DNA from: Tubulanus polymorphus
Lineage: Eukaryota; Animalia; Nemertea
Assembly (NCBI RefSeq): GCF_964204645.1
Contig: NC_134030.1
Span: forward strand, 5,560,778 to 5,624,777
Direction: 5' to 3'
DNA: 64,000 nt
A model generated the notes under the pieces. The model was not told where the DNA came from and searched no databases. It saw nothing but the letters and a program-made list of their open reading frames with translations. Position 1 is the first letter of the stretch; every line of letters begins with the position of its first letter. Positions 1-64,000 of this stretch are shown here, one piece after another. The position numbers and the translations under genes were made by a program.

Positions 1-2773
1 TGATTGCAATTGTCCTCAGTGGCCAATATTCACCGGATTCATGACACAATTTACAAACATAACACCGAAGTGGCAATTTACAATTACGGTAATTGTTCCC
101 CGTCGAGCGATCTGTTGCCCCCAGGTGCCCGGTGCGATCACGTCCTCGTCCACCAGTGTCTATTGTATATACATACACGATTCCACGATTCCACGGGTTT
201 CGTATTAATCGCCGTTGTAAGGATTGCTTTCATCCGAAATGGTAGCTTTTTATTTCATACGAAATAATTCCGTTATTCACTTTGCACATCGACGTTGCTA
301 CCCACCCACATGTTTTAGCCGCTACAATAAGTTAATCGAAACGGTTAATTTGTTGCGCATCTTGACAAGGGAACGTTTATGGGATTTGAGTTTCCAACGG
401 GTTTTCGTTCAATTTCATTTTGATTTCCCTGTCGCTCGCACCAATCTGCCTAACATTTGATTCGCTTAATTATCGATGTTTCTGCGGCACGTTGTACAAC
501 AGTTTTTTGTTGTTATATCTCGATTTGTAAATGGAAATGCTTCCTTCGAAGCTCACCTGATAGACAGTTAAATCAATCACAGATTTGTTTTTCGAAATAG
601 AATAGTCATCGAGACAAGAGTCCATGTCGAGACGTAGTTCAAACGTCCGTGTTCTGGTATGATCACTCTTTCCATTAGAATTGGTGATTTGTCTTTGAGA
701 TGCACCAACTACTAGTTTCTACTGCTCCCAAAAGTATCAGAATACTCTTAAAATAAAAATAACTTAGTTCATTATCAATTAAACTTGCATTTACTGGTCT
801 ACAACTAAGACGCGCGTGTTTATGTCCCGCGAACCCTTTGCTGACACGTCGTTTTGGCAAACTTGCTATGACTCAAATAGATGGGTTTTCTTTTTTTTCA
901 AACTTTCTTCAAAGATTGAATAACGACGATGGCAATACTTCTGTCCAACGGTTTCTATAGCCGTGTAGTCGAAAAAGCAGCAACATATGGTAGGATTTAG
1001 AGAACACATTGCGCACAAGTGGTGTTGCGTATACCAGTTACGTCACTGTTTCATAATCCTATAATGAAAATATTAACAATGCACGTGCCTGATATTATGC
1101 CACGAGCTCCAGGTAAACGGGACCAGTTGTTATAAACGACGCCTGATTGCGTCCGTATGGTTTAATTAGTTGTTTAGGAAAGGATAGCTAGGCAATTGCA
1201 CTGCCTCGATTAATTCCGATAATTCACATTCGTTGAAATTAACGCTTTGTATATGCTAGAATGAAGTCAAACTCGAGTTAGAGACCATGGAACACCGGGT
1301 GCTTCATCGACCTAGAACCGACTGGGCTTCCAGAACTGATCGCTCACAATGGAAATCAGTGAAATTTACGTGTTTCTAATCGTTCGCTAAATTCTGAATG
1401 TCGAATATTCATTATGCCATTTGACCGCTATAATTCATCCACGTTTTGCACGTGTTCGCAATGAGTTAGAATGGGTTTGATTTGCGGCATCGATGGACGA
1501 ACAATTTTATTGCTTTAGACGCTCTCGTATAAGAAGGTTATCCGAAGATAATTGCAGCCGATGCAACATGATTGCAGACTCGCGTCGTGGGTCAGTAGTA
1601 ATTATGTCTCGGCCGGGGCTGTATTTCTGTCGGTGCGGAACTCGATTACATATGAAGCCCTTTCTTCTCTAAGTATATACCTTTCAAACATCTGCCAGGT
1701 TCGGATTCCCGTGCTTTACATGTCCATAGCGTATGGCGTGGTCAACCAAATGAAGTATTGCATTCTTTGGATTGAATATCTCAAATACCCGGGATTGTTC
1801 AAGTCTTCCAAAATCGACGTAAACAGATGTTAGTTTGATATTTTTCGCAATAGATGTATAGGAAAAAATACAAAATCTTGTAGAATAAAACGCTGCGTTT
1901 GTGGTATAGTCATTTTAGCGTGGTGTAGTCCAAGTAAAAACAAAAGCCTTTGACCCGTAATGTCGAGAAGCCCATATAGTTTGTTCGTGTCGGGAATTTT
2001 TTTCTTTAAATCTGAACCATTATTAGCTCCCTCGCATATTTCGGGTGCATCTGTCGGTCAGTTCAAAGTCAGATGTTCGCGCCGAATGTTGATACATCAA
2101 CGGGACCGCTAACAAAGCATTCGCAGAAAAGCCAACATGTCATAAGTGACTTTCTTATAATAAGTTGATAAATGATGTACCAATTACGGCGATGAGAACA
2201 GATGCCCGTATCATAGCTACCGGGTCAGGATCCCACAGCCAACCGAATTTTGGTCACCGCCTTGTCCGCGTTTTATGCCTTTTTAATGACCGCGCGACAA
2301 AGGCCGATTGCTGTTGTGAGATCTAAATACCATCAGTCAAACGTGTATAACGTTTGCTATTCTTAATCCTTAATTCTCGACTTGGTGGCGATTTCTTCGG
2401 CTGACCGCTGCAGATCCCACGGGCTTATTCGACTACGCGGAAATGTCCGAATTAACAGGCATCGAGCGTCGATATTAAATCCACCGCTAATCCCGCTGAG
2501 GTGTTCGCCAAGGAGAGTCGTTATCCCCTAGACGTATCGATGATACGCGTGTAAGTCCGGTTAATGAGGTCTGTGGATAATGTTTATTTTACTGGCGTTT
2601 TATGTCTCATCGGACTTATGGATTCGTCTTTTTCCGTCAGTGGTTGTTCGTGATATATATCTCTTTGCCGGATCTCTCCTCGTGTATTGAGAAACTTGCA
2701 CCGAAAGATCTACTGGGATTTTTATTGAACTGCTTAAGCTGACTCCAGAATTCCAACGGCTCACGATATTCTA

Positions 2774-3031
2774 CATGCTCTTAGAACAAATGGTTCTTCT
2801 GAAAACTTTATGGGGTTCTTGGCTTGCCTATGTGGAGAAACCCTTAAAGATTTTTCAAATAACCTGATCGAGTGGGCTCTATGTGATTTCTATAATCTAC
2901 AAGATGGGATGGAATTTGTGAGCTCTTCGAAGGAGCCTATCACTTAACAAAGAATACCTCAAAAACCGCAAATAACTCATTTGATAAGTTCTTTAAAGAA
3001 TTCCCTAAGAACCATCTGTTCCAACAGTGTG
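2774..3031. mobile_element. Degenerate MITE-like element (~258 bp) in the Hox3 intron
   Basis: Left end catgctcttagaacaaatggttctt (2774-2798) versus reverse complement of right end 3007-3031, cacactgttggaacagatggttctt: 20/25 identical. No coding capacity and no clear TSD. Confidence 0.55.
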
Positions 3032-3608
3032 AATAGACATATTCATGTCACTAATTTCAAGTCGGGTCGTGGTCATCGTATATTTAAATCTGAATTTTCA
3101 TTTGGAATTTACCACTGAAGACGTGAACTTTTTACAACCGTTCGATTTCGAGGTTCATGTTTGAGTGAGACAGCTGTTATTAGCCGAATTTGAATATTCA
3201 ATCCGTGTGATTTGACTGTCAAAGCGATCAGCACGATGATTAATAAGATCGAACTTTGACCCGATGGAATTAGCATCAAGGTTACGACGAGGCGTTGCCC
3301 TTGAGTCAGCTCACGGTGTAAATTCTTTGTACCACATGCGATGATAATTATATTCCAAAATGGCTTGTGATGATTTTATCAGAAATTGAGACAAAGTGAC
3401 TTCTCGAGATCCTTCATCGTCCCAAATCATGAGAGAATATATGTTTTGCATATTATTTATATTCGTTATATTACAGATACAATTAAAAAAAACAAATTCA
3501 TTCATTCATCCAGACATCATCAACCCAAATCATGGTTTTGTGGTTCATTTAACAATTAACACATTGCCCCCAGTAAAAAGCTTAATTAACTTTTCTCCTA
3601 TGTTTCAG

Positions 3609-4420
3609 ACGGCAACGGACCACCGAAACGTTCCAGAACGGCATATACAAGTGCTCAGCTTGTAGAATTGGAGAAAGAATTCCATTATAACCGATATTTG
3701 TGCCGACCGAGGCGCATCGAAATGGCAGCTTTACTGAACTTATCCGAAAGGCAGATCAAAATATGGTTTCAAAATCGACGCATGAAATATAAAAAGGACC
3801 AAAAGCAAAAACTGCTTATGGAAAAAATTCAAATAGAACAGAACAGCATAGGTGGCGCTAGTGGACCACCGGACAGTGTCGAAACTATGGGGAATGCGAA
3901 TTCCGGCTCGGAATCGGAAACGGACAGTTCGAGTACTCCAGTGCCTCAAGGGGGAATTCCATCGGAACCGGGGTCAGATGCTCGCGGTAATCCGGACCAC
4001 GGTCAGAGCCCGCCTAATCGATCGCCTAACATGCCCTGCAGTACACAACAAACGCATATGACCGGTGTCGACTTGCCGAAAGGACATTATACCGGCTTGT
4101 TACAAGACGAACGACAACTACCGAATTCTCCAACTGTCGAGCATCACCACATGAATGCCAACTATGGCATCCAACAGTACAATCAGAACATGCCGTCGAG
4201 CATGCAACAAACGGACAACATGTCTCATTCCACTACTAACGGTCCGCTTCAAAACATGAGTTATATGAGTGGTACCGGGCTAGGACCTGGACCGGGGCCT
4301 ATGCACCTGCCTATTCAGCAGGTACAAGCGACAGATTCGAATGGATACTACTTTAACAATTCCGTCTCGTACTCTCAGGGAACTTATAGCGTATCTCCAC
4401 CGAAATTGACGCATATCTAA
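3609..4420 (+). CDS. Hox3: Hox3 (paralogy group 3) homeobox protein, terminal coding exon; 5'-partial (hexapeptide exon upstream of window)
   Basis: Acceptor ttttctcctatgtttcAG at 3607-3608 (phase 1; in-frame TAA at 3587 just upstream). The frame reads [64 protein letters not shown] (homeodomain 3623-3802), which is diagnostic of Hox3. The C-terminus PKLTHI* matches the Hox3 PKLTHL motif. The ORF-track start at 3668 is an internal TTG. Confidence 0.96.
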
Positions 4421-7400
4421 GAAGAAACGTGTAATAACGGTTAACGACAACAACGACTTGTATGTACGAGACCATAACGTTCAAAACGAAACCAATTATC
4501 ATCAAAATACTCAAATCTATCTGATCGATTATTGGCCGGCCATATATTCAAATATTGGCCTCGTATTTCTACTGATCTGTCGTATGTACCTCCGCATCCA
4601 CCAGTTAGCCTGGTTCGAAGAATTCACGATGTCATTCGGCCTCGTTCTGCGGGGCCGATATCATTAGGCGGCGAGGGTATAATTTATCAATAGAATGTAA
4701 GAATAGTGATCTCTCTACTGTATAAAATAATGAAGAAGGAGTCTTTTTTCTGAAGTCCTTTCCGTATGGTTTTGTATATATGGCTTCTTAATAGTATTCT
4801 CAACCCGTCGAGCGTGTTCTTTTGCATCCACGTATAGTTCGAACACAGCCAACCCTTGACGGTTCGAAGTATAATAAAAGCACACAAGTATTTTGTAAAA
4901 GTAACATCTCTGCTCCGATATAGATTTGTTATTTGTGGTTTGTAAAAATCGTCAAATATGCTACAACGATATGGAACTTCATAAAACCTTTGGGAAATTT
5001 TTGAAAGCCTGTGTTTGTGTAATTCAGAGATGGATAGTTATTGTGTTTTGATGTAAAATGTATGTATCATAATAATGCACATTGTAATGTTTTGTCTGTG
5101 TATCCAGGTTCTATATACAGGCACCTTGCCTCTAACATCTAAAATTGAGTAATTTACAACTACTTCTACAAATATGGCTTATTATCAATTATCCTTTTAA
5201 CACTACGTATATCTTATCGTTTTTTAAAAGATGATGTTTTCTTATTATATAGATTTTCTTGTTTCTATTCTATATAGGCTACCAGGGTAAACTTAGATAC
5301 TTTTTATTAGTAGACACTCTTATTTGAAGATATACTATTTCCTTATGTTAGAAATGCTGAAGACTGTTGACTTAATCTAATGTCATCTGACCATTTTAAA
5401 ACGATTTAATTGTATTTGACGAATTCTATTTTGTCACGCATGAAGTGTAACGAAAATTATAGCTGTCAAATATGATGCTTGTTGAAATTGAATACTTCGT
5501 CAGATTGTGTTGTTGTTGTCGACTTCGACTTTCACTTGGGGGTAAATTTCTGAAGAAAAATTATCGTATTTGACTTATCCGCTCGGGTCTTCAGTTCAGT
5601 AGTTTTAGTAATTATTCATACAGGGTAGGCCAAAATGCAATGGTAATAAAGGTTTTTTATCAAATGAAAATTATATAGATTTATTTAAGATGGAATAAAA
5701 CAGGGTTTATTATCAGAAATAGGTATCAATTCCTTGGGTGATTTTCGACTTTGAGTTAGTAGGAAGATTTTACAACGGCTAAATGAGGCCAACATAGATT
5801 TTATTTATAGAGCAGAAGTTGCTATGCTTAGATGGTCTGCTGAACAGTAGCGAAAGGCTCCATATTTCCATTATTTCTATGACATCTGATAGTCCATCAC
5901 TCTTATTTGGTATCATTTCAATTTCAACTTCAGTTCCGTTTATGACTGTTGAATATACTTAGTGCAAAAATGCTGTATTAGTAACAATTTCAATTCTGGA
6001 CAAAAATCGTCGAATATAAACTTCTTTTATTATTCCCCTGTGAATCAATGCATAGCTGGGGAACTAATAATTGCGTTCCCATGGCCGAAGAGCTGTGTAA
6101 ATAAAAGATCGTATAATCATGGTATGATTTTGAATTCTCTAGATGTTATAGAGCGGGTAGGACTTGCATGCGCATAGGATTTTAGAATCTTAAAATAGAT
6201 AGATTATTAGCTGGGCAGTTGAGAGTTTGGTATTACAACCACTGGTGTTACATTTCCCTGGTGTAATCTCCGTCACCAAACGATTTAAAGACAAATAGCA
6301 ATAAATAAATACCGTATATTCTATAAGCATAATATGAACGTTTACTCATGGTACACGTTCAGGACCCAGGACCCATCATACATTATCAAGAGATTCGTTT
6401 GAATTTTCTCAGTATTTCCAAGATGATGAATATGAAGCAAAGCTGGGTCCAATAGTGCAAAGTCTCTCGACACTGGCAGCCTAATTGGCATAATATAGTG
6501 AATGCAGTTTTAAAACTATTGAATTATCATTATTAGGTAGGATTTTTCACATAGATATTTTTGTCAAGGCGCCTACCTCTCGAATGACCTTTGTATATTA
6601 GATGATATATAATGTATATTAGTACGTGTAAATATGGGATCATAACTTATTGAATGATAGGTTATTCCTTATGTAAATTGTGCGCTGTATGAAATGAAAT
6701 TTACTTTTGACTTGCATCAACGACGAGGGTTATCTAACATACCAGAATTTGAGGTACACTTATCGATAAAATGAGATGTATCTATAATATGATTGTCACC
6801 CAGGCAATTTCTAGAGCTTGGTTCGGAAGTTTTTACCAAAATAGGTCATAGCTCTGCATGGAATAATGATCACCCAGTCTGACTAAGTTTCAAAAACGTT
6901 AAAAGCCTTGATTTCATTTACTTGTCGATGACCGTGCTTCGTTGTTTCGTGCCGAAGCCTGAATTAGAAATGAAATGTCATTGTATGCGTCGTTCAACTA
7001 GCGACTAAAAATTATGTAGAAATATTGTTGTAACTGTGAAAATGAATGTTAGTTCATGTGTATATGATTATATTTATCTCGCCATTTTTGGATTTTGTGA
7101 AGACAACAAAACTACACATTATGTACTGTGGAACCCTTGTGTACAGTGAACCCAATTCGTAAAGCATATATTCGTGTATGAAAAGACGGCATTGATGACG
7201 GACCGTCGATTGCAGACGTTGTGTGTGTATTTTCCTGGTTGAATTTGGTATGATTCAAAAATGTTATATCCGTTGTTTATACGGGGAAAGTTCAAACTCT
7301 TCCTCGTGGCGTTAAGCTACAAAATCGGGTAGGTCTGGTGTTGGCATTGATTTTGCCAGTTACCACTTTCTCTGCCAAAATGGAAAAATTATAAATTGAA

Positions 7401-7560
7401 CTCCTCAGATATCATCAGGACAACTTAGTGCCGACCTTTTTCATCGTGCCTCTGTTCAGAAATACTAAACTGCCAACAACAAGAATGTCTTTACTCAATA
7501 TATGGCTTAATTTCGATGTCAAAATAAATTGTTAAATTTGATAAGCTCTGTCCTTTTTAC
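4421..7560 (+). other. Putative long Hox3 3' UTR (3' end uncertain)
   Basis: AT-rich, TGTA-rich sequence after the stop. Several AATAAA hexamers (4873, 5645, 5694, ~6100, ~6300, ~7523) and Pumilio-type TGTAHATA elements (4773, 6096, 6627). Confidence 0.45.
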
Positions 7561-9700
7561 TGTTTACTGTTCTTGGTACAACTGTTTCAGGATTAGAATA
7601 TTCATTTTATGGCCAAAACAGTAGCCTTAGATTGTATTAGATTAGCAGCCTTAGATTGTCTTTATCTGAGCCCTCGAATCCACCACAGCGCCGGGAACGA
7701 GGCAAGGGCTTTTAAACTGTAAGATCTGAAATCTGAATACGAAATATAGATGATCGGTCGGATTTACAATTGTAAATGTCGGTGTTGGTTTTCCTGGTTT
7801 TGGTATACACATTTCCTCAGCCTGGACCGGCAATCGGAAGTCTCGGAATGTGTTAAAGTAAACCAGTCATTCAACTTGACAATCATCGACCCGGCATAGA
7901 TGATGGAAGATTAATTAAAGCATCAGCATTTAGCTTTCAATGGTCAAGATTTTGATCATCCATTTTGAAAATCCATAGTTGCTGCTAGTTCTATTCTATG
8001 CGTTGGAAGAATAGATGACTAACCAAGGTCATAATGTGCTAGTTCTGCTGAACAACATGACATCGTGTCCGATTTGCCCCCGATCTTTCATGCCCCAAAC
8101 GCCCTACCATCGCTGAACCCTTCCCCTTATGACATTTGTCTTGGAGATTGGCTCCTCTATCATCGCCTGTCTCCCTTCGCTTTCATATGATAATAAATAT
8201 TCTTTTTAATCTCGAGATTGGCTGTTTTGCAAGTTTTATCACGGTAACCCCGACATGATCTGTCAATTCTCGGTCTCTCAATCGTTTCTTATGCAAATTT
8301 ACCCGATCGCAAAATTCTCGAAGGTCATTACCGGAACACGGGCTTTGCTGCCTAGGCTGTGCTGCCACCATTAGGTGAACCCAATCACTAATTTTTGCGA
8401 ATAAATAAACATTTTTAAAACTGCATGTCTATTGAGCTTTTCATTTGTCGTGGCGTATAATGACATGAATTTTTAAGATAAACAGAACACTCAAAATGAT
8501 TTCGTAAAGACAAGAAATTTCTAATATATATACGTGTACATAGAGAAAGCTTCACTCTTGCCGACTCCGCACATAATGAATTTGAAAGAAATTATCAGAT
8601 ATTTTCGAGAAAAAAGTATAGTTAATATCTGCATTTGTTTTGAATCTTATGAATATTCAATGAAAACTGAGCAATACCGAACCGCTGCTGCTGCGCCTAT
8701 GTCTTCCACCAAAAATCGATGGAGAGACATAGACATATATATGTATCCATATTGAATGTACAAGGACCGGCAGTGCATACCAGATAGACAATTCACGATT
8801 TTGTTCACGATGATCGTCGTCGCAGGTAAGACGTTTACTCTCCTCAGCGACACTTCCCTGTTCTCCTGTACAATGCTGTTATCTTAACTGTTAAACGAAG
8901 TATATTCAATGCATTTTATTTGTGTGTACTAAGGCTAAACAAAAATGATACCTTGTTTCTCCGCAGCGGTCGGGTCATTTTTGTAAAATATGATAAAATT
9001 CATAAACAGTTCATTTCTATAGCGGCCGGGTCTGTTATGGTAAAATTGATCACGATTTTAAAAAAAGTAATGTATAGGGTAGATAGGCGGCCGGCCGGGT
9101 CAACATTTAAGCTCAGCAGAGCGGAGAAACAAGGTATCAATTTTTTTAGCCTAAATGCACAGTTTTGTGAACTGTTCAATATGTATGGGATACAGTTTAT
9201 AAATAAATCATGTGTAAAATCAGTTTTACCTACATTTTTTCAGTTATGTTTGATACATGTACAAACATAGATTTTATTTCTATTTTGATACATTTATGTT
9301 AGCCAGAACCAAGAGCTCGCCCTCGACAGGCAGGGTCGGTTACTATGTAAAGTTTATTATTTCTTTTCGCTGTCTTATCTCATATGACCTAGATTTATTG
9401 GGATGTGGTCATCGTTGACCTATAATATCGCGCTGGCAGTGATGTAATTCATTGTGCCTTATATCCTCCTTGTACAAATGGTGTATCAAAACTACTGTGG
9501 ACATGTAGCTGTTCACACGTAAAGAGAAGACCCAGGACTACCCTGTACTGTAGGCCTATGTGGTTGGCCTATATACTATGTGGTATAGTCTCACACCCAC
9601 CTTAAAAGATTGAAGCTGCGAAAAAGCTCAAGGCGAGGGGAAGCGAAGGTAAGGTCGTATTTGTAATGCTTTGTTTTGAGTCTTCATCAATTGTGCCCTG

Positions 9701-9839
9701 TGGCCAGTTGCACAGTCGTGACTTAAGTCGAAAAGTGGTCTTAAATCTTAAGACCAGTCTTAAGTTGTTAGATTGGCTATAGAACTAAGTTGGTCTTAGA
9801 CTGGTCTTAAGTCTAAGCCATGACTATGCAACCGGCTCC
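9701..9839. mobile_element. MITE (139 bp), PIF/Harbinger-like
   Basis: Imperfect terminal inverted repeats: gccagttgcacagtcgtgactta versus reverse complement gccggttgcatagtcatggctta (4 mismatches). Flanked by CTG on both sides (9698-9700 and 9840-9842), a candidate 3-bp TSD. Internal GGTCTTAA/TTAAGACC subrepeats and a palindrome. Confidence 0.75.
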
Positions 9840-10788
9840 CTGGTCTGATAAATCCCAGCCGCAGCCCACTAAGTTTCGATCTCGCTTTCTGCTTATGATT
9901 CACTGTACAACCCTTAAAAGGAATGTTCGTTGGTCATGAAATCGACTACGGCGCGGGTCGATACAAGTTTCTCTAAGTTGATGAAATCTCTTACGAAAAT
10001 CCATCATAGCGTCAAAGAGATAGGCCTAATCGTTACTCGGCGGAATGTGTGACTTGCGGACAAATGAGCTTCGACTTTCAACTGATTTGACCTCGAATTA
10101 TTTTTCATTCAAATTCATTTTTCATGAAAGGGCTGCGAAGTGTATTATCAGCAAAAACAGAGGTGTCGTTGCATAATCAGGAACGGTCTGATAACGCCGT
10201 AACAACGATAATCGCCTCGCGTACATTGCATCACCGTGACAGTGAGCTAGATTTATTTGCCAAATTCATCACTACATGGGTCCTGTGACAGCTGTACTGA
10301 CAGGAAAACATGTTCCTGCGCCTACGAACTGACAACCGACTCAAAATCAAAAATTAAATCTGGCATCGTCGACTTCACTTTATGTCAATTCTATTCTTGT
10401 GTCATGCAAATTCGATTTTATGACTGGAAAACATCGCGTGAAACAATAACTGTCATTTTCACCGACATTCGTTCGGAAAACACTTAGTCACGGCATTAAA
10501 GGTTAAACATATGAAATTTAGATTCACTTGAAGATTTTTTTCACCGACATGAAGGCAATAATATTAGCGTCGCAAAAGATGTACATTCGTATAGCCCAAA
10601 GCACTCGGCCAGGAAAAAAACGTTATGTGAAAAACGTCTTTTCTGTTTATACATTGTAGTTTGATGTCCTTGTACACGGTGTATGCAACGGAGCAATAGA
10701 AAAGATACACAGGAAGTGCATAAAATGCACATAAATGTATATGTATTCAAAGGGACCTCAGAAAGGAGTGAAACTTTGGAAACCTTAC

Positions 10789-10818
10789 GATTCCATCTAC
10801 ATCGATTCCATCTACATC
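10789..10818. repeat. 15-bp tandem duplication (gattccatctacatc x2)
   Basis: Sequence reads gattccatctacatc-gattccatctacatc. Confidence 0.8.
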
Positions 10819-13800
10819 CTAGCGTCCACTAACTAATCAGCAAATATCATTAAACCAGCTGAAAGAGCGTACACGAAACCACAAAATCTTAATTAAACTG
10901 GGGTTACTGCACGATTCCGTCTTGTTTGACAAGATAAACCATTTCGATCAATCGGCAAAATCTCCTACAGCAAGCGGAAGAAAAAAAAACATCGACTCGG
11001 AGACGACTTCAATTGGCGGCGAATCTCTTTGATGTTGCGTCATCGTGCGTTACTCTCCCCTTGCGACGCAATCAATCTTAGATACGGCGAACGATGGATC
11101 ACTGGAAAATAACGACGGAAAGCCAAACGATTTTCGTGTAATGTTATTTTATTGACAACAGTCCATCAGAATGAAATGATTACATCAACGTGGTACCACC
11201 AACACTGAGCTGGTACCTGACCATTCAAACGGACCTATCATCTTGGCGTGAAAGAGGCATTGAATCAAACCGCCGTGGGAAACGGACGTCATCGAAAGCA
11301 AGATCTTTTGCTCTAATCATTTATTGACCCCTCTGCGGATCATTAACAGGACGCCTTTTGATTCGATACATCGGGCCGGGCATTTGATCTAGATGATAGT
11401 ATCCCTCGGGCAAGCCGGCGAAACGAATACCGGGGTCGGTGGCCGCTGGAAACTGGACCCGGGATTGATGTTTCTAGTGCAACAGGACATTCTACTCGTT
11501 TTGCATTAGAAATTTGACATATTCTCATCTTTGGTTACAAATGGGGATGACCTAATTTGCCAAAGTTCACCAAAAGACGCATTTAGTCTTGATCAGTCCA
11601 GACAACATAGGCGTAGTTTACGCAAGAAATACTCTATATTAAATGAAGGTACAGTGTACGCTTTTTGCGGATTTTATGACCCACCCGAAACCCCCAACCA
11701 TCACTTTGTATTAAATGCATCGGAGAAAATGAAACAATGCGTCCCCGATGAGTTCAACGACAGTAACGTTTAAATGATTGATGATGACAAGAAAACATAT
11801 CCTGTTTGCGTCAAACATAGTACAACGTAAAAATGTACGTTTTGAAATATTAATCCCGAAACATGTCGTATTTCGAATTACTCCCCGGGGAAGGCACCGA
11901 AGATGCGAACAGCGCACGTTTTTCGAATCACACGTGAATTTTCATCAGGATTCTAACGTCAATGAATTGAACGATAATGGATCGTGGATCGAGACAACAC
12001 TTTGTAATGAGGAGAAAAATTATTTTTGTTCCATAATTTTACCAGGTTTCCACATGGGGCCCGTTAAAAAGTTAGCTGATGCAAAGATCGATTTAGCGTG
12101 TTTGAGTTATGCTTCATATCCTACTAACAAGCTGAAACAGAATGATGTCTCCAATTCTCTGTTTTAAGCATTTTCAATGGGCAAGGAAATTGGAGACAGA
12201 CAACACGTAACAAGATGAAAGTCGATGGAATTGGCTAAAAATCTGCGAGTGAAGTATCCTGGGAGTTCGCTTATCACTTGAAATCTGATCGAATATTCCT
12301 TATAGACAATCCAATACCGTTGAGTGTACCGCGGGACCACAGGCGGTCTTGTCCCTTCCGAGTGAATACGTTCTGCTATATGTAATCTTTTAGCAATTGC
12401 CTGAGCGTGGAGTCGAACCACGAAACGGTGCCCAACGACAAGGGAAGCCGGTGATAAGAGAATCCCAGAAGACGTTCACCGAGAAGATAACGACGATTTC
12501 GGAAAGAGGTATAAAAGAAAGAAAACACCGTCATGACTTCTGAGTTTAGGCATCGTTTTGACTAGAGCGACATATTTCCCGGCCTAATTTATGAAATAAT
12601 GTACTCGTTTATCGACAATCATCAATTTCTGTTATCTAGACAATGGCGTAGATAGAATCGTTTTATCTATGTATTTACGTCAATTAGGCGACATCTTTGA
12701 CACTGTTGTGTTTTCGATGAATCGTCAGTTTTTCTTATTAAAATTTACGTTATCCACGTCGATCATAATATGTATCGCGCGCTTCGGGCCATTGTCGTCG
12801 ATTCAACTGCAGTTTGCATATTAATTAAAAATCAAACAACTCATCAATCAGTTTTTTAACTCGTGCAGGACGTGTTTTAAATTGATGGATGAACATAATT
12901 GTTCGTGACTTTGATGAGGGGGATAAAGAGACAGTTGTGAGATTGTTTAACGGTAAATCTGCTACATTTCGCTATAGAGTTTTAATGGATGGAGTATGAA
13001 TGTCCTTGAACGAGTGATGAATGTAATAAATGAAAAGCAAGGCTACTATCGATGTCAGTGGACCCCAACGCGTCAAACCAGCCCGGTTGATTATACTGTC
13101 CATGGACCCCGAGTACAGTTACACCTTGGTGAACATAGATGCAACTGCTATGTCTATACCAAATATATGTACATATAATCTCAAAGAACCAAATTCCAAA
13201 GTCTAATGGAACGTTTTTTATTTATACTCTCTCATTCAGTGTGTTACATGTATTATTAAACACCTTCTTCGGCGTTGATGACTAGAATTCTTGTCTACGC
13301 AATGAATGACTTTTGGGCCAACCGAAAGCGTTAAAACGTAAGAAAATCTTCTGATTTCGACGTCTAATTTCGATAAATTTACGCCGACGACGAGTTCTTC
13401 TCCGGGCAGGATTGACAGCGCATCATATCGATTTCCAATGCTCATCCCCCATACGTGATTGGCTTGTCGAGTTGATCGGCTAAGACAGTTTTGACATGTT
13501 CGCTTCGGTGTGACATTTCTGAAACAAGAACCAATAAAACCGTGTGCACACGCGTGTTCACTGTGTCATGTTTGCTGGAAATACTTCATTTTCCCTGCGA
13601 GAAACGGCGACGATCAGCTGAGTGAGGTATGTACACGGTTCTTTTTTTATCGTCGTGTCTCAATTTTTCTACGCGTCATACTAAAATAAGGCCATTCGCC
13701 GATAGGAGGCGTAGATTAGTTAAGAAGAACCTAATTACATGTATCATGTTACGACGTAGTGTACTTTTACATCTAATCGAAAAAAGATGTTACACGTCTG

Positions 13801-16800
13801 AGAAATACCGAATGCAGAACTTAATATCACTGAATGAAGAAGTCCCACGCCAGAATTGATAATTAAATTGAATTAATGATTCTGTTGTGGGACTTTTTTA
13901 TTCAACCACAATTTACACGGATTCGAGTGTTTTATTCGACTACTGTATATCATAACGCGCATATTTAGAAAGATATTCTGAACTTGCAAGGCACATAAAT
14001 GTTGTTAGTATGACTGTAATTGGAGGCCACTTCGATTTCTATCGCACTCGTAATCGTTTCTGGATTGGCATCATTTCGAATTCCCGCCATTATAACCCGG
14101 ATGTCTTTGCATTTATGATGAGCCGGTCCCTCAAGGTCAGATTCGGCAAGTGGCGATATAGCTTTGTGTCGTCACGAATTTTAAACCGATTTGACTGGCA
14201 CGTAATACGGCCACGTAATTGTCGTCTTTTTGGCAATTTTTATGTCAGCTTAACGTTTATTATATTGAATTTAAAGAATTTCATTACACGTATAATGTCT
14301 ATGGATTCATACTCCGCCTCCTTCCCATATAGCTGTTATCTAGTTTTTTAGGATGGATTTCAATTGTTCCTATAGCACCATTTCAAGAAGCACAGGCATG
14401 AATTTATAATGCTAATTCTATTTATTGCAGCGTTTTTTATGCCCATCGATCAATCAAACTTTGACGGCCGTCTATCTAGAATCGCAAGGGCTGCCAGTGG
14501 CTATCAACCCGACGAAATCCCTACGCATAGTGCGGTGAACACTCCAAAAGAGTGTTTTCCACATACTGGCCATCCGTCAGACAGGAAGGTTGCAAAAAGT
14601 CTCAAGGTGAGTAAGAAACCTTTTGTTTTCGGACTCCATCGGCATCTTCTATTGTTTACAACCCACTCGACTTGATCTAACGATGGAATGTTGTCTGCAC
14701 GACACTCCGCCCTTCGATGTACTGCTCCTCCTTCGCAAAATCAACTGTATTTGCGTTGTACTTACTGTTGTGTACAGATCAGTGTGTTCGTCTCCATTGT
14801 GAACAAACGTTCAAACGAACCGATGCCACGTTTTCGATAAGTCCAAATTTTGGAGTTTTTTTTTAAAGGAGACCCACATGCACGTTTTATGTATAGAAAT
14901 TGTATAAGTGTATCTTAAACATTTATGACAAATCAACGTGCTGTCAGGCATCCATGGCCATGAATTAATGCATGTATATTCAGAGGTTTCTTGCGTAAAA
15001 ATTGTAGCTTTTATCAATTTTTCTACATGAGTTTTAAATATCTTCTGTAGCTGGTTAGTCTTTACAACTCATGGTTCACGAATCATGTGTATCATAAGGT
15101 GGCACCGTCAGGCTCCTCAGACACAGATTTCCATTTGTGATGAATGTATTTCATGGAAATCGCAATCGAAAGTTTCTCGATTGTAAAAATGATCATTTTC
15201 CCATTACATGTATCATTGGTCAATACGTGATTGCCCGTGGACCGTCCTCTTAGGAAGATGTGTATCGCGCCTTCGCGCACGACGTCCAGATTGAGTTGAC
15301 TTATCGGTCGGCGCGTACCTGTCACCTCGATGGCATCCCAGGAGAAAGATAACCCGTTGACCTCGCCGCAAAAGGCTATGAATCTTATGCTCGTCGTCAC
15401 CGCGTTTTCGTCGTTGTCACAGCGCATCTCGCCCCAGCGCTGAACACCGCCGCAATTTCATCGTTCATTGCACATTAATCGAAAAACGTTCACCGATGCG
15501 CGCACCAAGTTTCGTATCGCACCTTTATGGCGGGCGCTGATTATACACCTTCGTGATTGGTCGATTCGATACGATGAATACTAATTAGACGAGTTCCCGG
15601 ATGTTCAATCAGGCCACTTCCGTCGCCCAGGTGAAGCGAAGTAAATTCATTTCAATTATTTACCGTGTACTGTCGTGCGTGCATTGACGAAAGCTTTTGA
15701 AAATGATTGACAGGTTTGATTATAAACGGCTTTTAATTAATGTATACTGCTCAGCATTTTCGCGCCGTTTCATCTAATCGAAAACTATTTTGATTCAAGT
15801 TTTTGGAAGCTGAAAAACGCCCCAAGGAAACTCCACCCTTTGTATTCGAGTTCAAGATATTGAACCTGATTATTGGTAAGGGTTACAACGTTGTAACATG
15901 TTGTATGCTTTCAATATGCGGATATCATTCTGATCGGAGCGATGGGGAAACTATTCCAATCGTTGCCAATACTCTCCTTTTCCGTCGGATTATTTTATTC
16001 GACGGGGAATCTTCATTTCTTTAAGAGTGATTTGCTCGTACAACTGAAACCGACCATTAATCCGCAATGCGTCCGCTCTGGAGGCTTGATATAATACACG
16101 CCGTGTCCTCGGGGGGGCAGAGTAACAAGGAATAACCCTAATCACCTTTATTCGTTACCAGTCCTCGGGAGAAACACATAAATCTACTTTCGTTTATCAA
16201 CAAATGTCTCCTAAGGCCGGCGTTAAAAGCTTACATTAATTTCATTGACCGATTCGACAATGGCCGCGAATTGGGTTGGATTTACAGTAAACGCGTTCCC
16301 TATTGACGTTTAAAAATAATGTCTTACTCATTAAGACTCGTGTCCTCCGCTGAGGCGTCATCTGGTCCTAGATATCCCGATAGATGAGTATTTATGCAGT
16401 GAATTCTAATTAAAGCACTACTTTAGCGCGAAAACTTCGAGAACATGCAAAACTCCCTTAGTTGTTGATAACCAATCGATTTGGAATTCTGTCCTTTTTC
16501 TAGATGTCGTGAGGGGCAGATTCCTGATGTGGATTTGCGTTTTTGTTGACGTAAATCTCCTCGGGAAAGTTATCCTCAAAATATCCTGGCGTCGACTAAT
16601 TACGTATCGTATTACGAACTAGTTGCGCGATCGCTCACATTCGCGGATGCCGCTATGACATCCAAGTACGACGATCAAAGCGAAATAAACCAAACAAATG
16701 AAACCCGGGAGAGACGCCGGGATCGAACTTGAACACGATTCTGCGTGCTCTTGAAACTGCTGTCGACGCCAGATTTTCTATTAATTGAACCTCGCAACTG

Positions 16801-19800
16801 CTGAGGTTTAATCAGTCTGTATTTGGAGAAGAAAATGTCTCTACGCGGGTGAGGTTATGCCTCTTGTCCTACTTTTTTAAGTACTGCGAAGGTTACGCAA
16901 GGTTAACCCCCAACGCACACTGCTTACGACAACTTAAATTGCATCATTAGCCCCAAAAAGAGCAAAAGCGCATCCCTTCGCGATAAAACTCTGTCTAATA
17001 TGAAATAGTTGAAGTAATCCGTCAAATTAACGTAACTCAGTGAAGGAAAGCGTGGCAATTAGACTCCAATTTGTATAATTGAACTTTATTAAGTCTTGGC
17101 AGTCTATTATTATACAGGAGCTAGTGAAAAAATTGTGCACGCGAGATGCACGGCGACGACGACGACGGCAGATAATCGAATAGGGAGTAAAAAATGTAAT
17201 CGCTGCAAAAAAAGTTCTCTTCCCAATTCGAAAACCATACGAATTCAATTCGAAATGATGGATGTTCGCAATCATGGGACAATTTGATACATTTCCGTTG
17301 CAGGCTCGTGAGCGACTGCGTTGTTTTCAGCGGGAGAGACGCCGGGTCAGGTGTTTTCTCATCCGACGAAAAAAGAACGTCTCTCTCTCTGTTTCTATCG
17401 CCGGGACTCTGCAGCTGAAGTTTTGCATATAATCTACGAAAATTTCGTCGACGGCGACGGCGAGTGAGATCGACCCGCAGGTGTCAACGAAAGGCAACTC
17501 ATTTGTAAAACAATGCATATAAATTAGGGACTCGTCGACTGAGCGGCCGTCGCTGATACGCAGTCACTCGAGGTTCCCATCGAAATAAGGAAATAAGTCG
17601 GTGTCATCTCAACAAAGAATGACCGAGCGGTTACCTTAAAACTACGTGTGTTTGGCTCATCAATCGTTCAGTTTTAATCTGACAATTTCGTATGTGTCAA
17701 AGCCGTGTCAAAAACATTCATATCGGTTGCGGATATAATGACCAAGGATGGGAGTCTTCCTTGGAAAATTATGTACATGTATGCAAACTTCATTGACGCG
17801 GTTAAACTTAAATTTAGTTTCTGAATGCTTTTGAAATCCAGTTCAGTTCACTAAATACCCTTGGAAAATGTTTAAAACTGTCTAAGCATTTGTCTGTTTA
17901 TCATTTCTCTTACTTTCCTAAATGGAAATCGCCTTTCTCGCGTTTTTCACTTCTTCAAACGATATTTTGCGGAGTGGCTTTAACTTAAGGCTCGTCATTA
18001 GCTATTGATGATGTGTACCTTATTGTCTTATCTTCTGCGTGACTCATTGGACTGGTCACCGGATGTTTATGTAATTACGGCTCACTGTATAAAACATCAT
18101 TCAATCTTTTTTGAGCGATCACTTGCGCAATAAGTCCATGAATGTTTGATGGTTCGCTTTTTAGTTCAGTCACTCGTGCAGCGTCGCCTGCCTGCCTACT
18201 CACCGACTCCGGTGATCCGTCAAAATCTCGCGCATTAAGGATGAAGTAACATAAATTTTTTGCTGAAACGATGATGATGGCACTCGATTGTAGCTTGTCT
18301 AAACAATGGATTGTGTAATAGGCAAAGTTGCATGTCTCTTGTCACATCATGTCAGTTTCGAACTGGTGTGATAACATGCAGGATGTCCCTTTTTGTATTG
18401 TCCAATACAATACCGAAAATCGACGTATAACGAAATCGTCATTCGTCATCGAAATTAAATAAAGGGATCCCGTGATCTTGGTTTTCAATATTTCAATTCG
18501 CAGCTGGTTGATAAAAGACCTTTTAAGGGTTTTTTCATTTTTTTTTTTCATTTTCCTATACGATGAAGCAGTTCGGACAGTTCTACAGTCGCGACGCTTG
18601 AACTGCAGGCAGAGCCGGGCGAAGTTGATTAGCGATTCATTACTGTACGCATTACGTGTAACATTTGGAAGATCACGGTGTATGACAAACATTTATCAAG
18701 CGTTATCGATAAAAAAAGATGCCCTCAATAGACGACACACACGTAGTCACGCATATTAAAATCGATACTCGTCATTTTTTACTGTACATAATTTTGTCGT
18801 TTGAAAACGAGATGGGAGTGACAGATGTCTGTATTTGTTAGAGCGTGCTTATTAACATTAATATATCGTAGTATATAGTATGTTTGGGACGTTTAGAATA
18901 GAGTCCTTCGTCACATTTCGATGGTAAATATTTACGCGCATATTTGCGTATGAAAATCGACGTGAATTGGTTGAAGAATCCAGTGTAAACTTACCGGGTA
19001 CTACGTGAGTATCAACGCGTATTGTTTCTAGATTAGCATTTATGGAAAAAATTCATTTTAGTCATCGTTGTAATGATTTTACTACGATACAATAGCCGAG
19101 GCATGCAGCTCGTTCGGGATCTTATTGCCAGATGGCGACACTGTCTCAATCTGTTTGAATAATGAACTGTTTATTATATGCTTTTATTGCACCAACTCAT
19201 TATTTCGTATCATTTGCTGATATTTATATGAATTATGTAGAGGTATTTTATATTCGTTTATTTTCGAAAAATTCCTAAGAAATATTATTGTATTCGAGCT
19301 ACGCTGTAATATTTTCAAATACATTTTCTTTATATCCTACCTACACTCCTACATATATACTCGTGGGGCCATTTTTCAAAAGCGAAATAATTTTGTGATC
19401 GAAATATGGTCTGTGTTTAATTTCGAACATCCAGGACAAACTCTGAGGACAATGCTATTAATGCAGACGCAATACCCGAGACGTTTCATTTAGGATGATT
19501 TACGACAACTCGTGTCGTTGGTTCGACGACGAATTAGATTTATCATCGAAAATACGTAACTATGTATCGAATTGGGGGGTACAAGGATATACACAAGGGG
19601 TCAAATGGTTTGATCGCCAGTCGCCCCGGCGTGGTGAGTCAGAAAGGTCCCTCGATTGTGGTACGCATTAATCATGTTCCGGGTTCATTGGTTGTCAGTA
19701 AAACCACCCATTGGTAACGAACATGTGACAAGGGACATATGAGCGGATGCGTAGGCCGGTTTTTTTTTCTTTTTCAAAATCGTCCGCAAATGGAAGTAAA

Positions 19801-22800
19801 TCTTCGAAGCCAGATATTCGAGTTTGTGTATGGAAATCCGGGTTCGATTTGTATATCGAAATTTTTCAACACCACAAGATATTTTAGAGTGGTGGCCATC
19901 GCCTCACTTTTACATTCAACCCTCTGAAAATCAGCCACCCCTGTTAAAATATCCACTGCCCCTCTATGTATTAAGTCGATGTCAACATTCTATCAACGCT
20001 TACAACGAAGATTGCTCTGTAAACTAGCTGGAAAATAGCTGACTACGCCAAAATTGAGCTTAATTTTCTGTATTTTTGCGGTAGCCTAAAGCTTAGCTAC
20101 TTCTCAGCGGCCTTAATGTTTACACTGGAAAATGAATGCAGCCCCTCTAAAACCCCAGCGTATAGAGGACACTGAACATAATCTACATTTCTAAAGGAAA
20201 GTGTGGAATTCTCGCGATAAACATATTGTTATCTTTCACCGAATGGCGTATATCTGCGGAATCTTCATCTGTTGTATAACGACGGTAGCACATCGACCGT
20301 GTTGCCGAGCCCGCGCTATCGGGGCTGCAACGACGCCGCTATCGGTCCATCAATCGTCGCCGATGTCGAAAGACTGACCCTCGGTTTAATTATCTTCACT
20401 TGTGAAACACAACAACTGTCAAGCGACTGGAATCAGCTAGTGACACCCCGATACAAGGCTAACTAACACCGACGGTAATGGCCTGGCACGAAAACCGCCG
20501 AATAGGAATAACTTATTAGTTTGCTCGGCACGACATTTTGACAGTTACGAGGCCTGATAAGAATTACAATTTCAGCACGGCCACGTTCTGACACATCGAT
20601 CAACTAGTTCCAAAACCTAAGCCTACAATTCTGCTGTTGACGAAGACACCGGCTGTCAATAGCATCATTATCCAGTCGTATTTCGGAATATCGAATTTTG
20701 CATCATATCACTTCAAAATGCGCCGATTTAGAACGTGGTTATTCAAAAAAGCATTTAATGCGTCTACAATTGGCTGTTTTGCGTTGAAGGGTGTTAATTT
20801 TCGACTCGCATGTTGTCCGTCAGTTCATTTCGATCGGACGAGAGTCGAACAGAATGAAATCAGCAGATTTCACCACTCGAAACCTTGACTTTTTCAATAA
20901 TGCATCGTTCGAATGTAGTTTAACCAGAAAATAATCGCCGTCGAACGCCGATAATGTCGTTCGAACATGTGATTCGGTCATTTATTTCCACCTTACGTGT
21001 CGGACTTGGCACCGACGTTTTCAATCATTCGTGATTCTGACATGATTCCCCGTCTATAAAAACTCGGCCGCCGGTTGAATTTTTAAGTTAAGTTTCTCGC
21101 CTCGAGGGCGTGTAACGATATATGGTCACGATATACCACCAGCGCCCGAATATATAGAAATACCACAACCGAGCTTTATTTCTGTTTTGGAAAAGAAAAA
21201 TCTCACGCTCGTCATTTTGATCGTGTAACCTTCCTGATCGAGTGGGAAATTTAAGTCTCGGTTCAATTTCAAGGTCGACGCGGGGCCGGATAACTGTCGG
21301 AACAATAGGATTCGAATTACTAGTATAAGTAAGTATGATTAATGGTAACCGAATGTAAATGACGTTGTTTTGTCGGCTCGAATACATTTCCCAAATGCGA
21401 CACGGCGTGGCTCGGTATGGGATACTTTACATGTATTTATCGTGACATTCCAGCTCTCTATTTTCGATTTGATTGATTTGCCTTTTTCTATATCAATCTA
21501 GAGTATAATTTGATGGAAAGGTTTGACAGAAACCTGTACATTGTTGCCTGCTTTTGTGAAATAAAGTCACTCGTATCGACTATGAATATTTCTAAACGCT
21601 TCAGATGTGGGGATGGCTTTGATTTTTTCATCAGCCAATTATGTCGCTGATTGAAGTGACTCATCCTCGTCTGTCCGGTTCATCAACGCAAAATTCCATT
21701 GTCAATACTCCAATCGGGGTTTAATAATGGTTTCCATGGCGACAACATCCGCGAGCGTGACGTCACTGCGTTCCCTCCCCTGCGAGTGTGCGCTGTAATG
21801 ACGCTGCATTCATATCAAATGGCACTGGTGACGGAAGAAAGAATAGTTAAGCGCGGCCGCGTCATGATCGCGGCATTTGAAATATTTAATAACTGTCCGT
21901 TCGGTCTTGTCAGGAACGCTGTCCCATCTCCGGAAACGGCCGTCAATCAGACGAACTGAACGCAGGCAATGTAAAGCCGATTATTCATAATTATTGCGTC
22001 GTGATTTCTGCAGAACCATCCTTCACCGGAGTCCTCCTTGTCGCAGACGCCGTCACATTCTTCGAATTGTGATCGGCACGGGGTAAAAAAATCGGTCGAG
22101 TTTTGTGCCCACACGTCGTTTGCGACAGACAACAAAGAAAACAAACCCCCGCAGAGATTTTTCGACATTTTATAACATCGAAAGCCGTACGTTTTCGTGC
22201 TCAGATTCACTTTTTTGAGCGCAAAATATTCGATGATATCAAAAATTGCTGTTGAGCTAGTGAAAACACTTGCCCCTATACCAGCAGTGAAACGGCTGGA
22301 ATATGAACCCTTTGAAGTGACAGATAAAGTAAACCGTTGGCGTACATCTGCGGCAAGTTACTGTTTGAAGAGAAAACCAACCGCTGCAAACCGCAGCTAC
22401 GTATATATAACAGCTGCATATTTGCTGTACTAAATGAAAAAACTGTCGCGCCATGTTGTAAATAAATATCATCGTCAAACATCGTATGATCTTCACTAGT
22501 CATATAGTGATAGACGTAAGTCGAAGCTCGGAGAACGAAGAGAAAATATGTACAGATCGGTAATAAACGAAGTCCGAGTTCACGATCGGAAAATACGTTT
22601 GGAAGTCAGAAATTATTTTGCTGTTGGTCGAGTTAGGCGGAAATCTGAGTAAGGCAAAGTTTGCTATCGCGAAATGGATTCGAGGGAAAAGCATCGTTAT
22701 ATTTTGCGCAGATCAAGACCCGAGCCTTTGAAGCGATACACCGTGACCTACATTCGCGTTTAAACTTGAGAAAACGAAAAATTTATTGGAACTTATTTCT

Positions 22801-25800
22801 GAGATTACACAGCGCTCGATGATTCGTTTTGACTTCGGTTTTATAGTTCGGGGAAAATCTTTAAAACGACCATCCCGACTTTTGTACATGAAGTTCGTTG
22901 AAATTCCTTCGCAGATGGGTTGGAATTTTGCTTTGTAGCGAAAATATTTCGAGGCGCTCTTTTCTTTTGGCTGGACCTTGGAGAGTCGCAATATTTAAAC
23001 CATATATCATCGCCAAAGTTGACAACTCGCATGAAAAGCCGACCTGTTACGGTACGGTGCATAGCTATTGCGGTCTTGGTGAAAAGCGTTGACTTGGTGA
23101 ACTCGAGACACGATCCCGCATAAGACACCTTTGTAAGGCAACCTAAATGCGCACAAAGCCTAACAAGCCGTCAAAGATTTCACCCCGAATGGCGTGTTCA
23201 CCTTCAAAGCGATGCCGTTCTGATTTGATACTATGTCAGTCAGAAAGTCGATCGCTTAGAGACCTAGTGGGGTGTGGGACACCTCTGACGGGCTTATGCG
23301 ATTAAAATGTTCGCTGAAGGCCTTTTTATCGCGTTTTATATTGGCCACCTGTATACTTTGTAGAATGGCTCGGATAAAAAAGCAGATCTCGAATGTAGAT
23401 AGAAAATGCTTTGAAAATGCTTTTTTAATTCATTTATCAAAACCAATTTGAGTAAAACGTTTAAACCACGTTAATAGTTACCCTTTCACAGAATCATGTG
23501 CAGAATTTTTCGATTTGAATCAACCCGGGTTTTTTTTTTCATTCGTAATATACGAATGACCAAAAAAATTCATGACGGAAATGGATGTCTGAAAATCAGT
23601 GAACTGCGTTTCTGGTGGCATTTCGCATCATTTCCGGAGTTCGTTTCGATAGGTTTCGTTGAGGTGTTCTTTCCTCCAGACGGTGATAGTTAGCGATACT
23701 ATCGCAACCGGTGACTGGGCGAAATGACAGGACTTAGCGATAAATTAACAATAGACCATCAGATTGACTGAGATACGTATCGGTGGTCAGTCCGGATGCA
23801 ATCTTAATTCCTCGATCAGCGTCGTAAATCCCATTGCAGGTCGGCATTTTATACGAGCGAAAAGTTCACTGGCTGGACAGGTCAATGAAATGTTTCGCGC
23901 TAGAAAAGTTTGGAAAGTCACCAGCAATCACAATTCCATGTTGACTACAGTAAACCTCACAAACCTCGGATACTACCAACTCGGACAACAACAAAACTAT
24001 TTTGCAACTTTCTGAAATGTTTTTATTGGACTTCGCTTTACGGCCATTTTGTCGATCCCTGTATGAGTTAGACAAGGCTTATTGTTAGTGCTATATTTCA
24101 GACAGTGTTAGGATTTGATCTTTAGCGTAGATTTGATCGAAGACGACTTTTTCATCGATATTAAGTCTTGACTCAGACGTTGACTTTTAAGCCAGTCAAC
24201 TTTTTTCAACCAGACGCCCGTCGTCGGTGTCGGCGGCTTCTTTTGAAGAAAATGATAATTCGCGACTGGTGATGCGTCATCCTTACTCAACGTTGCTCTA
24301 TCATTTCCTGCAATGTTGACAGCTGCCCGGCGTTAAACACTGCAGTTATTACCCGACCGGCTTTTGTTTTTTCTCTTCCTATCTCTCGTCTACCGTGAGA
24401 ATCAATTTCTAAATGACCAGTTATCTTCGCAGCATCCGCATCGTTCTGTCTTTGTCTCGGCGAATTGATCAGATCAGTCGTCGTGTTGCATCGAGTCGTT
24501 TTTGTACGAATTGTCTCTGATTTCAGAACAATGCCAAGTTATACATCGACACCTTTCGTATGTTGCTTTATGCGTTTGCCAAAGCAGTTATCAAATCTTA
24601 GAAATCGAATGCATTTACTCCGCATTCATTTATACCCCAAAAAACAAAAAGAAAACAATGCTTGACAAAAGGGACAGGACGGTCAAGTTTTTTTTCGAAA
24701 GACCACTTGCAGTCTCTTTCTCCGCTCTCTTACGCATGCTTTTAGGATCGCATCCCTACGGATATTTTACAGTGTCAACACGCCTGGTTCACTCATTTGA
24801 GCGGAAAATGAGGATTATTCCCTTTGGCAACGAAAGCTTTTCACGCCGGTGAAAGTTGGATCGCGTGTCATAATGTTATGACATGCTTGATAACGAACGA
24901 AAAACTCGCCACTCAGACATTCAGTCTTTAATAATCTCGGCCGAAGGCGTTTTCGCGTATCAATCGATATGTTTACGATGGAAAATGACAGGTCGCCCTG
25001 TTATTCTGGTGACGCTGCACGTTTTAGTCACTAATCAAGAAATTTGAATATTCTTCCTTATCACGCAGCGCGAGACCGACTGAGTATTCAACTGTGGCCT
25101 AAATGACGCCTCAAATCGCTCGACGAACCCTCGGGATTCTCGTTTCGTTTGCCACTTCGAAAACAATCATGAAGCTCGAGTTAAAAATGTCATGGTTCCT
25201 CGGCACGACTGAGTGAAATGCTGGTTTACTAAAATATGTTCGTGACTTCCCTTATTAGTTACGCGATCTTATAGTTCATCAATCCAGCTTTCTGCCTTTT
25301 ATTTTGGTGTTGTTTGACGTCCTCGATTGTAGCGAGTTCCTGTGAACTTTCAAAGACATTTTGCATGATAAAATCTGCATTTTGTGTTCGCGGAGAAAGA
25401 GATATCGATATGTATCGATATGAAGTCGCCTGGAAGTGACTTAGTTTTTAACGACGTTTTCGCGTGCGGTCACGAACGAGGAAATGATAGGTTTCAGTTT
25501 CAATTGAAATCGCATGTTATGACCATCAACTATTATTTGAATATGGAATACATCGTCGGGTATACTATAACCCGATTGTTACCTTCAAATATACGTGGCT
25601 AATTAGAAAATGGCTAATTTTATGAAAATTACATGTTCGATAATGGCATGATCCTTGCTCTATGCCTTAGATCTGCAGGTGTTCTATAGCTTTGTGGCTT
25701 TTTACTTCTTTGAATATTATTTTCAGTTTATGAAGAAACATCTCATTTAAGGTGGTATTGCCGTCACCAGCCATCTGGTTATTTCATAGTTTTTCGTTGT

Positions 25801-28800
25801 CATGTTTCAGAATGTAAATTACAAGATTCGATGATTCCAGTTAAGGTTTGCCTCTGGCTATAGTTTAAAGGTTTAGAAATCTGAAATCTTAGAGCAATTT
25901 ATCCTTGTCCAAAGTGTGAACTTGTCACAAAGACTAGGTGGCTTACGGGGCTGCACACACGACAGATGTACCGGCGATGAGGGCGTTTTTGCCGGCAGCC
26001 CTGCCCGTTGTCTTGCTGTGGGCCATTTTAACGGGAGCCGCCAACTTCAAACCTACCGCGGTCACCTTCATGTGAAGGGTGCAATTGTCGACCAACTAGC
26101 GACTGACACGACAGAGATAAATGAAGTCTAGTGTCGCTCTCAAAAGAGCGACGGGGTCATTAGCTAACCTGTTCCTTTCATGACTCCCTCGGACGCCCGC
26201 GTCGATATTCGGTGCCTGGGAAACATTTTTCTTCACAAATCCAGTACATTTTCGGACAGAAATTTTCCTTTTTAAATAACGGAAAAAGACATTCGACTTT
26301 TCGACTTTGTCACCTTGAAATATTTTGTCCACTTAAACCTGCTTGTAAAAACAAGGACGTAGGGCAAATATATTTTCTCCACGATACTCATATGAAATGG
26401 AATAGAAAGTACTTACGGATGGTCACACTGAAGTACACGTTATCCTATATAGAATGTCCGTTCATATCTTCGTGCTGAAGACGTATCAAATGCCGGTGAA
26501 CCACAACGTCCAAGATGGAAACAGGGCTCGCCTGTGTCGGTCGGAAGTATAAACTACGGCTATGTTTTGTCGGCACTTTGAGCTTGGTAGTAAAGAGTCA
26601 TTAATTTTAATCGTACTTGATAGCTCTGACCCTCATGATGGATGATCAACCAAAGTGCCCCCATACAGCTTTTTACACATATGGCACAGTATTATCCCGT
26701 GCGAAGCGTAGAATAAGGCCAAGAATGGACCGAAGTTCAACAGGCGGGAAGAAATTCCGTTTCTACGGAATTTCGAAACGTTAGATTTCTAGGGCAGTTT
26801 CGCAACTGGGAACCATTCGTTGATGACTGAAACTGATATTTATCGGGTTGGATGCTTCATGAACAAAACCATTCGAATCGAATAATTCTGGTACTTGATG
26901 GCGAGGGGCTCGTTTTCCTTGGCCTAATGACTTCGCCAAGAAAACAGATGACGAATTGATTCAAAGGATGCCGAAGCTTTTTTTCAAAGATAAACCAACC
27001 GTTCGGATATTCAGAGCGTATAGAGACAATAGTCGATTCTGGGGGGATGTTTTAGGGCTTAGTGAATAGTCGAAATAAAAGCCTGTCGCTCAATAGAAAA
27101 TCGTCAAAATCGCTTTTAAACAATGGACGATTCGGTTGCGATCAGGGAAGATAAATTACCGTTCGATGCAGTTTGCCTGTACGACGTGCGGATTTATATA
27201 TCGAGCTCGCCGATTAAAAAGGCATCGGTGTCACGGTGACGTCGTAAAAGATGAAAAATGAAGGCCCTACCCGCATGGGGCCCGGTGTCTGTGCCGAAGT
27301 CGCAATATATATGGCCGAGTCGATAGCAAGACAATAAAAAAGTGGTCGTTACGACTTGTTCGATGGGCGCCTTGCTGTCAAACCGCAACTAAACTAATGT
27401 TAATGACCGTTCGCGTTACGATGATAAATGTCCCACGTTTGAAACATAGTCCCTACTCCCACTCTCGTTACAAACAGTTCGCCAGGAAAGCAAGCACCGA
27501 CACGCATACCACTTCGTAAAATCGGGGAAAATTATAACCATCGCTCGGTATAGTTGGAATAATACCGCCTCATTCCTCGTACATTCTCTAATACTAGTAG
27601 ATGCGGGGCTTCGCTAGTTTTTGTATAGTAACGGTTCGTTCGTGAAAAGTGTTCGGAGATATCATTATGAATAAACGTTTGCGTAGATATATCGATAGAT
27701 ACACGTATACAGATATGGATATCCTACAATGGGAGCTGCGCTTACATCCTCTATGATGATGATGGCGATGATGGCCATCGCGGTTGTTGTTGTTGTTGTT
27801 CGGTAAGTATGCGGCGAAAAGAGATCGACACGTAGTACATCTTTTCGTGTTGTCGGTCGACAATATTCGGCTACGAAAATTGTTGATCGTATACTCTTGT
27901 AGAATCATTTTCAGACCGATCGTAGAATAATAATACACGATGATTGAGGGATAGATAAGCTATTGGATCATGAGAGAGCATGTGGCCGGGTATGTCAGCT
28001 TTCTCGTATCTCATATGCCGTTTGATAAAGCGTATTGTAACATTTGGCCGATGGTTCCGCGTTATCTAATCGATTCGTCGAGAATTTTGATAGATATGTA
28101 GGCGAAACGCTTTGATGGTCAGCCGGCCCTGTTGTACGCGCCGGTTTATATTTATACGACTATGATCATAATAGCACACACGTGCCCCCCGCGCGAAATG
28201 GATTCATATTCTCGTTTCGTACAGGTGAAAACTAATTACAAGTCGTTCTCGATTCTATAATATCGAGTTTATGAGTTTTCCAGGCACCGGTTAAAGACCG
28301 GTATTGCATCATCGGCACGCGCGCGGTTAATTAACCTTATCTAGACGTGCGAATAAGCGCCTTTGTTCGTCGTCGGCCTAGGCGCGAGAAATAGGAAAGT
28401 CATTCACAGTTATATCGTGCAGAACCAGATTATTCATCATATTATGGCAAATCAGAGTTCCTTTTGATTCGCTATAACCGATTGCTTTCTAATTTTCTTT
28501 TTATGGAATTCCTTTTCACAAAACAGCAGAGCGCGCTAAATCTAGAAAAAATCATATCTAGGTAATGTTCGGTATTATATAAGCGAAAAGAAAAGTACAT
28601 ATTGGCGGACTACCTGACGCTGTAGTTGCGCCGTTACAATAGTTCGGTGTCTCAGTCCCAGGACACCGTAAGCCATTTGATTGGCGACGTACAGTCCGTT
28701 GTCTAATCCGCGCGGTTTATCAATAGATGTGATCTGCAAATGGGAGAAGAGATAATTGTAACTAAAGCGTACATTTACTGACGTAAACACGAAGCCAATT

Positions 28801-31469
28801 GCCTGAATATGGCGATATGACTTTACGATATCGACCCACATTCGCGTGGGGAATCGAACGCACCCGTGAGGTTTGTTTTCGATAAACCGCTGACCAAAAT
28901 GATCGTGTAAGCCGTAGGGATTCGACGCGAACTGGCTTATTAAACCACGGTCATCTGTGTATATACATGTATATTGTCGTCGAAGTTTTCGAATTTGATT
29001 TCAGTGCTGAAATCGAATTAAAGTTCAATAAGTACTAAAGGTCTGGGAACGGTCATGTAGTCCGGGCATGTATCAGCTGTTTTTCTGATCGATGCGCCAG
29101 ATTGTTTTTGCCCGCGTTTCGCGCGCGTCGAAAACAGACGTCCCAAATTCCCCCGCCTGACCCGGAAATCGAATTATATCACCGTTTGAAAAAGTGACGT
29201 TGTCAAAGCGGCCAAAGCTCAATAGAAACATCAGAGGCTGAAATCAATTAGGCACCGTAAATAGTGAATGGACTGCACCGTGGAAATAAGCCCTAAATGG
29301 ATTACGTTGTTGTGATATTTTCTTCGCCGGGGCTTCTCTGCGCCAATATGGTCAAATTTGATCCGCAAATCTGACAGTGTAATTCGAACGAATTGGAATT
29401 TGTGGCAGAATCTACGGATCATTGTCAGTTTTGACATATTGGTATATGGCTGTTGTTGGACAGTGAATAGTAAAAATTGGCATTTCAGATAAAAGACGCC
29501 GTTGAAAATATCGACGTTCGTCTGCTCTTTCCGGCAATTCCTTGTCATCGTCGGGCGAGAAAATCTCTTCCAATTTCCATAATTGGTTATTGCTCGATTT
29601 AGCTTTAAAACCGTTTCGTGTGTGTTCGACAATTCGGACAAAAACGTCGACAGTAATAACGTGGAATTTTATGAATAATTTGAAATGTCACTGCAGCTGA
29701 GCCACAGGATGCTTGTCCCACACATTTTTTGTCTAGGCTTTTACAGAGATGGCCTCCAAACACTTTTATGCTTTTGGCAAATTACGAATCTTCTACCTTT
29801 TCGATTTAACTGTCAGGCTCCTCGAAGTAAAAGATTTGGCATGTTCGATACACTGTAAAGCGTTAGTATGCCAGAAATTCCATATCTTTTTCTGGAATCG
29901 AATTGTTTTTCTATCAATTATAACCGGCGACGCTGGTCGGGCGACAGCGGCGTCTTTAACGGATTTAACGCCGAAGCCGAGGAGATTTTCGTCGGGTGCA
30001 TCGACGCAACCCCGAATTGACCTGTCGATGATGAGAGTTTGCAGAAATTCCCATGTGTTTTGTGAATATTGCCGCAAAATTTCTCGCAAGCTTTTTCGCA
30101 TTAGCCACCTCGAAATTGATCAATTAGATGCCGCGACGAGTCCTATTTTTCCAAGATGAAATGTTTCAACAAAAAATAGATTTCATGATTTTCAATTTCC
30201 ATCTGTACTTACAATTTCAATATATTCCACCTATAAAGTAAACATCATTTGTCCTGTCATTCGGAGTATATATACATATAGAAATCAGACTGCGAGATTT
30301 TATATCTAAATAAGCAATTATTCTCAAGACAAAATACACATTTACATCGTCATATATAAAACCGGAGTGCTTTTGACCTGTCAATTAGATATCGATATTG
30401 AAATCTAACATGAGTGCTAATTGTAATGGTTTTTTGAGTGATATTGCAAATCAGGGCGTGTATTTATATATCAAATAACTATAAATATTCGTATATATTG
30501 CGGTATCTATATGAACATTCATAAGTATGGCACCCGAGGCGCCCATATGCCGTTAAAGTAACGGTGTTATATGTGGGGTGTTGCCGTTAGGTACTCGGGC
30601 CGTCAGATCCAATTTAAATCAAAACATTTACCATTCAAATCGACGCAATTTTCTCCAATTGTCAACAACGTTTCATACAATTTGAATTAACGATAAATAT
30701 TACGCAAACCGATGACCTTTTTGTGTCATAATTGTACAACTAAACGAGCCATTTACCTTTGTTCGTGAGTCGAATTAGCCATCTGATCGGTTTAGTATCC
30801 AACGGCGGCCCGATCGCCATCGGGTATTTTGGGTATGATTCTCAAAAGAAAAGTTACCCATTGCGAACGCGTCCAAATTGCCTGTATATTCCCGATTGTG
30901 TATCAATGACAGTTTCATTGTATTTCCGATAAAGATAAAATCGTTATACATGTTTACGATAGATGTTGCTATGTGTATTTTGTATCCTCCGCGGTGTGTA
31001 GATGATAATTTCAATTTTTTTACTTCCACTATAAATCAGAAATTTTCTGTTTGAAAAATAAGAAACATGATGTTCACCTGGGGAAGATCTAAACACTACT
31101 GTGGTGTAGAGCTCCCGGGTATAATGGCATTTTTTATTTGGCCGTCAAGGTTTTAAAGTGTATATGATTTGTGAGAAGTCATTAGGCGCTCTCTTGTCAG
31201 AGAATGAAAAATAACAAAATTATGGCCCATAATTGCCTGCTATAAAGATAATGGGGTCAGCGAGAACATTAAGGATATTTTTCATCCGAGATGTTCATCT
31301 CGACAGCTCGGAGATATATGACCGACGGGGAAAGCGTAAAAACGCTAACGGTGTTTCGCAAGGTCGCGTTATAGCCATATTTACAAATATGTATCGCCAA
31401 AAACATGTTATGATTTCGCGTGTATTTACCACGGAAGTTACACGCAATGGAAGCCGCACTTGAATCGAC

Positions 31470-31524
31470 CTGTCAAACAACATAAATCGGCTGCATTGAT
31501 TGGCTGCGCGGCCGTCATGTGATC
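31470..31524 (+). promoter_or_regulatory. Hox2/pb proximal promoter module: CTGTCA, inverted CCAAT box, E-box
   Basis: CTGTCA at 31470, TGATTGGCT at 31497-31505 and GTCATGTGA at 31514-31522, about 170-220 bp upstream of the ATG. Confidence 0.6.
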
Positions 31525-31691
31525 GCCGACAATCGTTGAATATCATTTAGCGTTATTTCTTGCGCTTGTGTATGGAGTTAATAATGGAAATAGGCTGTAC
31601 TACTCCGCGTGTTCGATTCCCGGGGACATCGTATAGCGCCGGGTGAATATTTTACCGCGCAGTGCTGTTTAAATCCTCTTTTTCTCTCACT

Positions 31692-31953
31692 ATGCAGGAA
31701 CTGATGGAGACGGGTTTCATAAACAGTCGACCCAGTATGGCCGAGTTTTTGACGAATGTGGCCGATTTGAACGGTTCCACGCAGGTCGGATCATCAATCA
31801 CGCCGGAGACAAACGTGCCCCCGTATTGCCAGCCGAGTTTGGACAACGATCGGGCGAAAAACGCCGACACGCCGCCGACCAAAATTCCGGAATACCCTTG
31901 GATGAAGGAGAAGAAAAACCAACGCAAAAATCACATCCAGAACGGCTTCGACG
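31692..31953 (+). CDS. pb: Hox2/proboscipedia exon 1
   Basis: MQELMETGFINSRPSMAEFLT matches the PG2 N-terminal GFINSQPS.AE motif. Hexapeptide IPEYPWMKEKK is PG2-type. Donor G|GTGAGT at 31954, phase 1. Confidence 0.96.
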
Positions 31954-34900
31954 GTGAGTGTTTTACTATTGTATTTTACTACGTTCGCCTCTCGGCAAAA
32001 GCTATGATAATAAATTACTAGCGTGTAAACCTCCAGTAAATTTATGGCGATGAATGATTAGCTGCTAGCTGCTGCTTACCTACCTGGCCAGACGCCTCTT
32101 GTTGCTCGGCATTAACAATAATATATTACTCAAAACTGTGACATCAGTGTCATGGCTTGGCAAATCTGTGCGTTGTGTGTGGAGTGTGTAATATTCTATG
32201 CGCGCGGCAGATAAAAAATAAGACGATGTTTGTTTTTCCGCTGACACATCGCCGGCACTGACAAAGAGTGATGGCTTCCTTTGATGTGGCCGCGCCGTGT
32301 ACTAGAGCGGCCCGTAACGTTCACTATACGGAAAAAGTACAGACATTCTTCGTCTTTTAATGTACGTCATTTTTGGGGCCCTCGTTCCAGACAAGCCATA
32401 TGCGCGGCCCCGACGTAATTGACCCAGATATGTTCAGTTTTTATTCACACGTCTGCTTTTGTGCCTCGTGATTTATGGGTTTTCCTCTCCCCCTTTGCTT
32501 GTGATTTGTAGTTTTATGATGGCCTCTAAGTGTGATGAGAAATCGGCATGTATTCCGCTGTATTATAACTGTGTCGGTTATAAATTCACGTTTTCGACTT
32601 TCAACAGACATTTCCATAAAACCCACTCGTAGACGTAGAAACATGCATATACAATAAATGCATCCTGATTAACCTAGATTATAATGAAAATAGGTGACTT
32701 AGAAATATAATATCATTGTCGAAGCTTCAAATCCCTCAGCCGTCACCAGATGCAATATCTTATGACATATATCACGTGATGTATCAGCTTCTTCTGGGGC
32801 AATAAAGTTCTAAACTTGAAAATAAATTCTTTTCTAGACGACTAGAAATATTATACAGGAATATTCGGCGCTTTCAGCCGATTTAATCATGGAATCTAAA
32901 GCGATGAAGTCCACGATTTAATTAAACTCGTCCTATATGCGTATGGTGTATGGTGTATTATGTATTTTGATTTGATTTCATTATTCAAGGCTTTGGCTTA
33001 GCTGCAGCTTTGCACTTGTATAGAATATTTACATTCATAATTAAGGCTTCAACGGTGACATCATGGTTTTTGGTTTTTATGACACCTTGTTTTCAGTGAA
33101 CATTTTGTTAATTTATGCAGTGATCACGAAGTCATGACATTATATATAGGCCTATATAGTTCTTAGGCGATTATCACAAAAATATCCAAATCAGTATTTA
33201 TTCAAATATGAACTATTCGAATGAATTAAACGCCATTTTTCATATATTCTATATCCAGACAGACAGCAGACGTATTTATGCAGTTTTGGAAAAGTATTAA
33301 TCGCCCTTTTGTTGTACCGATGAGGCCGTGGCCTTTTTACACGACTATTTCTATCGAAAAGTGACTTTCAAATCGTGGAAAAAATATTCGCGTCGTTTTG
33401 TGATGCTTCAGTTGGTTTCAATTGGAAATTCATTCCGCATTTTCGGATTTTAATTCGACTTCTGCCTGAAAGAGTCGGGGCCGATTTTTATCTCGGTTCT
33501 CGGATTTTGTTGTCGATTTAAATGCTGGCGGAGATGCTATCGGGAAAGCTGTTGAAATTCGGTTTTCGTCCTTTTCGTTAATTGGCGATTACTGTTCGTT
33601 GATAAAAATCGTAACTGTGAGTGGCATTTAATTTAAAAACCCGAGGCGATCTTGATCGGTGCCACAGCGGTCAACGGTGAACTTCAAGCTGGTCCCGATG
33701 TGACACTCCACAAATCAAGCTCTGATGCATTACATTTAGACAGATTTCGATGTTCTTTTGCTGCCAGCCCGTGAAGTTTTGATACGTTCTTATGAACTGA
33801 ATATATACGATACAAAATTTGTGTATCATTTCATTCTGTTGTATTATATCCAACCATATCTATCAATACATATCTTTCGAATAGCCATCATATTGATAAT
33901 AATTGTATGTTCACATATGCGGTGAAAGCAAGGTATAACTGAGTCACTGTTTGACCACTCTGACTTACGGCCAGTGACCAATTGACTTTGCAAGGCATCC
34001 TTGATAAGTCGGTCGCTATTATTTCGCCATTGATAATTCAAAGCTTTCGTTTAAGACTTTCTTTCCGCGTCAACGCATCGGCGTTATTTTATCCCTTTCA
34101 GTCGCTGTCGAAGGGGTGTTACCGTCCAACTCGAGGAGCATTGTCCGAACCCAATCGGTTTTCCATTTTTGAAACAGCGTCTAGATCGATCAGTGAGTCA
34201 TTTCGGAAGTTAGAACCGTGCCGTCAAGGGACCGTGTCTGAAATCATAAACGAATCGTCTAAAAAGTCTTTCCCGATTCAATTTCCTCGTCATAGCTAGT
34301 TGCTTATATTAGTTTGGACAACAACTTCAAAGATGGCGACATCTGATGAAAGCTTCGCCGATTTTTATTCATATGGAAATTATCGCCAACGTGTAAAACA
34401 TGGTTTATTAATTGCGAAAAATATTTTCTAACCGGTCCCGCGAAAACGCCGTCTTAATCCAGTTGTAACCGGTTGGTTAGAAAACAAGAAATGTGGTGCG
34501 GCTGCAACCGCAGATATTTGACGCATGGCTGAATGCTGCAGTCGTGGTAAATAACGATACTTTTTGAATGGATATCTCACTGGTTAACAGCGAATATTTC
34601 ACCGCGTTTCTCTGAACCGACTGCGTGTCGGTTCTTAGTTGTAAACACGACGGCCTTGTGCTACTCGATCGGCCTCTTCAAGAATAATGCCAACATCTTC
34701 CGCCCGGTGGCGGACGAGTCGTATAAAGATGCTCTGGACCAGCCAGATTTTTAAGGCATTTCGCTTATTTTAACCCCACCGCTGCAAGCGGGACCTCAGA
34801 CCAACGTCGATATCACGATTCGAAATATGTTCCTATCTAATGGCGACATTCGGTGTTCAATAAAAATTAGAATACAATGCAGCACCCAGCTGTGGCATGT

Positions 34901-37900
34901 TTCGGGATTGTGCTTGTAGTGTAAGCGACGGGGTAAAGGGTCTTATGGCAAAGCATGACACGTCGACAGGTTTCAGTCTTTGTATTTTTATCCAGATGTT
35001 TATCGATTAACGAATGTATTCGTTTCATTAATTCGCGTTACGCGTCTTGAAATACGCGCATCGAATCAATTGATACTTTACAGGCGAGAGCTCGTTATAA
35101 CTATGGGAAACGAAAAACTAGACCCCAACGAGGAAATTCGATTACTATCTTACGGGATGTAATTAACTTCCTTCACGAGGAACAACTACGAGGTACCCTG
35201 TTGTGTTCAACCTTGGAGTAAACAAGGTTCAACCCTCCCTAGAACTAACAGATACTCAAGGGCGACACCAAGTTCGTCGCAACGAGGTCCCGCCGTACTT
35301 TGACCAGATTTCCATATTCGATGTAACCGATGTGTCTGTCACGCACTCGCGTGTTTACAATCATATCAGTGAAATATTATCTTAATTACCTTTAATACGA
35401 GTTATAATGCGCATATAAACCGCCGGTTTATCGGTGTAAAATACTCGAAAGTAAACAGCTAATACTTTTCCAAATAGAGATATGCTCGACACGCTGATAT
35501 CGTTGGTTTTTTCACCAACTGATTTACGAGCTGCGTATCACAATGCGTATCGGGCGATGTCGACGGTAGGGGTGCGAAAGATTTTTTATTTTTTTATCGT
35601 GCAATGATCCTCCATATTATTTCTTCGCTATCTTCATTGGACCGCGATAAGAGATTCTGATGCATTCTAAATGTGGAGTTGAATAAGTTCAATGATTTTA
35701 TGAATTACCACATCATAAAACCATACGTCGTTATCTGCATATATGATTATATGATGCGCATGAACATTCGGTATTTCACACAAAAAAATAAGCTGTTTAA
35801 ACATGGCTCCCTGATCGTTTATCTTGTTATCTCAATCGACGTTTGGTTTACACGCTCACGTATATAAAAATGGTTTGCGTATCAAAATACGTGATCATTA
35901 TTAGCTGCACGAAATCCAATCCACGACACGAAAAAAAACCTGCCTTTCCGCCTTTCCATCTCTACAAGTTTCGAAGTGGCGACTAACATGTGGAATGGGT
36001 ACATCTTGAACGATATACACTTGGAATATTTGACCAGAGACATCGAAAACTACGGACTCATAAATTGTGGTAAAAATGATATAATGTACATCGCCTTAAT
36101 TTCGTTATCAATCGTATATGCATAGGCAATATGTATATAAGGCATATTAGATTATCCGTCGTGTAAAAAACAAGTTTGATTATGTATTGGAGGGACATGT
36201 ATAAGATCTATATATCTTGATACTTGTTACTTGTTTTGCTTGACGGAATGAATATATAAGTGATGTGACTAATAGCTGGTCATTCATTCCCTGTGGATTT
36301 GACGATCTACACTGAAACCGATGCGAATCATACAGCGCACAATTTGATATAAATCCCGGGGTCTATCAGTGAAATGTTGGCTATATTACGTATCTACTAG
36401 AGATCCTTATCAATTGATGCAAATTCGTATTGCTAACTACACGAGCATGCATTACTTTTCATTCGACAGAGACAACACATTCTCCAAACATGGACGACTT
36501 CGACGAAATGTTTTCGTCCTTAGACTATCTCCGTGAGTATACAGGATTCTTTCTGATTTACGTGTATGAAAGAATAGACGAGTTCGTGCCATTATGAAAC
36601 GTATCATTTCACTGTTGTGGTATCGTGATTCCGTTACCTTTTGAATATCTGTCCTTTCGGTTCATTCTTTACTATTCATTGATTCAGATGTGTGTTTATT
36701 ATGATTTCATTCTACAGTTGTACCGTTCGTCGACTTTTTAATCAATGTTTTTGCCTCCGTATGTTCGCGAGTGAATCGTGATTTTACAACCGAGCGCTCG
36801 TGAAGGTATAGAATTATCAGGGCGAAATCAGCTAGATTAAATTTCTCGTTGGGTGTCAGTCGTTTGAATGAATTTAATCAACGATCCGCTGTAAGAATGG
36901 GAGGGAGTTCAAGGTTATTTAAATCTCAAGGGCACGAAGGCACGTAGGTATTTCTCTTAAAAGGTTTGCAGTTCTTCCTGGCGTATAGGTAGCCTTTTGT
37001 ATTCGAGGGATTTGCTTGCAAGGAGAAAATGAATCTTTTTATTCAGTGTACCTTCGTTGACTTCTTAATCTCCCCACCACAGCGGGTCAGGTGTTGTATT
37101 TTATCGTTTCCTGGCAACTTGTCACCTTGTTAAATCCGTGCTATCTATACGGCATTACGGATGTGATTATGCGTTTTAACGGTCACCGGGATCATGGAAT
37201 GAATTTAAATGATGTAACAGCTGCCTGCACAGTATTGTGAAGTGTATATGGGAAGATTTCTTCTTGATACTCGAAGGTTTTTGTCGTCTGATTTTCCTTC
37301 ATTACCTGTTTATTTCGTGTGCATTAGTGCTTTTATAGTTCTTTGTGCGAAGCGTTTGATTCACCTGAGACCCTCCACGATATGACTTTTGTCAGACCAT
37401 GGACGTAGATCTAGTTTTGTCAGACATTTCTTCAAATGTTCTTCCCAGCGTTACTATTTTGAACGGCGCCGTATTTTACACCACATGGCGGCTCTTGTGA
37501 TGTGTCTTGCGGTTGTTTTGATCTGTTTCGATGCGAACCGTTATGATTATCCGACTCGACCAAATACCTTTTCGCAACGCGAATTGACAATTAAACCGAG
37601 AACGCTAACAGAAGTCTCGGACATAATCTGATTACGCACACGCTGTCGGCTTCGTTCTATTGCCCTAAGGCTGGCGATTTTATCGGACAATAACACAACA
37701 AAGTTTACAAACATGCCTAAGCAATTCTTTGAAATTCATGGGTCTTCGATGATTTGAAGGTGCTACATGTCCTTCGGCGAGCGATTGAGCCGCCCAATGC
37801 GTCGCTCGTTTGTGATACGATTGTGTCAAATACGAGGAATCGTTTACACTCACCCGCCCCCTATTGTGCGCGCAGATATTGAACACCTGTTTGCCCCTAT

Positions 37901-40172
37901 CTTCTAAAATAGCGTTTCAATCAGATTCTATAGGTTTTAGTTCGGTGTATCGTTGCTATACGGATGTTTGGCCGCTCCAACGTATAATTTTCGGATTGGC
38001 TGGACTTCATGCGAATTCTTGATATTTTGGCAAATCCATGTATTTGTATTCCTTCGTCTTTTCATTGTGTTTTTTTTGTGAACGCTCATATAGCCGGCAG
38101 CGGTTTGATCTGAAATTCACATGTTATTTATTCAGTCCAGTCGGCTGTATACGACGCCTAATACATAATTCTGAAATAGATATTCTTATCACATCCACGC
38201 TATCCGTGTCAAGGAAATGGAACTGTATTCCTGAATTCATATTTCGCGTTAACATCAAGGTAACATTTGCATATTTATGAACGTGACGAATCGACTCGAT
38301 TGCCGCCGCTGTATCGACTAGGGTACAATCAGATCGAAGTAGGATAGTTACTGAGCCGACTCCAGAAATCAATGTCTGAAAATTGGATAATTTCTTCGTC
38401 GTATTAAGATGAAAATAATTCATCTAATCTCAACCAGGCTAATAACTCATTCTTAATTGTAAAAGAACGATAATTTTTTTTCAATTCTATTCAGTTCTTA
38501 TGTGATGCTGGCCTTGGAATGACGCTCTGGGATTCATTAGTTTATGAAGGCCATCTAGCCAGTCCGTGTTACTGATTGACCAAATAAATGTCTCTCTTCG
38601 GCGGCTTATCGCATTAGCATGTGGCGTGTCAACTAATGTAATCTCGCGAACTGACAACCGAAGCCAGCCGTGATGTTCGATATAGCGAATATTAATCGGG
38701 CTTCCCAAAATGAAGTTCATACTGCGATGAATGCCAGAAGACCTTTATACAGTGACTTGGCGTCAGTGTCGTTTCCTTCCGTCAACTTCCAGCCTGTAAA
38801 TGCGACGTGTTTTTTTACTTTATCTGTCGTTCGTTGTCTCAGTGTGATAAGCCGTCTAGGTGGCGTTTCGCTACCGAAGATTACGACGTAAAATGATTGA
38901 CGTACGTCCGTCAATTGTCATTCAAAAAACGCTGTTAATTAATCTACTGATATCAAGGGAAATCTGAATAAGGAGGTTGTGTCAGTTGATTGCGAATAAC
39001 CATATGGCATTTTTGCGTCTGTTGTTTCGTTTATGTGTATGAATATAGAATTAAAGACGTATTTAGTACCGACGTAATGAGCGTTTTTACTGAAAGACAG
39101 TCGACGTCTTCAAGACAAAGTAATGGCGGCTTTTTGCTATGGTTTTATTGCGAGCATAATCGACTGGGAAAGAGTCCGTTCTGATTTCCTCTGCTCGCGA
39201 CAGATTCAATTTAAGCCGGGTTTCTGCGCGCTTTCGGCGTGATCTTTTTTCTCTGCCGAAGACATCAAACACTTCCCGTAATTCCTGTTTTAATTTAGAC
39301 ATTGTCCCGTTGATTCGCCATCTACGTCCATCAAATCCTCCGAACGCGCTATCATTAATTGAAGTTGACGTAATAATGCACGCTCTAAAAGCCGGGCATG
39401 CGCATCGGGCAGATCGGTAAGCCGCTCAAATCGTGTGAGTTAATTGAACTCCGATGTCGTTGCATTTTCTCATTTTGGATCGTCGCAAACTATAAGACGT
39501 TGGATTTTTAATATTCAAATGAAGGAAAATCCCCGAACTAAAGTTATAAACTAGAAAAGTAATTGGTTTTTCATAGACAAGTCACTGTCTTTTTCAGTTG
39601 AAGCGCAAGAGCATTTTGACATTTCGACTCAAATCTATATAAGCCCTTTTCGAAAACAACTTTTCTTGAAAATGGTTCATATCACTTGAGTGGAAACGTC
39701 AAAATCATCTTACAGTTTTTCTTCAATTCGGATGCGTTATTCGTAAATAGAAAATCGATTGTTTTCAAATGTGACCCGCGAACGTTATCGCTGAATAATG
39801 TCCACCATTTTGAAAGACATTAGGAATACGAATCGTTGTTTATCCCTTCGTATTTTTTCTGCAATCGTTGACCATTGACATGACAAGCACAAGTGCAAGC
39901 GCGACAAAGCATTCATCATTTATAGCTGCCAAAATGTCAAACGCTAGGTCTCAGTCAGTAGTTCTGCTGCCGTGGACACTAGTCCGGTGATGATGTAATT
40001 TTTCACTGATTTCTCAGGTCATTTATCATAGTTAGTGACGGGCACTTGACCATTTATGACCCTGGGGGATAGTTTGGTCATCAGTTGTGCAATGTTCTAC
40101 ATTAAGAACAACACAGCATGAAATTAACTCAACATTAATGTTAATCGAGTTTTTTTCTATTATGTTTTGCAG
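31954..40172 (+). other. Hox2/pb intron (8219 bp, GT-AG, phase 1)
   Basis: Donor GTGAGT and acceptor ttttttctattatgttttgcAG have compatible phases; the junction codon G|CC encodes Ala. Confidence 0.9.
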
Positions 40173-41893
40173 CCCATGGACAGGCTCAAGGTGCCGGAGG
40201 TAACAACCCGCGACGACTACGCACGGCGTACACGAACGCACAGCTGCTCGAGCTCGAGAAAGAATTCCATTTCAACAAGTATCTCTGCCGACCGAGGAGG
40301 ATCGAAATAGCGGCTTCGTTAGACCTGACCGAGCGTCAGGTGAAAGTATGGTTCCAGAACCGACGCATGAAATACAAACGACAAACTCACAACAGTAACA
40401 AATCTTCCGGCGAGTCGGTCGATGGCGAGGAGGCGGTCAGCAATTTAGCGGACAGCACAACCGAATCGGCGTTAGGCGACAACAAAAGTGATTGCGATGT
40501 TAAGGAGAAAATGGAACCACCTTCCGTCGAAAGCAATAACGAGTCTCTGAAATCGCCGAATATTCTGGGTGATCACGGAGAAACAGTGGCGTCGCCTGGT
40601 GATACTAGTTCGAATGGTCAGGCGTCGCCGAAATCTGGCAATACCCCACCGGACATAGCAATAAAGTCCAGTGACGAGTCAGGGTTTAATACGGACAGGG
40701 AAAAAGTTGCAATTAATATCAAGCAGGGTAGCGCGAACGGGGCACGAAGTCCGGGCAAGAAAAAAGAGTTGCCGCGTACAACAGCGTCGCCTATCGACGA
40801 ATCTTGCAAAAAGAGCGTATTTTCAGACATTAACCTTTCCGCGTATCAACATAAACCCGATATGGGCAACATGTTTTCACAGGCCGAGAAATATCAAAGT
40901 TTCGCACAAGAATATCTACAAGGCAGCACCAGCCCCGGTCCTGCTTTTAGTCAATCAGTTTCTAGTCCCGTTACGTCGTTTTCACGGAATACTGCCGCGG
41001 AATTGGCGAACTACCGAGATTTCAACGGTAGCAACTTTCCGGCTTCTGTCGCGTTGACTTCAGTGACAGGAAAGTCGCCACCGTGTCCCGGCATACAACA
41101 ACAGCAGCAACAGCAACAGCAGCTGCATAGCCTTTATAATTTTCCTATCAGCCAGACGCCGCGATCTCAGCAAAAATCACCGAACCAAGGACAAACTAAT
41201 TCGGCTAATCTAGTTGGCTCTCATGCCCAGAACCATTTCAGTTATCTATACCCACAAACTGTGTACGGAGCCTCGCCGCCGTGCACGAGTCCTACAGGAC
41301 AGGCAATCGGGCAAAGTTTTTCCGGGCAACATTCGTTGGACAACAACCAGGCAGCAGCTTATCAACGATTCTCGCAGGACGCGTTCGCCAAAAGTTCTAA
41401 CGCGTACTCGGGCAACGTTGCTCAGGTGAACGGGCATTTTGTGTCGTCATCAGCGGCCGATCACGTGATCAGACAAGTGACGAACGGTCAAATGAACAAT
41501 AACTACACTCAGGGTGCGAACGATTTCATTTTCAACCAAAAGTATAACTCTCAGAATTATCATCATTTCAACTACCACGCCAATCAGACCGCGTGCCAAC
41601 CTAACCAAATCGGCGGAGAGAACTACGGCCCGACTCCGAACGGCGGTGGCGGTGGCTCTTACGCCGAGATTACGCGCATGGTGCCCGGAAGCCACGGACA
41701 TACAGTGACGAATAATTACAACAACGAACAGATCGCGAACTCGAGCTCATCTCCCGCTTTGAACAATAACGAATGCAGCCCTGGCACGTACGTGTCGTAT
41801 TCAAATTACAACAACGAGTGCCCCATTAATCAAATTAGTAATTATGCACCGTACGCGACACCGTACACAACGGGCTTTTACCCCGAAACTTGA
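40173..41893 (+). CDS. pb: Hox2/proboscipedia exon 2 (homeodomain plus ~500-aa S/N/Q-rich C-terminal region)
   Basis: Homeodomain 40208-40387 [60 protein letters not shown] is diagnostic of PG2. The frame is open to TGA at 41891-41893. Spliced CDS is 1983 nt = 660 aa. Confidence 0.96.
41096..41122 (+). repeat. CAA/CAG (opa-type) repeat encoding Q9 in Hox2
   Basis: caacaacagcagcaacagcaacagcag in frame. Confidence 0.9.
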
Positions 41894-43060
41894 ATACACA
41901 CTCACACCAGCTATTTACTGCTTAATCTGGAAAGTGGATCGGACACAAAAGATGTCCGATTTGACCGATCTGGACAAGCATGTCTATTTGTCGTCGGTTC
42001 GTAAGACGAGGATGGTCGCCATTGTTGAGTCGCATCGTTGTCTTGTAAAAATTAAAGTGGTTCGGCCGTTATTGTGTCAGACAAATTGAAGTACATCGAA
42101 TCCATCCGTCAGCGCTGTAGCTATTCCAAGTATAATATGGCTTATCCTTTATGTCAATTAGTGATGGACACGAAGGTCGGGTATAAACGGTCCTTTCGAA
42201 GAAACCGCCAACAGTGACTTTGCCTATGCACACTTCGTGTATATCATACGCTTAGATACGAATTGGTTGAATTTAGAATTTAAGATATCTCGCGGGAAAT
42301 GCAATAAAAAAGCAATAAGCGCCATTAATTTAGCATATCTTTAAGTCCCCGCACGAGAGAAAGACTACGTTTTTGGTTTAAGCTATAGGCATTAGGCATT
42401 TAGGTAAACATGTTGTATGAAGTCATTAACTTGTATAACATGAAATACCATGTTTTTTGCTACGATTAAATGTATTCACACGAACCGTCAATATGCAACT
42501 CGCGTCAACTTTGGTGGAAAATAGGTCTGCTGTACATGTACATATACAGTGTATTTGCACCACCTTTCCTTTAGAAAATGTAAACATATCAAAGAGTAAG
42601 ATTAATGGGTACACGGTCAGTTATTCATTCACATTTTTCTCATTTTTACCGACAAGATCTTTATATATATGTATATAAATATACGGTATATTTCTATGAG
42701 ATATTCGCGAGATTCTCTGTGGAAATACGGTATTTGTAATGTATTTGTATCGTCTAAATTAAACAGGGTTCGTAGTGCAAATGACTGAATGAAAAATAAA
42801 TGAATGATTAAAAATCTGTGTATATTTGGAGGATCTCTGCAGGCATTTTGATGATGGTAGAATGTAGCACGATTAATAATACACGCATATTATATATCTG
42901 TATATTATTATTGATGTATTGCGTTTATGTACAATATTGAAACCGTATTTGTAAATAATTTAACACTCATGATTTAGTCACGTGACCACCGAGATTAGAA
43001 TGGAAGAGCATACCGTTTTATTTATTAAAAGAAAAGATTAAAATTCGAAAATATCTAAAA
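41894..43060 (+). other. Putative Hox2 3' UTR and polyadenylation region
   Basis: AT-rich. AATAAA at 42303 and 42795; ATTAAA at 43024 and 43037 followed by a U/GU-rich tract at 43061-43090. TGTAHATA at 42537, 42670 and 42950. Confidence 0.55.
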
Positions 43061-45139
43061 TTCTGACTTGTCTTTTTTTGGTTTTTTATCAGTCGCCACG
43101 TTCGCGTATACATTGGAAACGGATGTAAACAAAACGTAACCGGTATCTATGGACTCGCTTGCCAGCGGCTGGTACGTGTTCGTTGGTTTTCTCAGCCACT
43201 CGCTTTTATACGATCCTCTCGTAGAGTAAACGATTTTAATTATTTCGGTTTCAAACCTTTTAATTATGCCTACTTCAATCAGCCGCCATTGCCGCTGCAG
43301 CCATCAGTCTCTGAATGTTCGGCTGTAAACTAGGCGTGACAGGTTTCGTAATTGAAACTCGTTTGTTTGTACGTCGCTGTTTTAGAACTCGGATTAAATA
43401 ACGAAATCCGGATGAAAGCGACCATAAACAGAAACCGGAGATTGTCAAACACGACGACAGGTAAATCCTTGGTCTAGTTAATCAGCTGTCAGTTTTTCTC
43501 CCGCTGATATTGTAAATATTATCGAACTGAGAGGTAAGCAGGAGAGCGTATAAGAAAGTTGTCTTCGCCGGTTAAAGGTTTCATCAGCTGTTAAATGTTT
43601 AACAATCCGGAAAATGAGTCAAATAAATCCTCGATTTGAAAATAGAAATATGGCGAATTTTTCTTTACGAATATGAACACACATGTAATTTAGGTGTATT
43701 GATTCTGGGGCCCGCCTGTTCCGAATTAGGACTTGCAGCACATGTTATTTGAATGAAATTGCAATTGTTCTGCTATGTATCACATTGCAAAAGTCGGTGG
43801 GTCGGGCGTCAGTTGTTGACCGATTTATTTCCTTTTGTTTTTTTTTCTAATACAAACATACCCATGTCGATATCATAATATGTGAGCAGCAACTGAGCTT
43901 ACGTAGTTCCTGCTTGGAAAAAAATCGTTCCCTAATCACCCGTGCACCCTACACAACCGAAATCCAAGATGATTTGTTTGAGGGTGGCTTCATGGGGCGA
44001 CGAAAAATGTCAATTCCGATCATTAGATGCCTTTCTGATGTCGTTAATCATTTCTATGACTGTCTCGAGAAATATCTGCAGGGAAGTCCACTCGTACAAA
44101 GCGTTATGAAATACCATCGTAAACGAACGAATGTCGTAAGCAGCAGCAGTAAGAGTGAACTAGTGAAAGCTTAGAGCGTATTTTTCTAATAAAAAGTACA
44201 GCCTTTATTTTCTAATGGTTATGCATTCATACGAACATTAAATATTCACATTCTACTCACATATATAACAATTAAATCATTTGACAGCTTGATAGCGTTA
44301 TTCTGTATATCTTCAATTTCACCTGAAAGTAAATAAGAAATATTTGCATCAAATTACACGTTTGACTTTTCCAACAATTACTTCTCGTGAACAGATAAAA
44401 TACAGTTTTATTATGAGCGCCTGTTTTCGACCCAATATGAATTGCCGTCGTTATTTGCTGTCTTGTCGTTGCAATTTGTATCCGACCTCGGGAAATTTAT
44501 CAATACGAAAAATTGAGCGTGTGGTTGCGGGCGTCACGAATTTGCGCGAGATAATTATTTTGTTACGATATCGATGTGTATAAGTTGGACAGCGATCAAA
44601 AACACGAACGTTCTCTTTCCCGGGCGGGTATTACTTATCGTACCATGGCCGTCTTATAAATTGGTTTACTCATGGAAATATATCGACCAACGGAAGCAAT
44701 TATGTAATCAAGGAAAGGTCTCTGCGCCTGGTGGCTTGTGACAAATAGCGAGGGATTTCGTCCGATTACCCGGCATAATTGGATGCACGATGCGCATGGC
44801 TGACTCATCTATTGATTATAAAAAAGAAATTTGCCCACGCATTAAAGATCATTTTTATGGTGCCCGAGTCCGGGCGTTGTCGCACTGGGAGTTTCTGGCC
44901 GATGGCGACACCGTGCGACGAATATCATAACTAAAATAGACGAAAGGATAAGCCTTTTTTGATAGAACTTATATCGTGTATTTAATTAACAGGTGTTCAA
45001 CACGTATTTGACTCGATATTATATATAATTGAAACCGTGAAAAGGAAATAAATGAAAATAGAAATAGAAGAACTTAAAACCTGTAATTTCTATTCGGCAA
45101 CATCCTGGCTGATGCGTGCACTGTGGATATATGGGCGTT

Positions 45140-45290
45140 TGTCAAAGTGCTGTCAATCAAAAGTTATTCCGAATCATAAATGACTGTCATTCCTGACCTG
45201 TCAATCAAAACTTTCTCTTCCGGTTGAATACCATCATAAACGTCGTAATGGCCGCCGTGTCACAATGGTAAACTGTCACATGTCAGTAGC
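45140..45290. promoter_or_regulatory. Candidate TALE (Pbx/Meis)-Hox enhancer between Hox2 and Hox1
   Basis: Two exact CTGTCAATCA (= TGATTGACAG) at 45150 and 45198, five more TGTCA cores, and two TCATAAA within 150 bp. Confidence 0.6.
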
Positions 45291-48200
45291 GATTGTCGGT
45301 AAAAAGAGCGGTTTTATTTGATCTGAGCGGCAACTGTTTTCCTGTATTTAACTCCTCTGATTCGGCCTGTATGATACAAATTAAACCGTCAAAAGTCAGC
45401 GCCGGATAATATTAATACAGCGCCGATGACACAATATGCAGCTTTCAAAAGTTTAAACACCGTTATTACTGCCAACCGGATGCGCGTCAGCATTTCGCAT
45501 TTATGCAAACCGTTTTTACCAGATTTGAATTAATACCATCCGAGTTTGAAACGTTACAATATGCATTATCGAGTTTTCAATCCTCTAATGGAAATATTTC
45601 CCGCGGATGAAAGTTCGTTTTGTTCATTAGAAACTGTATTAATGATATCGAGTTTTGCATCATTTTAATGCTTCAATTAGCTAAGTATTTAAAAAGGTCG
45701 TTTCACTTTCCGATATTATCCGTGTAAGTAAAAAGGAATACGTTTTTGTCGGAGCGCCATACGCATTGAAAACTATCCAATCGTTTTTGAATTTGAACCC
45801 TGTCAATTTACGGAACCCGCGCCGAGCGATTCGCATTTGTATCAGCGCCTGATTTTCATTGAGTTGTTTATACCGGCTCGCTTGGCTGATCCGCAAACCA
45901 GCCAGCGCTTTGATCTCACCGCCGAACCTGTACTGCGCATGCTCTAATCAGAATGACTGATGGATTCTTGATTGGCTTCGATCGGAGCAAAAATTTCCAA
46001 ATTGATTTAAAAAAGAATCGAACGTGACGCATATATTCTCCTCAGCGAGAATGTCCGTGTTTGGTGTTGTCAAATTACATTAGTTTCTTTGGCGAATTTA
46101 TGAACGAATGATTCATAACCAAGCTTAACGTAAATTTATTTATGATTCACTCCATCAATAAAATGATTTTGCTAAAAAGAGGTTCCAAACGCCTGACTGG
46201 GCCGTTTTGTGGTGTCCAGTGCTACTATGTGAAAGTCAAATGTTCACTCAGTTTCAAAATTGAAAAACTAAATACTATCTTTTCAACAAATTTTGTAGCT
46301 AGGATGATGAGGCGTTTGTTTTGACTCGCGAGGTTGAATCAACGAATAGTTCTAGAACAAGTTTCCGGACATGTCGAGGATCTTACCGTCGAGATGTATA
46401 TGATAATTTTCCAGTACATCGACTTCGGCGTTTATGAATCATTTTACTGGCGTTCATGAGTTCCGTGGTCAGTGCGGTGATTATTCATCCTTATGTTGGG
46501 TCAAATTATGGATTTCTACATGGCGTAATAACCGCCGTCGGATTTTCTATTAGATTCCCTTGGACTGTGAAATAACGATATGACAGCATCAATGGGAATG
46601 CTGGCACATGAAAATACAATAAAACCCGTCCAGGAATCCGGGCTCGTTATTCTGTAATCGGGATCGGATCAACTCATGAATATGATTTCGGAAATGTAAT
46701 CTGCAGATATGTTTGCGGGAGAGACGGTGAGAGTGACGTCCTGATATACAGACGTTCGCCAGTCAATTTAGCGCGTAACCGAGACGTCTGGCGAAGATAT
46801 TGCCAAATGAAAACCTATGCCGCGGGAGAGGGGGACAATCTATACGAAAACTACCAGCAATTATCTCTATTATCGTTGAGATGATAATTGCTCGTAGATG
46901 AAACATAACAAACTGCAGGCGCGATCGTGACCGCGGTACCTGAAACGTGACGCCCGCTGCAATAATCTAATATTGTTGATAACGTTTTAAAACAGCGACC
47001 GGTTTAATTCTTCTTACCGGCTGAAATTAAAATGCAAATGTGATTAAATTTCGTCTGACGAGTATAAACTGCACCACGTCGCATCGTGTGTCATTGCGAC
47101 GATCCTTTTATCGTAAATATGCAACGTCGACACCGGATTTCATTTTACGTGAATGAGTCTTTATCAGAATGGCGATCGTAAACTATGGAAAATCGACAAA
47201 ATTGTCTAATCCGGTTACGGAACGGAATTTCGTTTTATTGGGAGCGCTGTCTATACGGCACAAAAGAAGCCGCTTAAATAGAGACAATGTGAAAAATCCT
47301 TTTGTCTAGCGATAACGATGCAACTGTTTAGCGACCTGCTCGCGTTGTCGTATCCCCTATACCTGATACGGCGTAACGAGAATGACAGCTCGTGCGCGGA
47401 TTTTCGATTCAAACGAATTTCTTTTACGGCGGAAGAATTAATTTCAAGGCCGTGAAAAGAAACACAGATTGAGTGTGATTGAGCGATCGACGAGAAGACC
47501 TTCGAAATAATCGCGACAATCTCGTCGAAATGTATCATTCTGCCCCCGGTAAAAAAAATGATATAAAATTGCTGTTTCGAAACTCATTAAATTGTCGTTC
47601 GGTCCACGGGGTAACATTGAGGTTCACTTGTATCGAGTTTAAAACGAATTAAATGTGCGCGCAATGTGTTTGAAATGATTCTGATATTCACCGCCGAAGA
47701 GAAATTGAATTCTCGTATCATAGTATTTTCTCGAACTGATGACGGATGAGGTGCCAAACTTCGCGTGACGAGGGGAACTCCACGCGAGACTTCACCGGAC
47801 AAACGTCACCGTCGTTAATAAATGCAATGCATCAGACAATTCGTCGAAATTAATAATTACAGATACTGAAATAAGAAGAACTGCGTGGACTTGTGTGATA
47901 CGTGTAGTTTGACAGTCCACGACCGTGCGTTACTGCTGCTGTTCTCGTGCTGTAGTGTGTATTTATTATAATAACGTAACGGAGACGACGATTGTGAAAA
48001 GTGGAGATTTCAAAATGAAAAACGATCGCCCGATCGGCTGCAGCGGCCGCTGTCGATGATCGCGTGATGATAGATAATTAAAAACGATTCAGACACACAC
48101 TTGATGATGATATGGAAATGACGAAAGAAGCGAAACGAACGAGATACATGTTGAGAAGCGAGAGAAAGAGGGAAGTCTCGAAAGACCAACTAGACGAGGA

Positions 48201-51200
48201 AGCTCTATAGCGTAGATGTTTTCAACCGCTTACTTATTGTGTTTATTTACCTGAATGAATGCCAGTAAACATTATGGATGCAGCTTTACAGATGTAGATA
48301 GACTTCGGAAATGGCATTGATATGTAATACGGGTTTTATATAAGGATTGTAATCTGTTTATCTTATATACGCTCATCTCAGTATTTTCAGAGCCAACACC
48401 CCTTACTCACTTTCACCCAAGCTATACAATAAACTCATGCTACTCATTGATATACTTGAATTACGGTTTGTGGAATTAGTAAAAGGTTTCTGTCAAGCTC
48501 TAATGATCCCCAGCATTACTGAGTGCTTCGACTAAACGTTTAATGTTCATAGATGTATATATCGTATCAGATTATTAATTTCCATATCGTTGCAATCAGG
48601 CGTTTATGAGGATGAAGCCAAGGTTAAAAAATAGTCGAAATGTTATTTCGTCATTACCATTATTTCAGTCGGATTATCCATCATGATATACGCATGATTG
48701 TCAGTTCTTTCATGCAAGGCCCCGCGTAGAATTGAACGTCCTATTTATAGTCGATCTAGTAAAGGACTTAAAAAAACTTTAATTGGTTGGAAGTTCTAAT
48801 TAAATGACGTCATCGGTGAGTGAATACGGGAGGGGATGGCAGGTCGTCATTCGATTGGATCTATAGTTCAAATCTGAATTTGAATTCTCTGCTGACCTTT
48901 TTTCATCAAAGGGATGACATTTATAATTCGGAGTTTGACAATTGCGGCATGCTTTTGAAACTGCCGACGTGAGCCTTCGCGATCGGAGATTGTATTTGAA
49001 TTCCCTAGTTAATTATAGTTGGGTAACTCGGCGGTGCCTGTGGTGTATATTCGCTATATCATCGGGTTTGAAATTAAAATTATGTGATTATGAACGGGGA
49101 AACGTCTGATTGGAAAGGTCGATACGATATCTGCAATATTCATGGCGTTTTTATCAATTTTGTATCAATCAAACCGTTCCTTGTTCGAGCTTTGAAAATT
49201 AATCCCGTACGCTGGGGACCAGGTCGGATGAAAATTTATACCAAATGGAATTCAAATGTTCGCCTGACGACAGAAAAACAATCTGCGAGCTTTCGCATTC
49301 ATGACAAAGGCAGAGCGAAGGGATCTGGCCTGCATCTACATTTCAAAAGGCAGGCTGATCAAAATGGAGGCTATTTGCATTTTTTCCGTATTCATGTGTC
49401 CATCGCTTTGTTGAAATTTGCCTAAATCTTCGCCGATAGACTGGATAGGTAAACACATCCAACTCTCTCAATGACTGTTATGTTTGACAGAGCTGTATTA
49501 GAAAAAAGAACTGTTTTGTTTTTTTTTTGCAGAATGATCCTCGCAAAGATTTGGTTTGGAATTGCGACTGAGAAATTAGGTCGTCGCGGCAACTTTGTAT
49601 CGAATCAGCGACGAGTTTTTAAAATTCCGCAGGCGCTGCTAGACATCGGGCTTGTAATTACTGTCCTTGTTGAGCCTCTATAAGCCTCGTGAGTCAGTTC
49701 GTTCGCCGGCCCGAAGGACTGATCCCACTACTACGCCTCCCGCTTTGCGCGTTAGTCACCCGGCAGACCATCAGCGCCGATAAACGGTTTCAATATATTG
49801 GAAAAGCTGAAATGAAATGCTGATCGTAAAAGTTCATTGTGATGCCGCGTCAACTGAGTATTGACACCGGTATCCGATGTATCAATATTATTATTGCTTG
49901 ACGGAGTCAGTGACTTGAATAACTAACTAGAAACATAATTATGAATGGGAAACATGTGGGTAACCGAAGATTGAATGTCCCTTTGGGAACTGGCGGGGAG
50001 TATGTGTGATGACGCGTTGTACTAGGTTATGTTTAGAGACTCGCTTAGAAGTTCCCTTCGGTGTCGACACCGCGTCGATGTTGTGCATACTTAAGTGAAT
50101 ATTTGATGAAATAGATTTGAATATTCTCTCCTTCTTCATTCGGGATGTGCTAAAATATTTGTTTATCCGAAAAAAGGTGTCCGATATACAAATTCGGCGC
50201 GACCGTCCATACAATCACGACTTCTTTGAACTATATTCCCACGAAGTCGAGCTCGATCGCAGCGGTAAAACGTCGATGCCTTACCAATTTGACCCATACT
50301 TTGAAATTCGCTTATTGGTTCAATATCATCGTCTTCAATGCAATGTATACATACATAAATGCGATATGATCTCGTTGAATGCGGAGACGAGGAAATCGAA
50401 GCAATGCAATCAACTGAGTTATTGCGGATCTTGCATTGATCCAGGAGACTCGCGATTTGTGATCTTACCCATTTGCGGACAGTGATCTTTCCTAATCAAG
50501 TCAGCCGGCGATGTCCTTTGTATCGTGGGCCGAGCTTGAAATGATGTTTCCGTTGCGGTTCGTGAGCACGGCGACTGTAGCCATGATGTGGTCGCACCGT
50601 GGACTCTAAAACGTCCGTAGTTGTAGACACCGCTCACTGTTCCCTACAATATTTTGCCGGAGATTTTCTGTTATATTTTCAGTGCACCTTTACTTGTGGA
50701 ATTGATATATTGCCGAAGACATCAAGCTCGCTGGGTGACGTGTGGGAGAAATACAAAAATAATGCGTCCTTGGGAATGAATGAAACGGATGAATGGTTCG
50801 AATAAATGAAACATGAAAAAAAGAATTCAATCGTTCAGAATTTATGCAAAACAGCTCAACCCCGTTTCCAGAAACCGACGCCTTAATCGAATATGAACGA
50901 AACGAGCCATACTGTAAAATGATTAAATATATCATAATGAGTATCGGTTAGCTGTTCCGAGTTCCGTTATGAATACCTGTCCAGACTGATTATATCGTTG
51001 TAGGGAACGCTCGTGATCTGTCAAATGATTTCAAATTGAAAGTTTCAATTTCAACTCGAATCGTGAAGCATACAAGGCGTTCTGCATCAGGCGTTCATCG
51101 AAACTATGGGAAATTTAGATTCCGAACGTCAAAATCATTAAACTCGCCGCATCGCGTTTTTTGATTTGTTGGCTTGTGTTTTGTGACAGGTCAATTATTT

Positions 51201-52747
51201 TGAAAGTCATCGAACAAACGAGACTAGATGAATTGAAGTTAAACAAGGTGAAAAACGCTCCGGCGATTCGTCGCCATCCAGTTGCGTCGATTATCATACG
51301 CGTATCAGTCACTGGCAGACGAATGATACTGCAGATACGTTTTGAAGAAAAAAAACTAACTTGAAAGTTCATTGACGCCTTAAAAACTCATATGTGCTAA
51401 ATATTGTCCAAAATAAATAATGATGAATTATATGTGTTATTATATGTGGTTAAGGATCAATAAAGTTATTTTGGAATTAAATATCGATAATTGAATTAGA
51501 GTTGAATTAGAATTTACCAAAAATAAAATAAGAATTATGAAACATATCTAATTAGAAGATAAATGCTATAATTCACAATTGCGATACATTTCGAAACGCC
51601 AATACTGATGACGTAGTACACATCCACACACCAGAACGCAGGTATCAGTGTATATAAACATTATTGTAACGGTTTTTACGGCGTCAAAAAAAAACATGCT
51701 CTACCAGAGACAGAAGAATAAACGAAGTCGTGATGTGGCGAACTTTCGTAGCTCATTGGTGTTGAACGGCTCGTTGAGAATTCTTTTTTCCGTTAAAAAC
51801 TAGCGGCTCGGAGCTTTGGTTTTGATCCCACTATATTCACTTATCGTCTTTAAGGGCTAAAGCCAAACGAAATCTGCTGAAATGTGCGTGTTTCGGTTTG
51901 ATAACTCCTATTCTGACGTTTGTCACAAAGCCGACGCGAAAATGTTCGTGATTTTTTTACAATTTATTGTCGACGGGAATTGTTAATGTTTACAACGGTC
52001 TAGTAGCCGCCGATTGACAGCCATGTTCCCAGACGGGCACCGGGGCCTCGATTCGATGGTTGCCTCCGTGACAACATGAATATTGCACATTTTCTCGCGT
52101 ATTGCATCGCAAATAAAGCATCTTATAAACTGGACGGGTATTGAAACCATCGGAAAACCTCACCCTTCCCACGCATACAGTTTTAAGATGAGCATATGTT
52201 CGAGAATACATATTTTGATAAGATTTAAAAGATGAAATTCTATGGTTTTACAGTACAGTTTCGGCGAGCAATGTTCAAACTAATCTGGCTTTCATTTCAG
52301 AGAATTTGGAACATGCCAGAGCGATGATTGACCCATTACTCGGACCACCGGTATGTCGATGAGGTTTGAAGTCGGCTGTCACCGCTGTTTTTTGAAGCTT
52401 GACGAAGTCTGTGGCCCTCACAGACGCCGCTGTGTGCATTTTGTATAGTGGGGCTGGGGAACATATTACGGGCAACCTAAATTTGTAGTAAACGGAGCCG
52501 TCAAAAATGATGAACGAGCATCCGTGGAACAAAGAACGAACCGACTCTGAACTAAAACTAGGAATGCATACCAGATGCGGTCCTATCAGACAGAACAACA
52601 GAATCGCCAGTAATTTATAGGAAAATGATGAAAGCCGGTCGAAAATTGAAAAAAAAAGTTTCTATTTGCTACCACTTTCGAGTGAAATTGGAAAACCAAA
52701 TCTGTCGTGCCACGTCAACGCACTAAAAAGCGGCCATTACGTGCAAG

Positions 52748-52780
52748 CTATGGACTCTGAAACCCGTTTAGAGTCCATGT
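52748..52780. mobile_element. 33-bp palindromic micro-insertion with 6-bp flanking direct repeat
   Basis: TGCAAG-[ctatggactctgaaac cc gtttagagtccatgt]-TGCAAG. Confidence 0.55.
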
Positions 52781-55700
52781 TGCAAGTTCGACTATGAATC
52801 GACCATGTATGCCAGTTGTAGACCTATACATATGGGTTTGGTGTGAAATACAACAGAACGGTGTTTGCGTGCTAGTGCTTCCCGGTCACGAATCCCATAA
52901 AATCACGAGGCATCGACATATGTTATGAGGAATCCGATGCGTATTTGAAATTTTCTAAATTATACCCCGCGGGTGTAAAAGCGTTATATTTCCCCACGGG
53001 TGAATTGATGGTCAGTTTATTGCCGGGAATAAGTTCGCATGTCGGCTCGCTGTTAATGGTCGTCATTTGTGGTGCATTCTGTATCAATAAACAGCGCGGT
53101 AGTTGCGATATATTTGAATTATAAACAGCCAGCAGAATAATGTATTAAAAGTCTCGATTCGCATATATTTATTTGCTTTGTTCGGTTGTCAGTTTTTATA
53201 TCTTCATGTTCGTTGTTATACGCGCAATTTATATCAATGTTTGCTCAACGGTTGATAATGCGTGATTATGCGACACAGGAAATCGTGTTTTCGATAAAAC
53301 TGAGTCTAGATTTTTGACGATATGCGTCGTTTTATGTTGCCGAAAACTGTCATTCGAAAACACTCGCTATAAAGCGTTCAAGATAATAGCCGATTTCATA
53401 GGTTTTCGTTTTTAGTAATTCTCACGTTCGTTTAGTATTTCTGAAGACTCGCTCATATCAAGTCTTGTAGCAATATCAGAATATGATTCCAAGTACTCTC
53501 GAGTTCCGAATCCGCGTGGCCGAAAACGTTCGATTTAGAGACGTTTTCCTTGTTCGCCTGATATCCTATTAATCTCCTTCTCGCAGGTTCTTAGTTGACT
53601 CCTCGGCGCGAAACATCGCGACTTTGCCGAGGTAAAATAACAATATTCCGTTTTGCTTTTTGAATAAAAGTTGATCGGTGGCCCATTCAAAACGGAATAA
53701 TTACAAGCGCAGGATTGTGGCAGCCATTATGCAGATAAAATTGAATTCTTAACGGGCCAATGAATACGGAGGCTGACTTGAAAAGATATGCAATGAAACC
53801 CGTTGTCAGGGGCGCTAACTGAATCCATTGATACTATAATCGCTATTTTATTCAATAAAAGCCTTTAAAACGTCAGCAGGCCCTTTTAACGTACCGCCGT
53901 CAATGAACCGGGCCGTGCGCAACCACAATACTGAATTAATCACTACCAGCCACTGTTTTTAAACGCCGTCTCAGCATTTCATAAACGACCGACTTATATT
54001 CGTCAACCTTATTTTTAAGAACTGATTTTGTGAAGTTTACATTGTGTGAAAACCCGGCGCGCTGTCCGTAATTAATTGATTTTGTCCGTTGTGTTTTGAC
54101 AGTTTTCGCTCTACACGATCATAGACTAACGAAATATAGGCGTTACAGTGAAAAATAACGTATATTTACTCCTAATCCTTGATCTTGTATTTGTCTTCGG
54201 TGATGTCGAATTCGTTTTCATCGAATCGTCGCGCAAGTTTTAATCGAACAATCATTTCGAATGTCATGGTTTCTGTATTTCGACTTTGAAATTGAACGTC
54301 TCAAAGTTACAATCAATACCGTAACGCGTGTCAAAAATATAAAAAGGAGACCATTTCAAGGTAAGTGTATCTACGATGAAGCTATTTACTCGAATGTTTC
54401 TTTTCTAATTACATCAGTCGTAAGACTTCAGCACGCAGCTCCATCAACGTTTCTGCTATGTTTTTTTTTCATATCATCCGATCCGCGCTACAAATCGGAA
54501 ATCATTTTTTTCAAGGCAGCTATTTCCAGCGAAAGTAATTTCGTCACAAATAGCGCATAGGCATCATCGCGTTATCAGCCAACTGTTAATGAAAAAAAAA
54601 GTGTCAGTCGATAGTGCGTAGTCGAGATTTTTTTTTGATCTGAATGTCCGTCGCCTTGTTAACAACGTGACTAGATGATTATAGACATTGGATTAACACT
54701 GCTTGACAGAAATTACGAAGACGTCGCTTGTGTCAGGCTAGTGTTGGCACAAGAAAACGCCCAATTTGACCTATTTATAGTGCAAAAAATGTAGCGATCC
54801 GAGCTGGATGACGTTGTTATTAATTCCGACGATGACATCTTACTTCGATTATTATTACTCCGAAGCTTCGAAGAAAGTGATACCGTATTATATCCATCTT
54901 TCCGAGTCCTTGGCCGATACAACGCAGCATCTGCAATTAACGGCTGACGATGTAAAACGGTGCATTTTTATCTGTATAGGTCTCGGCGAATTGTCAATTT
55001 CCCAAATCATTATCCGCGTGCAAAGCGTCGAGATGCAACGTCGACGGGATCTTTTAGTATTTATGTATATTATCCACAAAATCCACAAAGCGATAAGTAC
55101 GCGAAGAAGTGTTCACAGGAAGATTTTCGCCGATGTGTCCCAGCGATGCGGACAGCGCCCTCGTAACGACGCACATGTGGTCGTATACCAGCAAAATGAA
55201 GTACCGGGTTTATTTTCATGGCCACCTAGGTCTCTAATGATGGGTCAATTTTAGGGTAGCGGGGTTAAATATAAACCGAAAACTTGAATAAAACAATCGT
55301 CGGTGTCAAATATCAATGATTGATGGTAGCCGATCTTCGTCGACAGAGGGCGACACCAGCGTTCTGTGTAACCTGAATAGAAGAAACTCGAAGATGCTAC
55401 CGGATCCTTATTTATATCGGGGTATCATTACTTCAAACTCAAAGCCTGGATGATCTCGGGTAATTCGATGAACTAATGTTGGGGATAATATATTTAGTTA
55501 CTGACTGGTCTGCTTATAATTGCCTGTTTACAATCAACAAACAGCGTGTAGACTCGTGGATACCCCGCTGGGTAAATTACTATAAAGTATTATCAACCAG
55601 CATGTGGGCAAATAAATACAGCAGCAGCCTGTTGGTTTGATTTGTCAGTTCCGTGTCGAACTACCAGGTGGCACGGCGATCGGCAGGCCTTGGAGGCTTT

Positions 55701-57374
55701 GCATGGAAGATGAAACCTGGTTCATTCTAAAGTAATTCACGTATATTGTGGGACGTCTTGAATTATTTGATGGAATCCTTCACAACGAGTAACTCTTTTA
55801 TCTAGGTCACCAGGATAAAGTCTCCCTCGATTACAACATGTCCATCACTTAGTCATGGGCAAAAACTTGTTTTCCGCGAAACGTGCCAGACGGGAATCAA
55901 CGGCTTCCTTAATGAGGCCGATATCAAATCGCTGTAAAAAACTAACTTTTCCTTGTATTATAACGTTAATAACCGGGGGTTGTGTGTTAGCAGGCGCTTT
56001 TGCAGATCCCAATCCCTTATTGTAAAAATGTCATACTCTAAACGTTGTAATTTTCTTAATGATGTCATTCGTTTAGCAGTCATAGTTTACAAAATCTAAT
56101 TTTCCTCCCAAATGGATTTTTGGCTGGTGGTTTTTTGCGATGATTTATGCGACAGTTGCAAATTAGAGCTGCTAACTATACGACTGTTACTATTCACACA
56201 ACCGGGATTTCATTAACATCTATTTATCGAGTTATTCTCTGAACAGATGTTCCACGGTTCGGAGAGGCATGTAACCCTACCATCCAGAATGTGACTGACT
56301 ACTTGACATTACCCTCTAAGCCGCGCAGTGGTCACGATTGAGAACGGGGAAACAATTACCTGCCAAATCTTAATACTTATCAAATGTTGACCCAAAAATA
56401 AAATGGCCGACAGTCTGTGTTTGTGAGTAAACATGCGCCATATTGGTTCTTAGTCAACTGGCCCAATTGAAATCGGTTTCAGATGTACGCCGACAACGTG
56501 TCTATCCGATTAGACTTGTTCTTATCAAACATTTCACCTGATGAATAGAAATGGCTCTAATGCAAAGGTGGTTTGTTGTGGCTAGTGTTCATCTGGTATC
56601 ATAGTCGGGCTTTTATGCGCGCAATCAAAAGGATCCAAGTCAGACGTAAATGATATCTTGATATGAAAGGTTCGCAGGTTTAATAAGCCCCGGTTGACGT
56701 GTGATGATAGCTACTACCGTTAATAGAAATACGTGAACGAACAATTTCTATGCGAATAGCTCTCCGTTGACTTCTCCGCTCTATAGGACCTACGCTTTGT
56801 TCAAGATAAACAGTCGGCAAAGAAAGGAAACGAAATATTGCGTTGCGACGTCGTTTGATGTTGAAGTCGAAGTTCTCGATGTTATTATGGAGCGGTTGTA
56901 TAATACATGCACATATCCATATTTTCAATGTATGCGTAGATCAACCTTTCGAAAGCCGACTCGAACGCATCACTTAAGAAAACCGTAATAAGTGAACTTA
57001 TTCTAGGCTTATTGGCGTTATGAAGATCAGATGTTGCGGACAGTTGTTAAATGTAGATTTAAGTTTAGGCAGACAACCTCAAACATGCCGGATATTGGGG
57101 GAATATATACGATAACCTTACATAACATAGCATAGGGATGCATGATCGACGCTGCCGGAATATACTTAACAAACGCGAATGCAACGGAATATCGCTAATT
57201 CTACGCTAAGTGTAACTATTTCTGCAACAAATTAGTGCCCGATGCCATCAGTGCCACCGTGACGTCGAGAACGAAACAATAGCGCACGGTTAGGGGACGT
57301 TTTGGGCCGAATAAACAACCAAATCAATCCACTTACCCGAGCTCTTCAAACGTGCTGCTGCCGTCATCCGTCGA

Positions 57375-57660
57375 CCAATACGAATCGTCATCTGGTTGCC
57401 ATGGTAACTCTCCGAATCCACAACCTACGAAATTGGGCAATTCTCGCGCAAATTTTACCCCGAAACCGGCCGAATGTTCTCATTTTCGAACCGGACTGCG
57501 ATGCAATGGTGCGATACTACTAGACAAATGTGTAGGGGCCCGAAATAGTAATTTTGTAGGTGATCTGTCATGCCATCCATCATACAGTGCAGAGCAAAGC
57601 AAAGCAAAGCCGCCGCTCGTGCCGATTGGCTACTGTTGTGCACGTGATCCATTTAAGCCC
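57375..57660 (+). promoter_or_regulatory. Hox1/labial proximal promoter: CCAAT + X-box, Meis + Hox1/Pbx site, inverted CCAAT + E-box
   Basis: CCAAT 57375; GTTGCCATGGTAAC 57395-57408; CTGTCA 57565; CCATCCATCA 57573-57582; GATTGGCT 57624; CACGTGA 57641; ATTTAA 57651. All lie within 390 bp of the ATG. Confidence 0.65.
57594..57610. repeat. Short GCAAA pentanucleotide tandem (x3) within the Hox1 promoter
   Basis: gcaaagcaaagcaaagc. Confidence 0.7.
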
Positions 57661-57763
57661 CATAATCCTGTCAGGAGCGACGTGTAATTTAGTCTCATTT
57701 ATTACAGATTTATCTTTGCATCGACAGCTAATTTTGGACTATCATTGACACGGGGAGCAAAGT

Positions 57764-58439
57764 ATGAATTCGTCTGGTGACTATACTTTATGTAACTTGG
57801 ACACACGGACGTATACCACACCGTACGGGGCGCATGATTTAGCGAATCCGTACCACCAAGTGGCGTATAATAACAACCAAAACAATGTTCTTATGGATAC
57901 GGGACAGCTCGCGTATTCGCCTCCGTACCACGATATACACAGACTCAGTCCCGTGGATATCTCGTCGCACTACCAACAACAGAACCATAACATGATTCCG
58001 GATGTACATAGCGCCCAACAAGCGGACTATTTGGACCTAACCCCGGTCACAAACACGGACGGGCAGTATATGAATTCTGTAAATTATTATAACAACGTGA
58101 ACCACAGAGGAATAGTGCAAAACGGGGATCATAGTCCGACTGGTTGCAGCGCAGGCGGTGGGGCAAATGGTTATTACACGAATTTAGGAGGCACGGACAC
58201 GTCGAACTCTCCCGTGAATGGTTCTAGTGATTCTATGACATACATTCCACGAAATTCACCGCCGTTGTCGCATCATCCTCATCATCATCCGCATCATCAA
58301 CCAACTACACAACAACAACAACACCATCAAAACCAAGTCGATCTCCAACAACAGGGCCATGGGAACCGCCAGAGCCCCAGTCCGCCAATGGCAACTACTT
58401 ACAAATGGATGCAAATCAAGCGGACACAACCGAAGCCAG
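57764..58439 (+). CDS. lab: Hox1/labial exon 1; 3'-partial (homeobox beyond window)
   Basis: N-terminus MNSSGDYTLCN resembles PG1 MNS..(D/E)Y. His/Gln-rich tract, then the PG1-type hexapeptide TYKWMQIKR. Donor CCAG|GTATGT at 58440, phase 1. Its position 3' of Hox2 is the expected Hox1 slot. Confidence 0.92.
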
Positions 58440-61400
58440 GTATGTATGTTTTGAGTATTCTATAGGTTATTCTATATAGTGTATGTTTTAGCTATATTCA
58501 TATAGGCCTACCCCGCATGACCCTACACGAGGTTTGGTCATATATTTTGTCTTATTTGCTGTTTTCACTTTATTTAACCCATCAAAACGTGTTATTAGCA
58601 AGATTTGGTGCGTCTCGCTTCACTTTTATTCTGCGCTTTACTCCGATTTAGGCCTGTCATGTGTTTCTCGTTTTCGGCGTCATAGGTCTTCGGCGAACAT
58701 TTGCGTATGCAAACTGTCTATATCCTGTCTGGAAGAAAAAGATATCGTATAAAAGCTGCTAAAGGCTAGAGATTTCAGACTGCGGCTGTTTTGATTTCAA
58801 TTGAAAAATTGCGTCCCGGTCGTCACGTTTTCATTCATCTCGAAAACAACCATGCGCTGGGTCAGACAGTCGTCCCACTGACAAAATGATTTTCTTTTCG
58901 CCCTTTATGGAATAATCTTCTTAAAATTTACCTATTTTGTGTCAGCGACTGATGGATTTAACCGACCGCTATTAATACTTTCTGTTGCAATTGTCCACTA
59001 AGAAGTAAATCCCCTTTCGTCTGTGATTTGATAACAAACAATTTTTATTAACTGAGATTTTATGTCGAAGAAACGAATCCGTATTGCCAGAAAACATTAT
59101 ATATTCGTGGTATCTGTACTTGTATCAATTCTATATGATTTAATGTCATATGACATTTATGAATATGGTGTATTATAGACTAAAGCGAAAGTCCTACGGG
59201 ATTTATTATGATGTTTTTTAGGTCAGGTCATCCCGGGTCAGACCTGGCTGTCGCCTATATTACACCACCGGGTAATCCATTACAACATATTGTCAACGGG
59301 ACATTCTCTTTTGGTAACCGGGAAAGCTTCTTCGAATACATTTCCACCTAGATAGGCATGGAACAACGAAACAGCGCTCGCGCGCGCAGGGTCATAAATC
59401 TTCCCCAACAAGACACTCGTTCGTCTCGCGGCTTCCACAAAGATTCGCGCAGCTAAACGGTGCCATTAATTTTCCCCAGGATATAAAGCAAAATACAAGA
59501 GCGTTAGGAGGTTTGACAGTTGCATCTCAGAGCCCGGCGTACAATGCCTGCTAGTAATGATTTATGGTCTACTGTCCCGAGGCTTGATGGCAATATTAAT
59601 GGCTTTTACCGGCCTGATGATTTCCACCCGAGCTAGGCTGGCTAATGTAGGCTCAATTCCCCTGCATTGCGCGCAATGAATTGTAATCAGCATCGTTCAA
59701 GGGCCGTATTTGGTAATTACGTATATTTGAATGTAATCAGGCCTTAACGATGGCTTATATGATACCCGTTTTATGAAAAATGATCTGGTCGCTATTTCCC
59801 GCGAGATGCTTCTAAATAAATGGAAATTAACGAAACAGGCGAAATCAAAGTGAAAACTTTTTTGTCAATCATAATATGCAATGCCCACGAGAAACAGTCA
59901 GTCGATCGCTGTTTGTTTCAAATAAAACTTCAGTTTTTAATCGGAGTCATGTAAGTTTGAGCATTAAAAATGAAATTACTCGAGGCCCTTGAGGTTTTGA
60001 TAGCGTTGTTCCAAAGTGATCATAAATGCATATGTAAAACGTCATGTAATATTATTGTCCCTTGACTTGGAATAATGAAATCAACTTAGAAGCCAGCGAA
60101 ACGGTCGTGCGATGGAAATTTAGCTTTTGATGAAAATTGCCAAAGTTTTTTTCGACTTCCTTATCGGTATGTTTCTCCTTCGGTTTCAACAGGCTTGCTA
60201 TATACGCAAGTCTCTATCTTAGCAGTGGTTCGGTTGCTAGGGGTCTTAGCATATTTACTCAAATAGTCAATTTCATTCTTCCCTATCGTTGAGTCAATAT
60301 TTAACGGCAACAAAGACAGGCGTATACGATATGTTCAAAAAATACTCTCCGATTATAGACTACGGTATTCGGATCAACTTGGAAAAACACCGTTTAAAGG
60401 CATCTTTTTACCACTAGTTTCCATCTCTCGATGTAAAGTCTACGACAGGCGAGTTTCCTTGAATGTGCAATAGATGCTTCCTCAAATTCTGTCCCAACTA
60501 ATCGTGTGTACATGTGCAATACAGGAATTGTACCACTTACTACGTACATGTACCAGTAATCTAACAAAAATCATGATTAAAAATGCTGTTGAACTCGGTG
60601 ACGTTCTGTATACGTTATTGAATAGGACAGGTATTAATATTGACTTTGTCTAATTAGCGTGTGCTGCTTTACGCGATAATCTTCCAGCGTATGCGAAACC
60701 ACAAGCTCCGATGTCCCTGCATTCCGTGTCATTTTCTCTGCTAGGCGCGTCGATTTCTGCCTGCGTGAATCACGGCTGTAGTCGCAGATCAATTATTTGT
60801 TAAACTATCGACCAATTAAAGTATGATCAATAGGGAAAACATGCCTCGGCTATTGAAATCAAAGGATTTTTTCAATTCGCATTTTCTCTTTTTGGTTCCA
60901 GACGAGCAATAACATTGTGCTTATCGAATAAAGCATATAAAAGCTGCCTAATTATTATATACTATGTTATTATAGATTCTGCGTATAGGAAAACAACCTG
61001 ACGCTTGCAAAATTTCAATCTGGCGCAAGGGAAAACAAATCCGACACATTGTGCTGGGAACAATGGAACATACGATGCAGCAGAAATCGTTCAACTGTGT
61101 CTTTTTTATTGCCGGAATTAAAATTTAATTTTCTAATATCAGATTCGCGATTACGGGCAACGTTCTGAATTTAGTTATTATGACAATTCGACGCAGAATT
61201 AATCTTCCACGACCGGTTTTCATCGTAAATCCCGGGTCGAAATGAACTCTTTTTAACGTTTTAATGAGGCAATTTCGTCACCATGTGTATAAATAATTGA
61301 TATTTACAATTATTTGGAATCTAGTCATTTTCTGCTGTCTGCGTCGAGCGTGAAGAGTTACTCGAGCGTCATTTACAATTTTTGCTGTTGAATTGAAATT

Positions 61401-63793
61401 TGAAATATGATTCCGCGCCGCTGTTCCGCGTTTAGAGTTAATTTGCTGATGCAATCGACGCGCTGGAAAAAAAACTCATTTCATTCCAGCCATCGCGCGG
61501 TTAATCTCGAAAAAAGTTTGAAAGTTCAACTAAATGTTGCAAATTGCCGAGTGGCTTCAAATCGTTATCTCTACTCAACTGTAGCTGGCGCCACTGTCTA
61601 GTAGTAAACAATTCATTCTTAGAAAAACTCCCAAATTATTTTGAAGTGCTGTAGGTTGAAGATCTTATAATGTTCATTTCTTTAAGTCTCTGCTTAGATG
61701 ATTGCATAGACATTTTAACCATCTTCCTTGTATAACTATAGTAGTTGTTGAATTGTTGACCAAATATTTGGTTCTCAGGAAACAAAATGTTTAAAACTCG
61801 GTTTTCTTTATTCCTTATTCATCAAAACTTTGATAGAAAATATGGGTAATCCCGCACTTATAATGAAAAATGAAGTCCGAAATGTTTCTTGAGCTAGTTA
61901 TTCATTCGACGTTTCGAATTCAACCTAATAGTCAACACACACACGAAGTGAGCGCAAGAAATATTTTAGATTTTATATTTCATTATTCTTGTGGGATTTT
62001 CTATGCTATCACCACAGCACAGCACAGAGTGTTTCATCAGTGGTAATCTTTGATAGGAGTCGTTAATAATCTGTGTATTTTCCTATACATCAGCGGGGCA
62101 TGGATTTAATTGTATTTTTCTTTTTATTTCATCTAATTCACTCGGAAGTGTCGTGTTTTATACATCCTCCTATCCGCACATCTAGCATTTCTACGCCATT
62201 TCTCCGAATGGTTTTCATTGTTCGGATTAAAATCGGCGAGAACAAAGAGATGAAGTTAATTGTTTCGCTCTTACTCAGAAGATTTGTATTGGATTTTTCT
62301 TCATTATGCGCATTGTCGCAGGCAATCACGTCTCGTGTACTGGATGCATGTTGCCTGTCAAATGACCATGCCCAGCAATCAAACCACCTTCACTAGGGAG
62401 AAAAGAATCAAATCTACTCCAGTTTATCGCAATTTATATGCTTCTAAAGGGACGTGTTACCTTTCCGTTGTTAATTTGAAACAGTTATCAGTGTGGCTGC
62501 AATAGCTCGCGGCGATTATGAGTGTGTCTCGTGCGACATCCTAGCGAATAGGTGGAAGTGTAGACGTTGCGAACAGAACCAGACTCGTCGGTCCAGGATT
62601 CTTGGGTTCGAATCCCGCAGTGGCGAGAGTGTCCTGGTTGGCTTTATCTCAGTGTCCTTCCAGCCTAAGAAGGAAAGTAAACCTTGAAATCTCTCCTAAT
62701 AGCTGGAAGGCGCTTAAACGAGTGGGAAATGTGATGAATGAGCATGTGTAGATGCGTGCAGTAGAATATTCGAAAGGAAACTAGTAATTTCATGGGAATC
62801 AACGTAGAAATCATGTTGTTTCTGTCTTGTTTGATCTAACGTCAGCACTCTGTAATGCTATTCATCGCTTAGTGGCTGTTACTATGTTATATACGAATTA
62901 CTCCTGTGTTCAAATTTATCATCATCACCTGCCAATAAAGGGCAAATGATTTTAGAACGCTCAACACTCGTGTACGAGCATAAATCATACTCAAGCATCG
63001 ACTTCAAATACTACTCGATAGCCATATAATGGATCGCAACCACTTTAGAGACTGGATATTAATTGATGAATACCGGTCTGCGATACGTAATTATGACAAC
63101 TGGCGTTAATGTTATCCTCGCGCGGCGTCAAGTGTCAGTGAAAATTCATTTTTCAAATTCAATCAACGCGCCTCTCGGCTTCTATATATCTGTGGCTCCA
63201 TAGAAGATGAACTCCGCTTTTTATTTTACTGTAGAAAACATACTGTACAAAGAAACCTATATCTATACGATACGGTTGAGTCGGATTTTATCAATATCTA
63301 GCACTTGTCAATAACACTTGCTCCACCACCGTGTTTAAGTTAGCGAAATTTGTGAACGAATGTATATAACCGTTGACTTTTGTTCTGTACATCTTTCTTG
63401 TGCTCCTTAGAATGACATATTTGCGATACTAGTCAATAAAGTTTTGATTTGATTTGCTTTTGCTTCGGTTGTTCAGTTGGCGATTTGATTTATTACAGAC
63501 TGATTATCTAACTAGATGAATAGTTCACTTTTTGTCCAAACCCTCAACCCACCTACCAGTAATTAGTTGAGATAATTGCTCGTAAAATCCGCCGAACACT
63601 ATGTCTATAATTTTTTTACCGAGTCAAAAGAGAGTCCAAAGAACACATTGTCCGGTTCTAAATGCAGAAATTAGGGCATATTCAGTTTAAAATTCTACTA
63701 CTTACTTTGAAACCTACTTCGATCTTTTATAGTAGCATTTTTGCCATTCGCAGATTTTTTTATTCAAAACGATTCACTCTTTTCTCTTTGCAG

Positions 63794-63835
63794 GGAATAT
63801 TAACAATCACCAGAAAATGGCCTATATAACACAGG
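63794..63835 (+). CDS. Candidate 42-nt internal microexon of Hox1 (linker peptide GNINNHQKMAYITQ)
   Basis: Acceptor cactcttttctctttgcAG and donor AGG|GTAAGT. Length is a multiple of 3, and the only stop-free frame is the phase-1 frame required by Hox1 exon 1. Confidence 0.6.
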
Positions 63836-64000
63836 GTAAGTAAATCAGCATCGTGCTAAAAAATTGCTATTCCGCTTTACTATGGGTCTCGGTTGTTACT
63901 ATGGTATAGTATCGACTCGTAACAAGGAAATAGTTGCATAGTTATACACCGCCAAGCGTATCGGCTATCATTACCAATCTGTTAACCATGTGCACAGATC

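Follow-up and report, generated by a model that had tools for sequence, protein, structure and literature searches.

Hox proteins owe part of their specificity to the tethering of the hexapeptide to the homeodomain during DNA binding with PBX/Exd, and variation of the linker between the two by splicing is a classic feature of Drosophila Ubx. The mI, mII and b elements of this gene are very short in-frame segments located between YPWM and the homeodomain, where they lengthen a disordered linker (PMC4186791). The linker residues encoded by the Ubx microexons are themselves disordered and affect partner binding (PMC4186791). In the human HOXB1–PBX1–DNA complex (PDB 1B72), the hexapeptide, linker and homeodomain are laid out as in the gene described here. 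In the literature searched, we found no description of splicing-encoded linker variation in the labial/Hox1 group, no description of extra Hox1 linker coding sequence or microexons in nemerteans, and no paper joining microexon, Hox, hexapeptide and linker. Here, we report the analysis of a 64,000-nt stretch of DNA (the window; G000:C6:5560778-5624777) from the palaeonemertean Tubulanus polymorphus, in which positions 63794-63835 of the + strand very probably constitute a genuine internal coding microexon of Hox1/labial. Like the Ubx and pb linker microexons, the segment preserves the frame and is placed between the hexapeptide and the homeodomain. Nevertheless, there are clear differences from Ubx: the two genes belong to different paralog groups and their short segments show no sequence similarity, and the Ubx elements are alternatively spliced to give stage- and tissue-specific isoforms, whereas only inclusion has been seen in Tubulanus Hox1.

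The coding part of Hox1 exon 1 occupies 57764..58439 (+ strand), and its translation of 225 residues is 100% identical to the N-terminal part (residues 1-225) of RefSeq protein XP_074652265.1 (P0001), which is 347 aa long and is named only 'uncharacterized protein LOC141906793'. The nearest relatives of this protein are the Hox1/labial proteins of nemerteans, annelids and brachiopods, together with vertebrate HoxA1/B1; the best of them are Chaetopterus CH-Hox1, MaLab, PcLab, brachiopod Labial and vertebrate HoxA1/B1, and the top relative with a solved structure is HOXB1 in PDB 1B72 (E 1e-31). Its homeodomain is of the labial type and is preceded by a hexapeptide with the core YKWM, one of the two forms (YKWM or FDWM) taken as diagnostic. 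This PBX/Exd contact motif is encoded at 58400..58411 (+), corresponds to residues 213-216 of the RefSeq protein and is aligned to the HOXB1 hexapeptide in 1B72. Two homeoboxes lie upstream of Hox1 on the same strand, one of Hox3 type (~3.7 kb into the window) and one of pb type (~40.3 kb). From these relatives, the match to 1B72 and the two upstream homeoboxes, it follows that the gene is orthologous to Hox1/labial and stands at the anterior end of the cluster. It lies at the 3'/anterior end beside Hox2/pb, and the Hox3-type, pb/Hox2-type and Hox1 genes form a collinear anterior Hox cluster of at least 70 kb. Read along the + strand, the order is Hox3-type (~3,580-3,940), pb/Hox2-type (~40,170-40,530) and Hox1 (57764-58439).

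The reading frame starts at the ATG at 57764, and exon 1 runs for 676 nt (225 codons plus 1 nt) to 58439, where it closes in phase 1 after ...TYKWMQIKRTQPKP and is followed by GTATGT. The first intron segment (58440..63793, +) measures 5,354 nt with GT..AG ends. Its acceptor at 63771..63793 (+), gattcactcttttctctttgcAG, combines a TTCAC branch-point-like element, a tract with 16/18 pyrimidines and CAG, and its last base is 63793. The 42-nt microexon (63794..63835, +) is of phase 1-1 and corresponds to residues 226-239 of the RefSeq protein; the donor GTAAGT follows at 63836..63841 (+) in the context AGG|GTAAGT. With the G carried over from exon 1, the microexon is open and reads GNINNHQKMAYITQ(G), contributing N-I-N-N-H-Q-K-M-A-Y-I-T-Q and restoring the split Gly codon, while the remaining two frames each contain TAA. 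The second intron segment, of 9,920 nt on the + strand, begins within the window (63836..64000) and ends at window-equivalent position 73755, so that the microexon divides a Hox1 intron of 15,316 nt into 5,354 and 9,920 nt. Beyond the window, the downstream DNA carries the homeobox exon (L003:533-858, starting at window-equivalent 73756), which opens with GT AAA ATC after ttgcag, placing it in phase 1 and closing the frame. The initial annotation, made from the window sequence, had proposed exactly 42 nt between a near-consensus acceptor and an AGG|GTAAGT donor, ~5.35 kb into the Hox1 intron and open only in the phase-1 frame left by exon 1; all of this is borne out by our reading, and the phase of the homeobox exon, which it had named as a possible refutation, agrees with the proposal. 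Compared with the neighbouring exons, the microexon has splice sites of equal or greater strength. The microexon with its flanks is single-copy in the assembly, as is exon 1, and an exonised repeat is thereby ruled out as its origin. We also considered the microexon acceptor as a duplicate of the homeobox-exon acceptor, but rejected this origin, since the two resemble each other in the splice signals alone.

The same annotation had further expected the exon to be hidden and probably missed by a gene predictor, which is not the case. XP_074652265.1 contains GNINNHQKMAYITQ, within the longer stretch KPGNINNHQKMAYITQGKIP, and reads ...KRTQPKPGNINNHQKMAYITQGKIPTDHYGF... at this point; its length is the sum 225 + 1 + 14 + 107 = 347 aa, and hence the NCBI pipeline had already placed the microexon. 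The protein stands alone in its 90% cluster and bears no isoform label.

Evidence that the segment is spliced into RNA comes from one contig of one run. Six public T. polymorphus runs are available, five of which (5/6) contain words of exon 1, and four were compared with window positions 58100-64000 (5,901 letters). In run X2, a 2,202-nt contig with a depth of 31 covers exon 1 up to 58439, joins 63794 and spans the 42 nt. Precisely 5,354 nt, bounded by GT..AG, are left out at the first joint (reported as 58436>63791, 'cut +3'). Beyond the microexon, the contig continues with 30 letters identical to L003:537-566 of the homeobox exon (0 mismatches); the first four letters of that exon, GTAA, are shared with the start of the intron, and hence the loose end of the contig begins after 63839. 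Both predicted junctions, 58439>63794 and 63835>73756, are thus present in one RNA-derived molecule, and they match the coordinates predicted for a true exon in the Hox1 hexapeptide–homeodomain linker exactly. At 42 nt the segment is internal, falls below the limit of ~51 nt for a coding microexon, has functional AG/GT sites and occurs in mRNA. As the RNA used for the RefSeq model probably came from the project that also yielded X2, the two lines of evidence would not be independent.

The other runs compared were less informative. In runs X3 and X4, short contigs were scattered over much of the intron and over exon 1 (20/30 and 19/30 bins, respectively); they look DNA-like and are uninformative on splicing. 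Run X5 placed no contigs on window 58100-64000. Two features of X3 and X4 were recorded in passing. Short contigs at 58130, 59908 and 60828 share a foreign end of 11-12 letters, namely GATGGACGAACC or this sequence reverse-complemented; it has the look of a linker or adapter from the library and not of a biological feature. In addition, contigs of both runs depart from the reference at 62220 with an identical foreign tail of 185 nt, and the word depth is raised at ~62040-62236; this break inside the Hox1 intron probably marks the edge of a repeat or an insertion that is polymorphic.

As judged from X2, the dominant mRNA in the material sampled carries the microexon, which is most likely constitutive. 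This is a deduction, as contigs give no isoform ratios and lose rare variants. Among the contigs and loose ends of X2, a single run, no 58439>73756 joint was seen and only the inclusion form appeared. A different reading treats the exon as a regulated cassette, in which inclusion or skipping according to tissue or stage switches the linker between the ancestral length and a form longer by 14 aa, modulating cooperation with PBX/Exd. The phase 1-1 symmetry fits this idea, since skipping keeps the frame and restores a linker of the ancestral type, and so do the alternatively spliced linker microexons of Drosophila Ubx (PMC4186791) and the RefSeq Hox1 isoforms of Lingula anatina, which differ by 10 linker residues through two donors 30 nt apart. 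However, the X2 contig crosses both junctions unbroken and without a skipped form, RefSeq holds a single Hox1 isoform for Tubulanus and likewise for Lineus, and the Maculaura cDNA has the residues of its microexons. The near-consensus splice sites also speak against it, as such sites would be more typical of constitutive exons. Taken together, a regulated cassette seems unlikely, and a minor or stage-specific skipped form is possible.

Neural microexons that depend on SRRM3/4 (eMIC) are recognized by a UGC motif near the 3' splice site and by neural-specific inclusion. TTGCAG is present at the microexon acceptor, but it is also present at the acceptor of the constitutive homeobox exon.

It could further be argued that the X2 contig arose as an assembly chimera or from intron-less DNA, since there is one contig only, Logan contigs can be chimeric and the run type of X2 is unrecorded. 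We consider this very improbable: both joints fall, without mismatches, exactly on GT..AG boundaries that had been predicted beforehand, and in the genome exon 1 and the microexon region are both single-copy. We also rejected a retrocopy as the origin of this joined contig, because the assembly contains exon 1 only once. Least tenable is a chance intronic pseudoexon that never enters mRNA, an explanation to which the abundance of AG...GT pairs in long introns and three additional frame-compatible candidates found in the 15.3-kb intron under relaxed criteria lend some colour, but which the spliced X2 contig with both junctions effectively refutes, the segment being also part of the RefSeq model and the sole candidate under strict criteria. 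The strict filter (at least 14/18 pyrimidines, YAG and G|GTAAGT) was applied to both strands of 93 kb, and 63794-63835 was the only length-symmetric open candidate. The weaker frame-compatible AG...GTRAG candidates lie in L002, beyond the window, at window-equivalent 65413-65460, 65849-65944 and 72578-72592; none of the three occurs in the X2 transcript contig.

With the genuine, probably constitutive microexon as our preferred reading, we compared the length of the linker, counted as residues from WM to RTNF. The distance is 41 residues in Tubulanus and 27 with the microexon skipped, against 24 in Callorhinchus HoxA1 and 24 in the chiton Acanthochitona; among other nemerteans it is 47 in Lineus, 48 in Maculaura and 55 in Pantinonemertes. 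Without the microexon, the Tubulanus linker would thus have a Hox1 length of the ancestral type. The skipped reading, KRTQPKP-G-KIPTDHYGFAPHQPNTGRTNF (KRTQPKP-G-KIPTDHYGF...), aligns with the vertebrate Hox1 linker, which places the microexon in an ancient phase-1 Hox1 intron. The same phase-1 intron occurs in the scallop Mizuhopecten, whose Hox1 consists simply of two exons. The Tubulanus microexon is an insertion into the ancestral hexapeptide–homeobox intron of Hox1.

Extra linker residues also occur in the Hox1 orthologues of other nemerteans. In the RefSeq model of Lineus longissimus Hox1 (XP_064644286.1), two microexons with good splice sites lie in the ancestral phase-1 hexapeptide–homeobox intron, the first of 30 nt (L005:12654-12683) and the second of 33 nt (L005:16935-16967), both of phase 1-1. 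MaLab of Maculaura alaskensis contains the residues of both. The MaLab sequence was obtained from a developmental transcriptome with cDNA cloning and RACE, in a paper that is silent on splicing and introns (PMC4426647). The Pantinonemertes lab cDNA has an insert of 32 aa at the same linker site. Tubulanus resembles Lineus and Maculaura in having extra linker residues that, in Lineus, also come from phase 1-1 microexons, but Lineus has two (30 + 33 nt) where Tubulanus has one of 42 nt, and the Lineus peptides PSAMNRDIS and SPWGGECYIS give no convincing alignment with the Tubulanus NINNHQKMAYITQ. Their likeness is limited to Y-I-S/T close to the 3' end (A-Y-I-T-Q versus C-Y-I-S-S-Q). Low-stringency tblastn searches of the Tubulanus exon against the Lineus intron, and of the Lineus and Pantinonemertes inserts against the Tubulanus intron, returned only chance-level matches of 4-6 residues. 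An FSPW match at L002:~7652 was considered as a Lineus-like exon in Tubulanus and rejected, as it has no acceptor. The linker microexons of Tubulanus and Lineus may nevertheless be homologous. Neither closer palaeonemertean relatives nor skipped-isoform proteins came to light: word searches yielded no more than four Hox1 proteins from nemerteans, and an exhaustive search contributed, in addition, Hox1 of Platynereis and an anonymous metagenome fragment of 501 nt. As far as these sequences indicate, nemertean Hox1 genes generally carry extra linker coding sequence, in Lineus in the form of microexons.

Outside Nemertea, the RefSeq Hox1 isoforms X1 and X2 of Lingula anatina differ by GEQDGNHVNK (10 linker residues), owing to two exon-1 donors 30 nt apart, ACAG|GTGAGC and AAAG|GTAAAC (L007:1286-1318). 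As in Tubulanus, this is a spiralian Hox1 gene, and its linker is modelled in two lengths that are both of phase 1; the difference is that Lingula, in RefSeq predictions, uses alternative 5' splice sites in exon 1 and has no separate cassette exon. Splice-based variation of the Hox1 linker is therefore predicted in another spiralian, by a different mechanism. The motif SPWGG of the second Lineus microexon (heteronemerteans P0002/P0013) is found again in the Hox1 linker of Platynereis dumerilii (P0126), and the Chaetopterus Hox1 linker (P0010) has SPYKG in its place. SPWGG may be an old spiralian linker element, and linker inserts at this site may then be older than Nemertea. At the equivalent place, ascidian Hox1 proteins read AYYTHNK/VYYTQNK. 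The likeness of A-Y-I-T-Q-G-K to the ascidian A-Y-Y-T-H-N-K was examined as a possible counterpart of the microexon; exon 2 of Clavelina Hox1 simply begins with these residues, which do not form a microexon, and we keep the match as a weak lead only. Two further observations concern homeobox introns. In Clavelina lepadiformis Hox1 (L009:6098-6280, 7896-8165), the homeobox is interrupted by an additional intron following ...LNETQV. A metagenome fragment (P0127; L008) has an apparent intron at the spot of the Clavelina homeobox intron, together with a Tubulanus-like KVPDYGFSPNQSNTGRTNF arm.

As for function, the primary transcript is spliced at 58439>63794 and 63835>73756 to give an mRNA for the 347-aa protein, and the microexon lengthens the WM-to-RTNF distance from the ancestral-type 27 to 41 residues. 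The 14 residues are inserted between the hexapeptide and the homeodomain's N-terminal arm, presumably extending a flexible tether, and since the linker is flexible in other Hox proteins, a longer tether may alter the geometry or the strength of cooperative binding with PBX/Exd. The linker of HOXB1 in 1B72 is 18 residues shorter in the alignment, with the gap mostly over the microexon residues. In view of this gap and of the disorder and partner effects of the Ubx linker, the insertion could modify PBX/Exd cooperation, and the microexon may thus alter the interaction with PBX/Exd.

That the exon acts as a regulated cassette toggling the Hox1 linker and that linker microexons are also an old nemertean, or wider spiralian, feature is a combination that we hold to be quite doubtful; if it were true, the labial group would have a splicing-based tuning of PBX cooperation analogous to that of Ubx. 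The practical value of the finding is limited, as RefSeq already annotates the exon and only its inclusion has been seen, and what the locus offers is a modest evo-devo curiosity: a real, probably constitutive Hox linker microexon and not a missed exon. The present analysis adds that this microexon is an insertion into the ancestral Hox1 intron and that extra linker coding sequence is a general feature of nemertean Hox1. The 14-aa microexon of Tubulanus, together with the two in a second nemertean class, suggests that the Hox1 linker was remodelled repeatedly, or long ago, in Nemertea.
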